A stretch of DNA of 64,000 nucleotides from Deltaproteobacteria bacterium (GTDB lineage Bacteria > Desulfobacterota > Desulfobacteria > Desulfobacterales > UBA2156): assembly GCA_019309485.1 (NCBI GenBank), contig JAFDGC010000003.1, positions 6,851 to 70,850 of the forward strand, read 5' to 3'. Under the pieces are notes generated by a model. That model made no database searches and was not told the origin of the DNA. It saw only the letters and a program-made list of their open reading frames with translations. Below, piece after piece: positions 1-64,000 of the stretch (position 1 is the stretch's first letter; each line of letters opens with the position of its first letter). The position numbers and the translations under genes were made by a program.

Positions 1-385
1 GGACCGCATCCGGTACACAATCCGGCCGGGTCCCCACTGAAATCCCCACAACATCCTTTGGCGCAAGGGCCGCGTCATAGGCGGCCTTTAATCGGTCAAG
101 GGGCGCGTAGGTGTTGGTGAAGGCCTGGAAATAGGCAATGAACTTTTTGGCGCCGTAGCGCCGGGAAAGCCTTTCTTTCCCCTCCTCCATCTGATCCTGG
201 AGGCGCATGCCCCGGGCATGTGCGCCTGTTCCGGACCCCCTTTGATTGCAATAGATGCACCCATCGGCCGAAAGGGTCCCGTCCCGATTGGGGCAGGAAA
301 ACCCCGCATCCAGGGTGATTTTTTGCACCCGGCATCCGAACCGGTCCTTCAGGTAAGTGTTGAAATCCCGATAGCGTTGTTCCAT
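1..385 (-). CDS. TIGR01212-type radical SAM protein (YhcC-like); 5' part only, gene runs off the left edge
   Basis: I translated the minus strand from the ATG at 383-385: MEQRYRDFNTYLKDRFGCRVQKITLDAGFSCPNRDGTLSADGCIYCNQRGSGTGAH...GISVGTRPDCVPDAV. The CPNRDG...CIYC cysteine pattern fits this family. It is missing from the ORF track because there is no stop codon inside the window. Confidence 0.7.
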   Translation of the reverse strand, partial: MEQRYRDFNTYLKDRFGCRVQKITLDAGFSCPNRDGTLSADGCIYCNQRGSGTGAHARGMRLQDQMEEGKERLSRRYGAKKFIAYFQAFTNTYAPLDRLKAAYDAALAPKDVVGISVGTRPDCVPDAV

Positions 386-498
386 TCGAGGGTCCTTTGA
401 ACAGGGTCCCGGGTTCCCGTTCTTGATTTGCAGGCCAAGCGATTATAATATATCTAAATTTTAAAGGACAAGAAACCGGAAAAACCCTGTGGATATCC

Positions 499-2403
499 AT
501 GGACCACTATGACGTCATCGTTGTCGGCGCCGGACATGCCGGCTGCGAGGCCGCCCTGGCCGCGGCCCGCTTGGGGTGTTCCACCCTTTTGATGGCCATC
601 GATCTGGACAAGGTGGCCGCCATGCCCTGCAGCCCTTCCATCGGCGGGACGGCCAAAGGGCAATTGGTGAAAGAAATCGATGCCCTGGGGGGCGAAATGG
701 CCAAGATCACGGACCGGACCGCCATCCAGTACCGCACACTCAATACCAAGAAAGGCCCCGCTGTCCATTCCACACGCACCCAAAACGACAAGAACCGGTA
801 TCATGTGGCCATGAAAGCGGTGGTGGAGGCCCAGCCCGGTTTGCACCTCCGGCAGGCCATGGTGGATGCCCTCATCATCGAAAATCATCGTGTTTCCGGT
901 GTCCGGGATCACACGGGGTTTGAATATGCGGCCAGAGCAGTGGTTTTGGCCACCGGCACCTTTCTCAGCGGCCTGGTCCACATCGGATTCCGCGCATTCC
1001 AAGCCGGCAGGGCCGGGGAATTCGCCTCTTACGCCCTTCCGGAACACCTCAGACGGCTTGGATTTTCAACGGGAAGAATGAAGACGGGAACCCCGCCCCG
1101 GCTGAAACGTTCGAGCATTGACTTTTCCCAATTCACCCGGCATGACCCGGATCCCGTACCGGTACCGTTTTCCGTTTTCAGCCACACGGCGCCCCTCCCC
1201 CAGTTGCCCAGCTACATCGGCCGCACCAATTCTGAAAGCCACCGGATCGTACGCGACAATCTCGAGCGCAGCGCCCTTTACGGGGGACGGATCCGCGGTG
1301 TTTCGGCACGGTATTGTCCCTCCCTGGAAGACAAAGTGGTCCGTTTTTCCGAAAAGGATCAGCACCAAGTCATCCTGGAGCCCGAAGGGCTCGACACCGA
1401 TGAAATTTACGCCAGCGGTCTCGGAAACAGCCTCCCCCTGGAGATTCAAGTCCGGCTGGTCCGATCCATTGCCGGGCTGGAAAACGCCGAAATCGTCCGG
1501 CCCGCCTACGCCATCGAATACGACTATGTCAACCCCAATCAGCTCAGGCCGACCCTGGAGACCAAGCCGGTGGCGGGCCTTTTCCTGGCGGGACAGATCA
1601 ACGGCACCTCGGGTTACGAGGAAGCGGCCGCCCAAGGGCTCTGGGCCGGCATCAACGCCGCATTGAAAGTCCAAAATCGTCCCCCTTTTATCCTGGATCG
1701 CTCCCAGGCGTATATGGGGGTTCTCGTGGACGATCTCATCACGCGGGGAACTCTGGAGCCGTACCGCATGTTCACTTCACGGGCTGAATACCGCCTGATG
1801 CTTCGGGAAGACAATGCGGATCTCCGCCTGATGGAAATCGGCGCCGGCCTCGGCCTAATCCCGGATACGGCGGTCCGGGAAATCCGGGAAAGAAAGCGGC
1901 AAATCGAAGAAGAGATCCGGCGCATCAAGGGCATCGTTGTCAAGCCGTCGGCCGCCGTGAACGCATATATGGAAAGCCAACAGTCGCCCCCTTTGACCGA
2001 CGGCATTCGGTTTGACCAGTTGTTGAAGCGGTCGGAATTGGACTACGGATTGGTTTCGCGTTTTGCCCCATCCCCGCAGGCGCTGTCCGAAAAGGTGACA
2101 AAACAAGTGGAGATACAAATCAAATACGAAGGGTACATCCAGCGCCAGATCAGAGAAATCGAAAAGTTCAAGACCTTGGAAACCCAGCCCATCCCTGAAG
2201 ATTTCGATTTCACCCGGGTGCACGGCCTGTCCAATGAACTTAAGCAAAAGCTTTCCGCCGTCATGCCGGTCTCCCTCGGGCAGGCATCGCGGGTGGACGG
2301 CATGACGCCGTCGGCCCTTTCGGTATTGATGATCGCCCTCAGGGCCGGGAAATATCGCAATGACGCCTCCCGGGCGCCTTCCGAAAAAGCGCATTCACCT
2401 TGA
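499..2403 (+). CDS. mnmG: tRNA uridine 5-carboxymethylaminomethyl modification enzyme MnmG (GidA)
   Basis: 634-aa ORF with the N-terminal FAD fold [22 protein letters not shown]. The full-length pattern is typical of MnmG. Confidence 0.95.
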
Positions 2404-2490
2404 CAGCAGATTGCGTTTCTCTTAATTTTAGGGCACTATATGCAATATCCCCTTTGATCATGGAAAACTTGAAACCCATTGAAAGCAACC

Positions 2491-3411
2491 ATGTCCGAAA
2501 GCGATTATTATAAAATCCTCGGGGTTTCCAAAAACGCCTCCAAGGACGAGATCAAAAAAGCCTACCGGAAGCTTGCCATGAAGTATCACCCAGATCATGC
2601 CAAGGGGGACGGCGGCGCCGAGGAAAGATTCAAAAAAATCAGCGAAGCCTATGCCGTGCTGGGCGACGATGAAAAGCGCCGCCAGTACGACACCTTCGGA
2701 TCCAACGGATTTCAGCAGCGATTCTCCCAGGAAGACATTTTCAGAGGGTTCGATTTCAGTGAGATTTTAAAGGAGTTCGGACTGGGAGGCACTTCCTTTG
2801 CCCGGGGAAAAGGGGGCGGTGTCCGGTTTTCTTTCGGTCCGGGGTCTTCGCCCTTCGGTTTTCACGGGCCGTCGCCGGAAAGACAGGTCAAGGGGCAGGA
2901 CCTCGTTTATGAAATCCCCCTCACCCTGGAAGAAGTTTCCAAGGGAACCACCAAGAAGGTCTCTTTTCACCATGGCGGCCAGGCACGGAACCTCACCGTT
3001 AAAATTCCCAAAGGATTGATCAACGGCAAAAAGCTCCGCCTGGCCGGGAAAGGAAATCCAGGCCTCTACGGCGGTCCTCCCGGGGATTTGTACATTCAGT
3101 CCAAAGTCGTGGAGGATCCTGTCTTTGCAGCACAAGGCCATGATCTATCTTTAAACCGGGAAATCAAAATCAGTGAAGCCCTTTTGGGAACCACCCTTTC
3201 GATTCCCACCCTTGAAAACAAGACGTTGAACCTGACCGTTCCCCCGGGAACCCGGCACAAAACCCGCATGCGCCTGGCCGGCCATGGGCTTCCCCACATG
3301 AAAGGCGACGGCCGGGGAGATCTCTACGTCAACATCCTTGTGAATATCCCGAAAACGCTTACCGCCCGGCAGAAAAAGCTGGCCGAAGAACTGGCCGAAG
3401 CCGGATTGTAA
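2491..3411 (+). CDS. J-domain co-chaperone, CbpA-like (DnaJ type without the Cys-rich zinc finger)
   Basis: J domain [31 protein letters not shown], a G/F-rich linker and DnaJ C-terminal domains, with no CxxCxGxG repeats. The ATG at 2491 is preferred over the TTG at 2479. Confidence 0.85.
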
Positions 3412-3465
3412 TCCGACCCCCGCACCCGGAAAGCCGATGCAACCTTGGGTAAAGAGACCTATTCC

Positions 3466-3984
3466 ATGCCTGAATTGATCCCTATTTTATCCAAAGACAG
3501 GATCGAAGCCCTGGTTTCAAGCGTGGCGGCACAGATCTCCGGCGACTATAAAAACCGGGAATTGATCTTCATCGCGGTACTCAAGGGGGCTTTTGTCTTC
3601 CTGGCGGATCTGATGCGGGCGCTGACCATTCCTGCGCGTCTCGATTTCATCCAGGTTTCAAGCTACGGCACCGGGACCTGTTCTTCGGAGAAACCGATTT
3701 TGAAAAAAGGCCCGGATATCGATATCCGGGGAAAAGATGTGCTCCTCGTCGAAGACATCATGGATACGGGCTTGACAATGGCCTTTCTCATCGATTACTT
3801 AAATTATTTAAAACCAAAAACCGTCAAGACCTGCGTCTTTCTCGATAAAACGGAACGGCGCAAGATTCATATCCACCCGGACTACGCGTGCTATACGGTT
3901 GAAAGCGGTTTCCTGGTCGGATACGGTTTGGACTACGACGAAAGCTACCGCACCCTTCCGGAGATCTACCGTTTAACTTTCTAG
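3466..3984 (+). CDS. hpt: hypoxanthine phosphoribosyltransferase
   Basis: PRPP-binding motif VLLVEDIMDTGLT and C-terminal GYGLDYDESYRTLPEIY. The ATG at 3466 is preferred over the upstream TTG at 3445. Confidence 0.9.
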   Translation: MPELIPILSKDRIEALVSSVAAQISGDYKNRELIFIAVLKGAFVFLADLMRALTIPARLDFIQVSSYGTGTCSSEKPILKKGPDIDIRGKDVLLVEDIMDTGLTMAFLIDYLNYLKPKTVKTCVFLDKTERRKIHIHPDYACYTVESGFLVGYGLDYDESYRTLPEIYRLTF

Positions 3985-3999
3985 AGCGGGAGAGGCGTC

Positions 4000-5532
4000 A
4001 TGATCGTCACTTGCGAAAACTGCGATACCCGGTTCACCCTGGATGAGACCGTTTTGGAAAAAAGCGGTTCCAAGGTGCAATGTTCCAACTGCGACCATGT
4101 CTTTACGGTCTTTCCTCCGAGCGGGGAACCCGCCGGTGAAGAGGAAATCGATGCGCTCCTTCGAGACCTGGCGGTGGAGGAAGAAGAAGCGGCGCCCGGC
4201 GCTCCCCTCGAACCCGAAACACAGGCTCCGGAAGGTGAAACCCCTTTCGATATCGATACCCTTGATCTGTCGGAAATCTCGGACCTGCCGGGATCCGGGG
4301 CGGCTCCCCTGGATGACGAGGGAATCGAGCGCGATTCCGGTACCGAAACCACCCCGAAGATGGAAGAAGCCACCGAAGAAGACGAATTGGAATTCGTCTT
4401 GGGAGAAGATTTTGAAATTGAAAAAGATACGACCGCCCACAGTCCCGGGGATCCCGGAAAGGTGGAGTTCGATTTAAGCGACCTCGAAGAGATTCTCAAG
4501 CCTGAAAAGCCGGAGGAAACCGACAAAAAAACCAAAGAACCCGCTGAAAGCGTCCTTAAAGAAGAACCCCCCAAAGAACCCCCCATCGAGTTTGACATCG
4601 AGATCCTGGAAGACACCATTCCGGATACCGTTCAAGAAGAAACACCCGTTGAAGAAACGGACGAAGAAGGCGTCGCGCCCGAAACGGACGAAGAAGTGGA
4701 TGTCATCGACGAGCTGGATCTCACCGAGTTCAAGGAAGAAGAGCCGACGGTATCCGCCGATTTGGAAAAAGAAGCCAAAACCCCCGTTATTGAAAAAGAC
4801 CTTGTCTCGGAGGCCGCCGAAGCCCCCCTGGAATCGGAGACCGGGACGCCTGCCGCCGAAGAAACGGAAGATAAGCAGGAGCCCCGCCCCGCCGTTCGGG
4901 ACCGCATGGCAGAAGAACCGCGGGCGTTCGAACCGGAACCCGCCGACACCCATATCGGAGAAGTGCCGCCGGAAGCCTTTTCGGTCTCCGGAAGAACGAA
5001 CCGGGTAGGGAAATCCTTATTCGTCCTCCTGATTCTGGCGCTTTTGGGAGGCGCCGGGTACGGCGCCTATTTCCTCGTCTACAAAATGGGGGTTTCCATC
5101 CCCTATTTGACGAATCTTTTGAAGACAGAATCCGCGGATCCGGGGAATTTGAAGGTACGCCTCCTGGATGTGGAAGGCCATTTCGTCCCGGGTTTGTCCC
5201 TGCAAGAAAAACGTTTCGTGATATCGGGAAAGGTCCAGAACAACTACGATCACTCCCGAAAAAACATTCAGATCACCGGCAATATTCTGAAAAAAACGGA
5301 AATTATTGCAACCAAAACGGTTTACTGCGGCAATCTGATCCCTGAAACCGATCTTGTGAAGATGGATATGGATGCCATCGACGCCCGCCTTTCCGCTCAA
5401 CCCGCCGAAAGTGCCGCACACGCGCACCTTCCATCCGGCAAAGCCGGACCCTTCATGATCGTCTTCGGAGACCTGCCTCCGGACGTGGAAGAATACAGTG
5501 TTGAAGTGGAGGGCTCGCAGGAGATAAAATAA
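4000..5532 (+). CDS. MJ0042-type zinc-ribbon protein with acidic disordered region, one TM helix and a DUF3426-like C-terminal domain
   Basis: N-terminus MIVTCENCDTRFTLDE...VQCSNCDHVF (CxxC...CxxC). About 300 aa are E/D/P/T-rich, followed by the TM segment SLFVLLILALLGGAGYGAYFLVY. Confidence 0.7.
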   Translation: MIVTCENCDTRFTLDETVLEKSGSKVQCSNCDHVFTVFPPSGEPAGEEEIDALLRDLAVEEEEAAPGAPLEPETQAPEGETPFDIDTLDLSEISDLPGSGAAPLDDEGIERDSGTETTPKMEEATEEDELEFVLGEDFEIEKDTTAHSPGDPGKVEFDLSDLEEILKPEKPEETDKKTKEPAESVLKEEPPKEPPIEFDIEILEDTIPDTVQEETPVEETDEEGVAPETDEEVDVIDELDLTEFKEEEPTVSADLEKEAKTPVIEKDLVSEAAEAPLESETGTPAAEETEDKQEPRPAVRDRMAEEPRAFEPEPADTHIGEVPPEAFSVSGRTNRVGKSLFVLLILALLGGAGYGAYFLVYKMGVSIPYLTNLLKTESADPGNLKVRLLDVEGHFVPGLSLQEKRFVISGKVQNNYDHSRKNIQITGNILKKTEIIATKTVYCGNLIPETDLVKMDMDAIDARLSAQPAESAAHAHLPSGKAGPFMIVFGDLPPDVEEYSVEVEGSQEIK

Positions 5533-5588
5533 CGGTTTCGGCTTGACGCCACCCGAAACTGTTTGATAAAAGGCGCCTTGCTTCTTAT

Positions 5589-5665
5589 GGCGATGTAGCT
5601 CAGGTGGTCAGAGCATGCGGCTCATATCCGCAGTGTCCGGGGTTCAAATCCCTGCATCGCCACCA
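5589..5665 (+). tRNA. tRNA-Met (anticodon CAT at 5623-5625); tRNA-Ile2 (lysidine) cannot be excluded
   Basis: Manual cloverleaf: acceptor GGCGATG/CATCGCC, D stem GCTC/GAGC, anticodon stem TGCGG/CCGCA with loop CTCATAT, T arm CGGGG-TTCAAAT-CCCTG, and an encoded CCA. Confidence 0.9.
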
Positions 5666-5674
5666 AAGACTTAA

Positions 5675-5714
5675 AGCCTCTGCAATTTCAGATAAATGCG
5701 GAGGCTCTTTTATT
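5675..5714 (+). terminator. intrinsic terminator after tRNA-Met
   Basis: 10-bp stem AGCCTCTGCA / TGCGGAGGCT (one G-T pair) with a 12-nt loop, followed by CTTTTATT. Confidence 0.6.
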
Positions 5715-5873
5715 GGTGATTGCGGATCGGTTGCCCCGTCATCGGGGGGATTGAACGCCTCCCGCAGCTTGACAATAAGCCCAGGGTACGGTCTAGTGAA
5801 GGAAAAATCATTTTTATGGGGGGGTTAAACCCCTTTTCCTTGTTTTGCCGCATTTTTGAAGGAGGATGGATCC

Positions 5874-6638
5874 ATGGACTTTGAATGCATTCTTTACGAA
5901 AAAAAAGGCGCTGTTGCCATCATTCGCCTCAACCGGCCCCGGGTGCTCAATGCCATGAACAAGCAACTCTGGCTCGATTTTCAGGAAGCACTGGAGGATG
6001 TCAAAAAGGACGCCGAAATCAAGGTCTTGATCATCACCGGAGAAGGTCGGGCCTTTTCAACCGGAGCGGACCTGAAAGAATCCAAAACCCGCAGTATCGA
6101 CGCCTACCGGGATTACCTGGAGGCGCTCCAGGAAGTTTCCCGAAAAATCCTCCGGTTTGAAAAACCCACCATCGCCGCCGTCAACGGCTACGCCCTGGGA
6201 TCGGGCTACGAACTGGCCCTGGCCTGCGATATCCGCATCGCCGCCGAGGACGCCCTGATCGGATCCCCGGAAGCCAAGGTCACCTCGTCGGTCACCGGCG
6301 GGGCCTTGAGGCTGGTTCAAGACCTCATCGGTCCGGGAAAGGCCAGAGAACTCCTTTTTACCGGAGAATCCATCGACGGAAAAGAAGCCGAACGGATCGG
6401 ACTTGTGAACAAGGCGGTACCTCTGGAAAACCTCATGGAAGAAGCCGTGGCCATGGCCCAAAAGATCGCGGCCAACAGCGCCTTTTCCATCAAGCTGATC
6501 AAGCGGGGCCTTTTAATGGCCCGTGGGGAAGCCAGCCTGGAAGCCCTCATGGACTATGAAATCGAGGCCTGCCTGGCATGCGTATCCACCAAGGAACGGC
6601 AGGATTCCTTGCACGCCTTTGAAGAACGAAAAAAATAA
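5874..6638 (+). CDS. enoyl-CoA hydratase/isomerase (crotonase) family protein
   Basis: Crotonase pattern: AIIRLNRPRVLNAM, ITGEGRAFSTGADL, AAVNGYALGSGYELALACD. The ATG at 5874 lies 8 nt after the SD GAAGGAGG. Confidence 0.85.
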   Translation: MDFECILYEKKGAVAIIRLNRPRVLNAMNKQLWLDFQEALEDVKKDAEIKVLIITGEGRAFSTGADLKESKTRSIDAYRDYLEALQEVSRKILRFEKPTIAAVNGYALGSGYELALACDIRIAAEDALIGSPEAKVTSSVTGGALRLVQDLIGPGKARELLFTGESIDGKEAERIGLVNKAVPLENLMEEAVAMAQKIAANSAFSIKLIKRGLLMARGEASLEALMDYEIEACLACVSTKERQDSLHAFEERKK

Positions 6639-6650
6639 CAGGAGAAAACA

Positions 6651-8846
6651 ATGTCCGTGGATTCGATACTCAAAGCAAAGTCCGTGGCGGTGGTAGGCGC
6701 CTCAAAAGTGGAAACCAAGCGGGGTTTTCAGGCCATCCGCACCCTCCTGGCAGAAGGATATTCCGGAAAAATCTTTCCGGTGAATCCAAAGGAAGAGTCG
6801 ATCCTGGGATTCCGATGTTACCCCAAGGTGTCGGCCATCGAAGAGGATGTGGAATTGGCGCTGATCACCACTCCGGCCCAAACGGTCCCCTCCGTGCTTG
6901 AGGATTGCGGAAAAAAGGGCGTCCGGGGCGCCGTCATCATCGCCGGAGGGTTCGGGGAAACGGGAGCCGAGGGGAAAAGCCGGGAAGAAGCGGCCAGAGA
7001 GGCCGCCCGAAAATGCGGCATTCGGTTCATCGGTCCCAACACCTCCGGAATCATGAATCTTCATGAAAACCTGAACCTGGTGGGACTCAGGGACGCCCCC
7101 AAAGGCGACATCGCCCTGTTGACCCAGAGCGGCAACATGGCCCTGACCCTCATTACCGAAGCCAAGTTAAAAAGCCGTAAAGGCTTTTCCTACTACGTGG
7201 GCGTGGGGAATGAAACCGATTTGAAGTTCCATGAGTATCTCGAATTTTTCCGAAACGATCCGAACACCCGGGCCATCCTCATGTATGTGGAGGGCATGCG
7301 ACAGGGTCGGGCGTTTCTTCAGGAGGCGTATAAAACCACCCCCGTAAAACCCATTATCCTGCTGAAGGGCGGACGCTCGGCCACCGGAAAACGCTCCGCC
7401 GGATCCCACACCGGTGCACTGGCCGGCATGTCGGAAGTGGCCAAGGGAGCTTTCGAAAGGGCGGGCGTCGTCGTCATTGAAAACCCGGACGAACTCTTTC
7501 CCGCGGCCGAAACCCTTTCCAGCCTCCCCGCCATCAAGACCAACAGCGTGGCTATCCTGGCCGACGGGGGCGGGCACGCCACCATTGTCTCGGACCTTCT
7601 GACGGATCTGGGGGTTCAGATTCCGCCCCTTGAGGAAAAGACCCAAAAAAAACTCAAGACCCTTCTTCCGGCCGCGGCTTCGGTCCCCAACCCCGTGGAC
7701 GTGGCAGGGGGTACGGATGCCGATCCGGAAATTTTTGCCAAATGTGCCCGGATCATCTTGAACGATAGGAACATCGGGGGACTTCTTATCGTTGGCCTCT
7801 TCGGAGGATACGGCATCAGGTTTGCGGAGAGCCTGTCGCTCATCGAGGAAGACGCCGCCCACCAGATGGGAAAAATGGTAAGCCGATATAAGAAGCCCAT
7901 CGTGGTTCACAGCCTTTTCAGTTCCATGAAACCCCATGCCTTGGATCTGTTGCGATACTATGGTGTTCCTGTCTACGATTCCCTGGATGTGGCGTGCAAG
8001 TGCGTCGCGGTGCTGGCCCGATACGGCGGGTACGTGAAGTCGCATCCCCATCGGGTGAGCTTTGCCTTCAACTGGGGGCAAAAGGCCAAAAAAAGGGCGA
8101 GAAAAATCATCGAAGGGGCGCTAAAGGAGGACCGGCGCATCCTTTTGGAACATAACGCCAAGCAAATTTTAAGGCTGCACGGGGCCCCCGTCCCCGACGA
8201 CACCCTGGCCAAAACCGCCGACGACGCCGTGGCGATCGCACAAAAAATCAACGGAAAAGTCGCCTTGAAAATCGTCTCCCCGGATGTGCTCCATAAAAGT
8301 GATGCCGGCGGGGTGCGCATCAACCTGGAAACCGAAGAAGAGATTCGAAACGCCTTTGCCGAAATCATCACCAATGTCCGCGACTACGACCCGGATGCCG
8401 ACATCCGGGGAATCCTGGTCAGCCCCATGGCAAAACCCGGGCTCGAAGTCATCGTCGGCACCAAGATCGACGATCAGTTCGGTCCCATCATTCTCTTCGG
8501 ATTGGGGGGTGTTATGGTGGAAATCCTGAAAGACGTCGCCTTTCGGGTCCTTCCCATTTCGCCGAGGGGGGCCAAACTCATGATCGACGAGCTGAAATCC
8601 TCCCCGCTGCTGGACGGATTCAGAGGGTCGTCGCCGCTGGACAAAGAGGCACTGCGGAAGCTTTTGCTCACCGTGTCCGAGATCATCGAATCCTATCCGG
8701 AAATTGAAGAGATGGACCTCAACCCGGTCCTGGTGCACGAGCAGGGACACGGGGTGAGCATCGTGGATGCCCGGATCATTCTCAAGGCCCCGGAAGAAAA
8801 CATATCATCGCTTCCTGCGGACAGAGTTGTATTTGGAAAGGGTTGA
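6651..8846 (+). CDS. ADP-forming acetyl/acyl-CoA synthetase (CoA-binding plus ATP-grasp fusion)
   Basis: 731 aa with an N-terminal CoA-binding domain (KSVAVVGAS...) and a phosphohistidine-loop-like segment SAGSHTGALAG. The C-terminal ATP-grasp domain includes KIVSPDVLHKSDAGGV. Confidence 0.85.
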   Translation: MSVDSILKAKSVAVVGASKVETKRGFQAIRTLLAEGYSGKIFPVNPKEESILGFRCYPKVSAIEEDVELALITTPAQTVPSVLEDCGKKGVRGAVIIAGGFGETGAEGKSREEAAREAARKCGIRFIGPNTSGIMNLHENLNLVGLRDAPKGDIALLTQSGNMALTLITEAKLKSRKGFSYYVGVGNETDLKFHEYLEFFRNDPNTRAILMYVEGMRQGRAFLQEAYKTTPVKPIILLKGGRSATGKRSAGSHTGALAGMSEVAKGAFERAGVVVIENPDELFPAAETLSSLPAIKTNSVAILADGGGHATIVSDLLTDLGVQIPPLEEKTQKKLKTLLPAAASVPNPVDVAGGTDADPEIFAKCARIILNDRNIGGLLIVGLFGGYGIRFAESLSLIEEDAAHQMGKMVSRYKKPIVVHSLFSSMKPHALDLLRYYGVPVYDSLDVACKCVAVLARYGGYVKSHPHRVSFAFNWGQKAKKRARKIIEGALKEDRRILLEHNAKQILRLHGAPVPDDTLAKTADDAVAIAQKINGKVALKIVSPDVLHKSDAGGVRINLETEEEIRNAFAEIITNVRDYDPDADIRGILVSPMAKPGLEVIVGTKIDDQFGPIILFGLGGVMVEILKDVAFRVLPISPRGAKLMIDELKSSPLLDGFRGSSPLDKEALRKLLLTVSEIIESYPEIEEMDLNPVLVHEQGHGVSIVDARIILKAPEENISSLPADRVVFGKG

Positions 8847-8908
8847 TGTTATACTAGTAATTTTACGCACCTCAATGACGCCGGCGATATGGATGGGATG
8901 CTCCGCAC

Positions 8909-9889
8909 ATGGCTTTATCCGCCAAAGAAAGACTCACGCGCTTTTATCAGCAATTTTCACCCGCTGACCAGGTCCTGGTCGCCATTTCCGCGGATCCGGA
9001 CGCCATCGGCTGTGCCCTGGCCGTAAAGCGGCTCTTGTGGCGCCGGGTGGCGGGGGTGACCCTGTCCAATGTCAACGTTATTGAGCGCCCGGATAATCAG
9101 GCCATGGTCCGCCTTCTGAAAATCCCCTTGATCCATATGGAACAGATCGACCCGGAAACCTTTACCCGTGTTGTCCTGGTGGACTCCCAACCGGACCACC
9201 ACGAACTCTTTTCGCGGATTCAACCCCACGTCATCATCGACCACCACCCGGACACGGGGGTGCGCGCCCCTTTCCTGGATATCCGGCCCCAATACGGCGC
9301 CACCGCCAGCATCCTGACGGAGTATTTGAGAGCCGCAAAGATCACACCGAGCATCAAGCTCGCCACCGCCTTGTTTCACGCCATCAAAGTGGACACGAGC
9401 AATTTCGAAAGAAAAACGCTTCCCGAAGATCTCCGGGCCTTCCAGTATCTTTTCAAGTTCACCAACATCCACCTTGCCCAAAAAATCGAGCGGGTCTACA
9501 TGAAGTTGGAATACCTGAAATACTTCAAGTCGGCCCTCGACAGCCGGTGGCTGAAAAAAGGCAAAGTCTTCGTCCATTTGGGACCGGTGGTCAACCCGGA
9601 TATTTGTGTCCTCATCGCCGATTTTTTCATGGGGATCGATACCATCACGTGGAGCATCGCCTCCGGACTCTGGCAGGACAAACTCATCCTCATTTTCAGG
9701 AACGACGGGGTTCTGAAAGACGCCGGGAAGGTGGCCAAGCAAAGCTTCGGAGAGATGGGGAGCGCGGGGGGACACAAAAGCATGGCCCGGGCGGAGATAC
9801 CGATTTCGGATCTCAAAGGGAGGCTTGATCTCAAAAACGACAAACGGGTCCTTTCCTGGATTATTAAAAAGACCCGTGTGAGGAAATAA
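8909..9889 (+). CDS. DHH-family phosphoesterase
   Basis: DHH motifs SADPDAIG, VLVDSQPDHH and IIDHHPD, plus a DHHA1-like GGHKSMA. Confidence 0.75.
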   Translation: MALSAKERLTRFYQQFSPADQVLVAISADPDAIGCALAVKRLLWRRVAGVTLSNVNVIERPDNQAMVRLLKIPLIHMEQIDPETFTRVVLVDSQPDHHELFSRIQPHVIIDHHPDTGVRAPFLDIRPQYGATASILTEYLRAAKITPSIKLATALFHAIKVDTSNFERKTLPEDLRAFQYLFKFTNIHLAQKIERVYMKLEYLKYFKSALDSRWLKKGKVFVHLGPVVNPDICVLIADFFMGIDTITWSIASGLWQDKLILIFRNDGVLKDAGKVAKQSFGEMGSAGGHKSMARAEIPISDLKGRLDLKNDKRVLSWIIKKTRVRK

Positions 9890-9893
9890 CGCC

Positions 9894-10733
9894 ATGGCCT
9901 TTTCCCATCCGGATATCCATGTCACGGTTCTGGGTTCCGGCACTTGTGTCCCTTCCCTGAAACGCAGCGCCTGCGCCGTATTGGCGCGCACGGGATCGGA
10001 AACCTTGCTTTTCGATGCCGGACCCGGGACCCTGCGCCGGCTCCTGGAAGCCGGAACCACGATCTTTGAGGTCACCCATCTGTTTTTAAGCCATTTCCAC
10101 CCGGATCATTCCGCTGAAGTGGTGCCGTTTTTGTTCGCCACAAAGTACCCGGATGTCTCCCGGCGAAAGCATCCCTTGACGATCGTCGCCGGTAAAGGGC
10201 TCTCGAATTTTTACAACGGCTTGAAAAAAGTCTATGGAGATTGGGTGGTGCTCCCCACGGGGCTTTTGAAACTGATCGAAATGGATGACACAAGACCGGA
10301 TACCCGGCAATTGGATGGAGTTGCGGTCTCTTCCATGCCCATGGCCCATAATCCGGAAAGCGTGGGATTCAGAATCGAAACACGATCGGGTGTGGCAATG
10401 GTGTATTCGGGGGATACGGATTATACGGAAAATCTGGTGGAACTGGCCAGAGGCGCCGATCTTTTCATCTGCGAGTCGGCCCTGCCGGACGATCTGAAAG
10501 TCAAGGGGCACCTCACCCCTTCCCTGGCCGGGGAAGTCGCCCGAAAAGCAGGGGTTTCCCTGATGGTGTTGACCCATCTCTACCCCGAGTGCGACTTGAC
10601 CGATATTGAAAAAGAATGCCGGAAAACCTATGCCGGGCCCATGAAGATCGCCCACGACCTCATGACCCTCGAACTGAGCGCCGGAAACCCGAAAACAGGT
10701 GAAATCCCTATGACGTTACCGTCGACAAAATGA
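9894..10733 (+). CDS. MBL-fold metallo-hydrolase (RNase Z/BN-like)
   Basis: Metallo-beta-lactamase motif LFLSHFHPDHSAE, with GDTDYT and TH later in the sequence. Confidence 0.75.
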   Translation: MAFSHPDIHVTVLGSGTCVPSLKRSACAVLARTGSETLLFDAGPGTLRRLLEAGTTIFEVTHLFLSHFHPDHSAEVVPFLFATKYPDVSRRKHPLTIVAGKGLSNFYNGLKKVYGDWVVLPTGLLKLIEMDDTRPDTRQLDGVAVSSMPMAHNPESVGFRIETRSGVAMVYSGDTDYTENLVELARGADLFICESALPDDLKVKGHLTPSLAGEVARKAGVSLMVLTHLYPECDLTDIEKECRKTYAGPMKIAHDLMTLELSAGNPKTGEIPMTLPSTK

Positions 10734-11395
10734 AGTATTATCCTGTATATCTGGACGTGAAAAACAAAGCGTGCCTGGTAGTGGGCGGCGGCGAGGTGGG
10801 GACCCGGAAGGTGAAAACCCTTCTGGACTGCGGGGCCCGTGTCACCGTGGTGAGTCTTGCCGTCGCCCCCGAACTTTTTCAATTGGTCCGGGCCGGCGCC
10901 GTCACGCTTCACCGGCGAACATTTCGGCCCGGAGACCTGGACGGCATGTTTCTGGTCATCGGCGCCACCGACGATCCCCGGCTCAACCTGAGCGTCAGCC
11001 GGGAAGCCTTGGGCCGAAACATGCTGTGCAACGTCGCCGACAGGCCCGAGGCATGCAATTTTATCCTCCCGTCCATCGTCAATCGGGGAGATCTCATCAT
11101 CGCCGTGTCCACCTCCGGAACGAGTCCGGCCTTTGCAAAGACGCTTCGGCGGGAGCTTGAACAGCGGTTCGGCCCGGAGCATGCGGACTTTTTAAGCCTC
11201 ATGGGACAGGTCCGGCGGAAGCTGCTGAAAACCGCCCACCCACCGGAAGCCCACAAGCCCCTCTTCGAGGCGCTGATCCGAAGCGATCTCCTCCGGTGGA
11301 TAAAGGAAAAGGATATCGGTCGAATCAATGCCCTTTTACGGAAAATATTCGGGAAGGAATACGAAATCGATGCACTGCCCGGAGAAAAGTCCTGA
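10730..11395 (+). CDS. precorrin-2 dehydrogenase / sirohydrochlorin ferrochelatase (SirC / CysG N-terminal type)
   Basis: YPVYLDVKNKACLVVGGGEVGTRKVKTLLDCGARVTVV is a Rossmann fold typical of the siroheme synthase N-domain. The start overlaps the upstream stop (ATGA). Confidence 0.85.
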   Translation: MKYYPVYLDVKNKACLVVGGGEVGTRKVKTLLDCGARVTVVSLAVAPELFQLVRAGAVTLHRRTFRPGDLDGMFLVIGATDDPRLNLSVSREALGRNMLCNVADRPEACNFILPSIVNRGDLIIAVSTSGTSPAFAKTLRRELEQRFGPEHADFLSLMGQVRRKLLKTAHPPEAHKPLFEALIRSDLLRWIKEKDIGRINALLRKIFGKEYEIDALPGEKS

Positions 11396-11423
11396 GCCGA
11401 CAATGGGTGCATCCCCCTGTTGT

Positions 11424-11537
11424 GGAGCCCCCCGCTCTGAAGAGCGGGGCTCCCCGGTAAGGAAAGTGTCTATTTTAAGTACGCTTCCCGCAAGCCCCGT
11501 CTTAAAAGGCGGGGCTTGCGGGAAGCGTTCCGGTCAA
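11424..11537. repeat. double-hairpin palindromic intergenic element, copy 1
   Basis: Hairpin 1 is at 11424-11453. Hairpin 2 pairs 11481-11499 with 11510-11528 (19/19 bp). Both ends recur inverted at 40461-40768 (22/22 and 28/29 nt). Confidence 0.75.
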
Positions 11538-11574
11538 CATTTTCTGATCCGCATCGCTTTGTCCCGGTGATTCT

Positions 11575-12396
11575 ATGGAAGACCTCGTTTCCGCGGTGAT
11601 CTCCCTTTATCTGTTGAGTACGGCCTGTTACCTGGCGTATCTGTTCTTCCAGAAAGATGCGCTCCATCATTTCGGGTATTACATCCTCTTCGCGGGGCTG
11701 CTGTGCCACTCCGCCATCATCATCGCCGTCTTTGTCCAGACGGGCGCCATGCCCGTGCGCAACCTGTTCGAGACCCTGTCCCTGGCGGCATGGGCGGTGG
11801 CCGTGGTGTTTTTGGCGGTGCGGCACCGGTTCAAGCTTAAAATTTTAGGCATCTTCGCCGCTCCCGCGGCGCTGTCCCTCATGGTGGTGGCTTCCCAGCT
11901 TCCCCGGCACACCGGACCGGTGAAAGACATCTTTTCCAGTTTCTGGTTTGTCCTCCACGTGGTGAGCGTCTTTGTGGGAGATGCCGCCTTTGCCCTGGCC
12001 TGTGGCGCCGGGATTTTATACCTGGTCCAGGAGCGGGCCATCAAGAACAAGTCCCGGGGGTTCTTCTTCCGGCGTCTCCCCTCTCTGGAACGTCTCGATG
12101 CCGCGGGATACACCTGTATCGTGGTGGGGTTTACGTTCCTCACGGCGGGGCTCATCGCCGGTTTCATCTACGCCAAATCAGTGTGGGGACGGTTCTGGAG
12201 TTGGGATCCCAAGGAAGTCTGGTCCGCTGTCACCTGGCTGGTATACGCCGCCCTGCTCCATGAACGGCTCACCGTGGGATGGCGGGGGCGGCGTGCGGCC
12301 ATTTTCTCCATCATCGCGTTCGCCGTTTTGCTGTTCACCTTTTTCGGCGTCAACTTCCTCTTGAAAGGTCATCATGGGGAGTTCACACGGTTTTAG
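11575..12396 (+). CDS. cytochrome c assembly protein CcsA-like (HemX-type membrane protein upstream of hemA)
   Basis: 273-aa polytopic membrane protein with a W-rich segment WGRFWSWDPKEVWSAVTWLVYA, located directly upstream of hemA. Confidence 0.8.
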   Translation: MEDLVSAVISLYLLSTACYLAYLFFQKDALHHFGYYILFAGLLCHSAIIIAVFVQTGAMPVRNLFETLSLAAWAVAVVFLAVRHRFKLKILGIFAAPAALSLMVVASQLPRHTGPVKDIFSSFWFVLHVVSVFVGDAAFALACGAGILYLVQERAIKNKSRGFFFRRLPSLERLDAAGYTCIVVGFTFLTAGLIAGFIYAKSVWGRFWSWDPKEVWSAVTWLVYAALLHERLTVGWRGRRAAIFSIIAFAVLLFTFFGVNFLLKGHHGEFTRF

Positions 12397-12453
12397 GTTT
12401 TTTCCGTTTATGCCGACGGGAATCCCCCTCAATCCTGATTTTCGGCGGGTGCC

Positions 12454-13749
12454 ATGATTCCAAAAACGCCTGACACCATCCCCGAAATCCTCCTTGTGGG
12501 CCTCAACCATGAAACAGCACCGGTGGAACTCCGGGAATGCATGGCCCTGTCCGAAACCGATACGGAAAAGGGGCTTCAGGATCTCGGTCAGGTTCCGGAC
12601 ATCCGGGAAGCGATGCTGTTGTCCACTTGCAACCGGGTGGAGATCCTGACGGTCACGGGGAATCCCGATGCCGCCGCAAGGCACGTCAAAGCCTTTCTTT
12701 CAAGCTTCGGAGGGATAGCGCCCTCGGTTCTGGATGCGGTCCTCTATACCCACAGAGGAGACGCGGCGGTACGGCATGTGTTCCGGGTGGCGGCAAGCCT
12801 TGACTCCATGATGGTCGGGGAGCCTCAGATCCTGGGGCAGATGAAAGAGGCCTACCGGATGGCGACCATCAAAAAAACCACCGGGGTCATTCTCAACCGC
12901 CTGCTGCACCGGGCATTCTTTGTGGCCAAACGGGTCCGCAGCGAAACGGGAATCGGCGACCATGCGGTCTCCATCAGTTATGCCGCCATTGAACTGGCCA
13001 AAAAGATCTTCGAGACGCTGGAAGGGAAAAAAGTGCTCCTCATCGGCGCCGGGGAAATGGCGGAGATCGCCGTGGAACATCTGGTTCGGAACCGGTCGGG
13101 GGCCATCTTCGTGGCCAACCGGACCTTCCAGCGGGGGTTGGAACTGGCTCGAAAATTCAAAGGACAGGCGGTCCGCTTTGAAGAAATCGACGGCCTTTTG
13201 CCCGTGGCGGACATCATCATCAGTTCCACGGGTTCCCCGGACATGGTGATCCGCCGGGATCAGGTCAAGGGGGTCATCCGGTCCAGAAAAAACCGCCCCC
13301 TGTTTTTCATCGATATCGCCGTTCCCCGGGACATCGATCCTTCCATTAACCAGCTTCCCAATACCTATGTTTATGACATCGACGATTTAAAAGGGATCAC
13401 CGAGGAAAACATGGCGGATCGCCTTCGGGAAGCGGCCAAAGGAGAACGTATCGTGGACGAAGCCGTGGCGGCCTTTCGGCGATGGTACGAAAGCCTGGAG
13501 GTGGTGCCTACGGTGGTGGCGTTGAGAAGCAAGATTGAACGGATCGTTTACGCCGAAATCGAAAAAACCCTTTCCGGATGGGGCGGAACAACCGACGTCC
13601 AGCGGCAGGCCCTGTACCGCATGGCCGATGCCATGGTGAACAAAATCCTCCACGACCCCACATTGTATTTAAAAGATCTTGCCCGCTACGACGCCAAGGC
13701 CGTCACCCTGGACATTACCCGAAAACTCTTCAACCTCGACGAAAAATGA
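12454..13749 (+). CDS. hemA: glutamyl-tRNA reductase
   Basis: Catalytic motif LSTCNRVE, MVGEPQILGQ, and the NADPH fold LLIGAGEMAE; 431 aa. Confidence 0.95.
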   Translation: MIPKTPDTIPEILLVGLNHETAPVELRECMALSETDTEKGLQDLGQVPDIREAMLLSTCNRVEILTVTGNPDAAARHVKAFLSSFGGIAPSVLDAVLYTHRGDAAVRHVFRVAASLDSMMVGEPQILGQMKEAYRMATIKKTTGVILNRLLHRAFFVAKRVRSETGIGDHAVSISYAAIELAKKIFETLEGKKVLLIGAGEMAEIAVEHLVRNRSGAIFVANRTFQRGLELARKFKGQAVRFEEIDGLLPVADIIISSTGSPDMVIRRDQVKGVIRSRKNRPLFFIDIAVPRDIDPSINQLPNTYVYDIDDLKGITEENMADRLREAAKGERIVDEAVAAFRRWYESLEVVPTVVALRSKIERIVYAEIEKTLSGWGGTTDVQRQALYRMADAMVNKILHDPTLYLKDLARYDAKAVTLDITRKLFNLDEK

Positions 13750-13762
13750 AAGGACCCTTGCG

Positions 13763-14710
13763 ATGAAGACCGCGTTTTTATTCCCCGGCCAGGGATCCCA
13801 GTTCGTGGGCATGGGACTCGATTTTTACCATGAGTTCGACTTTGTCCGGGAATTGTTCGATATGGCCGAAGAAACGGTCAAGATGAAGTTGAAAAACTTG
13901 TGTTTCAAGGGTCCCATGGAGGCCCTGACCGAGACCGTCAACCTCCAACCCGCCGTCACCGCCGCCAACCTGGCTTGTCTTGCCGTTCTTGAACGAGAGG
14001 CCATCGGGGCGCAAGTCACCGCCGGGCACAGCCTGGGGGAATACAGCGCCCTGGCCGCCGCCGGGGTTCTTTCCCCCCAGGACACCCTCCGGGCGGTGTT
14101 CAGGCGCGGACAGCTCATGCACCGGGAAGCCCAAAAACACCCCGGGACCATGGTGGCCATCGTGGGGTTGTCCATCGATGCTGTTCAACAAATTGTCACG
14201 GACGCCCAGGCCCACGGGGTCGTTTCCGTCGCCAACCACAACACGGCACTTCAGATCGTAATCAGCGGATCCCCCGGACCGGTACAAAACGCCGCACGCG
14301 CCGCACACGCCCGGGGCGCCCGCACCATCCCCCTGAACGTCAGCGGCGCGTGGCACAGCCCCTTGATCCAGGGGGCCAAAGGGGAATTCGGGGCATTCCT
14401 TCAATCCCTTTCCTTCAATGCGCCCCAAAGGGAGGTCATTTTCAATGTGACTGCCGATTTATGCAGCGACCCGGAAGAGATGCGGCGTCTGTTGGCCGAA
14501 CAGCTGTGCAATCCCGTCCGCTGGTATGATGCGATGATCCGGCTCATGGAAGACGGGGTGGAGACCTTTGTGGAAGTCGGGCCTGGACGCGTCCTTTCCG
14601 GAATCCAGAAAAAGATCCTTCCCAAGGCGCACCCAGGTGCGGTCTTTAACGTGGGCGACTTGAAAAGCCTGGAGGCCTTCTTGACGGCGCGTGCCAAAAA
14701 GAGCGTTTAA
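13763..14710 (+). CDS. fabD: malonyl CoA-ACP transacylase
   Basis: MKTAFLFPGQGSQFVGMG and active-site GHSLGEYSAL. The ATG at 13763 is chosen; the upstream part of the ORF overlaps hemA. Confidence 0.93.
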   Translation: MKTAFLFPGQGSQFVGMGLDFYHEFDFVRELFDMAEETVKMKLKNLCFKGPMEALTETVNLQPAVTAANLACLAVLEREAIGAQVTAGHSLGEYSALAAAGVLSPQDTLRAVFRRGQLMHREAQKHPGTMVAIVGLSIDAVQQIVTDAQAHGVVSVANHNTALQIVISGSPGPVQNAARAAHARGARTIPLNVSGAWHSPLIQGAKGEFGAFLQSLSFNAPQREVIFNVTADLCSDPEEMRRLLAEQLCNPVRWYDAMIRLMEDGVETFVEVGPGRVLSGIQKKILPKAHPGAVFNVGDLKSLEAFLTARAKKSV

Positions 14711-14937
14711 TCGAGGGGTTCCGCCCAGACGATGAACGTTTTATTGACAATGAGAGTGTCAAGGCGGTTTTCACGGAAATAGACGTCTTTCATCACGATG
14801 AACGGGTTTTCCTGTTTCGTGAAGATATCCGATACCCTTTCCTTGGAAGCGATATTGATGCTGCCCTGGATGGTCTCCCCATCCGAGGTGCGGACCACCA
14901 CTCTCCGATAATCGGGCCGATACGCTTTTTCCACCAT
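14707..14937 (-). CDS. small conserved-looking hypothetical protein (76 aa)
   Basis: The ATG at 14937 lies 5 nt after a strong SD, AAGGAGG (reverse complement of 14943-14949). Protein: MVEKAYRPDYRRVVVRTSDGETIQGSINIASKERVSDIFTKQENPFIVMKDVYF... I recognise no family. Confidence 0.55.
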   Translation of the reverse strand: MVEKAYRPDYRRVVVRTSDGETIQGSINIASKERVSDIFTKQENPFIVMKDVYFRENRLDTLIVNKTFIVWAEPLD

Positions 14938-15327
14938 TCCTGCCTCCTTGCCTTGGGGGGTGTGGTCCAAGAACGCCGTTGCCGCTCCATCCTGCAAAAA
15001 GCCGATTTTGTCCGCGCCGTTTTTCAATCCACGGCGTTTTTTAACCGTTTGGCAAGCAAAACAAAAAAACGCTCAACTTAGGAAACGGTAAAATTTTTCG
15101 AGACGAACCATTTTCCGGGGCTTACGATCGCCTTGTATCGAAAATTGATGAATAAGTCACCTGAAATAATTGTGCAAGGTGGGTTCCTCCGACGCGACCA
15201 GGGAACGTCCGGCAGGGGCTCTAAAACGGTTCACGGCAATGGATTTTATGCTTTACACTCGGTATATTTTTTGGTATCCTTAAATTTTTTAAAACAGGGG
15301 AACGATTGAACGCCGTGGGGTGCTTTG

Positions 15328-15690
15328 ATGAAACAAAAAGATCTCGACTATTTCAAAAAATATCTCAATGACCTGCTCAATGAATTGCTCAACCAAGTGG
15401 ATGACACGGTGTCCGGAATGACCGCGGTCAAGGAAAATTTTCCGGATCCCACCGACCGCGCCTCCCTGGAATCGGATCGGAATTTTATGCTCCGGATCCG
15501 GGATCGGGAAAGCAAATTAATCAAAAAAATAAAACTGGCCCTGGATCGCATCGAAAACGGCAGCTTCGGTATCTGTGAATCCTGCGGGGGTGAAATCTCC
15601 ATCAAGCGACTCAAAGCGCGACCTGTCACCACGCTTTGCATTGAATGCAAAACAAAAGAAGAAGCCCTGGAAAAGGCCCTCGGCCTGTAA
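15328..15690 (+). CDS. dksA: DksA/TraR-family C4 zinc-finger transcription factor
   Basis: Coiled-coil N-terminal part, DPTDRASLESDR, and the zinc finger CESCGGEISIKRLKARPVTTLCIECK. Confidence 0.85.
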   Translation: MKQKDLDYFKKYLNDLLNELLNQVDDTVSGMTAVKENFPDPTDRASLESDRNFMLRIRDRESKLIKKIKLALDRIENGSFGICESCGGEISIKRLKARPVTTLCIECKTKEEALEKALGL

Positions 15691-15697
15691 CATCCAT

Positions 15698-16558
15698 GTG
15701 AGCATCGATTTACATGTGCATACTTCGGCGTCGGACGGCACCTGCTCCGCCGTCGAGATCCTTCGAGCGGCCTTCAACCTGAACTTAAGGGCCGTCGCCA
15801 TCACCGATCATGATACCGTGGAAGGGGTCAAAGACGCCCTTTCCGCCGGGATCCCTCCCGGTTTGGGATTTCTGACAGGGGTGGAAATCAGCGCCGCCCC
15901 ACCGCCGGGGTTTTCCATTTCCGCCACCATTCATATCCTGGGTTATGACATCGACGTGGACCACCCTGAGCTGAATCGGACCTTGTCCTTGCTCCAAAAC
16001 GCCCGGCGCAACCGAAATCCGAAAATCCTGGAAAAGCTGAAAAAGCTGAACATGGAAATCACCGAAACAGATATCCGAAAGGCTGCGGCCGGAAATCAGG
16101 TGGGGCGCCCCCACATCGCCCGGGTTCTCGTGGAAAAAAAATATGCCGCCAGCCTCGACGATGCCTTTGACCGGTTTTTGGGCCGGGGGAAGCCCGCCTA
16201 CGTGGACAAACTCCGCATCGGGTGCCAAGAGGCCGTTGCGTTGATCCAAAGCGCCGGAGGGTTGCCGGTCTTGGCCCATCCGGCACTTTTGAACCTTCGC
16301 GATGAGGCCCTGCTGGAAACCTTCATCGTCCATCTCAAGAAAAAAGGGATGAAAGGCCTGGAGGTGTATTATCCCGAGCATTCCCCCTCCCAGACCGCCT
16401 TTTATGCCCGCCTGGCACGTCGATATCATCTTTGGGTGACCGGAGGAACCGACTTTCACGGGGATTTGAAACCCGAGATCCGTCTGGGATGCGGGCGGGG
16501 AGACTTTGCCGTTCCGGATTCCCTGTTTAAGGAAATCGTCCAAAGAAGATGGAAGTAG
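15698..16558 (+). CDS. PHP-domain phosphoesterase (TrpH/YciV-like)
   Basis: IDLHVHTSASDGT and AITDHDTVEG are PHP motifs. The in-frame GTG at 15698 was chosen because the upstream part of the ORF overlaps dksA. Confidence 0.8.
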   Translation: MSIDLHVHTSASDGTCSAVEILRAAFNLNLRAVAITDHDTVEGVKDALSAGIPPGLGFLTGVEISAAPPPGFSISATIHILGYDIDVDHPELNRTLSLLQNARRNRNPKILEKLKKLNMEITETDIRKAAAGNQVGRPHIARVLVEKKYAASLDDAFDRFLGRGKPAYVDKLRIGCQEAVALIQSAGGLPVLAHPALLNLRDEALLETFIVHLKKKGMKGLEVYYPEHSPSQTAFYARLARRYHLWVTGGTDFHGDLKPEIRLGCGRGDFAVPDSLFKEIVQRRWK

Positions 16559-17265
16559 ACCTTACCCCCCTCGAAAATCGACTCGCCTATACCTTTTCGG
16601 ACAGGCGGCGTCTATACGAGGCGTTATGCCACACCTCTTACGCCAATGAATGTCCGAATGGAAAACAGGTGGAAGACAACCAACGCCTGGAATTTCTCGG
16701 CGACGCGGTTTTGAACCTGGTTGTGGGGCATCTGCTGTGGGAACGCTTCCCGCATTTGCGGGAGGGGGATTTGTCGAAGATGCGTTCCGGACTGGTCAAC
16801 GAGCCCCGGCTGGCCGAATGCGCCCGCGCTTTGGATCTCGGGACTTTTTTGCGGATCGGAAAAGGGGAAGAACAAAACAACGGCAGGGAAAAACCATCCA
16901 TATTGGCGGACACTTTCGAAGCGGTCATCGCCGCGGTCTATCTGGACGGCGGGTTTCCCGCCGCCTTCCGGCTCATTGAAAGCCGGTTTCTTCCTTTTTT
17001 AGAAGCCCCGGGACTGCTTCGTGCCGCCACGGATGCCAAATCCCGTCTTCAGGAAATCGTGCAGCATCAACGACAAAGGATGCCGGTTTATACGGTGTTG
17101 CAGGAGGAGGGACCCGACCACGACAAGACCTTCCGCGTCCGGGTGGAGGTGCTCGGCATCACCGCGGAGGGGATGGGAAAAAGCAAAAAGTCCGCGGAGC
17201 GCCACGCGGCACAAAACGCCCTCGCCTGCATCCATTCCCGTACTGCGCCTGCTTTCAACGAATGA
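16549..17265 (+). CDS. rnc: ribonuclease III
   Basis: RNase III signature NQRLEFLGDAVLNLVV, with a C-terminal dsRBD (KSRLQEIVQ...AERHAAQNAL). Confidence 0.93.
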   Translation: MEVDLTPLENRLAYTFSDRRRLYEALCHTSYANECPNGKQVEDNQRLEFLGDAVLNLVVGHLLWERFPHLREGDLSKMRSGLVNEPRLAECARALDLGTFLRIGKGEEQNNGREKPSILADTFEAVIAAVYLDGGFPAAFRLIESRFLPFLEAPGLLRAATDAKSRLQEIVQHQRQRMPVYTVLQEEGPDHDKTFRVRVEVLGITAEGMGKSKKSAERHAAQNALACIHSRTAPAFNE

Positions 17266-18344
17266 TGCACCCCATGGCCCTGCAGGAAGTTTGCCAAAAA
17301 GCGGTACCCAAGCCCTTCATCATCCCGGTCTTTTTGCGGCATCAAGGATGTTCCCATCGATGTGTCTTTTGCAACCAACACGCCATGGACACGGACGAAA
17401 CCCCCGCTTTCAGACCGGAAGACCTTCGACGCTACGCGACGGCGTATCTGGCGTACAACCGGGAAAACCGCCGGCCGGTGCAGTTGGCCTTCTACGGAGG
17501 GACCTTTTTGGGAATGGAAGAATCATCGGTGTTCGCCTTCCTGGAGGCCGCCGCCGCCTTGATCCAGGAAGAGCGCATCGACCATATCCGGTTTTCCACC
17601 CGTCCGGATTCCATCACCGATGTGCGGCTCGATTGGCTTTCCGGATTTCCGGTGGAGACCGTGGAATTGGGCGCCCAGTCCATGGATGATCACGTCTTGG
17701 CCGCGTCCGGACGCGGGCATTTGGCCGCCGATACCGTGCAGGCCGTAAAACGTTTGAAAAATCGGGGCTATAAGGTGGGGCTGCAACTGATGGTAGGGCT
17801 GCCGGAAGACACGGAAACCGGCTCATTTTCAAGCGCCGAGAAAGCCGCCGCCCTGTCTCCCGACTGTGTCCGGATTTATCCCACGGTGGTGCTGAAAGGA
17901 AGCCTTTTGGCCCAATGGTACCGCCGGGGGGAATACACCCCCTGGCCCCTGGAGGCGTGTGTCCACCATGTCAAACAGCTTTTTCTTTATTTTATGGAAA
18001 AAGGCATCCGGGTCATTCGAATGGGGTTGCAAGCCTCAGAGACGCTCACCCCAAAGCATCGGCTCGTGGCGGGGCCGTTCCATCCCGCCTTCGGCCATCT
18101 GGTCCGATCCGAAATCTTCTTCGACGCCTTGGCCGCCTTTCTTAAGGAAAAAAAAGAGGTCCCCGATCCTTTGACCCTGCGCATGCATCCCCGGCACGCT
18201 TCCAAGACGGCCGGCCAAGCCAATCGAAACATAGCGCTTTTAAAAAACCGATTCCGCCTGGCGGAGATTCGCATCCGCCCCGATCCTTCGTGCCCTTCGG
18301 AGACCCTTTTTGTGGATGAGACGCCCATCCGGGTACCGTGCTGA
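17262..18344 (+). CDS. radical SAM protein (ELP3-like N-terminal type)
   Basis: CSHRCVFCNQ is a CxxxCxxC cluster. Start and stop overlap with rnc (ATGA). Confidence 0.75.
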   Translation: MMHPMALQEVCQKAVPKPFIIPVFLRHQGCSHRCVFCNQHAMDTDETPAFRPEDLRRYATAYLAYNRENRRPVQLAFYGGTFLGMEESSVFAFLEAAAALIQEERIDHIRFSTRPDSITDVRLDWLSGFPVETVELGAQSMDDHVLAASGRGHLAADTVQAVKRLKNRGYKVGLQLMVGLPEDTETGSFSSAEKAAALSPDCVRIYPTVVLKGSLLAQWYRRGEYTPWPLEACVHHVKQLFLYFMEKGIRVIRMGLQASETLTPKHRLVAGPFHPAFGHLVRSEIFFDALAAFLKEKKEVPDPLTLRMHPRHASKTAGQANRNIALLKNRFRLAEIRIRPDPSCPSETLFVDETPIRVPC

Positions 18345-18369
18345 TGCCTTAGGGCGGCAGCATCGCCTT

Positions 18370-19149
18370 TCACCGGATCCAAATCAGTTCTCCGCACCGA
18401 TCCTGGACCGCCGCCTCCAGGCGTGTGTAACGGGTATCGACGGCGGAGGCAACGGCCCCGAGGGCCTTTTGGGGTGTGTTGTTGGTTTCACTCAGGTGGG
18501 CAAGCACCACGTGGGCAAGCTTTTTGTGCCGAATTTCCTTGAGGAGATTCCGGGTCTGTTCGTTGGAAAGATGCCCACATCGGCTCTGGATCCGCTGCTT
18601 GACCGGCCAGGGATAGGGGCCCTCTTCCAGCATGCGCGGGTCATGATTGGCTTCGAGGATCAGGAGATGGCAGTCCTTGAGGTGCTCCTTGACCAGGGCC
18701 GTGGCCGTTCCCATGTCCGTGGCGATGCCGATCTTCTTGCCGTTGGCGGAGACAACCATGCCGGACGGGTCTTCGGCGTCATGGGCCAGGGCAAAGGGGC
18801 GCATGGCCAAAGACCCCAGCACCCATTCCCGGCCGGTTTCGAAAGGGATACATTCACAAACTTTTCCGACAAAACGATCCGCCGCCTGCATCGTCCGTGC
18901 ACTCGAATACACGGGGAGGCCGTATCGCCGGGAAAGGACGCCCACGCCCTGGATATGATCCGCATGCTCGTGGGTAACCACAATGGCCGAAAGCATCCGC
19001 GGCGAAAGACCCCGGCAGGACAGGCGCCGTTCAATCTCGATTCCGGACAATCCCGCATCGATGAGGATGGCCGTGGTCCCGTCGCTGATGTAGACGGCGT
19101 TCCCCCTGCTTCCGCTCGCCAGGACGCACACGGACAACGGATGGTCCAT
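18370..19149 (-). CDS. MBL-fold metallo-hydrolase
   Basis: VCVLASGSRGNAVYI and VVTHEHADHIQG motifs. Confidence 0.8.
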   Translation of the reverse strand: MDHPLSVCVLASGSRGNAVYISDGTTAILIDAGLSGIEIERRLSCRGLSPRMLSAIVVTHEHADHIQGVGVLSRRYGLPVYSSARTMQAADRFVGKVCECIPFETGREWVLGSLAMRPFALAHDAEDPSGMVVSANGKKIGIATDMGTATALVKEHLKDCHLLILEANHDPRMLEEGPYPWPVKQRIQSRCGHLSNEQTRNLLKEIRHKKLAHVVLAHLSETNNTPQKALGAVASAVDTRYTRLEAAVQDRCGELIWIR

Positions 19150-19644
19150 TCAGGAAACCCCTGTATGCCCGAAACCGCCGGCATTCCTGGAAGTGTCATC
19201 CAACTGTAAAACCGCTTCGATTTTCGCCCGGCAAACAGGTTGAATGACCATCTGGGCGATCCGGTCGCCCCGGTGAACAATGAAATCCTTCTTTCCGTGA
19301 TTGATGAGGGCAATCATGACTTCTCCCCGGTAGTCCGCATCGATGGTCCCCGGTGCATTGATGATGCCGATCCCGTGTGCGACGGCGAGTCCGCTCCTGG
19401 GGCGGATCTGGGCTTCATGCCCGGGAGGCAGGGCAACGGCGAATCCTGTGGGGATCAATCGAATTTCGCCGGGGGAGAGTACCAGGTCCGTTTCCACGGC
19501 AGCACAGACATCCATCCCGGATGCGCCCGGCGTCATATAACAGGGGAGCGGAATGTCTCCTTCGGTTTTCGGCCGCAACCGGAGTAATTTGACAGTGGGC
19601 GATGGGGTCCCGGTCTTTTCGGGCGGCTTGCCGTCCATTGTCAC
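19150..19644 (-). CDS. dut: dUTP diphosphatase
   Basis: Motifs [29 protein letters not shown] and GGFGHTG. Confidence 0.9.
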
Positions 19645-19664
19645 CTTCGCATCTCTCCGGCGTA

Positions 19665-20921
19665 TTAAGGAGATAAAAGCCCTTCAAGGTTCAATCGGGC
19701 CGGGATGGGTCCCAGAAGGGTTGCGGCCATTTGCTCCGGGCAAAAAAGTTCCCGTGCCAGATCACGAACCTCATGGGCCGCCACCGCCTCGATCCCTTGG
19801 ATGACGTGCTCGATGGGAACCGGGGCATTGAACAGAATTTCGTTTTGCGCCATGCGGAGCATCTGATGGTCCACGCTCTCGGACCCCAGATAAAGGCTTC
19901 CCTTGAGAAAGGCCTTGGCGTTCTTGAGTTCCGTAATGTCGAGGAGATCGGATTGGATCCGATGCATTTCCGCCAAGATGACCCGGAGGACTTCTTTGAT
20001 CTTCTTGACGTCGCAGGCGGCGTATGCCCCGAATACACCGGTATCCACGTAGGCGGAAACGAAGGAATAGACGCTGTAGGCCAATCCCCGGCGCTCCCGG
20101 ATTTCTTGAAAAAGACGGGAACTCATGTTCCCCCCCAGTACCGTATTGAGAATGGAAAACGCAAACCGCCTCGGGTCGGTGAGTGAAAGTCCCGGTGTGG
20201 TGAGGCACAGGTGGACCTGTTCCAGCTTTTTTCGAACCCGGCGGATCTGCGCCTGCCCGGTGGGCGTCAGGCGTTCCGGGAGTCGGTTCCCGGCACCAAT
20301 GGCTTCAAAGGCCGGCCCCATGAGATCCACGATCCGGTTGTGCTCGACGTTTCCGGCCGTACAGATCAGGATCCGATCCGGCTGGTAGAGTTTTCGAAAA
20401 AAGGCCCGTACCACGGGGGCGTCGAAACGCAAAAGGTTTTCCCGGTTGCCGAGAATGGATCTTCCCAGCGGGCTTTCCCCCCAAAAGGTGTTTTGCGCCA
20501 AAACATGGATCCATTCTTCCGGGGTATCTTCCAGCATCCCAATTTCCTGGAAGATGACGGGCCGTTCGCGATCGATCTCGAGGGGGTCGAACACGGAATT
20601 GAGGAAGATGTCCGACAGGATGTCGGTCATGGTGGCCAGATGGTCCGCCATCACCTTGGCGTGATAACACGTGGTCTCCATGGAGGTGAAGGCGTTGGAG
20701 TGGCCGCCGATGGCGTCGAAGGCCTTGGCGATCTGGTACGCGGAGCGCGTGGCGGTCCCCTTGAAGATCATGTGCTCGATGAAATGGGAAAGGCCGTTTT
20801 CATCCTCGGCCTCGTCCCGGGCACCGGCGTTGACCCACACGCCCATGGAAACGCTTTTGAAATGGGGGATCCGTTTCGTTAAAATCCGAACGTCGTTGGC
20901 CAGACAGGTCTTTTGGATCAC
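19665..20921 (-). CDS. M16-family zinc peptidase (pitrilysin-like)
   Basis: The inverted zinc motif [11 protein letters not shown] (HxxEH) near the N-terminus; 418 aa. Confidence 0.88.
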
Positions 20922-23017
20922 GATTTCGGCCTGTTCAATTCCGCAAGGGCTTCTTTCAGGCTCAGGCGGATCTTTCCTTCCGGCGAGACGTCGAGGACCT
21001 TCACTTTGATTTTATCCCCTTCATTGACAACATCGGTCACCTTTTTGACCCGACGATCCGCCAGTTGGGAAATATGGACCAGCCCGTCCGTTCCGGGAAG
21101 GATTTCCACGAAGGCCCCGAAATCCGTCACCTTCACCACCGTCCCGTCGTAGATGGTTCCGACTTCGGGCTCCGCCGCAATTTCCTTGATTCGGCGCATC
21201 GCCTCTTCCCCGTCCTTCAGGGAAAAGGCGAAGACCTTCACGACGCCTGAGTCCTCCACTTCGATGCGGGTGTTGGTTTCTGTTTGGAGCGCCCGGATGA
21301 TCTTCCCTCCCGGGCCGATGATCTCCCGGATTTTATCCGGGTTGATCTTGGTGGAGATCATCTTGGGGGCATAGGGAGACGTTTCTTTCCGTGGTTCCTT
21401 GAGTGCTTCCAGCATTTTATCGAGGATGAAGATCCGGCCCACGCGCGCTTGCTCCAGCGCTTTTTTCAGGATGTCTTCCGAAAGGGATTTGATCTTGATG
21501 TCCATCTGGAGCGCCGTGATCCCTTCCCGTGTCCCCGCCACCTTGAAGTCCATGTCGCCCATGTGATCTTCGTCTCCGAGGATGTCGGACAACACGATCA
21601 CTTCTTGGCCTTCCTTCACGAGACCCATGGCAATACCGGAGACCGGCGCCTTGATGGGAACGCCGCCGTCCATGAGGGCGAGACTGGCCGAGCAGACCGT
21701 TCCCATGGAAGACGAACCGTTGGACTCGAAGACTTCCGAAACGATCCGGATCGTATACTCGAAAAGTTCCTTGTTGGGGATCACTTTTTCCAGGGCCCGG
21801 GTGGAAAGCCCGCCGTGACCGATATCCCGTCTCGACGGCCCCATGATGCGCTTGACTTCGCCCACCGAATAGGGAGGGAAATTATAATGGAGCATGAACG
21901 GCCGGAACTCCTCCCCGATCAATGTCTCCACCCGCTGTTCGTCCGGACCGGAGCCCAGTGTCAGAACGCCGAGCACCTGGGTTTCCCCCCGGGTGAACAA
22001 GGCGCTCCCGTGGGGCCTCGGAAGGACTCCCACCTCGCAGGAAATGGGCCGGATCTCGTCGAATCGGCGGCCGTCGATGCGGCGCCCTTCCCGGAGCATC
22101 AGGTCCCGGCAGATGCGCCGCTTCAGATCATTGAACACATCGTCGATTTCCGACTTTCGCTCCGCATATTCGGGGCCGAGATCTTCCAGGATGCGACCCT
22201 TCAAAGACCGCAAAGTTTTACTTCGCGTGGTTTTGCCGGGAATCATAAGCGCTTCCTGGATCCCGTCGGATGCCATCTCCTCGATTTGTTTCAAAAGCCC
22301 TTCGTCCACCGGTGGCGGCGCAAAGGGTCGTTTGGAACGACCGGCCGCTTCTTTGAGCTTTTCCTGGATCTCGATGAGGGGCTGCAGTTCCCTGTGCCCG
22401 AAGAAAATCGCCTCGAGCATATCCGCCTCACTCACGATGTTGGATCCTCCTTCCACCATGACCACGCCGTTTTTCGACCCCGCCACGATGATGTTGATAT
22501 CGCATTGGTCATACTCGGAAAGGGTGGGATTGATCATCAGTTCCCCGTCGATACGACCGATACGGATGCTGGCGATGGGCCCGTCAAAGGGGATGTCTGA
22601 AATCTCGAGGGCGGCCGAGGCCCCGATCATGGCCAGCGTATCCGGATCGTTTTCCTGATCCATGGACAAGACGGTGGCGATCACTTGAGTTTCAAAGTTG
22701 TATTTCTTGGGAAAAAGGGGGCGGATGGGACGATCGATCAATCGGGCGGTGAGCGTCTCCTTTTCGCTGGGGCGTCCGATTTCCCGCCGAAAATAATTTC
22801 CGGGAATCCTTCCGGCCGCATAGATCTTCTCCTGGTATTCCACCGAAAGGGGGAGGAAATCGGCACCAATCCGCTGCTCGTCGGAGGATACCACGGTGAC
22901 CAGGACCATTGTTTCGCCATACTGGACCATCACCGCGCCCGATGCTTGTTTGGCGACTTTTCCCGTCTGGAGGCTCAAGGTGCGGCCGCCGATTTCTGCT
23001 TTAAATAACAATTCCAT
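20918..23017 (-). CDS. pnp: polyribonucleotide nucleotidyltransferase (PNPase)
   Basis: Two RNase PH domains, a KH domain and a C-terminal S1 domain ([34 protein letters not shown]). The ATG at 23017 lies 6 nt after GGAG and is preferred over the TTG at 23029. Confidence 0.96.
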
Positions 23018-23041
23018 TCCAGTCTCCAACTGATGGGTTAG

Positions 23042-23063
23042 GGCAGGAGCCTGCGGGCCTGCC
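23042..23063 (-). promoter_or_regulatory. GC-rich hairpin in the rpsO-pnp spacer (candidate attenuator / RNase III processing stem)
   Basis: GGCAGG (23042-23047) pairs with CCTGCC (23058-23063), plus inner C-G pairs. It lies in the 79-nt spacer between the rpsO stop and the pnp start. Confidence 0.4.
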
Positions 23064-23096
23064 GGTATTTGAATCGGATGTCTTTTCGAACAAGGA

Positions 23097-23366
23097 TCAG
23101 CGTCTCAACCCGAGGGTTTCGATGATTTTCCTGTACCGTTGGACATCCCGGTTTTTTACATAATCCAATAGTCTCCGTCGCCTTCCCACAAGCATCAGCA
23201 GGCCTCTCCGGGAATGGTGATCTTTTTTATGGGTCTTGAGATGCTCCGTGAGATAGTTGATGCGATGGGTCAAAAGGCCCACCTGGACTTCCGGAGATCC
23301 GGTATCCGAGTCATGAAGCTTGTACTGGTTGATCAGTTCTTTTTTTTCAATTGCCGTGAATGCCAA
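23097..23366 (-). CDS. rpsO: 30S ribosomal protein S15
   Basis: 89 aa with [34 protein letters not shown]. The start is a TTG 6 nt after GGAGG. Confidence 0.95.
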
Positions 23367-23462
23367 TTTCTTCCTCCATGAATGAATTCAATTGATGGCT
23401 TCGTCAAAATGAGAATTTCAAGTACATATCATAAAAATCGCAGTCTGTTTACCGATAATCGC

Positions 23463-24386
23463 CTAGTCCCCGAAGACGCCGAAATATCCATAGTGCCCTG
23501 TTTCGGTCCTATGCAACAGCGCGATCAGCGATCCCCTTTCATCGATCAGTTTGATAAAAGATGCCTTGTCCTTGTGCGAAACCCCTTCCGGTGCGTCCAA
23601 GAGGTCGGTGTCGGAAATGGACCGGCCGTGCCGGACTTTCTCGGCAACGGCATCGCCCACTCTGTGTTCGGGCCATCCCAGCAACGCCGCCGTCATGGGG
23701 ATGATGCGTTTTTTAAGGACGGCGGGGTCGTCCACACGATCGAAAGGAACGGCGTCTTTCACTCGGTAGTCTCCGCTTTGAATCCGCCGAAGCCGTGAAA
23801 GATGCCCCCCGCACCCCAAGGCCTCTCCCACATCCACCGCCAAACTTCGGATGTAGGTTCCTGCGGAACAGGTGACTTCAAAAGAGACCTCGGGGAGGTC
23901 GACGGAATGCACCGTCAACCGATGAATGGTCACCGTCCGGGGAGGCTTTTGAATCGCCCTTCCCTGCCTTGCCCAGCGATACAACGGAACCCCCCGGTGC
24001 TTCAAAGCGCTGTAGACAGGGGGCACCTGACGGATCTTCCCCGTGAACCGTTCGAACACCGCCCGGATCCCTTCTTCGGCGGGGATCTTTCCTGAGGATT
24101 CCGCGATGGGATTGCCGGTGACATCCCCGGTATCGGTGGTGACGCCCAAGTGCAGCGTTGCCCGGTAGGTTTTATCCGACTCGAGAAAAAAACGGGCCAA
24201 CCGGGTCGCCCGGCCGATCAGACATATCAGCAATCCGGTGGCAAAGGGATCCAGTGTCCCGGCATGCCCCACCTTCGGCGCGTGCAGAACCCGCTTGATC
24301 CGGCTTACGACCTTGGCCGACGTGATCCCTTCGGGCTTGTCGATAAGGAGTATCCCCGAGCGGTTATCCGCGCGTTCTCGACTCAC
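23463..24386 (-). CDS. truB: tRNA pseudouridine(55) synthase
   Basis: GILLIDKPEGITS and the catalytic VGHAGTLDPFATG. Confidence 0.93.
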   Translation of the reverse strand: MSRERADNRSGILLIDKPEGITSAKVVSRIKRVLHAPKVGHAGTLDPFATGLLICLIGRATRLARFFLESDKTYRATLHLGVTTDTGDVTGNPIAESSGKIPAEEGIRAVFERFTGKIRQVPPVYSALKHRGVPLYRWARQGRAIQKPPRTVTIHRLTVHSVDLPEVSFEVTCSAGTYIRSLAVDVGEALGCGGHLSRLRRIQSGDYRVKDAVPFDRVDDPAVLKKRIIPMTAALLGWPEHRVGDAVAEKVRHGRSISDTDLLDAPEGVSHKDKASFIKLIDERGSLIALLHRTETGHYGYFGVFGD

Positions 24387-25354
24387 ATCTCCTCCGCAAG
24401 CCCCAGGATTTGGGTTTTGATCTCGGGAAGGGTCGATTCAATGCTGAAGCCCGCGGCGCTCGAATGACCCCCTCCGCCGAAGGCGGCAGCGATGGCGGCC
24501 ACGTCCACGGATCCGTCCGATCGCAGGCTCACATGATACGGGAGCCGCCCCGCCGTTTGACCGGTGCCGTGGTTCAACTCTTCGATGAAAACCGCCACCT
24601 TGATGTCTTTGATCCCCTTGGCATAATTAATCAATCCGTCCGTATCCTCCGGGCGGGCACCGGTATCCTGCATCATCTGTTGGGTCACCACCATCATCGA
24701 AAGCTTTCCATTTTGAGACACCTCGATGGAATCCAAGGCCAGATTCAACAGCTTGATCCGTCCCAAAGAGTAGGTGCCGTAAACCTGCTGGGCGATCCGG
24801 TAGGGATCCACTCCCCGGGCGACCATCTTTTCACAGATTTCAAAGGCGCTCCGGTTCGTGTTGGAAAAGCGGAAAGAGCCGGTATCCGTCAGAATTCCCG
24901 TATAGATCGCATTGGCGATGTCCAGGCTCAAGGGGGCCCCCAGCCCCGGAAGGAGGCGATAGAGGATTTCCGCCGTGGCGCAGGCGTCCGGGTCGATGAG
25001 GTGAACATTCCCGAAGCGCGTGTTGGTGACATGATGGTCGATGTTGATCACCACCGGGATCTTTTCGACGATCGGCACCGCCTCTCCCACCCGGTGCAGG
25101 TCTCCGCAGTCGAGGATCACCGCCGTGTCAAAGGCGCATCCTGCACGGACGCGATTGACGACACGATCCACACCGGAAAGAAACCGGTAGACCGCGGGAA
25201 TGGGACTTTCATTGAACAGCACGATATCTTTTCCCATGGCGGCCAGGGAAAGTCCCATGGCCACCAGAGATCCGATGGCGTCTCCGTCCGGGTTCGTATG
25301 GGAAGCAATAAAGGCCCGTTTACTCTTCTTCAGCTTGTGGATGATCTGCTCCAT
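24383..25354 (-). CDS. nrnA: DHH/DHHA1 phosphoesterase, NrnA-like oligoribonuclease/pAp phosphatase
   Basis: SHTNPDGDAIGS, NIDHHVTN and GGGGHSSAAG, in the usual rbfA-truB operon position. Confidence 0.78.
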   Translation of the reverse strand: MEQIIHKLKKSKRAFIASHTNPDGDAIGSLVAMGLSLAAMGKDIVLFNESPIPAVYRFLSGVDRVVNRVRAGCAFDTAVILDCGDLHRVGEAVPIVEKIPVVINIDHHVTNTRFGNVHLIDPDACATAEILYRLLPGLGAPLSLDIANAIYTGILTDTGSFRFSNTNRSAFEICEKMVARGVDPYRIAQQVYGTYSLGRIKLLNLALDSIEVSQNGKLSMMVVTQQMMQDTGARPEDTDGLINYAKGIKDIKVAVFIEELNHGTGQTAGRLPYHVSLRSDGSVDVAAIAAAFGGGGHSSAAGFSIESTLPEIKTQILGLAEEM

Positions 25355-25700
25355 TCTCACTCTCAAGCGTTTTCAGGATTCCGTCAATTCTGGATGCATA
25401 ATCGTAGGATTCGTCGTAAAAAAATTCCAAATGGGGCATATACCGCAACGCGATCTGCGCGGACAGGGCCCGCTTGACATAACCCGAAGCATCCGCAAAG
25501 CCGGCGGCGATGGAGGCTCTCCTGTCCGGTCCGGAAATGGAAGCGAAATAGATCCGGGCAAATTTCAAATCCGCAGACAGGCGCACCCGGGTAATGGTCA
25601 CCATATCCAGGCGCGGGTCCTGGATCTCTTTTTGGAGAATCTGAGAAAGCACCCTTTGCATCAGGGCCGCGACGCGATCGGCTCTCTTAAAGGGTTTCAT
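25320..25700 (-). CDS. rbfA: ribosome-binding factor A
   Basis: 126 aa with RADRVAALMQRVLSQILQKEIQDPRL...VTITRVRLSADLKFARIYF. Confidence 0.9.
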   Translation of the reverse strand: MKPFKRADRVAALMQRVLSQILQKEIQDPRLDMVTITRVRLSADLKFARIYFASISGPDRRASIAAGFADASGYVKRALSAQIALRYMPHLEFFYDESYDYASRIDGILKTLESENGADHPQAEEE

Positions 25701-25984
25701 AGGGAAAACATCTCCATCTCCGTATCGATGATCTCGGCAAGCCCCAGGGCTTCGGCCATATTGAAGAGTTTGTCGATTTTCGCATTGATGACCTGCCGGT
25801 CGTTTCCCACCACGGCGAAACCGATTTCCGCCCGTTGGTAAAGATCAAGCCCCCCCACTTCGGCCACGGACGTGTTGAAATGGTTCCGCAACTGCATGAT
25901 GATGGATTTCACGACTCTTCGTTTTTCCTTTAAAGAGCGACAATCGTGAATCCGGAATGTAATGATCCCATATCCGACGACCAT
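25697..25984 (-). CDS. DUF503 (YlxP-like) protein
   Basis: 95 aa beginning MVVGYGIITFRIHDCRSLKEKR, in the canonical position between infB and rbfA. Confidence 0.8.
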   Translation of the reverse strand: MVVGYGIITFRIHDCRSLKEKRRVVKSIIMQLRNHFNTSVAEVGGLDLYQRAEIGFAVVGNDRQVINAKIDKLFNMAEALGLAEIIDTEMEMFSL

Positions 25985-26016
25985 GGTCTGTTAGAAAGGG
26001 CGTGCCCTGCATCCCG

Positions 26017-28710
26017 TCAATGAATTTCGGGTCGGATCTCCTCGAGGTAGTAACACTCGATGATATCCCCGACTTTGATGTCGTTGTAATTCTCCACCTG
26101 GACCCCGCACTCGTAACCGCTTTGAACTTCTTTCACGTCGTCCTTGAAACGTTTCAATGAGCCGATTTTTCCGGTATGGTAGACAACGCCGTCCCGGACC
26201 AATCGCAGCGGCCGGCCGCGCTCCAGCTTTCCATCCGTCACATAACTTCCGGCGATGGTCCCCACTCTCGGAATATGAAAAATCTCCCGCACTTCCGCCC
26301 GACCCAACGCCCGTTCTTCAAAGGTGGAGGCCATCATGCCGACAATGGCGTCTTTCGTGTCCTGGAGCACGTTGTAGATTACGTCATAATATCGAATGTC
26401 CACGTTCTCTTCCGCGGCCAGCTCGGCGGCTTTGGGCGTGGCCCGGACATTGAATCCGATAATCACCGCATTGGAGACGGCGGCCAGGGAAACGTCTGAT
26501 TCCACGATGGACCCCGTGCCCGAATGGACCACGTTGATGCTGACCTCCTCGTTGGAAAGCTTCACGAGGGAGTCGCTGAGTGCTTCGATGGATCCATGGA
26601 CGTCGGCCTTGATGATCAGGTTGAGATCCTTGACCTCTCCGGTCTTGAGCTGTTCGTAAAGCTTGTCGAGACTCAAACGGCTCGTCTTGGCCAACTCTTT
26701 GGACCGTTGTTTCTGGCTGCGGTAGAGGCTGAGCTGCTTGGCGCTCTTCTCCTGTTCCAGGACCAGGAATTCGTCCCCCGCCATAGGCACTCCGGAAAGG
26801 CCCAGGATCTCCACGGGCATGGAAGGTCCGGCTTCCGTGATCGGATTCCCCAGATCATTGAGCATGGCGCGGATCTTTCCGTGGTGAATCCCGCACACAA
26901 CGGATTCGCCGGTCCGAAGCGTGCCCTCCTGGACCAGGAGGGTGGCCACCGGTCCTCTTCCGATATCCAGCTTCGCCTCGATGATATGCCCCCGGGCCAG
27001 TTTGTCCGGGTTCGCTTTCAGCTCCAGGAGTTCTGCCTGAAGGAGGATCATTTCCATCAGATCGTCGATCCCCTGGCCGAATTTGGCGGAAACCTCCATG
27101 AATACGGTGTCACCCCCCCAATCCTCCGGTGCCAGGCCGAGTTCGGCCAGTTGCCTTTTAATACGATCCGGATCGGCATTGGGTTTATCGATCTTGTTGA
27201 CGGCAACAATGAGGGGGACCCCAGCAGCCCGGGAATGATTGATGGCCTCCACCGTCTGGGGCATAACGCCGTCGTCGGCGGCCACCACCAGTATGACGAG
27301 ATCGGTGATCTTGGCCCCCCGGGCGCGCATGGCCGTAAAGGCTTCGTGACCAGGTGTATCGAGGAATACGATCTGGCCCTTGTCCGTAGATACATTATAG
27401 GCGCCGATGTGTTGAGTGATGCCCCCTGCCTCACCTTCGGTGACCCGGGTCTTTCGAATGGTATCCAAGAGGGATGTCTTCCCGTGGTCCACGTGCCCCA
27501 TGATGGTCACCACCGGCGGCCGGACCACGAGCTTGCCGGGGTCGTCTTCTTCCAGCCCGATGATGGATTCTTCTTCAAAGGCCGCCTTTTCCACCTCATA
27601 GTTGAATTCCGAGGCCACCAGGGCGGCGGTTTCAAAATCCACCGTCTGGTTCACGGTGGCCATCACCCCTAAAGACATGAGCTTTTTGATGAGATCCGCG
27701 GCCTTGATCCCCATCCGCTTGGCTAAATCCGACAAAATAATGGTTTCATCGATTTTCAGCCGCCGCTTAATGGCCCGCGGCACTGTAATTTGAGGCTTTT
27801 GCATGGAAATGGAGGCTTTCCCCCGTGCCGATTTTTTTCCTTTCCGAGACAAGGGGCGCTCCGCGTAAAGGTCCGCTCCCTCCACCACTTCCTTTTTTCT
27901 AAAAGAGATTTTCTTTTTAAAAAATTTTTTATCCTTCAGATCTTCTTCGGACTCCCGCTTTCCCTTTTTTTTCTTTTTTTCTTTTTCCGCGTCTTCTTTT
28001 TCGTCTGCTTCGGAATCCGTTCGCTTTTTCTGGAATTCCAAGACGTTCGACACCACACCTTCCGGTTTTGGACTCTCCGCTACCGGTTCGGTGGGCGTTT
28101 CAGGGGCGGCGGGGGCTTTGGCTTTGGGCGTCTCCGGAAGCCGGATGATTTTGGCCGGAGTTTCCTTTTTCTTCTTTGCCTTTTTGGGTTTTTCGACGCC
28201 TTCTTCGGTCCCTAAGGGCTTCTTTTCTTCCGGTAAAGACACATCACGGGCGCCTTCGGTTTCTTTAGGTTGTGTCTCCTCGCCCGGAAGGGGTTTCTCC
28301 GGTGATGCAACCTCCAACGGGACTTCTCCGGTTTCGGTGCCGGGTGGCGTCGAGTCGGGTTCCGGGAGCGTTTTTTCAACGGGGCCCTCGGCTTCGCCTG
28401 CGGGTTTCACGGTTTGGGCCTCCGGTGGTGCCGTCGCTTCCGCGGCATGAGGGGCGGAAGTTTCTTCCACCGTCGGTTCTACGGGAACCCGTCGGATACG
28501 CCGACGGATGACGGTGGGCTTCACCCGCGTCATTTCGACCGCTTCCGCCTTTTGTCCTAAAAGGGCCGATTTGATCCGGGAAACCTGCTCTTCATCCAGC
28601 GTACTCACATGACTGCTCACGGCCATGCCGAGTTCCGCGAGTTTTTCGAGGAACACCTTGTTGGTCATGTTCAGTTCTCTGGCAAGTTCATAAACCCTGA
28701 TTTTTGCCAT
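26017..28710 (-). CDS. infB: translation initiation factor IF-2
   Basis: The N-terminus [14 protein letters not shown] begins at the ATG at 28710. A K/E/P-rich linker is followed by the GTPase domain [26 protein letters not shown]. Confidence 0.96.
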
Positions 28711-28788
28711 CCATCCCCCATCCCATCGGTTCGCAACGCCTCGTACCGGGACCCTTCCCGTTGACGGCGGCGCCATGGTGTTGATGCT

Positions 28789-30183
28789 TCATTCGGTCTC
28801 TTCCAGGCGCTTCTCTGAGTCGCCTGCTTCCGCAGAATCCCCCATAATGTCGGAAGCCGTCTGTTCAACGGACGGCGGTACCGCCTCTTCCAGATCGGCT
28901 TCGGAATCATCCGGCGCGGTTTCTTCGGTTTCTTGAGCCATCTGGGCTTGGGCGGCCGCCTCACGGGCAATCGCGATCAACGTCGCCGCTTTTTCTTCAT
29001 CCATATCCCGTATGGTGGTCAAATCTTCCACGGATGCCTTGCTGAGTTCCTCCACGGAAAAAAAACCTCTTTCATAAAGGGCATCCGCGAGTGCCGCCCC
29101 CATGTCCGGCAACGCGAGAAGGGAATTATACCCTTCCTTCATCGCCTGACTATATCGCGCTTCACTGATCACATCAAGATGCCAGCCGGTCAGCTTGGAG
29201 GCCAAACGCACATTTTGTCCACGCTTGCCGATGGCCACGGAAAGAAATTCGTCCGGGACGATGACTTCCATGAGGCGGTTCTCCTCATCGATGATCACCC
29301 GGGAGATCTCCGCCGGGGCCAGGGCGTTGCAGACGAATTTGGCCACATCCACGTGCCACGGGATGATGTCGATCTTCTCTCCCCTCAACTCCTGCACTAC
29401 ATTCTGCACCCGGCTCCCCTTCATCCCCACACAGGCGCCCACCGGATCAATGTCCGAATCGGTGGACGTGACTGCAATCTTCGCCCGGCTCCCGGGTTCC
29501 CGGGCAGCCCCCAAAATCTTTACAATCCCCTCGCTGATCTCCGGAACTTCCGTTTTAAACAACGCGATGAGGAACTGTTCATCGGCCCGGGAAAGGATGA
29601 TTTGCGGTCCCCGGGATTCATAAAGGACATCCTTGATGTAGGCCCGGACCCGATCCCCCCTCCGGTATGTTTCTTTGGGAATCTGATCTTTGGCCATAAG
29701 GATTCCCTCGGTCTGTCCCAGATTCACGATAATATCGTTTCTGTCGATCCGCTGAACAATGCCGTTGATGATCTCTCCCTTGCGATCGATGAATCCGGAG
29801 AAGACGGCATCCCGCTCGGCATCCTTCATCTTCTGGATGATCACCTGCTTGGCGGATTGGGCGGCGATCCGGCCGAAGGTAGTCGTATCCATCTTCGTGC
29901 CGATACTGTCACCGATTTCACATTCCGGATCAAGTTTGCGCGCGGACTCGAAATCGATTTCCAGATCCGGCTCCGTGACGGTTTCCGTGACTTCCTTGAA
30001 CTGAAACACCTCGATTTCTCCGGTAGCGTCGTCGTATTGAACCTCAATATCGGCCCTGCTTCCAAGCTTCTTCTTGGCAGCCGATTTCAACGCCTCCTCC
30101 AGGGCGGCAATCAAGATCTTTCGATCGATGCCCTTCTCCCGGCTCACCTGCTCGACGACTCGCTTAATTTCCGATATCAACAT
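28789..30183 (-). CDS. nusA: transcription termination/antitermination factor NusA
   Basis: S1 and KH domains (e.g. [24 protein letters not shown]) and an acidic C-terminal tail; 464 aa. Confidence 0.96.
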
Positions 30184-30716
30184 GTGCGTTCTCCATCCTC
30201 CCTTATGAGATGCGCCTTGGCGATCTCATCAAGGGGGATCCCTACGGTCTTATCTTCGACTTTAAGGATCACCCGGTTTTCAACGACACCCATCAGAATC
30301 CCTTTAAAATTTTTCCGGCCGTCCATTGGACGGGCGGACCGGATGAGGGCCTTATGTCCCTTAAATGCTTCAAAATCTTCACTTTTTCCAAGGGGCCGGT
30401 TGGGTCCGGGAGAGGAAACCTCCAGGGAATAGGCGCCCCGGGTCTCCAAACACACATCCAAAAGATCGGAAAGCTGCCGACTGATGGATGTGCAATCTTC
30501 CAGTGTAACCCCTCCGGGTTTGTCCAGATACACCCGCAGCACCTTTCCGGTTTGTTCCCGCTGATATTCCACGTGAACGACTTCAACGCCCTCGCTTTCA
30601 CAAAGCGGCGTAGCGATCTCTCTGACCTTTTCTGCAATTTCCAGCCGATCCGCGGAAAAAAAAGGATCCGCGGAAACCCTGTCCTTTTTTTTCCCTTTCA
30701 TCCGCTTTCGCGTCAA
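30177..30716 (-). CDS. rimP: ribosome maturation factor RimP
   Basis: LEVSSPGPNRPL motif directly upstream of nusA. The start is a TTG at 30716, 9 nt after AGGAGG; an ATG at 30701 is the alternative. Confidence 0.88.
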   Translation of the reverse strand: MTRKRMKGKKKDRVSADPFFSADRLEIAEKVREIATPLCESEGVEVVHVEYQREQTGKVLRVYLDKPGGVTLEDCTSISRQLSDLLDVCLETRGAYSLEVSSPGPNRPLGKSEDFEAFKGHKALIRSARPMDGRKNFKGILMGVVENRVILKVEDKTVGIPLDEIAKAHLIREDGERTC

Positions 30717-30736
30717 TCTTTACCGCCTCCTAATGG

Positions 30737-30763
30737 AAACAAAAAACGGGCTTTCGCCCGTTT
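30737..30763 (-). terminator. intrinsic terminator/attenuator between tRNA-Gly and rimP
   Basis: The minus strand reads AAACGGGC-GAAA-GCCCGTTT followed by TTTGTTT. Confidence 0.65.
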
Positions 30764-30892
30764 CTTTTCATCCGGGTAGATCTTTTTGTGGAAAACCCTC
30801 AATCGACCATGAACGTCACTCCACAGAAAAGTTCACGTCCGCATCCCATCCATCCAACACGTTCACATTCCGTATGAAAAGACGGACAAACT

Positions 30893-30968
30893 TGGAGCGG
30901 GCAACGAGATTCGAACTCGCGACCCCAAGCTTGGGAAGCTTGTGCTCTACCAGCTGAGCTATGCCCGC
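30893..30968 (-). tRNA. tRNA-Gly (anticodon CCC)
   Basis: Manual cloverleaf on the minus strand: GCGGGCA-TA-GCTC-AGCTGGTA-GAGC-A-CAAGC-TTCCCAA-GCTTG-GGGTC-GCGAG-TTCGAAT-CTCGT-TGCCCGC-TCCA. Confidence 0.92.
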
Positions 30969-30982
30969 TGTCAAGATTGGTT

Positions 30983-31011
30983 ATATTATGGTAGACAAAT
31001 TTTTTTGTCAA
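30983..31011 (-). promoter_or_regulatory. sigma70-type promoter for tRNA-Gly (and possibly rimP-nusA-infB)
   Basis: On the minus strand, TTGACA (31006-31011), a 17-nt spacer, then TAATAT (30983-30988), about 15 nt before the mature tRNA 5' end. Confidence 0.5.
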
Positions 31012-31143
31012 GAATTTTTCCGCGGCCCGGTTTGATGTGATACGGGTTTGTTTCCCAAACCGAGCCTTGACTTTTTCAAAAAGGGGGGATAGAAATTAAT
31101 AAAGAAAAAGAGTCTCTTTGAACGCCGCCAAAGGAGGGTAATA

Positions 31144-32145
31144 ATGAGGTCCGCAATAAAGCTGACAGCAATGATTCTGACGGTATCCTTGGTCCTGGGA
31201 ACCGCACCCCTTTTCGCCGCCACGCAACTCAAAAAACTCGGGGAAAGCCCTTTTTACAAGATCCAGGGAATCAAGCCCGATCAGGTTCCACCGATTGTGA
31301 AAAAGCTGAAACCCGACATCCAAGCCGGATTTATTCAAGCCGGTGCCGTGAATCTTTTCGATCCCTTCATGAAAGCCCTTGAAACCGAAACGCTGGAGGC
31401 GGTCACCGTTTCGCCCGGAGAGACGTTTTTGTGGATGCTGTTCAAGAAGCAAAAGAAGCCCACAGTGCTCAATGACGTGGTTTGGGCGGGAAAAGCGCCG
31501 TTCAATGCTGTTCGGATGATCATGCGACATGAGGGGCGGGACTATGTCTTTGTGTTTCCGAATATCTGTTTTAACATCGCCCTGCAAAAAATCGTCGATG
31601 TCCCTGTGGCGGCCCCGGCACCCGCGCCGGCGCCCGCTCCGGCTCCAACTCCCGCACCCGCACCGGCACCCCCACCGCCTCCAAAAGCCGAGACCGCACC
31701 GGAACCCGCCGCTGTGGCAGAAACCCCAGCGCCCCGAAAAGGGATCTTCCTGGGAGACGTGGGATTCATGAAGCAGTTTGATCCCGCCACGTTTCTCCCC
31801 ATCCGTGTTGGGTATATGCACCGTTTCAACCCGAAAAACGCCGTGGCCGGACTGGTCGGCTTCGCCCCCCTGGCGGAAGGCTGCGAAGACAACCCGCCGA
31901 TCCTTGCGGATGCCTTCTATTTCTTCTATCCGACACCCAAATATTTCCTCGGCGCCGGGGTGGGGTTGTGGGACACCAGTTTCGATACCCGCTTTGACCT
32001 CCTCCTGGAAGCAGGGGTTCTCCTGACGGAAAACCCCACCGGGGTGAACTTCGGGCTATTCATCGAAGGCCGCTCGGCCTTTGATGAATTCGACGAACTG
32101 GAAGAAAAGGGACGGCTGGGGATCGGGCTGCGAATGTTTTTCTAA
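31144..32145 (+). CDS. secreted two-domain protein, probable outer-membrane beta-barrel C-terminal domain
   Basis: Signal peptide MRSAIKLTAMILTVSLVLGTAPLFA, a Pro/Ala linker (nt 31606-31734), and a C-terminal domain with alternating hydrophobic strands ending GIGLRMFF (terminal Phe). Confidence 0.5.
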   Translation: MRSAIKLTAMILTVSLVLGTAPLFAATQLKKLGESPFYKIQGIKPDQVPPIVKKLKPDIQAGFIQAGAVNLFDPFMKALETETLEAVTVSPGETFLWMLFKKQKKPTVLNDVVWAGKAPFNAVRMIMRHEGRDYVFVFPNICFNIALQKIVDVPVAAPAPAPAPAPAPTPAPAPAPPPPPKAETAPEPAAVAETPAPRKGIFLGDVGFMKQFDPATFLPIRVGYMHRFNPKNAVAGLVGFAPLAEGCEDNPPILADAFYFFYPTPKYFLGAGVGLWDTSFDTRFDLLLEAGVLLTENPTGVNFGLFIEGRSAFDEFDELEEKGRLGIGLRMFF

Positions 32146-32492
32146 GAGGAGGGGTCATCTTTTAAGATCGACAGGATATCGCGAAGTTCCGCCTTGATGG
32201 CATCCAGGGTCGAGGGGTCTTTCCCCTCGACCCGTTCTTCTTTTTTCATGGCGTTAAGGTACCGGTTGGCCCCGCGGATGGTGAACTGTTTGTCGTACAA
32301 AAGATGCTTGATGGCCAGAATCAGTTCCACGTCCTTTTTGCGGTAGAGGCGCTGGCCGGAGGGGGTCCGCTTGGGATGGATCTTTTTGAATTCATTCTCC
32401 CAGAACCGCAGGACATAAGGGGGTACTCCAGCAATTTTGCTGACTTCCCCGATCTTGAAATACAGTTTATCGGGCATTGCCATGCGTTTCAC
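32142..32492 (-). CDS. MerR-family transcriptional regulator
   Basis: The wHTH segment YFKIGEVSKIAGVPPYVLRFWENEF...SGQRLYRKKDVE, immediately downstream of pheT. Confidence 0.85.
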   Translation of the reverse strand: MKRMAMPDKLYFKIGEVSKIAGVPPYVLRFWENEFKKIHPKRTPSGQRLYRKKDVELILAIKHLLYDKQFTIRGANRYLNAMKKEERVEGKDPSTLDAIKAELRDILSILKDDPSS

Positions 32493-32537
32493 CCCCCGCG
32501 CCCCCGGCAGGCATCCGAAAGGCGTCTCCGCAAAAGA

Positions 32538-34952
32538 TCATTCCGGCAACGCGGCGTCAAAGGTCTTTAAGAGCAACTCCGATATCTTTTGATGCACCCG
32601 GGTGACCTCTTTATCCTCCAAAGTCCGTTTCTTGCTGCGGTAGGTCACCCGAAAGGAAACGCTCTTTTTTCCCTGGGGGATCGGTTCTTTTTCGAATACA
32701 TCGAAAAGATGGACCGTTTCAACCCATTTTTCCCCGGCATCGGTCACGCATTGGAGAATATCCCCCGCCGGAACCGTTTTGTCTACGATCAGGGTGAAAT
32801 CCCGCGTCACGCCGGGAAACCGGGAGATGGGTTCGGCCTTCCTGGATCGGGGAATCAAAGGCAAAAGCGCATCCAGGTCCAGTTCGGCCACAAAAACCGG
32901 CTGATGGATATCAAAGGGATCCAGTGCCCGGCGTCGCATCTCTCCCAGCCATCCCACGTTTCGATCGTCGATCCGGAGCGTGGCCGAAACACCGGGCTTG
33001 AGGTAAGCACAAGAATCGGCGGGCAGGGGGGCGGTTTCAATTTCTCGACGGCCCAAGGCCTTCAACAAGCCTTCCACCGCGCCCTTCATATCGAAAAAGT
33101 CGCAAGGCGTTTCCTTGCCGTACCATCCGGACTCGAAGCGATGCCCGGTCCACAGCAACGCCAGCATCTCCGTCTCCCGGGGCAGGAGATCCGCCTCTTG
33201 GGGGAGGTATACCTTTCCTGTTTCAAAAAGCCGCAAGGATCGGATCTGCTGGGCCAGGTTTCTTTGGAGGGTTCCCAAAAGGCCCGGGACCAATGTGGTC
33301 CGCATTCGGCTTTGCTCGTCGGAGATGGGATTCAGGATTTCCACGGTCCGGCGTCGAAAGTCGTTCTCCGGAAGTCCCAGACGATCATCGAAATTTCGGT
33401 GAATGAAACTGTAGTTGACGGCCTCCAGAAAACCGAACCCGGCAAGCCAGCGCCGGATAGATCCTCTCAACTGAAGCGGTCCCCACGAACGCTTTCTGAC
33501 CACCGGAAGAGAAGGAAAGGTCACGGGGATGTGCTGATATCCCGCCAGCCGGGCCGCCTCTTCCATGAGGTCTTCGGGGCGTGTGACATCGACCCGGAAA
33601 CTCGGGACGGACACCCGAAGGCGATCTTCGTCCTGGGGGACGGCGGAAAACTCGATGGACTCCAGGAGCGTTTTAACGTTTTCCTGAGTGAAACGCGTCC
33701 CCAATAACCGGTTCGCCCGGGACAGGCTGACGACGATTTCCTGTTTGGGGGCGGGCTTCGGGTGTGCGTCGATCCACCCGTCGATGATGCGCCCACCGGC
33801 TGTTTCCGCCATCAACAGGGCCGCACGGTTCACGGCATAAAGGACGCCTTCCGGATCCACCCCCCGCTCGAACCGATGGGAGGCTTCGGTGGCAATCCCC
33901 AATCGTTTGGCGGTCCTCCGGATGCTCACGGGATTGAAATAGGCGCTCTCGATGAATACCCGGGTGGTGGTCTCCGAGATTTCCGAATTCAGCCCTCCCA
34001 TAATCCCGGCGACGGCCACCTCTTTTTCACCGTCACAGATCATCAGGGTATCGGCCCCCAAAAGGCGTTCTTTCCCGTCCAGGGTGACAAACCGATCCCC
34101 TTCCCTTGCAGTCTTGACCACGATCCGGTGTTCGGCAAGCCGGTCATAGTCAAAGGCATGGAGGGGCTGTCCGGACTCCATGAGGATAAAATTCGTGATA
34201 TCCACGATGTTGTTGATGGGTCTTAATCCCACGGACCAAAGACGGTCCTGGAGCCAAAACGGGGAAGGCCCCACGGTCACATCGAATACGAGGCGCGCGG
34301 CATACCGGGGACAGTGATCGGGGGCTTCGATGCGAACGGAGCTGAAGCGCGAAATCCGATCCTCACCCTCCCGGATAGCGGCATCCGGATAGATGAGACG
34401 GACGCGCTGAATCCCGGCGATCTCCCGGGCGATGCCCATGAGTCCCAGACAATCGGGACGGTTGGGTGTGACACTGATTTCGAAGACCGGATCCGAAAGA
34501 TGCAGGACCTCGGCCAGGCCTTTTCCGGATTCAAAGGATGGGTCCAGTTCCAGGATCCCGGAGGCATCGTCCCCCAGTCCCAATTCCTTTTCGCTGCACA
34601 GCATCCCTTCGGAAACGATCCCCCGGATCGCCGCATCCCGAAGGACGGTGCCATTGGGAAACCGGGTCCCGGGAAGGGCCACCGCGGATACCATCCCGGA
34701 TTTGACATTGGGGGCACCGCACACCACCGTCAGTGTTCGGCCCCGTGTGTCCACGTGGCAGACCTGAAGCGTTTCGGCATTGGGATGCGGGCGCACCTGC
34801 GTCACCCGGCCCACCCGGACGTCTTTCATGAAATCGAATCGGTCGGCAACCGACTCCACTTCCAGGCCCACCATGGTCAGGGCTTCGGCGAGTTCCGAAG
34901 CGTCCATATGGATGGGCACGTAGGTCTTCAACCAGCTCAGGCTTGCCTTCAT
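32538..34952 (-). CDS. pheT: phenylalanine--tRNA ligase beta subunit
   Basis: MKASLSWLKTYVP begins at the ATG at 34952, 2 nt after the pheS stop. tRNA-binding, B3/4, B5 and FDX-ACB domains are recognisable. Confidence 0.95.
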   Translation of the reverse strand: MKASLSWLKTYVPIHMDASELAEALTMVGLEVESVADRFDFMKDVRVGRVTQVRPHPNAETLQVCHVDTRGRTLTVVCGAPNVKSGMVSAVALPGTRFPNGTVLRDAAIRGIVSEGMLCSEKELGLGDDASGILELDPSFESGKGLAEVLHLSDPVFEISVTPNRPDCLGLMGIAREIAGIQRVRLIYPDAAIREGEDRISRFSSVRIEAPDHCPRYAARLVFDVTVGPSPFWLQDRLWSVGLRPINNIVDITNFILMESGQPLHAFDYDRLAEHRIVVKTAREGDRFVTLDGKERLLGADTLMICDGEKEVAVAGIMGGLNSEISETTTRVFIESAYFNPVSIRRTAKRLGIATEASHRFERGVDPEGVLYAVNRAALLMAETAGGRIIDGWIDAHPKPAPKQEIVVSLSRANRLLGTRFTQENVKTLLESIEFSAVPQDEDRLRVSVPSFRVDVTRPEDLMEEAARLAGYQHIPVTFPSLPVVRKRSWGPLQLRGSIRRWLAGFGFLEAVNYSFIHRNFDDRLGLPENDFRRRTVEILNPISDEQSRMRTTLVPGLLGTLQRNLAQQIRSLRLFETGKVYLPQEADLLPRETEMLALLWTGHRFESGWYGKETPCDFFDMKGAVEGLLKALGRREIETAPLPADSCAYLKPGVSATLRIDDRNVGWLGEMRRRALDPFDIHQPVFVAELDLDALLPLIPRSRKAEPISRFPGVTRDFTLIVDKTVPAGDILQCVTDAGEKWVETVHLFDVFEKEPIPQGKKSVSFRVTYRSKKRTLEDKEVTRVHQKISELLLKTFDAALPE

Positions 34953-34954
34953 GG

Positions 34955-35974
34955 TTAAAACTGCATCAGAAATCGTGCGTTGTTTTCGAAAAATTTGCGG
35001 ATGTCGTCGATGCCGTATTTGAGCATGGCGATCCGCTCCACCCCCATTCCGAAGGCAAATCCCGTATATCGATCCGGGTCGTATCCGACCTTTTCGAACA
35101 GGGCCGGATGCACCATTCCGGATCCAAGGATTTCCAGCCAGCCCGTATGGGAACACACCCGGCACCCCTTTCCCCGGCACATCACGCAGACAATATCCAC
35201 CTCGGCGCTCGGTTCGGTAAAAGGGAAAAAACTGGGTCGGAACCGCAGGGCCGTCTTTTCATCAAAGATCTGGTGTACAAAGGCGGTGAGGGTCCCTTTC
35301 AGGTCACCGAAGGAAACGCCGTCGTCCACCAGAAGCCCTTCCACCTGATGGAACATGGGTGTATGGGTTATGTCCGAATCGCAGCGGAAGACCTTTCCGG
35401 GGACGATGACCCGCACCGGAGGTTCCTTATGTTCCATGGTGCGGATCTGGACCGGGGAGGTGTGGGTCCGCAACACCACGGCGTCGGACACATAAAAGGT
35501 ATCCTGCATATCCCGTGCCGGGTGATCCTTGGGAATGTTCAACGCTTCGAAGTTGTAGTAATCGGACTCCACCTCGGGCCCTTCCACCACATCAAACCCC
35601 ATTTTCGAGAAAATGTCGCAGATCTCGTCCATCACCTGGGTAATGGGGTGTAAGGCGCCCACAGGGGGGGTACGGCCCGGCAGCGTGACATCGACGTGGT
35701 CTTCCCTGCCCTCAAGGGAGACTTCCAAGCGTTTCAAGGCCGTTTCAAAGGCCTCGTTCAAGCGGTTTTTCAGGGCGTTGGCCCGCTTCCCGAAAGACGC
35801 CCGCTCATCCGGAGGACGCGTTGAAACACTGCGCAACAGCTGGGTAACGATCCCTTTCCGGCCCAGATACCGGACGGATAGGGCCCTGACGGCATCCGCA
35901 TCGGATGCGGCTTCCAGTTCCTTGAACGCCTGCTCCTGAATGTCTTGAATGGTGTCCACGAGGTTCCCGAGCAA
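34955..35974 (-). CDS. pheS: phenylalanine--tRNA ligase alpha subunit
   Basis: Class II motifs HPARDMQDTFY, LRTHTSPVQIRTM and GFAFGMGVERIAMLKYGI. Confidence 0.96.
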   Translation of the reverse strand: MLGNLVDTIQDIQEQAFKELEAASDADAVRALSVRYLGRKGIVTQLLRSVSTRPPDERASFGKRANALKNRLNEAFETALKRLEVSLEGREDHVDVTLPGRTPPVGALHPITQVMDEICDIFSKMGFDVVEGPEVESDYYNFEALNIPKDHPARDMQDTFYVSDAVVLRTHTSPVQIRTMEHKEPPVRVIVPGKVFRCDSDITHTPMFHQVEGLLVDDGVSFGDLKGTLTAFVHQIFDEKTALRFRPSFFPFTEPSAEVDIVCVMCRGKGCRVCSHTGWLEILGSGMVHPALFEKVGYDPDRYTGFAFGMGVERIAMLKYGIDDIRKFFENNARFLMQF

Positions 35975-36079
35975 ATGGATGTATCGAAATTACACGGCGG
36001 TGGCGTCCGGGCATGCGCGCCGAAAATGCGCTTTCGAAGGGATCCGCGGATTCGGCGGGTCCGGGCGGGTTTTTTCGCG

Positions 36080-36430
36080 TTATTTCTGCTCCGCCGCCAG
36101 GGAGGCGATCTGGGAAAAACCGGAAGGATCGGACACGGCCAGATCCGCCAAGACCTTCCGGTCCAAGGCCACGCCGGCGCGCTTCAATCCCTGGGTGAAT
36201 CGGCTGTAGGACAGATTGTTCATGCGGGCCGCCGCGTTGATCCGAATGATCCAAAGGCGTCTGAAATCTCTTTTCCGGGCCCTCCGATCCCGATAGGCGT
36301 ACATGAGGGCCTTGTCCACCGCATCGGCCGCCGTGCGATACAATTTGCTCCGGCCGCCCCGGTATCCCTTGGCCAGTTGAAGTACTTTCTTCCTGCGTCT
36401 TCTTGCTTTGAACCCTCTTTTGACTCTCAT
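36080..36430 (-). CDS. rplT: 50S ribosomal protein L20
   Basis: [25 protein letters not shown]... Confidence 0.96.
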
Positions 36431-36446
36431 GATGGGACTCTCTTTT

Positions 36447-36644
36447 CTATCCGTTGGGCAAAAGGAGCCGGATTGCCTTTTGATCAGAACCGGAAATGAT
36501 CCGGCTTTTGCGCAAGGAACGTTTCCTTTTTCGGGTTTTCTTGGTTAAAATATGGCTGCCATACGCCTTGGAATAGGCAAACTTGCCGGTTCCCGTCTTC
36601 TTAAACCGTTTTGCCGCCGCTCGGTTTGTCTTGATTTTCGGCAT
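36447..36644 (-). CDS. rpmI: 50S ribosomal protein L35
   Basis: [22 protein letters not shown] begins at the ATG at 36644. The upstream extension in the ORF track is not credible. Confidence 0.95.
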
Positions 36645-36832
36645 CTTCTCCCCCGCGTTAATCCTCATTGCCGCCCTGAGCAGCGGCATTTTTTACAACC
36701 ACAATAAAAATCGATGGCGCGAGCATGGCATCTTCTTTCAAGCTCACGCCAACTGCATCCAAACCCGGGTGATCATATAATAAGATCACCCCATATGCAA
36801 CATCATTTTTTTAATCCCATGATCCCTATGGA

Positions 36833-37354
36833 TCATCGGGGTGTGAGAACCATGACGATGATGCGGCCTTCGAACTTGGGTTCCTGTTCCAACTGGGCGA
36901 CGTCTTCCACTTCCTGGGCGATCCGCCCCAGAAGCGCCTTTCCCTTTTCCGCCAGCGTGATTTCCCGCCCCCGGAACAAAACGGAAACCTTCACTTTGTC
37001 CTTTTTTTCAATGAATTTCCGTATATGGCCGATCTTAACCTGGAGATCATGCTCTCCGGTCTTGGGACGCACCTTGATCTCCTTGACCTGGAAGGTGCTT
37101 TGTTTTTTCTTTGCGACCTGTTTCTTTTTCGTTTGCTCGTATTTGTAACGACCGTAATCCATGATTTTGCACACCGGCGGGTTCGCATTGGGACTGACCT
37201 CTACCAGGTCCAACCCGAAATCCGCCGCCGCACTCAATGCCTTTGAAATGGGAACGATCCCGATTTGGTTTCCCTCGGGATCGATAACCCGGACCTCGGC
37301 GGCCCGGATGGATTGATTTACATGAATCCGGTCTTGATTTTTCGGACTAACGAT
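36833..37354 (-). CDS. infC: translation initiation factor IF-3 (probable non-AUG start; 5' end uncertain between 37354 and 37360)
   Basis: IRAAEVRVIDPEGNQIGIV...PPVCKIMDYGRYKYEQTKK. A perfect SD, AGGAGGTG, ends at 37358, and the in-frame ATC at 37354 follows after 3 nt. There is no in-frame ATG near the conserved N-terminus. Confidence 0.88.
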   Translation of the reverse strand: MVSPKNQDRIHVNQSIRAAEVRVIDPEGNQIGIVPISKALSAAADFGLDLVEVSPNANPPVCKIMDYGRYKYEQTKKKQVAKKKQSTFQVKEIKVRPKTGEHDLQVKIGHIRKFIEKKDKVKVSVLFRGREITLAEKGKALLGRIAQEVEDVAQLEQEPKFEGRIIVMVLTPR

Positions 37355-37512
37355 TGCCACCTCCTGTCTGCTTATGGGGTTGTCTTTTCCTCCCGAGTTG
37401 ACCGCATGGGAGGGCCGATGTTTTTTGACGCTGATATATAAGAAGATTCCGAAATGCAAGTAAAAAGTGCATCCTGAAATCCCGGGGCCCTTTTATCGGA
37501 ATCCTTTTCCAC

Positions 37513-38022
37513 TTATTGGTTCAGGGTGTATCGGGCCAGGAGACTCTCCCGCCAGTATCGGTTCTTCGGGTCTTTGAAATAGGTCTTCAAAAGGGAGAGA
37601 CTCTTTTCCCGAAGCACGTGAGGGACGAGGGTCACTGCTCGATTCCGATACAACGGCGCCAGCCGGGTTAAATCGCATTGGGTTCCGCCGCCCATGACGT
37701 CTTCGAAAGCATAGACGATTTCCCGGATCCCGCTGAGCAGGATCGCACCATAGCACATGAGGCAGGGCTCCAAGGTGGTGTAAAGGGTCATGGGCCTGTG
37801 GTCGGAAAGGGTCCCCGAACGGGCGAGGCCTTTCAGGGCGATGATTTCCGCATGGTGAATTTCACTGGCGCCGGGACCTGCCGTACGTTGACGGAAGCCC
37901 GCGGCCACCACACGATCGCCGGCCACGATCACACATCCCACGGGAAATTCCCCCCGGAGGAGTGCACATTCGGCTTCCCTGATCGCCCGTTCCATGAAGA
38001 CCGTATGCCGATCGGACGTCAT
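37513..38022 (-). CDS. CMP/dCMP-type zinc deaminase (nucleoside / tRNA-adenosine deaminase-like)
   Basis: HAEIIAL and the PCLMCYGAI zinc-binding motifs. The ATG at 38022 lies 7 nt after the upstream stop. Confidence 0.8.
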   Translation of the reverse strand: MTSDRHTVFMERAIREAECALLRGEFPVGCVIVAGDRVVAAGFRQRTAGPGASEIHHAEIIALKGLARSGTLSDHRPMTLYTTLEPCLMCYGAILLSGIREIVYAFEDVMGGGTQCDLTRLAPLYRNRAVTLVPHVLREKSLSLLKTYFKDPKNRYWRESLLARYTLNQ

Positions 38023-38029
38023 GGTTTCT

Positions 38030-38581
38030 TCACAATCGACAGATGGTATCATCGCAGGGACAGCTTCCGTCCACCTCGTAAACATAAAGGATTCGTTGCT
38101 CCATCCGGGTCCGGTGGAAGGAGATGGGTTCAAAGTCGTGACCGGCGATCCACTGTATCAGCGCCTCCCGGTCGGGAATCGAGTCGAGTCCCTGGGCCGT
38201 GACTTCTCCGCTTTTTCCGGAAAGGATTTCCGCGTCTTGACCATTGGTCACCACGACCACAGGAATCTGGTAAGGGGCGAGGAGCCGGGACGCCGCCAGG
38301 GCCGGCCGCCGCCGGGTCACCAAAGAACCGGGCCCGTAACGGATCACCATGGCGTCTTTTTCCTTAAGCGTCACCTTGAAATCGATGGTAATCCGCGCCC
38401 GATTTTCACCGGCTTCGAGTGTCAAGGGAATCCGGGGTGTGATGTCGCTTTTGAGATACCCTTTTTGCTCCACCAGGAGCCGAGCGAGTGCCTGGCGATA
38501 CCGCTCATCGTGGGTGTCATTAAGGACCGTCCCGGTCAAAAAGTCCACCCGTTCTCCCAGTATGAGATGGTGGCCGTTCAT
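38030..38581 (-). CDS. HsdR_N-like (type I restriction enzyme R N-terminal domain family) stand-alone protein
   Basis: 183 aa: MNGHHLILGERVDFLTGTVLNDTHDERYRQALARLLVEQKGY...VIRYGPGSLVTRRRPALAASRLLAPYQIPVVVVTNG. The family assignment is from memory of similarly annotated proteins and was not searched. Confidence 0.45.
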   Translation of the reverse strand: MNGHHLILGERVDFLTGTVLNDTHDERYRQALARLLVEQKGYLKSDITPRIPLTLEAGENRARITIDFKVTLKEKDAMVIRYGPGSLVTRRRPALAASRLLAPYQIPVVVVTNGQDAEILSGKSGEVTAQGLDSIPDREALIQWIAGHDFEPISFHRTRMEQRILYVYEVDGSCPCDDTICRL

Positions 38582-38728
38582 CCTGCGCCGCTGTTCACTT
38601 CTTTCCGAGTTTCATTCTAAAGCCATTATAGCGGTTTTGTCCAGAAAACACAAATAGTCCTTTACTTGACCCACCCCATTTGGGATAATGTGCACTGTAA
38701 AGGCGGTAAAATCGTAAACTTCGAAAGA

Positions 38729-39856
38729 ATGTATTTTCGGGTTGTTGGGATTGATGAACGATGCATTTGGAAAGGGTTTTCGAAGGTGTTGCTGACCCCC
38801 GTATCCATCCGAGAAAATTTTGAAAAACGCGAGTGCACCTTTTTGGCACCCTTTGCCTGCCTGAGTTCCCAGACCCGGGGACGCCTGCGCGGGGAACCCC
38901 CGTGCCCGGTCCGTACGGCCTTTCAGCTGGACAAATTTCGCATCGTGTATTCCAATGCCTTTCGAAGACTCAAGTACAAAACCCAGGTCTTTTTATCCCC
39001 CCTCGGGGACCAGTACCGGACCCGCTTGACCCATACCCTGGAGGTAGCCCAGATCGCCACCACCATCGCCCGCGCCATGCGCCTGAATGAAGATCTGGTG
39101 GAGGCCATCGCCCTGGCCCATGACCTGGGGCACCCCCCTTTCGGGCACGGCGGGGAAGTCATTCTTAAGGAAATCTGCTCCGGGGGCTTTTCCCACCATG
39201 AACAGAGTCTGAGAGTGGTGGATGCCCTGGAGAATAACGGTGATGGCCTAAACCTGACCTTTGAGGTGCGCGACGGCATCCTGAAACATTCCAAAGGATA
39301 CGGGAAGATCATCCCGAACAACCCTGAAGAACTTCCATGCACACATGAAGGTCGCGTCGTACGCATCGCGGATATCATCGCCTACCTGAATCATGACCTT
39401 GAAGACGCCATCCGCAGCGGCGTCATCACCAGGGACCAAGTCCCGGCCTCTTGTGTCACGATCCTGGGAAACAACCACATTGAACGGGCCACCACCATGA
39501 TCATGGATGTCATCAAGACCAGCACTCCTTCCACCGGGGAGTTTCTCTTGAACATGAGCGATGAAGTCTTTGGGGCCATGAGTGAGCTGCGGCATTTTCT
39601 GTACGACAACGTCTACCGGGCAAAGCCGGTCCACCGGGAATTCATCAAGGCCAAAAAGATTCTTTCCGAGCTGTTTTCTTTTTTCATGACCGAAGACGAA
39701 TTCTTCGAAAAAGAACTCAAACGCATGGGACTGCGGGGGATCACCGCCTCGGCGGAAAACCGGGAGCGCAGCGTCTGTGATTTTATGGCTTCCATGACGG
39801 ACCGCTACGCGCTGGCCCTGTATCATAAAATCTTTTTTCCCGAACCCATTGTTTAA
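38729..39856 (+). CDS. dGTPase-like HD-domain triphosphohydrolase
   Basis: FQLDKFRIVYSNAFRRLKYKTQVF, RLTHTLEVAQI and ALAHDLGHPPFGH. The start is uncertain (ATG at 38729 or GTG at 38786). Confidence 0.85.
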   Translation: MYFRVVGIDERCIWKGFSKVLLTPVSIRENFEKRECTFLAPFACLSSQTRGRLRGEPPCPVRTAFQLDKFRIVYSNAFRRLKYKTQVFLSPLGDQYRTRLTHTLEVAQIATTIARAMRLNEDLVEAIALAHDLGHPPFGHGGEVILKEICSGGFSHHEQSLRVVDALENNGDGLNLTFEVRDGILKHSKGYGKIIPNNPEELPCTHEGRVVRIADIIAYLNHDLEDAIRSGVITRDQVPASCVTILGNNHIERATTMIMDVIKTSTPSTGEFLLNMSDEVFGAMSELRHFLYDNVYRAKPVHREFIKAKKILSELFSFFMTEDEFFEKELKRMGLRGITASAENRERSVCDFMASMTDRYALALYHKIFFPEPIV

Positions 39857-39865
39857 GCCCTTCCG

Positions 39866-40501
39866 ATGAATCCCACCCCCGAGGAATTCGACGGCCGTCC
39901 GGAAGCATTGGATGGGTTCCTTGGCAACCTGGATCGTTTGTACGCCGAAATGGATCAGGCATATTCAAAGACGGCGGCGGACTACGGCTTTTATTGCACC
40001 GGCTGCAGGGAAAGCTGCTGCCGGACGCGTTTTTTTCACTACACCTTTCTCGAGTACCATTACCTGCTGGAAGGATATCGGAAATTGGCGGCGCACCTTC
40101 GGCAGGACGTGCTTCATAGGGCCGGGGTCTACCAACGGCGCATGGAAAACTCTGATGCGGCGGCGCTTTCATTCGACGCATTCTGCCCCCTCAACGATAA
40201 AGGCGCCTGCATTTTATACGCGTGGCGCCCCATGATCTGTCGGCTTCACGGCATCCCTTATGAACTCCACACACCGGGGAAACCGGTGCTTCGGGGTCCG
40301 GGATGCCCCGTATTCACGCAAACCTTCGGGGCCGTTTCTTATGTGCCCTTTGATCGGACACCCTTTTATAAGGCGCTGGCCGCCCTTGAGCAAAATCTCC
40401 GAAAGACGATGGGCGTTTCCCGGGGAATCAAAATGACGGTGGCCGGGATGCTTCTGGATTTTGACCGGAATGCTTCCCGCAAGCCCCGCTTCTTAGGGTA
40501 G
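39866..40501 (+). CDS. YkgJ-family (CxxCxxCC-type) cysteine-cluster protein
   Basis: FYCTGCRESCC...FCPLNDKGACILYAWRPMICRLHG. The last ~13 codons lie inside the repeat element. Confidence 0.6.
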   Translation: MNPTPEEFDGRPEALDGFLGNLDRLYAEMDQAYSKTAADYGFYCTGCRESCCRTRFFHYTFLEYHYLLEGYRKLAAHLRQDVLHRAGVYQRRMENSDAAALSFDAFCPLNDKGACILYAWRPMICRLHGIPYELHTPGKPVLRGPGCPVFTQTFGAVSYVPFDRTPFYKALAALEQNLRKTMGVSRGIKMTVAGMLLDFDRNASRKPRFLG

Positions 40502-40768
40502 GGTTGAAAGAAGCTATCTTTGACAAGATCGTAAAAAGGCTTTTGTGAGGGCCGTTCAAGCCTTTTCGGAAAAAGAGAGACAAAGGGTTGAGCGTTAAAA
40601 ATCTCAAGCTGTTTGAGACACTTGTGTCGAGTTCTTGAGATTTAGCGAAACCCTTTGGATCTCCCGAAAAGGGTTGCGGCGCGAACAAAATCAGCCTTTT
40701 TACGATTTCATCATCTTTAAATGGGTATTTTCCTTACCGGGGAGCCCCGCATGCAAGGCGGGGGGATC
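40461..40768. repeat. palindromic intergenic element, copy 2 (inverted, expanded by ~200 nt including a 179-nt rod-like hairpin at 40528-40706)
   Basis: Its ends match copy 1. 40461-40489 is 28/29 identical to the reverse complement of 11509-11537, and 40729-40750 is 22/22 identical to the reverse complement of 11444-11465. Confidence 0.75.
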
Positions 40769-40779
40769 CACAAAACGCC

Positions 40780-41568
40780 ATGAAGTATTTTGAAGATATC
40801 CAAATGGAAAACCTTCCGGGAAAACACCTGGATCCCGATACGGTTTTTCACTTTTCCTGTCATCCCAAAATCGGCTGTTTCAACCGATGCTGTCGAAACC
40901 TGAATCTGTTTTTACATCCGTATGATGTCTTAAGGCTCAGGAAGGCACTGGGAATCCCTTCCGATGACTTTCTGGAGGGCTACGTGGACGTGGTTCTCAG
41001 AGACGAAACCTATTTTCCGGATGTCCTCCTGAAAATGGCCGATGAAAAGGAAAAGCCTTGCGTCTTTCTTTCGCCTTCCGGTTGCACCGTATATGCCCAC
41101 CGGCCCCATACCTGCCGGCTCTATCCTTTGGAACAGGGCCGGTTCTTCGACGCCACCACCGGTGAAACCCGGCTGGTCCACTTTCTCCGTCCCTTTGAGT
41201 TCTGTCTGGGGCCCCTGGAAAAGGCCTCCTGGACCCCCAAGACGTGGTCTGAAGATCAAAAGGCGGATCTTTATAATGAAATGACGATCCTTTGGAGCGA
41301 TCTCAAGCGTCTATTTCGAGAAAACCCATGGGGGGAAGCCGGCCTGTCGAGCCCTAAGGGGAAGATGGCCTTCATGGCGGTTTACAATATCGACCGGTTT
41401 CGGGAGTTTGTGTTTGGCAGCTCGTTTCTGAAACGCTACCTCATTGCGCCCGCGGTGGTGAAGCAGATTCAAAAAGAAGATATTGAATTGCTGAAATTCG
41501 GGTTCGACTGGGTCAAATATCTGGTGTGGGGGATTCCCGGTCCCCATTTCAAAACAGGATCGGGATAG
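40780..41568 (+). CDS. YkgJ-family (CxxCxxCC-type) cysteine-cluster protein
   Basis: FSCHPKIGCFNRCC...PCVFLSPSGCTVYAHRPHTCRLYP. Confidence 0.6.
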   Translation: MKYFEDIQMENLPGKHLDPDTVFHFSCHPKIGCFNRCCRNLNLFLHPYDVLRLRKALGIPSDDFLEGYVDVVLRDETYFPDVLLKMADEKEKPCVFLSPSGCTVYAHRPHTCRLYPLEQGRFFDATTGETRLVHFLRPFEFCLGPLEKASWTPKTWSEDQKADLYNEMTILWSDLKRLFRENPWGEAGLSSPKGKMAFMAVYNIDRFREFVFGSSFLKRYLIAPAVVKQIQKEDIELLKFGFDWVKYLVWGIPGPHFKTGSG

Positions 41569-41614
41569 GCGCCACAGGACCGCCAAAAGCCTTTTGGAAA
41601 CGCCCCGCCCGGTC

Positions 41615-42430
41615 CTATAAAACCCTCCGCGGTATGGGCGGAACCGGCTCGCCTCCCAGCACGTATCCGCCGTCCAGGCGCAGGACGCTTCCGGTCATAA
41701 ACGGGGCCTCTTCGATGATAAATTCCACCGCTTTCACCACGTCCTGAATGCTCCCGACCCTTCCCATGAGGGTGTGGTGAAGGAGGTCGTCCTTCTGCGC
41801 CTTTGTCAACACGCCCCAACCCCGGGTACCGGGTCCGTGGCGTGTTTCCACGAATCCCAGCATGATCTCGTTGACGCGCACCTGGGGGGCGCCCATGCGG
41901 GCCCAGGTTTCGGTGAAAAGGGAAACTCCCCGGTTGGCCGCGGCATATCCGTCATTGAAGACGTGTGCCGCCGGACCGGTCCTTCCTACGATGCCGGCGA
42001 TGGAAGACAAGTTCACGACCACCCCCTCCCCCGACGCCTTCAAATGGGGTAGGGCCGCGTTGAAGACCCACCATTTGGCCCTGAGGGTGGTTTCCGTCTC
42101 CAGGTCCCATTGTTCCTGGACGTAAGGTCCGTGCACGACGGGCCATCCGCCCCGTTCAATATTGTTGATGAGAATGTGGATACCGCCGAAATGGGCGGCC
42201 ACCGCCGCCACCATGGCGGGAATCTTTTTCGTTTCCCGCAAGTCCACTTTCAGGATGAAGGGTTCGGCCCCGGCGGCCTCAAGATCCTTTTTCAAGGTCT
42301 CAAGATGCGTCTCCCAGTCCCAGTAGACGGCGGCGATCTTCGCCCCTTTCCGGGCAAGGGCCTCGGCGATCCCCTTACCGATGCCTTTAACGGATCCCAG
42401 GACCAAGGCGACTTTTCCCTCAATCTTCAT
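41615..42430 (-). CDS. short-chain dehydrogenase/reductase (SDR) family protein, atypical active-site region
   Basis: Rossmann motif KVALVLGSVKGIGKGIA, and RVNEIMLGFVET. Where YxxxK is expected the sequence reads GYAAANRG, and NNIERGG replaces NNAG. Confidence 0.75.
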   Translation of the reverse strand: MKIEGKVALVLGSVKGIGKGIAEALARKGAKIAAVYWDWETHLETLKKDLEAAGAEPFILKVDLRETKKIPAMVAAVAAHFGGIHILINNIERGGWPVVHGPYVQEQWDLETETTLRAKWWVFNAALPHLKASGEGVVVNLSSIAGIVGRTGPAAHVFNDGYAAANRGVSLFTETWARMGAPQVRVNEIMLGFVETRHGPGTRGWGVLTKAQKDDLLHHTLMGRVGSIQDVVKAVEFIIEEAPFMTGSVLRLDGGYVLGGEPVPPIPRRVL

Positions 42431-42803
42431 GGGGTCGATCCTCCTTGTTGCATCCTTTAAAAAGCCGGGTCACCCATCGATGTCCCATGGCCAACAGGTT
42501 TAAATCATCCAAGGCGTCGGCATCGATTCCACGGCGACCATCTGTGCATTCATACCGGTGTCCGCTTCCCGGACGGGCTCCGTTGAAGTTCCACATCGTC
42601 AACCCCCGGCGCCCGGACACCAGCGACCATGTGGAGATGAAAGGGCTTCATGAAGCCGTCCGTTTCTTTTTCGAAATGAACGGTTCCGATCCGCCAGAGG
42701 TAACAGTTTCCGCCTTTTAGTCAACAAAAATCGTGGAATCCAAGGCCGATTTCATGCATGGGCGAAAAGATGGAACCGGAGGGATTTTTTGCCGTGAAAG
42801 TGC

Positions 42804-42832
42804 TTGACAAGAATCCTTATGGATGGTAATTG
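42804..42832 (+). promoter_or_regulatory. candidate sigma70 promoter of aprBA
   Basis: TTGACA (42804-42809), a 17-nt spacer, then TAATTG preceded by TGg (extended -10). This implies a 5' UTR of about 250 nt. Confidence 0.4.
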
Positions 42833-43087
42833 AACTCTTTCTTTATTGCGGGGGGGATTATTCCATCTGATTGAAATCAGAATTAATTTATGGATCCTGG
42901 AACAGCATACCCTTTGGCTGAGAGAAAAGGGGGATTCGATAAATCGGCCCGGCGACGAAACCCGGATAGGGCTCGGAATGAAGGGGGGTGTAAAAAGGAA
43001 AACTTGTTTTAGTGATTTGACCCAAGAATTTAAAGAAAGCTGCAAAAGAAACCATTTTTGCACAAAAATGATGAGGAGGTAATGTAA

Positions 43088-43525
43088 ATGCCAAGTTTCG
43101 TAATAGCTGAGAAATGTGACGGCTGCAAAGGCGGGGAAAAGACGGCATGCATGTACATCTGCCCCAATGATCTCATGGTGTTGGAACCCAATGAGATGAA
43201 AGCCTACAACCAGGAGCCGGATCAGTGCTGGGAGTGTTTTTCATGCGTGAAGATCTGCCCCACCCAGGCCATTGAAGTCCGGGGATACGCGGATTTCGTG
43301 CCCCTGGGAAGCAGCGTGATGCCGATGCTGGGTACCGAAGACGTGATGTGGACCTGTAAGTTCAGAAACGGCGTCATCAAACGCTTCAAGTTCCCCATCC
43401 GGACCACACCCGAGGGCGCGGCCAATGCCTACGAAGACCTGAAAGGAAAAGACCTTGAAAGCCCGCTTCTTTCCACCCAGGAAGCGGAAGGGTATCAGAT
43501 GCCCAAGCCCAAAGAACTCGTCTAG
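43088..43525 (+). CDS. aprB: adenylylsulfate (APS) reductase beta subunit
   Basis: MPSFVIAEKCDGCKG...CMYICPNDLM...CWECFSCVKICP ferredoxin motifs plus the AprB C-terminal tail. Confidence 0.95.
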   Translation: MPSFVIAEKCDGCKGGEKTACMYICPNDLMVLEPNEMKAYNQEPDQCWECFSCVKICPTQAIEVRGYADFVPLGSSVMPMLGTEDVMWTCKFRNGVIKRFKFPIRTTPEGAANAYEDLKGKDLESPLLSTQEAEGYQMPKPKELV

Positions 43526-43597
43526 GAGACTGTCTTGGGCAGGGTCTTAAAGCAGTCGTACAATCATTTTGCATCATTATTTGAAGGAGGATAAAAC

Positions 43598-45574
43598 ATG
43601 GCATTACCGAACAAACCCAAAGGGGAACTCAAGGTCGTAAGGGACCCGGAGTTTGAAGAACGCGAAGTCGATATCCTGATCGTCGGCGGCGGCATGGCTG
43701 CCTGCGGCGCGGCTTTCGAGGTCAAAAAATGGATGTCCGATGACCAGAGTGTTTTGCTGGTGGACAAGGCCGCCATGGAGCGCTCCGGCGCCGTGGCGCA
43801 GGGTCTTTCCGCCATCAACACCTATATCGGGGAAAACACGCCGGATGACTATGTCCGCATGGTCAGAAACGACCTAATGGGAATCGTCCGGGAAGACCTG
43901 ATCTTCGACCTGGGATGCCACGTGGACGATTCCGTGCACCTGTTCGAGGAATGGGGGCTGCCCATTTGGAAAAAATCCAACGAGGGCAAAAACCTCGACG
44001 GGAAAAAGGGTCTGTCCATGGGAACGCTGAAATCCGGCGCCCAGCCGGTCCGCACCGGAAAATGGCAGATCATGATCAACGGCGAATCCTACAAGCGGAT
44101 CGTGGCCGAAGCCGCCAAGAAGGCCATCGGCGAAGACAACATCCTGGAGCGGGTCTTTATCGTGGAACTGGCCCTGGATAAGAACCGGCCCAACCAGATC
44201 GGCGCCGCCTGCGGATTCTCGGTACGGGAAAACAAGGTGTATCTGATCAAGTGCAAGACCGCATTGATCGCCTGCGGCGGCGCGGTGAACATCTACCAGC
44301 CCCGGAGCGTCGGGGAAGGCAAAGGCCGGGCCTGGTATCCGGTGTGGAACTCCGGTTCCACCTATTATCTGGGAATGCGGGTCGGTGCCGAGCTTTCCAT
44401 GATGGAAAACCGGTTCACCCCTGCCCGGTTCAAGGACGGCTACGGCCCGGTGGGCGCCTGGTTCCTCCTCTTCAAGGCCAAGACCCTCAACGGTTTGGGC
44501 GAAAATTTCGCCGCCAGTGAGGCCGCCAAGAATGAACTGGAAAAATATGCCCCGTACGGCACCGCCGCCGTCACCCCCACCTGCCTGCGGAACCATCTGA
44601 TGCTCTTCGAGATGAAGGAAGGCCGCGGCCCCATCATCATGGATACAGTGACCGCATTGGCCGAACTCGGGAAGACCATGGACAAAAAGGAACTCAAGCA
44701 TCTGGAATCGGAAGCTTGGGAAGACTTTCTGGATATGACCTGCGGCCAGGCCAACCTGTGGTGCGCCACGAACACCGAACCGGAAAAGAAGAACTCCGAG
44801 GTCATGCCCACCGAGCCATACCTGCTCGGATCCCATTCGGGCTGCTGCGGCTTCTGGGTCTCCGGACCGGATTTTGACTGGATCCCGGATGCCTATAAGA
44901 TCAAGGCCGACAACGGCAAGGTCTACAACCGGATGACCACGGTCAACGGGCTTTTCACCGCCGGCGACGGCGTGGGCTGCTCCGGCCACAAATTCTCCTC
45001 CGGTTCTCATGCCGAAGGCCGGGTCGCCGCCAAGCAGATGGTCCGCTACGCCAAGGATCACGGCGATTTCAAACCCGAAATCGAACTGACCAAGGACCAG
45101 ATCATCGACTACGTCTACAAACCGGTCCGAACCTATATGGACAATGCCGCTTACACCACGGCCGAAGACATCAACCCCAACTACATCAAGCCCAACGGCA
45201 TGATGTACCGGATGATGAAGGCCACCCACGAGTACGGCGCCGGGACCGCCACCTACTACATGACGACCACCAAGAATCTGGAAATTGTCATGGAGATGCT
45301 CCAATGGATGCGGGAAGACTGCGAAAAGCTGGCCGCCGGGGATCTCCACGAACTGATGCGGGCCTGGGAAATCCTGCACCGCATCTGGACGGTGGAAGCG
45401 CACCTGCGACACATCCAGTTCCGGAAAGAAACCCGGTACCCCGGCTTCTACTATCAGGCCGATTTCCCGGGGCAGGACGACGCGAACTGGTTCGCCTTCG
45501 TCAACTCCAAGTTCGACCCGAAAGAACAAAAATGGGATATCTTCAAGAAAGACTACATCAAGATCATCCCGTAA
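43598..45574 (+). CDS. aprA: adenylylsulfate (APS) reductase alpha subunit
   Basis: 658-aa flavoprotein with ILIVGGGMAACGAAFE; the full-length pattern is typical of AprA. Confidence 0.97.
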   Translation: MALPNKPKGELKVVRDPEFEEREVDILIVGGGMAACGAAFEVKKWMSDDQSVLLVDKAAMERSGAVAQGLSAINTYIGENTPDDYVRMVRNDLMGIVREDLIFDLGCHVDDSVHLFEEWGLPIWKKSNEGKNLDGKKGLSMGTLKSGAQPVRTGKWQIMINGESYKRIVAEAAKKAIGEDNILERVFIVELALDKNRPNQIGAACGFSVRENKVYLIKCKTALIACGGAVNIYQPRSVGEGKGRAWYPVWNSGSTYYLGMRVGAELSMMENRFTPARFKDGYGPVGAWFLLFKAKTLNGLGENFAASEAAKNELEKYAPYGTAAVTPTCLRNHLMLFEMKEGRGPIIMDTVTALAELGKTMDKKELKHLESEAWEDFLDMTCGQANLWCATNTEPEKKNSEVMPTEPYLLGSHSGCCGFWVSGPDFDWIPDAYKIKADNGKVYNRMTTVNGLFTAGDGVGCSGHKFSSGSHAEGRVAAKQMVRYAKDHGDFKPEIELTKDQIIDYVYKPVRTYMDNAAYTTAEDINPNYIKPNGMMYRMMKATHEYGAGTATYYMTTTKNLEIVMEMLQWMREDCEKLAAGDLHELMRAWEILHRIWTVEAHLRHIQFRKETRYPGFYYQADFPGQDDANWFAFVNSKFDPKEQKWDIFKKDYIKIIP

Positions 45575-45605
45575 TCGAGGAACGACTGTGACATAGTCGA
45601 GCAAC

Positions 45606-45644
45606 AGACCTCCAGGTGTCGCCAGACACCTGGAGGTTTTTGTT
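45606..45644 (+). terminator. intrinsic terminator/attenuator after aprA
   Basis: 13-bp perfect stem ACCTCCAGGTGTC (45608-45620) / GACACCTGGAGGT (45625-45637), loop GCCA, then TTTTTGTT. Confidence 0.8.
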
Positions 45645-45657
45645 ACGATCCCCGGTT

Positions 45658-45718
45658 ATGGGTGATATACGAGGGGTGATCGTTTTCACCATTGGATCGC
45701 CCGTCGCCTATCACCCAT
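45658..45718 (+). promoter_or_regulatory. structured qmoA leader element (10-bp inverted repeat enclosing a second hairpin; three GGGTGAT units)
   Basis: ATGGGTGATA (45658-45667) pairs with TATCACCCAT (45709-45718). The inner hairpin is GGTGA/TCACC (45675-45690). Confidence 0.4.
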
Positions 45719-45749
45719 AACCCAATACCTTACAGTACGGAGGGATGGC

Positions 45750-47027
45750 ATGACAGACAATCAAAAAGCCCCTGGCAGCGGAAGCATTTTGGTCGTGGGA
45801 GGCGGCATCAGCGGTCTCACCACCACCCTGGAAGCCGCCGAGGTGGGATACGAGGTGTTTCTCGTGGAAAAGAATCCCTATCTGGGGGGGAGAGTCGCGC
45901 AGTTGAATCAGTATTTTCCCAAGCTGTGCCCCCCCACCTGCGGCCTGGAGATCAATTTCAGAAGAATCAAGGACAACCCCAACATCAAGACCTTTACCCT
46001 TGCGGAAGTCGAAAAGGTGGACGGTGTCCCTGGAAACTACGACGTCACGGTGCGGTTGAACCCCCGCTACGTCAATGAAAACTGCACCTGCTGCGGGGAG
46101 TGCGCCGCGGCCTGTGAAACGGAAATCGTCAACGATTTCAACTTCGGCATCGATCGGCACAAGGGTGCGTATCTTCCTTTCGAGATGGCGTTTCCCGCCC
46201 GGTACGTGATCTCTCCCCAGATCATCGGGACCGAAGACGCCACACGATGCAAAGACGCCTGTAAATACGGCGCCGTGGATCTGGAGATGAAGGCCAAAAC
46301 CGTCACGGTGAACGTGGGCGCCATCGTCTGGGCAACGGGCTGGGAACCCTATGATGCGGGCAAGATCGACAACCTCGGCTTCGGCCGGTACCCCAACATC
46401 ATCACCAACATGATGATGGAGCGCCTGGCCGCTCCAAACGGACCCACCCAAGGCAAGATCCTGCGCCCCTCGGACGACAAGGAGCCCCAGAGCATCGCCT
46501 TCGTCCAGTGCGCCGGATCCCGGGATGAAAATCATCTTCCCTATTGTTCCTACATCTGTTGTATGGCTTCCCTCAAGCAGGCCACGTACATCCGGGAACG
46601 GAATCCGGAAGCCCAGATCTACATTTTCTATATCGACCTGCGGGCGCCCGGATACCGTTACGAGCGCTTTTACAAAAAGATCAAGGAAGACGACAAAATA
46701 CACTTCATCAAGGGGAAGGTCGCCGAGGTCAGCGAAGATCCGACAACGCAGAACATCACCGTGGTGGCGGAAAACGCCGTTACGGGGGAAAAGATCAAGC
46801 AGGCCGTGGAAATGGTGGTCCTGGCCACCGGCATGCAGCCCACCGCCGCCCAGGCCAAACCCCCGGCGGACTTGAAATTCACCGAAGACGGATTCATCGT
46901 CAACGATTTCGCCCGGGGGGGGATGTTCGCGGCGGGATGCGCCAACAAACCGGCCGACGTCGTCTCATCCAACCAGAATGCGACGGGCATGGCGCTGAAA
47001 GCGATCCAAACCCTGGTGAGAAAGTAG
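45750..47027 (+). CDS. qmoA: quinone-interacting membrane-bound oxidoreductase subunit QmoA (HdrA-like flavoprotein)
   Basis: SILVVGGGISGLTTTLEAAEVG, HdrA-like, first gene after aprBA. Confidence 0.9.
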   Translation: MTDNQKAPGSGSILVVGGGISGLTTTLEAAEVGYEVFLVEKNPYLGGRVAQLNQYFPKLCPPTCGLEINFRRIKDNPNIKTFTLAEVEKVDGVPGNYDVTVRLNPRYVNENCTCCGECAAACETEIVNDFNFGIDRHKGAYLPFEMAFPARYVISPQIIGTEDATRCKDACKYGAVDLEMKAKTVTVNVGAIVWATGWEPYDAGKIDNLGFGRYPNIITNMMMERLAAPNGPTQGKILRPSDDKEPQSIAFVQCAGSRDENHLPYCSYICCMASLKQATYIRERNPEAQIYIFYIDLRAPGYRYERFYKKIKEDDKIHFIKGKVAEVSEDPTTQNITVVAENAVTGEKIKQAVEMVVLATGMQPTAAQAKPPADLKFTEDGFIVNDFARGGMFAAGCANKPADVVSSNQNATGMALKAIQTLVRK

Positions 47028-47040
47028 GAGGAGGTCATCC

Positions 47041-49377
47041 ATGGATAAAAAATACGGCGTCTATATTTGCACCGGATGCGGCATCGGGGATTCCCTGGAC
47101 ATGGAGGCCCTCGAAAAGGTGCCCCAGGAACAAGGGTTTCCCTGCAAAACCCATCCGTTTCTTTGCGGCGACGACGGCGTCGCCCTGCTCAAAAGCGAGA
47201 TCGATTCGGGAATCAACACCCTGGTGATTGCCGCCTGCTCCCGCCGGGTTCATTTCGACACATTCCGATTCCCCGGGTGCATCGTGGACCGGGTGAACCT
47301 GCGGGAAGGCGTGGTGTGGTCCCATCCCCGGTCGGTTTTTCCGGCCCTGACGGAAGAAGAAAAAGCCGACGAAGATAAATTCGACCGCGTCCTGATGATG
47401 GCCGAAGACTATATCCGGATGGGGATGGCCCGGGTGAAGAAGATCACCCTCCCCGAACCCTATAAGCTCGAAACCTTCACCCGCAGGATCCTGGTCATCG
47501 GCGGCGGGATCACCGGCATGTCGGCGGCCCTCGATGCGGCGGCGGCCGGATATGAAGTCACCATCGTGGAAAAGGAACCGCAACTGGGGGGGCACGCCAA
47601 CCACTGGCGCAAACAACTCCCCACGGAACATCCCTACGAAGATCTGATGCCGCCCATCGTGGAGAAAAAAATCCAGGAGGTCTCGGATCATCCCCTCATC
47701 ACGGTCCGGACGGAAACAGTGGTGGCCCGAATCGCCGGGGAACCCGGGGATTTCACAGTGACCCTCAAAAAGCCCGGCGAAAAAATCGAATTTGACGTTC
47801 CCTATCCCCTCCCCCCGGAAATGCGCGTGGATGACAAGGGAAAGGAACTGGATGCCGAACAACTCCATGCCAAATACATGGAATACAACGAGGGACGGCT
47901 GGATATCCTCACCCTCGACCCCAACGGCGAGAAGTTCGGCGCCGTGATCCTGGCCGCCGGATGGCGGCCCTACGAACCGAAATCCGGCGAACTGGCCCAT
48001 TACGGCTACGGCGAGATTCCCGACGTGGTCACCAACGCCCAGTTCGAAAAAATCGCCAAAGACGGAAAAATCCTCCGGCCTTCGGACGGCAAAGCCGCCA
48101 AATCCGTGGTCTTTATCCAGAGTCAGGGGAAAGGGGATGATGCGGATTTTGACTATGCCGGATCCGTTACCAGCCTGGTGGCGCTCAAGCAGGCCAAATA
48201 TGTCCGGGAGGACTATCCCGATGACGGGAAGGCCTTTGTCTTTTACCAGCACATGCGCACGCCGGGGCTTTCCGAAGGTTTTTATAAAAGCATCCAGCAG
48301 GACCCGGGGATCTTTTTAACCAAAGGAGAAGTGATCCAGGTGTCCAAAAACGGCGGCGGGATGACCGTCACCGCGGAAAACACTCTCTTGGGGGAAAATG
48401 TGGAACTTTCCGCCGATATGGTGGTGTTGGCCACCGGCATGGTGCCGGCCACCAAGGACGATCCTGTGGTGAATCTGGCCTATCGACAAGGACCCGGATT
48501 TCGGGATAACGCCATTTTCAATGAATATGCGGATTCCAACTATATTTGTTTTCCCTACGAGACCCAGCGCACCGGCATTTACGCCGCCGGCGCCATCCGC
48601 CGGGCCTTGACCGTGGAAGAATCCATGGAAGACGCCGCCGGCGCGGCTTTGAAAGCCATCCAATGTCTCGAATCGGTGAACCGGGGCGTCTCCGTACACC
48701 CCCGGTCCGGAGACATGACGTTTCCCGACTTTTTCTTCCAGCGGTGCACCCAGTGCAAGCGGTGCACCGAAGAGTGTCCCTTCGGGGCTCTGGACGACGA
48801 TGCCAAAGGAACACCCAAGCCGAATCCCGCCCGTTGCCGACGATGCGGCACCTGTATGGGCGCCTGTCCGGAACGCATTATCGGGTTTGCGGACTACAAT
48901 ATCGACAGCATCGGTTCCATGGTCAAAGCCGTGAGCGTGCCTTCGGAAGACGACTATACCGAGCCGCCGCTGCGGATTTTGGGCCTGGTGTGCGAAAACG
49001 ACGCCTACCCCGCCCTGGACATCGCCGGGATCAACGGACTCTCCTATTCGGCGGACGTCCGGCTCATTCCGGTCCGATGCCTCGGATCCGTCAATGTCAT
49101 CTGGATCAAGGACGCCCTTTCCCAGGGAATGGACGGGGTGTTCCTCTTGGGGTGCAAGTACGGGGACGACTACCAATGCCATTTCATTAAAGGGAGCGAA
49201 CTGGCGGACATCCGGATGAAAAAGATCGGCGACGCACTGGCCAGCCTGGCATTGGAAAATGAGCGGGTCGCCCAGTTTGAAGTGGCCATCGATGATTACG
49301 ACAAGCTCCCCAAAATCATCAACGATTTTGTGGAATCCATCGAAGCCATGGGGCCCAACCCGTTCAAGGGATTCTAG
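47041..49377 (+). CDS. qmoB: QmoB (HdrA-like flavoprotein with 4Fe-4S and MvhD-like domains)
   Basis: RILVIGGGITGMSAALDAAAAG, CTQCKRCTEECP / CRRCGTCMGACP ferredoxin motifs, and a C-terminal MvhD-like region. Confidence 0.9.
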   Translation: MDKKYGVYICTGCGIGDSLDMEALEKVPQEQGFPCKTHPFLCGDDGVALLKSEIDSGINTLVIAACSRRVHFDTFRFPGCIVDRVNLREGVVWSHPRSVFPALTEEEKADEDKFDRVLMMAEDYIRMGMARVKKITLPEPYKLETFTRRILVIGGGITGMSAALDAAAAGYEVTIVEKEPQLGGHANHWRKQLPTEHPYEDLMPPIVEKKIQEVSDHPLITVRTETVVARIAGEPGDFTVTLKKPGEKIEFDVPYPLPPEMRVDDKGKELDAEQLHAKYMEYNEGRLDILTLDPNGEKFGAVILAAGWRPYEPKSGELAHYGYGEIPDVVTNAQFEKIAKDGKILRPSDGKAAKSVVFIQSQGKGDDADFDYAGSVTSLVALKQAKYVREDYPDDGKAFVFYQHMRTPGLSEGFYKSIQQDPGIFLTKGEVIQVSKNGGGMTVTAENTLLGENVELSADMVVLATGMVPATKDDPVVNLAYRQGPGFRDNAIFNEYADSNYICFPYETQRTGIYAAGAIRRALTVEESMEDAAGAALKAIQCLESVNRGVSVHPRSGDMTFPDFFFQRCTQCKRCTEECPFGALDDDAKGTPKPNPARCRRCGTCMGACPERIIGFADYNIDSIGSMVKAVSVPSEDDYTEPPLRILGLVCENDAYPALDIAGINGLSYSADVRLIPVRCLGSVNVIWIKDALSQGMDGVFLLGCKYGDDYQCHFIKGSELADIRMKKIGDALASLALENERVAQFEVAIDDYDKLPKIINDFVESIEAMGPNPFKGF

Positions 49378-49413
49378 GAAACCGCGCGGATTTCGCGAAA
49401 CAAAACAGGAGGT

Positions 49414-50568
49414 ATGGAAATGGCAGATACGTACCGTATTGAGCCTGACATGAACTTCATCAAAGAGGTCGGCAAGCTGGGGGGCCAGGACCTGAAAAAA
49501 TGCTTTCAGTGCGCCACCTGCTCCGTGGCCTGCCCCATCTCCCCGGACACGAAGCCCTTCCCCCGGAAAGAGATGATCGCCGCTTCGTGGGGACTCAAGG
49601 ACAAGCTGGTGGGAAACGCCGACATCTGGTTGTGCCACAATTGCGGGGACTGTTCCACCCTGTGCCCCCGGGGGGCCAAGCCCGGGGATGCGCTGGCCGC
49701 CATCCGATCCTATACCATCATGGAATACGCCACGCCCAAGGCATTGGCCAAGGCGGTCCGGGACCCGAAGATGCTCCCCGTTTTATTCGCCGTCCCCGCC
49801 GCCATCTTTCTGGTGGTGGGGCTGGTCCTGAAGCTGTTCGGCATTCACTGGCTCAATTTCGGGATTGAAGAAGACTTTGTCTGGCAGGCCCAGTATATCA
49901 ACAACTACCTGGTGGATGTCATCATGATTCCCACCGCGGCCTTCGCGGTAGGCGTTTTCGCCCTCGGACTGAAGCGGTTTCTGGGGGATATCCATCAAAA
50001 CGCCGTGGTCGAAGGGAAGACCGACAAAGAAAAAATCGATCCCGTGGGTTTCATCAAGGCCCTGGGAAGAGTGATCCCTTCGATTTTAAAGCATGAAAAG
50101 TTCAACGACTGCACGGAAAACCGGGAGCGGTCCACCTCTCATATGATGGTCCTTTTCGGCTTTATCGGTCTTCTCATCGTGACCGGCTGTTTCTTCACTG
50201 CCGAGTGGGTCTTCCATATCGAAGGACCCTACTCCCAGATCAACCCGATAAAATGGCTGGGCAACGCCGGCGGCGTCGCCCTGATCATCGGATCCCTGTT
50301 GTTGATCAAAAACCGCCTTGCGAAAAAAGACCAGGTCTCCAATTACTGGGATTGGTACCTGGTGGGATTGGTTTTGGCCCTGGGCGCCACCGGGCTGCTC
50401 ACGGAGATGACCCGCCTGGGAGGGCTGGCCGGACTCTCGGTCTTTTTGTACATCATCCACCTGATGCTGGTGTGGTGTCTGTTCGCCTACACGCCCTTTT
50501 CAAAACTCGCCCACCTTGTCTATCGCACCGTGGCCATGGCGTACAACGAGTATGCCGGGCGGAAATAG
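49414..50568 (+). CDS. qmoC: QmoC (HdrC-like Fe-S domain fused to HdrE/NarI-like membrane heme b domain)
   Basis: CFQCATCSVACP and CHNCGDCSTLCP, followed by about six TM helices. Confidence 0.88.
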   Translation: MEMADTYRIEPDMNFIKEVGKLGGQDLKKCFQCATCSVACPISPDTKPFPRKEMIAASWGLKDKLVGNADIWLCHNCGDCSTLCPRGAKPGDALAAIRSYTIMEYATPKALAKAVRDPKMLPVLFAVPAAIFLVVGLVLKLFGIHWLNFGIEEDFVWQAQYINNYLVDVIMIPTAAFAVGVFALGLKRFLGDIHQNAVVEGKTDKEKIDPVGFIKALGRVIPSILKHEKFNDCTENRERSTSHMMVLFGFIGLLIVTGCFFTAEWVFHIEGPYSQINPIKWLGNAGGVALIIGSLLLIKNRLAKKDQVSNYWDWYLVGLVLALGATGLLTEMTRLGGLAGLSVFLYIIHLMLVWCLFAYTPFSKLAHLVYRTVAMAYNEYAGRK

Positions 50569-50586
50569 GCACCGGCCCGAAGACGC

Positions 50587-50620
50587 AAAAAAAGGAGGCC
50601 TTTCGGCCTCCTTTTTCTTT
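50587..50620. terminator. bidirectional intrinsic terminator between convergent qmoC and sat
   Basis: An A-run, then GGAGGCC-tttc-GGCCTCC, then a T-run. It reads as hairpin plus U-tract on both strands. Confidence 0.8.
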
Positions 50621-50678
50621 TTGGCCGCGGCATTTCACATTTCAGCTGCAGCCCTTTTTTATCAGGGTGGGATCTTTT

Positions 50679-51953
50679 TTATTGACCGGTGGCGGCCCCG
50701 TGGAGCTTGATCTCCACTTTTTCGGTTAATCCCTGATAATATTCGCGCAGGATTTCGAGGACCTCATCGCGTCCGAAGTGATCGGGGATCTCACCCCCTT
50801 CGGAGAGGAGTTTCCTCAGCATGGTCCCGGAAAGGAGGACGCGGTCTTCTTTTCCGTGGGGGCAGGTCCTCAGAGAGGCCATGCCGTCGCACTTATGGCA
50901 ATAAAAAGTCCAGTCGATCTTGAGCGGGGTGCACAACAGGGCCTTGCCCGGCTCCGCGGGCTTGGGGATCTTGTCGAAGATGGTCTGGGCTTCGAACATG
51001 CCGTAGAAATCCCCCACACCCGCGTGATCCCGTCCGATGATCATCCGGGAACATCCGTAGTTCTGCCGGAAGGTGGCATGGAGCAGGGCTTCCCGGGGTC
51101 CGGCGTAGCGCATGTCGAGTGGATAGCCGCCCTGGAGTACGAATTTTTCAACAAAATAATTTTTCACCAACGCGTCGATGCATTTGACGCGCACCTTCGC
51201 GGGGATGTCGCCGGGCTTCAGGTTCCCCACCAGGGAGTGGATGAAGACCCCGTCGCAGACCTCCACGGCGATCTTGCACAGGTATTCATGGCTGCGGTGC
51301 ATGGGGTTTCGCAGCTGCAAGGCAGCGATTTCACTCCATCCCCGTTCCTCGAAGATCTTTCGGGACTCGGCGGGGCGCATGTAAATACCGGCATAGCGGG
51401 TGGGGTATTCCCCTTCGCTCAAGACCTTCACCGGGCCGGCCAGGTTATACCCTTTTTGCTTCATGACCATCTGGACCCCGGGATGATCCTCTTCGGCGAC
51501 CTTCCAGAATTCCTCCGTTGTTTTCGTCCCTTCCCCCATGAAGATCTTCTCGCATTCGTACCGCTTTTCAGCCTCGGTCATGGCGTACTTTTCCGTGACC
51601 TTCATGGTGGCCATGATTTCCTGGCCCTCGGGATCGAACAAGGCGATCTCCTGTCCGACTTCAACGGCGTCGGCATCCTCCTTGGAGACGTCCAGGGTGA
51701 CCGGAACCGGCCAGAAAGTGCCGTCGCTCAACAAAAAGTCGTCGCAAACGCCCTTCCAATCGGCTTTGGTCATGAAACCCGTCAGCGGGCTGAATCCGCC
51801 GATCCCGATCATGATCAAATCCCCTTTGACCCGGGGGGAAATGGGCACCTGTTTGAGTCCCTTGGCCTTTTCCTTTTCCGCCGCAAGTTCCGCGCCTTCA
51901 AGCAGACAAACGGTAAGCCCCTTGCCGCCGTGTGGTGGAATAAGTGTCGACAT
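50679..51953 (-). CDS. sat: sulfate adenylyltransferase (ATP sulfurylase)
   Basis: [13 protein letters not shown] begins at the ATG at 51953, after the SD AGGAGAGG. Also [13 protein letters not shown] and GRDHAGVG. Confidence 0.95.
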
Positions 51954-52033
51954 TTCTTTTCCTCTCCTTTCGATAGTGTTTTTCTCTTGATCTGCGTGCA
52001 CAGATAAAGTCATTTTATTGGTTTAAGCGATTT

Positions 52034-52062
52034 TATGTATTGGGAAAAAAATCCCTTGTCAA
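52034..52062 (-). promoter_or_regulatory. candidate sigma70 promoter of sat
   Basis: On the minus strand, TTGACA (52057-52062), a 17-nt spacer, then TACATA (52034-52039). The extended -35 CTTGACAAG is identical to that of the aprB candidate promoter. Confidence 0.4.
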
Positions 52063-52212
52063 GACTTAATCCCATCTGACCGAAAAGATGCATGTGTTTA
52101 TTTGAAAACATCCCGATTTCATTTGACACGACCAAACACGGTTGGTAAGTTAAATAATTGGTTTCGGCTATGATACGCATTTTCGAAACCTTTTTTAAAG
52201 GCACACGTTTTC

Positions 52213-53691
52213 ATGAATGTCCTGCTCGTCAATCCAGCGGTTCCAAACACCTTCTGGAGTTTCGCCTTTGCGTTGCCCTTTATCCGTAAAAAATCCGCCT
52301 ATCCGCCGTTGGGATTGTTGACCGTGGCGGCCATGTTGCCGGAAGAATGGCCCAAGCGCGTGGTGGATCTCAATGTGGAAAAACTCACCGAAGAGGATCT
52401 GGACTGGGCGGACACCGTTTTTATAGGAGGGATGGTCATCCAGCGTCGATCCGCCCAACAGGTCATTTCCCGGTGCAAAGAAAAAAAACTCAAAATCGTT
52501 GCCGGCGGACCGCTGTTCACCTGTGAACCGGACGTCTTTGACGAGGTGGACCACATGGTCCTTGACGAAGCCGAGATCACCCTGCCGGCCTTCCTCGAGG
52601 ATTTAAGCGCGGGCCTTCCGAAAAAAATTTATCGGGCCCACGGCCACTGCGATTTGCGTCAGACCCCCATCCCCTTGTGGCATTTGATCCGGATGGACAA
52701 ATACGCCTCCATGAGCCTCCAGTTTTCCAGAGGATGCCCCTTCAACTGTGATTTTTGCAACGTCACCGTCTTGTTCGGCCACCGGCCCCGGATAAAATCC
52801 GCACAGCAGGTGGTCGCGGAGCTGGATGCCATTTATGAGGCCGGATGGCGTTCCAATATCTTTTTTGTGGACGATAATTTCATCGGCAACAAAAGATACC
52901 TGAAAACCGAACTGTTGCCAGCGTTGATCGAGTGGCGGAAAGGGAAAAAAGGGTGTGTTTTTTTTACGGAAGCATCCATCAACCTGGCCGATGACCCGGA
53001 GCTGATGCACCTGATGGTGAAAGCCGGTTTCGACTCCGTCTTTATCGGGATCGAATCCCCGGATGAAGCCTCCTTGACGGAGTGCTTGAAAAGTCAGAAT
53101 AAAAACCGGGATCTTCTGGAAAGTGTCCGGACCATCCACCGATCCGGTCTTCAGGTCCAGGGCGGATTCATCGTGGGCTTCGACAGCGACACCCAATCCA
53201 CATTCCAGCGACAGATCGAATTCATCCAGAAAAGCGGGATCGTCACGGCCATGGTGGGACTCCTTCAGGCCCCCCCGGGGACCCGCCTCTTCGATCGGCT
53301 CAACCGGGAAAACCGTCTGGCGGGCACTTTTTCAGGAGACAACGTGGACGGGAGCACCAACATCATCCCCAAGATGGGACTGGATACGCTCTTACAGGGA
53401 TATCGGTCCATCATGCGCCATATATATTCTCCCCGGAACTTTTACCGGCGCATCCGGACGTTTCTAAAAGAGTTCAAGGCGCCGGAAGTCCGTTCCCCTC
53501 TGGATTTCCAGAGGTTGTGCGCTTTTTTTCGGGCGGCGGTGCGGCTCGGAATATTGGGCAAAGAGCGGTTTCAATACTGGTATCTCGTTTTCTGGACCCT
53601 GATCCGGCGCCCCCGCCTCTTTCCGCTGGCCATCACCCTTTCCATCTACGGCCATCATTTCCGGAAAATCTACGAACTCCACATCCGGTAA
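52213..53691 (+). CDS. B12-binding domain-containing radical SAM protein (DUF4070-type C-terminus)
   Basis: N-terminal B12-binding-like domain (PPLGLLTVAAML) and the radical SAM cluster SRGCPFNCDFCNV; 492 aa. Confidence 0.85.
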   Translation: MNVLLVNPAVPNTFWSFAFALPFIRKKSAYPPLGLLTVAAMLPEEWPKRVVDLNVEKLTEEDLDWADTVFIGGMVIQRRSAQQVISRCKEKKLKIVAGGPLFTCEPDVFDEVDHMVLDEAEITLPAFLEDLSAGLPKKIYRAHGHCDLRQTPIPLWHLIRMDKYASMSLQFSRGCPFNCDFCNVTVLFGHRPRIKSAQQVVAELDAIYEAGWRSNIFFVDDNFIGNKRYLKTELLPALIEWRKGKKGCVFFTEASINLADDPELMHLMVKAGFDSVFIGIESPDEASLTECLKSQNKNRDLLESVRTIHRSGLQVQGGFIVGFDSDTQSTFQRQIEFIQKSGIVTAMVGLLQAPPGTRLFDRLNRENRLAGTFSGDNVDGSTNIIPKMGLDTLLQGYRSIMRHIYSPRNFYRRIRTFLKEFKAPEVRSPLDFQRLCAFFRAAVRLGILGKERFQYWYLVFWTLIRRPRLFPLAITLSIYGHHFRKIYELHIR

Positions 53692-53723
53692 TCTCTTCCA
53701 AGTCACTTCAACGTGTTTTTTTC

Positions 53724-53759
53724 GATACCGATCCCGATTTCGACGCCGATCCCGATTTT
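53724..53759. repeat. 2 x 18-nt tandem repeat
   Basis: GATACCGATCCCGATTTC / GACGCCGATCCCGATTTT; the core CCGATCCCGATTT is identical at 53728-53740 and 53746-53758. Confidence 0.85.
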
Positions 53760-53791
53760 GATAAACTCTGTACTTTTAATGTTCTTGTAAC

Positions 53792-53840
53792 CTCGACCCC
53801 TTGACCCCTCGACCCCTCGACCCCTTGACCCCTCGGACCC
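53792..53840. repeat. 6 x octamer tandem repeat CTYGACCC (G-quadruplex motif on the minus strand)
   Basis: ctcgaccc cttgaccc ctcgaccc ctcgaccc cttgaccc ctcggaccc. The minus strand carries five GGGG runs and one GGG run with 4-5-nt spacers. Confidence 0.9.
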
Positions 53841-53914
53841 TTTTTCCTTTCAAGCACCCTCAACACGTTGCTTTATGATCAATCCTCGCCAAAGGCGGGA
53901 TGCGGCGCTGACAA

Positions 53915-54763
53915 TCAAGTACCCCTTTCGGGGGATTCCCCCCAGACCCGCCTGGAGCGTTCAATCTTTTTTTTCACCGTTTGCCAGGTCTTTTGCGTCA
54001 AAAAAGAGGATTCCCACCGGCGGATCATCTCCGCGAACATGGGAAACGGCACCGTGAAAGACAATTCGTCGGTCTTGAAAAACTTGCGCGCCGAGGGATC
54101 CCAGCCCCCCACCACGGCCTTGGTCTTCCCTTTCTCCCTGTAGTGTAAGGGCCAGGCCACCAGGCTCCCGCAGGCCGCACTCCATGGAGAACAGACCGCC
54201 TCCGGATCGTTGGTGACGAATGCCGCCAGTTGATGAAGGCCGCAAAGCGTTTCGGGACGGGCGAAAAAACTCACGAGTTCCGGCGTTTCAGTATCTGAAA
54301 AAAAAGACAGCGGCTGTATGACACAATACGGTTTCGGGGCCGGCCGGGGATCCACATCATCGAAAATCCTCCTCAGCGCCTCGGGGGAGTCACAGTAAAG
54401 CTCCCCTTCCATCCGTCCGGGCACGCCGGTGCTGACATAATGGATGATGGTCTCCGTCTGGGGTTTCAAAAAGCCCATCCAGAACGCCCCGCCCGGGCAG
54501 CCGAACTGTTCGGCGGAAAAGGCGGCCGGAACCTGCTTTTTCCGCGCCCGCCAAAGCACACCCATGACACAGGAAAACCCGCCGAAAACCGCCTGCCAGT
54601 CGATGGCGTTTTGCATCTCCTTTTCCCGGGTCGGCAAATCCAGGGGTTTGGGGGAAAGGCTTTCCCCCGGTTTTTCATCGGAAAAAACGATCCCCATGGG
54701 TTCTTCGTCCAGGCCCAAAACCTCGAGAAAAGCGGGAACGGCATCCTTGAATCCAGCGTCCAT
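53915..54763 (-). CDS. DUF169-like protein (family assignment tentative)
   Basis: 282 aa: MDAGFKDAVPAFLEVLGLDEEPMGIVFSD...FGGFSCVMGVLWRARK...FGCPGGAFWMGF. The start follows the SD GAGGAGG. Confidence 0.45.
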   Translation of the reverse strand: MDAGFKDAVPAFLEVLGLDEEPMGIVFSDEKPGESLSPKPLDLPTREKEMQNAIDWQAVFGGFSCVMGVLWRARKKQVPAAFSAEQFGCPGGAFWMGFLKPQTETIIHYVSTGVPGRMEGELYCDSPEALRRIFDDVDPRPAPKPYCVIQPLSFFSDTETPELVSFFARPETLCGLHQLAAFVTNDPEAVCSPWSAACGSLVAWPLHYREKGKTKAVVGGWDPSARKFFKTDELSFTVPFPMFAEMIRRWESSFLTQKTWQTVKKKIERSRRVWGESPERGT

Positions 54764-54844
54764 GCAGCCTCCTCTTTTACGATTTCATCCGGTTTTACCG
54801 TCGTGAAAATGAAATTGCAATGCCCGGGAAAAACAATTCGCCCC

Positions 54845-56179
54845 CTATAATTCCTCCAGGAAACGGGTGTGCAGACGCCCCTGAATGAAATCCGGGTGAT
54901 CCAAAATCTTTGCGTGGAAGGAGACGGTGTTTTTAATCCCTTTGGTGCGCACCTCGAACAAGGCCCGCCGCATCCGAGAAATGGCCGAGGGGCGGTCCTT
55001 GCCCCAGGCGATTACCTTGCATATCAGGGAATCATAAAAGGGCGGGACCGTGTATCCCGGATACAGGTGCGTGTCCACCCGGATCCCGGCCCCCCCCGGA
55101 AGTACCAGTTCCTCCACCGTTCCCGGGGACGGCATGAACCCGTCATCGGGATCTTCGGCATTGATCCGGCATTCCAGGGCCCACCCGTGGGGTCGGATCT
55201 TTTCCTGGGAAAGCAAAAGCGCCTCTCCGGATGCGATGCGGATCTGCCGGCAGACCAGGTCGATGCCTGTGGTCATCTCGGTCACCGGATGCTCCACCTG
55301 GATCCGGGCGTTCATCTCCATGAAGTAAAAGGCACCGTCCGGTGCGACGAGGAACTCCACGGTCCCGGCATTGGTGTATCCCAGGAATCGAACAACGGCA
55401 AGGGCCGTGTCCCCCATTTTTTCCCGAAGTGCGGCATCCACGAAAGGAGAAGGGGCCTCCTCCATGAGTTTCTGGTGCCGTTTCTGGATGCTGCATTCCC
55501 GTTCCCCCAGATGAACGGCGTTTCCGAAGTGATCGGAAAGGACCTGGACTTCGATATGGCGCGATTTTTCTATGTATTTTTCCAGATAAAGCTCCGGGAG
55601 ATCGAAGGCGGCCTTGGCCTCTCCCGCGGCTACCGGGAAGACCTCCGACAGCGATTTTGCGTCCCGGGCGATCCGCATCCCCTTCCCGCCGCCGCCGCCG
55701 GACGCCTTCAGGATGACCGGATACCCCACATTTTCGGCGGCGTCCAGCGCGTGTGCCACCGTTGCCACGGGGCCTTCGGATCCCGGAATCACCGGGACCC
55801 CCTTTTTTATGAGGTGCTTCCGGGCCTTGGCCTTGTTCCCTGCCAGTGCCATGCACGCGGGGCTCGGGCCGATGAAGGCGATGCCGGCGTCTTCGCATGC
55901 GCGGGCGAATTCCGGGTTTTCCGCCAAAAAGCCGTATCCCGGATGGACGGCGTCCGCACGGCTTTTCCGAGACGCCTCCAGGAGGGCGTCCATGTTGAGA
56001 TAGCTTTTGCGGCTGAGGGCCGGCCCGATGGGAACGGCTTCATCGGCCAACCGCACATGCAAGGACCCCTGATCGGCGTCCGAATAGACAGCCACGGCAC
56101 GGACACCCAGGTCCCGGCAGGCCCGAATCACCCGCAGCGCGATCTCTCCCCGATTGGCGATTAGAATTTTTCGAAACAC
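54845..56179 (-). CDS. accC: biotin carboxylase (AccC-type ATP-grasp)
   Basis: MFRKILIANRGEIALRVIRACRDLG, GGGGKGMRIA and EMNARIQVEHPVTE. Confidence 0.93.
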   Translation of the reverse strand: MFRKILIANRGEIALRVIRACRDLGVRAVAVYSDADQGSLHVRLADEAVPIGPALSRKSYLNMDALLEASRKSRADAVHPGYGFLAENPEFARACEDAGIAFIGPSPACMALAGNKAKARKHLIKKGVPVIPGSEGPVATVAHALDAAENVGYPVILKASGGGGGKGMRIARDAKSLSEVFPVAAGEAKAAFDLPELYLEKYIEKSRHIEVQVLSDHFGNAVHLGERECSIQKRHQKLMEEAPSPFVDAALREKMGDTALAVVRFLGYTNAGTVEFLVAPDGAFYFMEMNARIQVEHPVTEMTTGIDLVCRQIRIASGEALLLSQEKIRPHGWALECRINAEDPDDGFMPSPGTVEELVLPGGAGIRVDTHLYPGYTVPPFYDSLICKVIAWGKDRPSAISRMRRALFEVRTKGIKNTVSFHAKILDHPDFIQGRLHTRFLEEL

Positions 56180-56204
56180 GATGATTCGGTCTTTTTCGAT
56201 CCCG

Positions 56205-56456
56205 TCAGTCGATTTCGATTTCCATGAGGTCCTGGTTTTTCATCACCAGTTCCTCGTTTTCCACCAATATCCGTTTCACCACACCGGGCCGCCCGGCCCG
56301 AAGCTCCGTGAAGACCTTCATGGATTCGATGATGCAGACCACGTCCGATGCATTCACCCGTTGACCTTGTTCCACAAACGGTTTTTCATCCGGAGAAGGG
56401 GTGCGGTAAAAGGTGCCCATCAGCGGGGATTTCACGACATGCGTTTCAGCGGTCAT
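56205..56456 (-). CDS. short biotin carboxyl carrier protein (biotinyl domain only, 83 aa)
   Basis: SPLMGTFYRTPSPDEKPFVEQGQRVNASDVVCIIESMKVFTEL has the (E)xMK biotinylation motif. The ATG at 56456 is preferred, and there is no N-terminal or linker region as in housekeeping AccB. Confidence 0.8.
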   Translation of the reverse strand: MTAETHVVKSPLMGTFYRTPSPDEKPFVEQGQRVNASDVVCIIESMKVFTELRAGRPGVVKRILVENEELVMKNQDLMEIEID

Positions 56457-56667
56457 CCGGTATCCTTTCCTGCTTGCGTGCAGCATTATCGAGCAACCTT
56501 GATGGCTTCGCAAAAAGGCCATCTGCGGCGTTGCGCGGCATCCTTCGTCGTTGCGGCGTATCTATAAGTATGCCTCATTCTGAAGGATTTGCGCGCCTTG
56601 CATCTGGCGCTTTTTACTTTGCCATTCCGAATTGGACTTTCTACGATTTCATCGAGTTTGATGGAAA

Positions 56668-56708
56668 AATATACTTGACATATATTTTTTAAATATGTCA
56701 AGTATATT
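56668..56708. promoter_or_regulatory. 41-nt near-perfect palindrome, candidate operator of the adjacent GntR regulator
   Basis: AATATACTTGACATAT (56668-56683) pairs 16/16 with ATATGTCAAGTATATT (56693-56708) across a 9-nt AT spacer, 33 nt upstream of the gntR GTG. Confidence 0.55.
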
Positions 56709-56752
56709 ATAAAAGACACGCCACCAACGGAAACGACGCCGTGAAAGGATCC

Positions 56753-57445
56753 ATGAAAGCGATTTCCGAAAAACCAGGAAACCGGCAGCCCCTCGGTGTC
56801 GTCGCCTACGAAAAGATCCAGCAAAAGATCATCACCCTCGATTACAAGCCCGGCCAGAGCCTTGAAGAGAGAGAACTCATGGAACACCTGGGCATGGGTC
56901 GCACCCCCATCCGGGAAGCGTTGTTGCGGTTGACCGGAGAAAAATTCGTGGAATCCAAGCCCAGCAAGGGGTTTATGGTCCGGCCCATCACCCTTGAAAA
57001 CACCCGCGCGGTTTTCGAGGCCATGAAAGTGCTGGAAACCGGAGCGGTGAAGCCGGCACTCCGGCAGGACGTCTCCTCCATTTTGCCCCGAATGAAAAAG
57101 GCCAATACCGTCATGGAAGCGGCCGTGGAAAGGGGAGACCCGTTGCGTCTCGTGGAAGCCAATCATGAATTTCACCTGTATTTCGCCCAATGCACCTTCA
57201 ACACCTATCTCGCCCGGTATATCGGTGAAGTGCGCACCGAGGCCAAACGTCTTTCCTACTTGTCTTATGCCAATGATATCGAACCGGATCGGTCCCTGAA
57301 AACCCATTACGAGTCCGTATTAAAGGAGCACGAGGCCATCATCCGGCTTTTGGAAAAAAGGGATGAACACGCCCTGGTCGACGTGCTCGTGGAACATATC
57401 CAGGCATTTCAACACCGGATTTTTCTTTTTTTCATGCGTACCTGA
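56753..57445 (+). CDS. GntR-family transcriptional regulator (FadR/FCD subfamily)
   Basis: The wHTH LEERELMEHLGMGRTPIREALLRL plus a helical FCD-like C-terminal domain. An alternative GTG start is at 56741. Confidence 0.88.
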   Translation: MKAISEKPGNRQPLGVVAYEKIQQKIITLDYKPGQSLEERELMEHLGMGRTPIREALLRLTGEKFVESKPSKGFMVRPITLENTRAVFEAMKVLETGAVKPALRQDVSSILPRMKKANTVMEAAVERGDPLRLVEANHEFHLYFAQCTFNTYLARYIGEVRTEAKRLSYLSYANDIEPDRSLKTHYESVLKEHEAIIRLLEKRDEHALVDVLVEHIQAFQHRIFLFFMRT

Positions 57446-57487
57446 TTCCATTTCAACCCACAACCCAAAGCATACAAGGAGGAAAAA

Positions 57488-58480
57488 ATGAAAAGATCGA
57501 TTTTGATCCTGGCCTGTCTCATTTTTGTCGCCGGAGCGGCTGTGGATGCAATTGCAGAAATCAAGTGGGACTGTCACTTGAATTATCCGGCCGGAAATTT
57601 TCATTCCAAAGGGGCCCAGCGGTTCGCCGACCGGGTCAGGGAAGCGACCAACGGCGAACTCAACATCGTCTTGCATCCGGGAGCGGCCCTGGGATTCAAG
57701 GGTCCGGAACTCCTCCGGGCCGTGGCCGAAGGGCAATTGGTCATCGCGGAGGTCCCCACAGGCATGGTGGAAGGAGATGCGCCGGTCCTGGCGTTGACCG
57801 CCCAGCCCTTTATTTCCACCAATGCGTTCGAACAGCGGCTTTTGTATCAACTGGCCAAACCCACTTATGCAAAGGTGCTGAAAAAATTCAATCAGTTCAC
57901 CTTGTATTCCTCGGTGTGGCCTTTTTCCGGTATTTATACCCAGCGCCCCATCCAGACCGCCGCGGATCTCAAGGGACTGAAGATGCGCGTCTATGACGGC
58001 ACCGGCCTTGCTTTCGGAAAGGCCACCGGCATCGCGGCCCGGAAGATGCCCTTTTCCGAGGTCTATCCCGCCATGAAAGCCGGGCTCTTGGATTCCATGT
58101 ACACCTCCTCCGTCTCCGGGGTGGACGCCAAGGCCTGGGAAGTCCTCAAATACTTTACGCCCATCAATATTGTGGGTCCCGTGAACATGTTCAATGTGAA
58201 CCTGGACGCCTGGAACAAGCTCCCCGCAGACATCCAGAAAAAGGTCCTCGAGATCGCCGAAGACATGGAAAACGAAATGTGGGAACTGGCCGGGGATATG
58301 GACCGCAAGAGCCGGGCGACCTTGCAGGAAAACGGCATGATCATCAATCCGGTAAGCAAGACCTTCCGAAAAGAACTCTCCGCAATCGGTGAACAGCTCC
58401 GGAAAGCGTGGGTCGAGAAGGCCGGGGAAGACGCCCAAAAAATCCTGGAAGAATATTACCGCATCACGGGAAGAAAATAA
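57488..58480 (+). CDS. TRAP transporter substrate-binding protein (DctP family)
   Basis: A signal peptide, then the DctP-like pattern (...HSKGAQRFADRVREATNGELNIVLHPGAALG...). Confidence 0.9.
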   Translation: MKRSILILACLIFVAGAAVDAIAEIKWDCHLNYPAGNFHSKGAQRFADRVREATNGELNIVLHPGAALGFKGPELLRAVAEGQLVIAEVPTGMVEGDAPVLALTAQPFISTNAFEQRLLYQLAKPTYAKVLKKFNQFTLYSSVWPFSGIYTQRPIQTAADLKGLKMRVYDGTGLAFGKATGIAARKMPFSEVYPAMKAGLLDSMYTSSVSGVDAKAWEVLKYFTPINIVGPVNMFNVNLDAWNKLPADIQKKVLEIAEDMENEMWELAGDMDRKSRATLQENGMIINPVSKTFRKELSAIGEQLRKAWVEKAGEDAQKILEEYYRITGRK

Positions 58481-58554
58481 GCGCATTGATATAAGCGCGG
58501 ATCCATTAATCAACGGGAGCGGCAAAATCGCCGCTCCCCTCTTCGGAAACCGCC

Positions 58555-59058
58555 ATGCACACCATCATCAAGGCAACGGAAAAGCTTAGCAACGCCCTGG
58601 CCGTCTTTTCGGGGATCCTGTTGGGACTGATGACGCTCCTCATCCTTTTTGAAATCTTTTTATGGAACTTCTTTCAGAAAACCACCCTCATCGCCGATGA
58701 ATACTCCGCCTACGGGCTTGCGGCCATCATCTTTCTCGGCGCTGGGTATTGCCTGAAGGAAAAGGGGCACATCCGAATCACTTTAATTCTGACGTTTTTA
58801 CCGGATAAAGCCGCCCGCATCGTCACGTTCATCGGAACCGCCTTCACCACCGTCTTCATGGGGTACATGGGATGGTATCTTTTTAAAATGGTGGCCACGG
58901 CGCACCGTTACCATTCCACGTCCGGCACCCTGACCCATACCCCGTTGTGGATCCCCCAGGTTTTCATGCTGGTCGGCGCGGCCGCCTTCTTCCTGCAACT
59001 GGTGGGCATCACCTTGAAAACGTACGCGGCCATCGACACCGGAGAGAATGTGATCTGA
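58555..59058 (+). CDS. TRAP transporter small permease (DctQ family)
   Basis: 167 aa with four TM helices, between the P and M components. Confidence 0.85.
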   Translation: MHTIIKATEKLSNALAVFSGILLGLMTLLILFEIFLWNFFQKTTLIADEYSAYGLAAIIFLGAGYCLKEKGHIRITLILTFLPDKAARIVTFIGTAFTTVFMGYMGWYLFKMVATAHRYHSTSGTLTHTPLWIPQVFMLVGAAAFFLQLVGITLKTYAAIDTGENVI

Positions 59059-60368
59059 TGGACGCCAACATGACCCACATGAGTCTCTTGGTCTTCGGGG
59101 TTCTTTTCTTGACCCTGGGATCGGGGATCTGGGTGGGTTTTTCCCTTTTCATCGTCGGCTTCGTGGGGATGACGTTTTTCAGTACGTTGCCCGCGGGGAA
59201 CAACATTGCCTCTTCCATTTGGGCCACCATTGAAAAGTGGGAATACGTGGCGCTCCCCCTTTTCATCCTCATGGGGGAAATATTGTTCCGATCCGGTATA
59301 TCCGAAAAGCTCTTCAACGCCCTGGTCCCCTGGCTGTACCGGCTCCCCGGGGGATTGCTCCTCATGAACATTCTATCGTGCACCCTCTTTGCCGCCGTTT
59401 CCGGGTCCAGCGCCGCCACCACCGCCACGGTTGGCCGGATCACCCTTGCCGAACTGGACCGCCTGGGATACGACCGTCGCCTCGCCATGGGCTCTTTGGC
59501 CGGGGCCGGAACCCTGGGATTTCTCATCCCCCCGTCGTTGATCATGATCGTCTACGCCATTTTAGCCGAGGTCTCCATCGGTAAAATGTTCATGGCCGGC
59601 ATTTTGCCGGGCATCCTCCTTTCGAGTATTTATTCCGGCTATATCATCTACCGGGGATTGCGGAACCCGGACATCGCCCCCAGGGCCCGGGAACACTATA
59701 CATGGAGACATCGTTTGATCGCCATGAAGGACCTGGCCCCCACCTTGATCCTGATCCTCATGGTCCTGGGGAGCATCTATGCCGGCATCGCCACACCGAC
59801 GGAAGCCGCCGCCCTCGGGGTGCTGGGGGCCTTTCTGTTCGCATGCATCAACCGCCGGATGAATTCCAGGATTCTCTTGGAATGCCTGGTGGGTGCCGTG
59901 AAAACCAACGCCATGATCATGCTCATCGTCATGGGGGCCGGCTTTTTATCCCGGGTCATGGGCTTTTTGGGGATCCCCGCGGCCATCACCACCGCCATCA
60001 TCGAAATGGATTTATCTCCTTACGCCCTTATGATCCTTCTGGGAGGAGTGTATATCGTTTTGGGATGCCTTTTGGACGGCTTTTCCATTGTGGTGATGAC
60101 GCTTCCCATCGCGCTGCCCATGGTCACCGCCGCAGGATTTGATCCCATCTGGTTCGGGATTTACCTGATCCTCATGGTGGAAGTCAGCCAGATCACCCCG
60201 CCCGTGGGATTCAATCTCTTTGTCATCCAGGGATTGACGGAAGAACCGATTTTGAACATCGCCCGGCACGCGCTCCCGTTTTTCTTTTTGATGTTGTTGA
60301 CCACCGCCATTTTAACGGTCTTTCCAGAAATCGCCCTGTATCTGCCGAAACTTATGACAGTAAAATAA
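59058..60368 (+). CDS. TRAP transporter large permease (DctM family)
   Basis: The ATG at 59058 overlaps the dctQ-like stop (TGATG). It is a polytopic membrane protein with the DctM pattern. Confidence 0.92.
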   Translation: MDANMTHMSLLVFGVLFLTLGSGIWVGFSLFIVGFVGMTFFSTLPAGNNIASSIWATIEKWEYVALPLFILMGEILFRSGISEKLFNALVPWLYRLPGGLLLMNILSCTLFAAVSGSSAATTATVGRITLAELDRLGYDRRLAMGSLAGAGTLGFLIPPSLIMIVYAILAEVSIGKMFMAGILPGILLSSIYSGYIIYRGLRNPDIAPRAREHYTWRHRLIAMKDLAPTLILILMVLGSIYAGIATPTEAAALGVLGAFLFACINRRMNSRILLECLVGAVKTNAMIMLIVMGAGFLSRVMGFLGIPAAITTAIIEMDLSPYALMILLGGVYIVLGCLLDGFSIVVMTLPIALPMVTAAGFDPIWFGIYLILMVEVSQITPPVGFNLFVIQGLTEEPILNIARHALPFFFLMLLTTAILTVFPEIALYLPKLMTVK

Positions 60369-60380
60369 AGGAAGACGGAT

Positions 60381-61160
60381 ATGAAGCACATCGATCTCAA
60401 CTGCGACATGGGGGAAAGCTTCGGCGCCTACACGCTGGGTATGGACGAAGCCGTGATCCGGCATATCTCTTCGGCCAATATCGCCTGCGGATGGCATGCC
60501 GGCGACGCACAGGTGATGGGGCGGACCGTGAAAGCGGCAAAGGCCCACGGCGTCGGTGTCGGAGCCCATCCCGGATATCCGGATTTAATGGGATTCGGCC
60601 GCCGCCACATGGACTGTACTCCCGAAGAGATTCGAAATTACGTGATTTACCAGATCGGGGCCGTTCAGGCCTTCTGTGCCGCCTACGGCACACGACTTCG
60701 CCATGTCAAGCCCCACGGTGCCCTCTATCTTACCGCCGTGGAAAACGAAACCGTGGCCCGGGCCGTGGCCGAGGCCGTCGTCTCCGTGGACCCGAATCTG
60801 TTGTACGTGGCGCTTGCCGGCGCCAAGGGGAAACGGATGCGTACCATCGGAGAAACCGTGGGCCTGAACGTGGTGTACGAAGCCTTCCCTGACCGTGCCT
60901 ACACTTTTGACGGCACCCTGGTCTCACGGAAAAAACCCGGCGCGGTGATCCACGATCCGAAACAAGTCGCCGAACGGGCCCTGATCATGGCCAAAGAAAA
61001 CAAGGTTGTCGCCGAAGACGGTACCGTGATCCCCCTGGAGGTGCACACCCTGTGTGTACACGGAGACACTCCTTCCGCCGTGGACCTGGTCGGAAGCATC
61101 CGGGAAACCCTGGAAGCCGAAGGGATCGACATCCGGCCCATGGGCGTTTGCTTCGGGTAA
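60381..61160 (+). CDS. pxpA: 5-oxoprolinase subunit A (LamB/YcsF family)
   Basis: MKHIDLNCDMGESFGAY...ANIACGWHAGD...VKPHGALY. Confidence 0.9.
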   Translation: MKHIDLNCDMGESFGAYTLGMDEAVIRHISSANIACGWHAGDAQVMGRTVKAAKAHGVGVGAHPGYPDLMGFGRRHMDCTPEEIRNYVIYQIGAVQAFCAAYGTRLRHVKPHGALYLTAVENETVARAVAEAVVSVDPNLLYVALAGAKGKRMRTIGETVGLNVVYEAFPDRAYTFDGTLVSRKKPGAVIHDPKQVAERALIMAKENKVVAEDGTVIPLEVHTLCVHGDTPSAVDLVGSIRETLEAEGIDIRPMGVCFG

Positions 61161-61169
61161 CGCGTTCTC

Positions 61170-61877
61170 ATGAATACGGGCGTGTTTGAAAAAGCGCGGT
61201 TTCGCATCGCCGGGGACCGGGGGCTCCTGGTGGAATACGGGGATTGCATTCATCCCGATGTCCTTCACAAGGTCCGGTCCGTGGCCCTCCTTTTGACCCA
61301 AGAGGCGCCGGCGGGGATCCTGGAAATCCTTCCCACCTACCGCTCCCTCCTGATCGTTTATGATCCGTTGGTTGTGACACCGGGGACACTGGCACGCCTG
61401 CTGGAAAAGATGGAAACAAGGCTTTCCGGCATCCGTATCCCCGATCCCAAGTGTGTGGAGATTCCGGTGTGTTACGGCGGCGACTTCGGCCCGGACATGG
61501 ATTTTGTAGCCCAAACCCATGGACTGGAGACCGAAGATGTGATCCGGATCCACAGCGCTCCGGAATATCTCATCTACATGGTGGGGTTTACCCCGGGGTT
61601 CCCTTTTCTGGGCGGGCTTCCTGAAATCCTCCATACCCCGAGGCTGGAAACGCCCCGCACCCGGGTACCAGAAGGATCCGTGGGAATCGCCAACAATCAA
61701 ACCGGCGTCTACCCGGTGGCCAGCCCGGGCGGATGGCGGATTATCGGACGGACCCCTCTTAATCTCTTCCGGCCAAAGGATCCGAATCCGTTTTTTTACC
61801 AGGCCGGGGACCGGATCCGATTCCGCCCCATCCCGGAAAGGGAATACCACCGGATCCGGCAGGAGGAAAGTGCATGA
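61170..61877 (+). CDS. pxpB: 5-oxoprolinase subunit B (KipI / AHS1 / CT_C_D family)
   Basis: RIAGDRGLLVEYG...EIPVCYGGDFGPD...FTPGFPFLGGLP...VGIANNQTGVYP. Confidence 0.88.
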   Translation: MNTGVFEKARFRIAGDRGLLVEYGDCIHPDVLHKVRSVALLLTQEAPAGILEILPTYRSLLIVYDPLVVTPGTLARLLEKMETRLSGIRIPDPKCVEIPVCYGGDFGPDMDFVAQTHGLETEDVIRIHSAPEYLIYMVGFTPGFPFLGGLPEILHTPRLETPRTRVPEGSVGIANNQTGVYPVASPGGWRIIGRTPLNLFRPKDPNPFFYQAGDRIRFRPIPEREYHRIRQEESA

Positions 61878-62824
61878 TGGACGCCCTTAAGGTGCTGGCC
61901 CCCGGACCCTACACCACGGTACAAGACCCGGGCCGCTTCGGTTATCAGCAGGTGGGAATTCCCGTTTCCGGTTCCCTGGACGCGTTCAGCAGTCAAATCG
62001 CCAACCTTCTCGTGGGAAACCCCCCGGAAAGCGCCGTACTGGAAATCACCATCCTCGGTCCGCGGCTTTGTGCCCTCATCGACTTCGATATGGCCCTGTG
62101 CGGCGCGGAAATGGATCTTTCCGTCAACGATGCACCGGCGAACCGGTGGGAAACGGTCCGGGTCAAGGCCGGGGAGACGATCGCCGTGGGCCAGGCCAAA
62201 ACCGGGTGCCGGGGATATCTTGCCGTGGGCGGCGGGATCGATGTGCCCCTCGTGATGGGGAGCCGGTCCACTTATGTGGGGGCGTCCCTGGGCGGATACC
62301 AGGGGCGGTGTCTGCAGACCGGCGATATTCTCAAGATCCATGCCAAACCGCCGTTACCCCGGACCCGGCGGCTTCCCGAAGCGTGGATTCCGGGATCTCC
62401 TTCGGAAATCACCTTACGGGTCATTCCCGGTCCCCAGGACGATTTTTTTGATGCCGCCCTGGATATTCTCTTCCAATCCCCGTATATGGTGACCCCGAAA
62501 GCCGACCGCATGGGCTACCGCCTCCAGGGTCCCGCCCTTGAGATCAAGGAAGGGATGCCCCGGAGCATCATCTCCGAACCCACCATGCCGGGGGGGATCC
62601 AGATCCCCGCGGACCGGCAACCCATCATCCTTTTGGTGGAACAGACCGTGGGGGGATATGCCAAGATCGGCACGGTCATCACCCCGGACCTCCCCCGCGT
62701 GGCCCAAGCCACCCCCGGGGACACCCTCCGGTTCCAACGCGTTACACTGGAAGACGCCCACCGTATTTACAAAGACCACAGGAATCGATTCCAGGAAATC
62801 ACCGAGTATCTTTCGGCCCGATAA
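61874..62824 (+). CDS. pxpC: 5-oxoprolinase subunit C (KipA / AHS2 / CT_A_B, biotin-dependent carboxyltransferase family)
   Basis: TTVQDPGRFGYQQVGIPVSGSLD...GCRGYLAVGGGI...ADRMGYRLQG...GGIQIPADRQPIILL. Confidence 0.88.
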   Translation: MMDALKVLAPGPYTTVQDPGRFGYQQVGIPVSGSLDAFSSQIANLLVGNPPESAVLEITILGPRLCALIDFDMALCGAEMDLSVNDAPANRWETVRVKAGETIAVGQAKTGCRGYLAVGGGIDVPLVMGSRSTYVGASLGGYQGRCLQTGDILKIHAKPPLPRTRRLPEAWIPGSPSEITLRVIPGPQDDFFDAALDILFQSPYMVTPKADRMGYRLQGPALEIKEGMPRSIISEPTMPGGIQIPADRQPIILLVEQTVGGYAKIGTVITPDLPRVAQATPGDTLRFQRVTLEDAHRIYKDHRNRFQEITEYLSAR

Positions 62825-62886
62825 CCGAGCCGCTTCGAACCCCTTGTCCGACACCAGAGCGTTTTATAAAAAATCGCTGTCGCGGT

Positions 62887-63885
62887 TCACCGGCCGGCTT
62901 CTCCTGCAAAGAAGCAGGCCGCCCAATGGCGCGGCCGGTGCTCTTCAAGGACCGGCTCCCTTTCGTGGCAGACCCTTTGGGCGTAAAGACAGCGGGGATG
63001 AAAACGGCATCCGGAAGGCGGGTCGATGGGACTCGGGACATCCCCTTTGAGGATGATGCGACCGGTCCGTTTAAGGAAAGGATCCGGAATCGGTACGGCG
63101 GATAAAAGGGCCTGGGTGTAGGGATGCAGCGGGTTTGCGTACAAATCCTGGCTCGGGGCAATCTCCACGATCTTTCCCAGGTACATTACGGCAACCCGAT
63201 CACTGACATGTTCCACGACACTCAGATCATGGGAGATGAACAGATAGGTCAGGCCGAATTCCGTCTGGAGTTCCTCGAGGAGATTGATGACCTGAGCCTG
63301 GATGGAGACATCCAACGCCGATACCGCTTCGTCGCAGACCACGAGCTTGGGATTGAGGGCAAGGGCTCTGGCCACGCCGATCCGCTGGCGCTGGCCCCCG
63401 GAAAACATGTGGGGGTAACGCCGCATCTGGTCCTGCTGCAATCCCACCAGGGTCATGAGTTCCGCCACCCGGTCCTCCCTTTCCCGGCGGCTGCGGACCC
63501 CATGGACCAGAAGAGGTTCACCGATGATCTGGGCCACGGTCTTTCGCGGGTTCAAAGAGGAGAAAGGATCCTGAAAGATAATCTGCATTTCCCGCCGCAA
63601 CGCCCGAAGTTGGGACTTTGGGTAGGCGAGGATGTTTTCGCCATTGAACCATAATTCCCCCGATGTGGGTTCTTCCAGACGTAAAATGGCACGCCCGTAG
63701 GTGGATTTGCCGCATCCGGATTCCCCCACCAGCCCTAACGTTTCCCCCTGTTGGATGGCGAGGGTGACCCCGTCCACGGCCTTGACCGCGGCCACTTCTT
63801 TCATGAGCACTCCCCCCCGGATGGAATAGTGTTTCACCAGGTTCCGGCTTTCAATCAGGGGCGGTTGTGTCCTGTCATCATGCAT
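62887..63885 (-). CDS. oligopeptide/dipeptide ABC transporter ATP-binding protein (OppF/DppF-like)
   Basis: Walker [10 protein letters not shown], signature [10 protein letters not shown], Walker [13 protein letters not shown], and the C-terminal CRFHPRC motif. Confidence 0.88.
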
Positions 63886-64000
63886 ATTTCAAGCACCGGG
63901 CAAAATGCCCCTCGCCCACGGGATACCAATCCGGATTCATGTGCCGGCATTCGTCGAAGACATCCGGGCAACGGTCACTGAAAAGACATCCGGCAGGCAA
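63878..64000 (-). CDS. C-terminal 40 codons of an OppD/DppD-like ABC ATPase (gene continues beyond the right edge)
   Basis: I translated the minus strand: [40 protein letters not shown]. The stop overlaps the oppF-like ATG (ATGA arrangement). Confidence 0.7.

Follow-up and report, generated by a model that had tools for sequence, protein, structure and literature searches.

The 191-bp sequence at positions 40522-40712 of the analyzed window (the whole 64,000-nt stretch of contig JAFDGC010000003.1, Deltaproteobacteria bacterium assembly GCA_019309485.1, from an uncultured sulfate reducer) is very probably a MITE inserted in trans, by a DDE-type transposase that makes staggered cuts, at the hexamer ATCTTT within another dispersed repeat, here called Rep-A; we put the probability of this reading at about 0.9. 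The sequence is non-coding and, at 191 bp, within the range of about 50-600 bp, and it has inverted termini, a target duplication of constant length, dispersed copies and a paralogous empty site. In mechanism and anatomy it is a typical bacterial MITE, showing every hallmark of such elements that could be tested here save an autonomous partner. The first-pass annotation of this DNA had listed, among its readings of the hairpin at this position, a non-autonomous MITE lying within a larger element, and the dispersed copies, inverted termini, 6-bp duplications and Rep-A empty site described below bear it out. Recognizing the hairpin as a mobile element, not an RNA gene, averts a false sRNA annotation beside the apr-qmo genes. 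The features of the locus are as follows.

11420 to 11540, minus strand: intact paralogous Rep-A, the empty site, with a single ACTTAA-type hexamer where the other locus has ATCTTT-MITE-ATCTTT
39866 to 40501, plus strand: upstream gene, 211 aa, weakly CxxCxxCC-like
40458 to 40515, plus strand: left part of Rep-A, consisting of the leader and a degenerate first hairpin; matches 11540-11483, L004 and L008
40516 to 40521: left copy of the target-site duplication, ATCTTT, the identical hexamer standing on both sides
40522 to 40712, plus strand: 191-bp MITE, a non-coding, full-length imperfect palindrome, recognized from its folds, its self-inverted match and ten copies
40522 to 40541, plus strand: left terminal inverted repeat, GACAAGATCGTAAAAAGGCT, conserved in the 191-bp family
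40528 to 40541, pairing with 40693 to 40706: block a of the hairpin, perfectly complementary
40561 to 40569, pairing with 40664 to 40672: block b, perfectly complementary
40581 to 40589, pairing with 40649 to 40657: block c, perfectly complementary
40599 to 40608, pairing with 40634 to 40643: block d, perfectly complementary
40617 to 40628: apex of the hairpin
40693 to 40712, minus strand: right terminal inverted repeat, whose reverse complement is GATGAAATCGTAAAAAGGCT
40713 to 40718: right copy of the target-site duplication, ATCTTT
40719 to 40773, plus strand: right part of Rep-A, consisting of the spacer and the second hairpin, GGGGAGCCCCGC/GCGGGGGGATCC; matches 11479-11420
40780 to 41568, plus strand: downstream YkgJ-type (CxxCxxCC) gene

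The hairpin was originally described as a 179-nt single rod (40528-40706) built from five complementary blocks without a credible ORF. Direct reading of the sequence found all five blocks perfect and at the coordinates claimed, and folding returned a single rod. The plus strand of the 179-nt sequence folds at -89.3 kcal/mol, compared with an average of -45.6 +/- 4.1 kcal/mol when dinucleotides are shuffled (z = -10.6; none of 200 shuffles equaled it), and the minus strand at -72.4 kcal/mol (z = -9.3), which leaves the plus-strand RNA better by 17 kcal/mol. Folded as single-stranded DNA, the 191-nt version reaches -52.6 kcal/mol (z = -9.3), and the rod is retained when the surrounding 361-nt intergenic region is folded entire. 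The sole ORF across the hairpin, an 86-aa minus-strand frame at 40428..40688, is spurious and extends beyond the 191-bp element into its flanks, in agreement with the original statement on coding capacity. At the gathering threshold, an Rfam search of the full 64-kb window returned two tRNAs and nothing else, and a permissive scan of 40300-40900 gave chance-level matches far under threshold. A scan of 39800-41600 for sigma-70-like promoter and intrinsic terminator consensus sequences detected no sites.

The boundaries of the element were defined from the extent of its pairing. In a blastn comparison of the region with the window, self-complementarity spanned 40521-40713, and the element unit was accordingly taken as the 191 bp from 40522 to 40712, with pairing that runs 6 nt longer per side than 40528-40706. 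The 14-bp terminal repeats proposed earlier are real as inverted ends, but their boundaries fall 6 nt short on each side, and the full repeats measure about 20 nt. They are imperfect: GACAAGATCGTAAAAAGGCT and GATGAAATCGTAAAAAGGCT agree at 17 of 22 positions, and in the copy at locus L042, where both ends begin with GATGGCTTCG, 19 of 20 positions match. It was because of boundaries 6 nt too short at each end that the first-pass annotation could see no target-site duplication; the direct repeat ATCTTT is present at 40516-40521 and 40713-40718. In a boundary-shift control, perfect 6-bp repeats occurred at the proposed ends in nine of ten copies (mean 5.9 of 6 matches), while offsets of 1-12 nt gave none in ten and means of 1.2-2.2 matches. 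The duplications are ATCTTT in the window, ATAAAA in L004, AATGAT in L007, AAGGTT in L008, AAGATT in L011, AAAATT in L012, TTATTT in L018, AACTAT in L042 and AAAATT in L138; that of L013 is imperfect (TTTTTT/TGTTTT, 5/6). Their length is constant at 6 bp, and nine distinct sequences were counted, with AAAATT at both L012 and L138. A 4-bp duplication with T...A inside the termini was considered and is disfavored, as the outer bases in L004, L018 and L013 are not the A/T expected and yet match bilaterally. The site-specific 6-bp repeats at the ten copies are the footprint of transposition.

A search for further copies, which had been proposed along with the original description, recovered homologues dispersed in metagenome contigs and MAGs. 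Ten independent copies are known in total, all of 191 bp, about 92-98% identical and set in unrelated flanks. A scan of metagenome contigs requiring both termini returned 15 loci, consisting of eight true homologues and seven unrelated sequences (L006, L009, L010 and L014-L017) that matched the pattern by chance. Three of the true copies lie on separate contigs of one sediment assembly (OSEO01) with equal coverage of ~6.3-6.5x, and two were found within one JGI metagenome. Two MAGs in the GTDB collection carry family copies, at 91.6% in an uncultured delta proteobacterium (L042) and at 94.6% in an uncultured Desulfobacteraceae (L138). The first scan of the genome collection, in which CGTAAAAAGGCT was demanded at both ends, gave 0 matches, because the termini of the GTDB copies differ slightly; these copies were recovered only by a degenerate single-terminus pattern. 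The copies differ from one another by point substitutions only; the one exception is a compensated 1-nt shift in L042. All are intergenic or located at gene ends, and relative to the neighboring genes they are co-directional with both at three sites, opposite at two and at a convergent or divergent junction at three. The annotated plasmid and phage collections contained nothing similar to the element. A single copy was seen in the ~94 kb of the source genome examined, which counts to some degree against the MITE reading.

The insertion site is itself a repeat. Rep-A, which flanks the element on both sides, is a dispersed repeat of ~125 nt with two GC-rich hairpins. The flanks of the element recur in inverted orientation at 11420-11540 (blastn against the window), where they lie only ~3 nt apart, and further copies of Rep-A occur in L004, L005, L008 and L011. 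Once the element has been cut out of the window sequence together with a single ATCTTT, the remainder aligns without gaps with intact Rep-A (the copy near 11 kb in the window, L004 and L008), and intact Rep-A has one hexamer at the insertion position, for example ATCTTA in L004. This clean reconstruction of the empty site identifies the element as a MITE nested in another repeat. Rep-A resembles the MITE in being short, dispersed, intergenic and hairpin-rich and in occurring in the same set of genomes; however, the two sequences are unrelated, and Rep-A has neither recognized terminal inverted repeats nor a recognized target duplication.

The 191-bp family belongs to a much wider group of elements. 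Near several of its copies, other short elements were noticed that share the terminus GAYRRNNTCGTAAAAAGKC and have unrelated interiors. Scanning 185,579 species-representative genomes with a degenerate pattern for a single terminus detected at least 115 loci. The matches listed among them are overwhelmingly from Desulfobacterota MAGs, including Syntrophus, Smithella, Smithellaceae, Syntrophales, Desulfobacteraceae and Desulfobacterales; among these listed matches, single MAGs contribute 7-12 contigs, and many loci are situated at contig ends. The listed matches in other phyla are scattered and occur singly, without a partner, which agrees with the background rate of chance matches in viral contigs: the nine matches there all stood alone and unpaired within coding sequence and were attributed to chance. 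Among the matches listed, at least 34 elements of 131-215 bp were delimited, with inverted GA(Y)(R)nnnTCGTAAAAAG(K)C ends and unrelated interiors, in MAGs of Syntrophus, Smithella, Syntrophales and Desulfobacteraceae/Desulfobacterales, and 31 of the 34 have perfect 6-bp duplications. The pooled target hexamers are 85% A+T, compared with 48% in the flanks, and follow the consensus AWNNWT, with A at position 1 in 92% and T at position 6 in 92%.

Several elements of this superfamily lie side by side. The arrangement AAGGTT[191]AAGGTT[156]AAGGTT in L008 represents two adjacent elements with one common target, L062 carries a similar pair (AAACTT[162]AAACTT[162]AAACTT), and in L011 and L012 the family copies abut the terminus of another element. 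These cases suggest a preference for insertion beside resident copies. The single-rod fold was found in only 3 of 34 other superfamily elements, all of them small, and the idea that the rod is a general property of the superfamily was rejected, most members folding otherwise. The rod is therefore specific to the 191-bp family and is not needed for mobilization. The family and the broader set of short elements, defined by the terminus GAYRRNNTCGTAAAAAGKC and the AWNNWT target and found in uncultured Desulfobacterales and Syntrophales, can be used to trace recent mobile-element activity and horizontal exchange between syntrophic and sulfate-reducing lineages. Superfamily elements also stand so frequently at contig ends that they fragment MAG assemblies.

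The enzyme that moves these elements was sought in several ways. Within 1.17 Mb of locus DNA, no pair of termini 0.4-4 kb apart with a 6-bp repeat was found. The 4.2-kb interval between termini in L012 proved to contain proA-proB-obg-rplU and no IS, and the ORFs in L043 are murE-murF. ORFs directly inside orphan termini were housekeeping genes only, no multi-copy protein recurred among the loci, and the flanks of the source contig outside the window held no transposase. The lack of an autonomous element with these termini, and of a transposase, in the 1.17 Mb or in the contig flanks is a further point against the MITE reading. The transposase could represent a new IS group, with the superfamily as a large orphan.

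The insertion footprint provides the one documented lead. The duplications of the IS1634 family have been described as 'five to six bp AT-rich tracts', the ends being poorly conserved, and those of ISH3, another of the 'emerging' families related to IS4, typically have A at one flank and T at the opposite one (PMC2266710). The duplications here are likewise 6 bp long and 85% A+T, in most cases opening with A and closing with T, a likeness confined to the insertion footprint; no IS1634-type transposase with these termini was found. An IS4-related family such as IS1634 would thus be the best lead. The staggered cut would have been made by a DDE-type transposase acting in trans; the 191-bp MITE was inserted into a Rep-A copy located where the upstream gene ends, and the target hexamer ATCTTT was duplicated upon insertion.

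Compared with known bacterial MITEs, the element is alike in its size (<300 bp), lack of an ORF, inverted termini, fixed duplication, dispersed intergenic copies and nesting in repeats; it differs in that those MITEs are derivatives of DDE insertion sequences, whereas here the parent IS was not found. Several other palindromic repeats invite comparison. The Correia or NEMIS elements of Neisseria are intergenic sequences of 100-160 bp with ~26-bp inverted repeats, which form long hairpins once transcribed and alter mRNA processing and stability (through RNase III) as well as transcription; Correia elements produce a TA duplication and are not known outside Neisseria. Their effect on the transcript is the one that may be expected here for a read-through transcript. 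In contrast, the duplication here is a variable 6-bp sequence, and the termini appear to differ from the characteristic 26-bp Correia repeat. ERIC/IRU in enterobacteria and RUP/BOX in pneumococci are imperfect palindromes, 100-130 nt long and transcribed together with neighboring genes; RUP is presumably mobilized in trans by an IS630-family transposase, with a TA duplication. Their termini, duplications and hosts differ from those described here, and for sequence similarity the Rfam, plasmid and phage searches gave no match. Because target duplications and termini differ, the 191-bp element is not a member of the Correia/NEMIS, ERIC or RUP families; palindromes of these types may be regarded as its nearest functional analogues. 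In the searchable literature, no description was found of the family, or of the terminus GAYRRNNTCGTAAAAAGKC with a 6-bp AWNNWT target, and both the 191-bp family and the wider superfamily appear to be undescribed in the literature searched, ISfinder lying outside that search.

The conservation of the rod within the 191-bp family raises the question of selection on the hairpin itself, in addition to transposition. A check for compensatory changes, also proposed with the original description, showed that 6 of 68 pairs are doubly changed with pairing kept. The 68 consensus pairs of the family are 98.4% paired; where the family has six double changes, shuffles give 2.1 +/- 1.0 (1 of 500) and slid controls 0-2. 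Half of the six belong to the termini of L042, both ends of which have switched to GATGGCTTCG, and the remaining three are interior: 40/152 (C-G to U-A), 88/114 (G-C to A-U) and 98/107 (A-U to G-C). For 88/114 and 98/107, G.U intermediates are present in other copies. In interior paired columns, each of the nine transitions that lack a compensating change is C>T or A>G as read on the window plus strand and leads to G.T, with none leading to A.C; three A.C-forming transitions occur, each only with its compensating partner. The corresponding counts in unpaired columns are 2 vs 4. As a post hoc test, this bias gives a one-sided binomial p of ~0.002 and a Fisher p of ~0.011 against unpaired columns, which becomes p = 0.13 when compensated changes are included. 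The pattern is what would be expected if pairing were kept in one single strand, either RNA or ssDNA, and it is best regarded as an unexplained hint, not a finding.

An extension of the MITE reading, in which strand-specific selection also acts on the single-stranded hairpin, is rather improbable. The hairpin could act as an mRNA stabilizer, an RNase III substrate, a read-through attenuator or a small RNA from an internal promoter, or the selected strand could be ssDNA needed for propagation. The six compensated pairs, the G.T-only transitions, the 17 kcal/mol advantage of the plus strand and the co-directional position of the window element with both genes speak for such selection, and the high identity of the copies, together with these changes, hints at constraint beyond selfish spread. 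Against it stand the small numbers and the post hoc test, the location of half of the double changes in termini, where matching ends are expected anyway, the mixed orientation of copies, which provides no orientation bias as support, the lack of promoter or terminator consensus and of Rfam matches in the scans described above, and the absence of the rod from most superfamily members. The stronger proposal that the rod is kept by selection on one strand and does not simply result from the similarity of the two ends, with the family depending on the single-stranded hairpin for propagation or for an RNA role in the host, is slightly less probable again. If it were true, it would imply either a step through ssDNA, even though the insertions leave 6-bp duplications, or a role of the RNA at the level of the host; a candidate for the latter would be the uncoupling or tuning of the expression of formerly overlapping genes beside the apr-qmo sulfate-reduction locus.

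That a Y1 (HUH) transposase mobilizes the hairpin repeat through ssDNA, in the manner of IS200/IS605-derived PATEs or REP/RAYT, in which subterminal hairpins are recognized by such an enzyme, is very improbable. The extensive hairpin potential of the ssDNA and the strand-specific pairing signal would suit such a route, as would the failure to find a DDE partner. However, neither terminal inverted repeats nor target-site duplications are known from IS200/IS605 and REP/RAYT elements, whereas here terminal inverted repeats and 6-bp duplications are present and regular. Most superfamily members, moreover, are not hairpins overall, and the neighborhoods of the copies showed no Y1 transposase gene.

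Even less credit can be given to the view that the hairpin is primarily a structured sRNA gene or a cis-regulatory RNA family whose copies are paralogous RNA genes. The first-pass annotation had considered an sRNA, a sponge RNA or an RNase III substrate equally possible, and the very stable fold, some covariation and the absence of an ORF are what such a gene might show. A primary identity as sRNA is unsupported, with no Rfam match, no promoter or terminator consensus, and mixed orientation beside unrelated neighbors. The site-specific 6-bp direct repeats exactly at the ends of the copies, termini common to dozens of elements with unrelated interiors, and a precise empty site also argue against it. 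The position between two co-directional genes might speak for a palindrome that arose by chance or for an exceptionally long terminator of transcription confined to this locus. The ten dispersed copies refute this reading, and the z of -10.6 with none of 200 shuffles as good and the lack of a terminator-like site in 39800-41600 also tell against it.

The MITE, together with Rep-A, has probably altered the gene pair between which it lies. The two neighbors were originally described as paralogous YkgJ-type genes. The assignment holds clearly for the downstream gene (42.6 bits), but for the upstream gene it is weak (PF03692, 19.6 bits, below the cut-off of 23). In the window the MITE is co-directional with both genes and would form part of any read-through transcript. 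The spacer between the pair is 278 nt here and is filled by repeats: the upstream gene takes its final ~15 codons and its stop codon from the left part of Rep-A, and the right part terminates 6 nt ahead of the downstream start codon. Three JGI metagenome contigs carry the locus at ~99% identity, and the insertion is present in all of them; no polymorphic empty allele was found among these three population variants. One of them, L003, has two SNPs inside the element, which are uninformative.

The closest orthologous locus, L019, has 93.6% DNA identity and lacks ~250 bp between two AGCCCCGC octamers. A short fused remnant of Rep-A there forms the 3' end of the upstream gene, which overlaps the downstream ATG by 4 nt. 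The middle of Rep-A, including the target hexamer, is missing, and L019 is therefore not a clean orthologous empty site. Together with the presence of the insertion in all three population variants, this weighs somewhat against the MITE reading, for which the clean empty site is the paralogous one. In more distant orthologues (77-68% protein identity), the genes overlap by 4 or 14 nt without a spacer and the C-termini are unrelated. It follows from the overlapping genes of these relatives that, in the lineage of the window, the repeats supply both the C-terminus of the upstream gene and the 278-nt spacer.

The overlapping pair in the relatives is probably translationally coupled. As far as can be judged from gene arrangement and predicted folding, the insertions would have abolished this coupling and, in any read-through mRNA, Rep-A and the MITE would introduce a strong hairpin of about -89 kcal/mol. 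The locus thus provides a concrete, testable case of small repeats remodeling an operon: repeat insertions appear to have turned an overlapping pair into genes 278 nt apart, separated by strong secondary structure, and to have rewritten the C-terminus of the upstream protein. The apr neighborhood of a relative (L020) contains two more elements of the superfamily, one of which, with the target duplication AAAATT, lies directly upstream of aprB.

Insertions of the superfamily, which comprises short elements with unrelated interiors that share the termini and the 6-bp A/T-rich target of the 191-bp hairpin element (MITE), occur in tandem or abutting one another, and the same 6-bp target is re-used, at the following loci:

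L008, 6341-6693, tandem/abutting insertions
L062, 2449-2778, tandem/abutting insertions
L011, 160-377, tandem/abutting insertions
L012, 7150-7383, tandem/abutting insertions

The tandem arrangements are AAGGTT[191]AAGGTT[156]AAGGTT and AAACTT[162]AAACTT[162]AAACTT, while in L011 a full copy is fused to a solo terminus and the pair moved as a 218-bp unit. These arrangements suggest that insertion is favoured beside resident copies. Among the matches listed, many terminus matches lie 20-50 nt or less from contig ends and face outward (L034, L044, L054, L083, L099 and others), and repeats sharing these termini are a probable cause of breaks in MAGs of Syntrophales and Desulfobacterales assembled from short reads.

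A second dispersed repeat, Rep-A, is intergenic, about 125 nt long, and contains two GC-rich hairpins (GCTTCCCGCAAGCCCCGC.../...GGGGAGCCCCGC-loop-GCGGGGGGCTCC). Neither terminal inverted repeats nor a target duplication was recognised in Rep-A, and it had no match in Rfam. Its copies are:

Window 11420-11540, minus strand, Rep-A
Window 40458-40515 and 40719-40773, plus strand, Rep-A in two parts
L004, 6881-6994 and 7374-7486, Rep-A copies
L008, 8939-9053 and 10690-10765, Rep-A copies
L005, 2540-2641, Rep-A
L011, 22-66, Rep-A

The closest orthologue of the locus (L019, 816-870) carries a short, fused Rep-A where the window has 40458-40773; between two AGCCCCGC octamers, this fused form is missing the MITE and a further ~64 nt. 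This difference looks like a deletion mediated by direct repeats, or the converse, and it alters the C-terminus of the protein encoded upstream (…ASCEPRLQGGGIHKTP versus …ASRKPRFLG). The stop codon of this upstream gene also varies within the population (window 40497-40507 compared with the metagenome contigs L001-L003): it is TAG in the window, giving 211 aa, whereas L001 has C in place of T and an ORF two codons longer (213 aa). Each of these stops is located in sequence that derives from the repeat.

In relatives, a third CxxCxxCC (YkgJ-type) gene, encoded on the minus strand, separates the SDR gene from aprB:

L020, 11642-12376, third CxxCxxCC gene region
L021, 6946-7701, third CxxCxxCC gene region
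L023, 11657-12382, third CxxCxxCC gene region

This gene is missing from the window, where only ~650 bp of DNA, all non-coding, precede aprB (42431-43087). In L020, a 77%-identity relative, this apr neighbourhood contains another family of the superfamily, 153-154 bp long (GATGGCTTCGTAAAAAGTCCATCTGC...), with two copies (8038-8190 and 12502-12655), one of them directly upstream of aprB. This family is also present in L008 (~9702) and L013 (~1173). The aprA-qmoA intergenic region of the window contains an inverted repeat (45654-45722) with 28-nt arms, 86% complementary, and a 13-nt loop.

On the source contig, a CRISPR-Cas adaptation module lies about 8-10 kb left of the window:

L148, 1-2469 (on contig Ga0366835_1002597, upstream of the left end of the window), Cas7, Cas4, Cas1 and Cas2, named by precomputed Pfam labels

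What the first reader, a model, noticed from the sequence alone, without database searches (positions are those of the whole stretch)
53915..62824. Possible split, urea-carboxylase-like biotin enzyme: short BCCP-accC-DUF169 divergent from gntR-TRAP-pxpABC
Seen: on the minus strand, an 83-aa biotinyl-domain-only carrier (motif IESMKV), a biotin carboxylase (AccC type) and a DUF169-like protein. On the plus strand, divergently across a 285-nt spacer, lie a GntR/FCD regulator, a complete TRAP transporter and pxpA-pxpB-pxpC. Established: PxpB and PxpC belong to the AHS1/AHS2 (Pfam CT_C_D and CT_A_B) families, which build the carboxyltransferase domain of urea carboxylase. In that enzyme they are fused to a biotin carboxylase and a BCCP domain. 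PxpABC itself is known as an ATP-dependent 5-oxoprolinase that is not reported to need biotin. Housekeeping AccB proteins are about twice as long as this carrier. Inference: BC + BCCP + PxpB/C (+ PxpA) could form a multi-subunit biotin-dependent carboxylase or decarboxylase, or a lactam-opening system, acting on an organic acid or lactam imported by the TRAP system. Alternatively accBC is simply the fatty-acid ACC pair parked next to an oxoprolinase operon. The DUF169 partner has no known function.
Basis: partly seen in the sequence, partly recalled or inferred. Interest (0 to 1): 0.55.

Follow-up and report, generated by a model that had tools for sequence, protein, structure and literature searches.

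The report
Biotin carboxylase pair tied to 5-oxoprolinase
An uncultured sulfate-reducing bacterium keeps a dedicated biotin carboxylase and mini biotin carrier beside, and under the same control site as, its pyroglutamate uptake and ring-opening genes; gene sets with these five parts are already annotated elsewhere, but nobody knows what the biotin part does.

Summary
The biotin carboxylase (BC) is the only one in this 98%-complete Desulfobacterales genome. It is still not housekeeping: the genome has no accA/accD. Congeners with no BC at all keep FabD and the same BC-independent carboxyltransferases.

BCCP-AccC and GntR-TRAP-PxpABC come and go together as one ~8-kb block within the genus. The 12 Pxp-linked BCs form one clade apart from 33 other Desulfobacterota BCs. 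A conserved palindromic operator sits in the shared spacer. The linkage survives replacement of the TRAP by an ABC transporter.

DUF169 is only a flank. The substrate is probably 5-oxoproline, because DctP is closest to the pyroglutamate-binding DctP6/7.

The 'urea-carboxylase-like' label fails. PxpB is the canonical type, with Arg at the urea-carboxylase catalytic Lys and without the urea-carboxylase insertions. Orthologous PxpABC also occurs in BC-free genomes.

Best reading (~0.5): a biotin-assisted accessory to a PxpABC 5-oxoprolinase.

The kind is already known but uncharacterised (PA0492-0496, mumTLUHC, annotated operons). Notes of this scan list 39 findings in at least 38 genomes that name these parts; some carry a sodium-pump module instead of a BC. 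New member of a known kind.

The parts
54845..56179 (-). Biotin carboxylase (AccC type), dedicated Pxp-linked lineage
   Evidence: TIGR00514 649 bits. Only BC in the genome. Catalytic motifs intact. One clade with the 11 other Pxp-linked BCs, SH-aLRT 99.
56205..56456 (-). 83-aa biotin carboxyl carrier (biotinyl domain only, Lys in IESMKV)
   Evidence: PF00364 and NF005457 93.8 bits, cut-off 87. Orthologues are 82-85 aa.
56668..56708 (.). Palindromic operator (TTGACATAT-N9-ATATGTCAA core) in the shared divergent control region
   Evidence: Conserved in the BCCP/GntR or BCCP/DctP spacers of 13 loci, although the surrounding spacer sequences differ in length and sequence. Also found upstream of pxpA in a BC-less Desulfotignum. 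The core has one match in the own genome at up to one substitution per arm; a second hit needs a substitution in each arm.
56741..57445 (+). GntR/FCD regulator, probable repressor acting at the palindrome
   Evidence: PF00392 + PF07729. Analogous to the C. glutamicum 5-oxoproline-binding GntR-type PxpR (PMC13274462).
57488..58480 (+). TRAP solute-binding protein DctP, pyroglutamate-binding subfamily by similarity
   Evidence: Best PDB hits are 2pfy (E 8e-49) and 2pfz (E 3e-41), i.e. B. pertussis DctP7/DctP6 solved with 5-oxoproline.
58555..59058 (+). TRAP small membrane subunit DctQ
   Evidence: PF04290.
59085..60368 (+). TRAP large membrane subunit DctM (start approximate)
   Evidence: PF06808, TIGR00786 364 bits.
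60381..61160 (+). PxpA (LamB/YcsF) lactam hydrolase subunit
   Evidence: PF03746 E 5e-101; NF003814 371 bits, cut-off 226.
61170..61877 (+). PxpB (CT_C_D), canonical Arg-type
   Evidence: TIGR00370 equivalog 204 bits, cut-off 146. Closest solved relatives are PH0987, KipI and YbgJ. Arg158 aligns with UC Lys1605.
61874..62824 (+). PxpC (CT_A_B)
   Evidence: PF02626 E 2e-88; TIGR00724 289 bits. Best PDB hit is E. coli YbgK, then urea carboxylase and MSMEG_0435.
53915..54763 (-). DUF169 gene: conserved flank, not part of the module (possibly co-transcribed here)
   Evidence: Orthologues at 63-92% identity in 14 relatives, next to BC only in G003 and G004 besides this genome. G002 has BCCP-AccC without it. 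No terminator-like site found in the 81-nt AccC-DUF169 spacer.

Best explanation
The locus is a GntR-controlled pyroglutamate (5-oxoproline) utilisation module. A DctP6/7-type TRAP transporter imports the lactam. A canonical-type PxpABC opens it to glutamate. A dedicated BC plus mini-BCCP, expressed from the same operator, works directly with PxpB/PxpC. The inferred mechanism is that BC spends ATP to carboxylate the carrier's biotin, and the carrier docks in the biotin pocket that PxpC-type proteins possess. The carboxyl group (or the bound biotin) then assists activation of the lactam amide before PxpA hydrolyses it, and CO2 is released again. Shown here: gene identities, co-inheritance, a dedicated BC lineage, a shared operator, and the absence of any classical ACC. 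Inferred: physical contact between BCCP and PxpBC, the chemistry, and the substrate. Because close PxpABC orthologues live in BC-free genomes, the biotin part is most likely an accessory or booster rather than an obligatory half of the enzyme.
For: (1) Within the genus, BC and PxpC are both present (G000, G002, G003, G004) or both absent (G001 at 100% and G005 at 94% completeness). In G001 the whole AccC-to-PxpC block is replaced by a HerA-like gene between the same flanks. (2) All 12 Pxp-linked BCs form one clade (SH-aLRT 99) separate from 33 other Desulfobacterota BCs, and the branching of the BC tree looked, by eye, consistent with the PxpB+C tree. All 13 loci labelled BC-linked or contig-split in that tree fall in one PxpB+C clade of 24 (SH-aLRT 99). 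L130, labelled 'none' in the tree and found later to lie on the same contig as a BCCP-AccC pair, lies in that clade too. None of 38 rows outside the clade has a BC nearby. (3) The palindromic operator is conserved in the shared spacer of every linked locus. (4) In Desulfotignum the TRAP is replaced by a peptidase-like gene plus an Opp-type ABC transporter, yet BCCP-AccC stay with GntR-PxpABC. (5) There is no accA/accD in the genome. The only other carboxyltransferases (12S + 5S-biotinyl transcarboxylase, GcdA-like) persist unchanged in BC-free relatives. (6) Elsewhere in the phylum, BC-BCCP pairs sit next to their carboxyltransferase genes. (7) The same five components form tight annotated operons in Agrobacterium, Azospirillum and the archaeon Haladaptatus, and PA0493/PA0494 are a BCCP-like and a BC-like gene in the P. 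aeruginosa PA0492-0496 cluster. (8) Cryo-EM shows that the Arg-type PxpC/PxpB homologues MSMEG_0435-0436 bind a BCCP and hold its biotin in a position suited to carboxyl transfer (PMC13012033).
Against: Orthologous PxpABC, including the same TRAP type (DctP 82% identical), occurs in the complete chromosome CP070768.1 and in G006, G010 and G341, which have no BC at all. No residues of PxpA/B/C change recurrently when BC is lost. PxpB is the canonical type, with Arg158 at the UC catalytic Lys1605, and is only 25-27% identical to the CT_C_D proteins of tight biotin operons. No multimer model or biochemical test could be run.
Confidence: 0.5

Rival explanations
1. BC+BCCP are a separate ATP-dependent carboxylation module, co-induced with pyroglutamate/glutamate catabolism. 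They plug into a carboxyltransferase encoded elsewhere (the 12S PF01039 subunit or the 5S pyruvate/oxaloacetate subunit). This would give an acetyl-/propionyl-CoA or pyruvate carboxylase.
For: The genome has BC-less carboxyltransferases. BC passes the accC equivalog. PxpABC orthologues work without BC in other genomes. Short BCCPs serve PF01039 carboxylases elsewhere in the phylum.
Against: Every member of this BC clade is next to PxpABC, and none is next to another carboxyltransferase or alone. BC-free sisters keep the 12S/5S/GcdA genes. The 5S subunit already carries its own biotinyl domain, which would make a separate carrier redundant.
Confidence: 0.22
2. Regulatory pairing, as proposed for mycobacteria. 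PxpBC binds and sequesters the carrier's biotin (or the reverse), so that the carboxylation state of BCCP tunes 5-oxoprolinase or another activity without carboxyl transfer to the lactam.
For: MSMEG_0435-0436 (same Arg-type) sequester BCCP biotin and lower propionyl-CoA carboxylase activity. No urea carboxylase activity was detected for them.
Against: Here there is no known carboxylase for the dedicated BC/BCCP to serve. An ATP-burning BC kept purely as a regulator is costly. Co-expression from one operator suggests stoichiometric partners.
Confidence: 0.13
3. accBC is simply the housekeeping fatty-acid ACC pair parked next to an oxoprolinase operon.
For: It is the only BC and the only free BCCP in the genome, and FabD is present.
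Against: No accA or accD. G001 (100% complete), G005, G006 and CP070768.1 have FabD but no BC. The BC is inherited only together with PxpABC and shares its operator.
Confidence: 0.04

Closest known systems
Prokaryotic 5-oxoprolinase PxpABC (E. coli YbgJKL, B. subtilis KipI/KipA/YcsF, C. glutamicum pxpR-pxpTABC)
   Same: PxpA, PxpB and PxpC are adjacent. PxpB passes the equivalog cut-off. There is a GntR-type regulator beside a transporter-pxpABC operon. The likely substrate is 5-oxoproline.
   Different: It carries its own BC and mini-BCCP under the same operator. It has a TRAP importer rather than an APC-type one. PxpC is below the PxpC equivalog cut-off (227 vs 500 bits).
Tight five-gene operons pxpA-BCCP-BC-CT_C_D-CT_A_B (Agrobacterium pAt, Azospirillum, Haladaptatus); P. 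aeruginosa PA0492-0496, where only PA0493/PA0494 were confirmed from papers as BCCP-like and BC-like
   Same: The same five protein components, including an ~80-aa carrier and a stand-alone BC. The function is uncharacterised.
   Different: There, the genes form one compact operon. The CT_C_D protein is UC-like: it has Lys at the Lys1605 position, UC-type insertions and a C-terminal extension. Here PxpB is the canonical Arg-type (25-27% identity), and BC/BCCP are divergently transcribed across a regulator and a transporter.
Urea carboxylase / urea amidolyase (K. lactis, PDB 3VA7, 5I8I) and, from memory, the UC-like A. nidulans LamA acting with LamB in lactam use
   Same: BC, BCCP and a PxpC/PxpB-homologous carboxyltransferase domain. 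LamB is a PxpA homologue, and lamA/lamB are lactam catabolism genes.
   Different: Those are single fused polypeptides with the catalytic Lys1605. Here the proteins are separate, with Arg at that site, and a carboxylate-bearing lactam rather than urea is the likely substrate.
M. smegmatis MSMEG_0435-0436 bound to the long-chain acyl-CoA carboxylase (PDB 9YX5)
   Same: An Arg-type PxpC/PxpB pair that binds a BCCP domain and its biotin.
   Different: In mycobacteria the carrier belongs to an essential acyl-CoA carboxylase and the effect is inhibitory. Here the carrier and BC are dedicated, and no classical carboxylase partner is encoded nearby.
A. baumannii mumTLUHC operon
   Same: A BC-family gene in an operon with a gene its authors call an allophanate hydrolase homologue (mumH). 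An earlier scan note, not checked here, describes this operon type as PxpA + DUF1445 + fused PxpB-PxpC + BC/BCCP. Only genetic data exist for it.
   Different: It is linked to an NRAMP Mn transporter and to urea use; the BC mutant fails on urea. There is no TRAP, and it comes from a different lineage.

Membership tests
PxpABC 5-oxoprolinase | PxpA of the LamB/YcsF family above the curated cut-off | tested here: met
   NF003814 370.7 bits vs cut-off 226; PF03746 E 5e-101.
PxpABC 5-oxoprolinase | PxpB equivalog (TIGR00370) above cut-off | tested here: met
   204.2 bits vs 145.55. Closest PDB relatives are PH0987, KipI and YbgJ.
PxpABC 5-oxoprolinase | PxpC equivalog (NF045499) above cut-off | tested here: not met
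   227 bits vs cut-off 500. Only the domain-level model TIGR00724 passes, at 289 vs 230 bits.
PxpABC 5-oxoprolinase | ATP-dependent hydrolysis of 5-oxoproline to glutamate | not testable with these tools
   The only support is indirect: similarity of DctP to the 5-oxoproline-binding DctP6/7.
Urea carboxylase-type carboxyltransferase | General-base Lys (KlUA Lys1605) in the C/D subdomain | tested here: not met
   Arg158 in the window PxpB and Arg in all 23 PxpB sequences aligned (19 Desulfobacterota, 2 Bacillota, 4 Pseudomonadota, counting the window). Lys is found in the Agrobacterium, Azospirillum and Haladaptatus CT_C_D proteins and aligns with UC 'GTKY'. The role of this Lys is taken from PMC5770610.
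Urea carboxylase-type carboxyltransferase | UC-type insertions and C-terminal extension of the C/D subdomain | tested here: not met
   The 16-aa, 3-aa and 6-aa insertions and the ~35-aa tail are present in the three tight-operon proteins and align end to end with 3VA7. They are absent from the window PxpB.
Urea carboxylase-type carboxyltransferase | BC and BCCP encoded with the carboxyltransferase | tested here: met
   Present as separate genes, transcribed divergently.
Housekeeping acetyl-CoA carboxylase AccABCD | AccA and AccD carboxyltransferase subunits in the genome | tested here: not met
   TIGR00513 and TIGR00515 give only weak hits to the 12S subunit.
Housekeeping acetyl-CoA carboxylase AccABCD | Full-length AccB (TIGR00531) above cut-off | tested here: not met
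   97.1 bits vs 115.2. Only the C-terminal biotinyl domain is present.
Housekeeping acetyl-CoA carboxylase AccABCD | Conserved in close relatives that make fatty acids | tested here: not met
   G001, G005, G006 and CP070768.1 have FabD but no BC.
Pyroglutamate-binding DctP subfamily (DctP6/DctP7) | Closest solved relatives are the 5-oxoproline-bound receptors | tested here: met
   2pfy E 8e-49 and 2pfz E 3e-41, far ahead of SiaP at 1e-21. The ligand is taken from PMC13274462.
Pyroglutamate-binding DctP subfamily (DctP6/DctP7) | Ligand-contacting residues conserved | not tested
   I had no residue list from the structure paper.

The most novel reading that the evidence does not exclude
Canonical (Arg-type) PxpBC enzymes in general use the (carboxy)biotin of a BCCP as co-substrate or cofactor. 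They would borrow the housekeeping carrier where one exists (AccB in E. coli, AccA3 in mycobacteria). In ACC-free lineages such as this one, they would travel with their own BC-BCCP pair. In BC-free relatives, a transcarboxylase-charged biotinyl domain could substitute. If true, this would revise the mechanism of the widespread prokaryotic 5-oxoprolinase and reinterpret the MSMEG_0435-0436/biotin structure as catalytic.
Probability: 0.15. Interest if true: 0.8.

Novelty: new member of a known kind. Interest (0 to 1): 0.45.

Why it matters
How PxpBC couples ATP to lactam opening is not understood. What BC/BCCP do beside Pxp-like genes has been an open annotation problem since at least 2016-2018, when the PA0493/PA0494 products were called of unknown function and mumTLUHC was described. 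This lineage offers an unusually clean natural experiment. It has no other biotin carboxylase and no ACC. The genes are gained and lost within the genus as one block. PxpB is the canonical type rather than urea-carboxylase-like. It therefore isolates the question 'does a genuine 5-oxoprolinase use biotin?' and names the exact proteins to test. The Lys/Arg marker at the UC Lys1605 position may also help separate UC-like carboxyltransferases from true PxpB in annotation; here it rests on three UC-like operons against 23 PxpB sequences.

Tried and rejected
(1) DUF169 as a partner was rejected on distribution. The PDB sequence search gave no useful relative.

(2) NF005457 as a marker of Pxp-linked mini-BCCPs failed. 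It also scores the C-terminal domain of ordinary AccB. The short BCCPs it found across the phylum sit beside AccC, and of the five loci whose neighbours I examined, two have a pair of PF01039 carboxyltransferase genes alongside and none has Pxp.

I used genome loci and annotated plasmid records instead.

(4) I looked for residues of PxpA/B/C that change recurrently when BC is lost. There was no convincing signal.

(5) The sigma-70 and terminator scans of the control region were uninformative.

(6) The Niehaus 2017 and Fan 2012 papers are not held.

(7) The careful PxpB+C tree did not finish; the quick IQ-TREE result was used.

(8) No multimer prediction is offered by the tools, so BCCP-PxpC docking was not modelled.

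Full report
OBSERVATION

- Minus strand: DUF169 (53915-54763), an AccC-type biotin carboxylase (54845-56179) and a biotinyl-domain-only carrier.
- The carrier is 83 aa when read from the ATG behind a good Shine-Dalgarno sequence (56205-56456). Its relatives in public data are 82-85 aa.
- Plus strand, across a 284-nt spacer: a GntR/FCD regulator, DctP, DctQ, DctM, PxpA, PxpB and PxpC.
- BC carries all the usual catalytic motifs.

The window lies in a 2.93-Mb genome that is 98% complete. The closest public records are named uncultured Desulfobacteraceae/Desulfobacterales.

IS THIS THE HOUSEKEEPING ACC?

This BC is the only biotin carboxylase in the genome; the other hits are carbamoyl-phosphate synthetases. 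The only other clear biotinyl domain is fused to a 5S-type subunit (a third, weak hit lies in an unexamined 391-aa frame).

There is no AccA or AccD. The genome has two PF01039 carboxyltransferases:

- a 12S subunit beside the 5S-biotinyl fusion, methylmalonyl-CoA mutase and succinyl-CoA synthetase, i.e. a transcarboxylase;
- a GcdA-like protein beside thiolase, hydroxybutyryl-CoA dehydrogenase and crotonase.

FabD and BirA are present.

Among 40 relatives, 18 have no BC at E <= 1e-60. These include G001 (same genus, 100% complete), G005, G006 and G038 (one contig). I checked five of them (G001, G005, G006, G008, G038): all keep the 12S + 5S-biotinyl genes, and four also keep a second, GcdA-like PF01039 gene. 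FabD above its cut-off was found in G001, G005, G006 and CP070768.1; in G038 it matched only inside a 3636-aa frame, below the cut-off.

So fatty-acid synthesis in this group does not depend on a BC. 'Only copy, hence housekeeping' does not follow.

LINKAGE

DUF169 orthologues (63-92% identity) occur in 14 relatives. Besides this genome, only G003 and G004 have BC next to them. G002 has BCCP-AccC followed directly by the radical-SAM gene, without DUF169. DUF169 is therefore a flank.

By contrast, BC and PxpC are present together or absent together in all six genomes of the genus. In G001 the entire AccC-to-PxpC block is replaced by an 830-aa HerA-like ORF. This lies between the same neighbours, the peptide-ABC ATPase and DUF169.

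The divergent layout BCCP-AccC // [GntR]-DctPQM-PxpABC recurs in other families of the order (G007, G029, G039). It also recurs in further MAGs (L127, L143, L160). In fragmented assemblies it is split across contig ends.

In one Desulfotignum the TRAP genes are replaced by a 1114-aa M14-peptidase-like gene plus an Opp-type ABC transporter. Even there, BCCP-AccC remain on one side and GntR-PxpABC on the other.

TREES

In a PxpB+PxpC tree of 62 loci, the 13 loci labelled BC-linked or contig-split fall in one clade of 24 (SH-aLRT 99). L130, labelled 'none' in that tree and found later to share a contig with a BCCP-AccC pair, lies in that clade too. None of the 38 rows outside the clade has a BC nearby (quick tree, because the careful search did not finish).

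In a BC tree, the 12 Pxp-linked BCs form one clade (SH-aLRT 99) apart from 33 other BCs of the phylum. Its internal branching looked, by eye, consistent with the PxpBC tree.

This is a dedicated BC lineage that has co-evolved with this PxpABC clade.

REGULATION

A palindrome with the core TTGACATAT-N7-9-ATATGTCAA is conserved in the BCCP/GntR (or BCCP/DctP) spacers of 13 loci, although those spacers differ widely in length and sequence. It also lies directly upstream of pxpA in a BC-less Desulfotignum. In the own genome the core matches once at up to one substitution per arm; a second hit needs a substitution in each arm.

In C. glutamicum a GntR-type repressor, PxpR, binds 5-oxoproline and controls pxpTABC. 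Independent regulation of the two divergent units is therefore unlikely.

SUBSTRATE

The best solved relatives of DctP are the Bordetella pertussis receptors DctP7 and DctP6 (2pfy, 2pfz; E 8e-49 and 3e-41, against 1e-21 for SiaP). Both were crystallised with 5-oxoproline.

The peptidase/Opp variant and the neighbouring peptide-ABC genes fit a peptide-derived lactam.

IS IT UREA-CARBOXYLASE-LIKE?

Annotated records show a tight operon pxpA-BCCP(~80 aa)-BC-CT_C_D-CT_A_B in Agrobacterium, Azospirillum and the archaeon Haladaptatus. Their CT_C_D proteins have three defining properties:

- they are only 25-27% identical to the window PxpB;
- they carry insertions and a C-terminal extension that align end to end with K. 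lactis urea carboxylase;
- they have a Lys aligned with Lys1605, the proposed general base.

The window PxpB has Arg158 there, as do all 22 other PxpB sequences aligned from Desulfobacterota, Bacillota and Pseudomonadota loci. It lacks the insertions, passes the PxpB equivalog cut-off, and is closest to PH0987, KipI and YbgJ. Membership in the UC-type carboxyltransferases is therefore not met.

MSMEG_0436 is also Arg-type. Its partner MSMEG_0435 was nevertheless seen by cryo-EM to bind a BCCP and hold its biotin 'positioned to participate in a carboxylation reaction'. Arg-type complexes can therefore engage biotinyl carriers.

EVIDENCE AGAINST AN OBLIGATORY BIOTIN ENZYME

Inside the BC-linked PxpBC clade, several genomes have no BC at all:

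- the complete chromosome CP070768.1, which has the same TRAP type (DctP 82% identical);
- G006 and G010.

Two other Desulfotignum genomes carry only a BC-BCCP fusion and a pyruvate carboxylase. A further BC-free genome, G341 (locus L145), carries PxpABC from a neighbouring clade.

No PxpA/B/C positions change recurrently when BC is lost.

CONCLUSION

BC/BCCP are very probably functional partners of this PxpABC module. They are an accessory, not the defining half of a split urea carboxylase.

My ranking is:

- biotin-assisted 5-oxoprolinase: about 0.5
- a separate carboxylation step using the 12S or 5S subunit: about 0.2
- regulatory sequestration: about 0.13
- housekeeping ACC: below 0.05

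The remaining ~0.1 is left for readings not listed.

WHAT IS KNOWN ALREADY

- The P. aeruginosa PA0492-0496 cluster includes PA0493, a 'probable biotin-requiring enzyme' 40% identical to AccB, and PA0494, a BC homologue; their function is stated to be unknown.
- A. baumannii mumTLUHC has been published with a urea phenotype for its BC gene.
- lamA and lamB are lactam-catabolism genes of A. nidulans. That LamA is urea-carboxylase-like is from my memory.
- P. putida PP_2920-2 shows that a PxpABC paralogue can be specific for butyrolactam.
- Notes of this scan list 39 findings in at least 38 other genomes that name these parts. Of the eight shown, four describe BC/BCCP beside PxpABC-type genes and four describe a sodium-pump OadG-BCCP-OadB module beside PxpABC with no BC. 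These are unchecked AI notes, used only as leads.

This locus is therefore a new member of a known but uncharacterised kind. Its value is as a clean test case.

Noticed in passing
whole genome G000 and relatives; transcarboxylase locus L013:6338-10288: This genome has no AccA/AccD. Among 40 relatives, 18 have no biotin carboxylase at E <= 1e-60, including a 100%-complete congener, a one-contig genome and the complete chromosome CP070768.1. Of those checked, G001, G005, G006 and CP070768.1 keep FabD, and G001, G005, G006, G008 and G038 keep a 12S + 5S-biotinyl transcarboxylase. Malonyl-CoA may therefore be made by transcarboxylation rather than by an ATP-dependent ACC.
   Followed up: partly
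window 56668-56708: The palindromic operator (TTGACATAT-N9-ATATGTCAA core) is conserved in 13 related loci despite unrelated flanking spacer sequence, and its core has one close match in the own genome. It also precedes pxpA in a BC-less Desulfotignum (L138:8337).
   Followed up: yes
alignment A1 columns ~183; window PxpB Arg158: A Lys/Arg dichotomy at the position of urea-carboxylase Lys1605, together with three insertions and a C-terminal tail, separates the three UC-like CT_C_D proteins of tight BC operons examined here from the 23 canonical PxpB sequences aligned. It may be usable as an annotation marker.
   Followed up: partly
L233:11867-19618 (Desulfotignum MAG): In the variant module the TRAP is replaced by a 1114-aa protein with an M14 carboxypeptidase domain plus an Opp/Dpp-type ABC transporter. 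These lie between BCCP-AccC and GntR-PxpABC, which hints at pyroglutamyl peptides as the source of the lactam.
   Followed up: partly
L036:7245-9737 (congener G001): At the place of the AccC-to-PxpC block, G001 carries a single 830-aa HerA/DUF87-like ATPase gene between the same flanking genes. The site is therefore a variable hotspot.
   Followed up: no
window 53915-54763 and 52213-53691: DUF169 and a B12-binding radical-SAM/DUF4070 gene are convergent neighbours in four other genomes of the genus (G001, G003, G004, G005). G002 keeps the radical-SAM gene but gave no DUF169 match. DUF169 orthologues at 63% identity or more occur in 14 of 40 relatives. No function was found and no solved relative exists.
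   Followed up: partly
In the closest relative (L119) the BCCP-GntR spacer copy is only partly conserved.
   Followed up: no
L221:4632-7760, L225:10401-13534: In other Desulfobacterota, short stand-alone BCCP + AccC pairs sit beside two tandem PF01039 carboxyltransferase genes. Mini-BCCPs also appear to serve ordinary acyl-CoA carboxylases in this phylum.
   Followed up: partly
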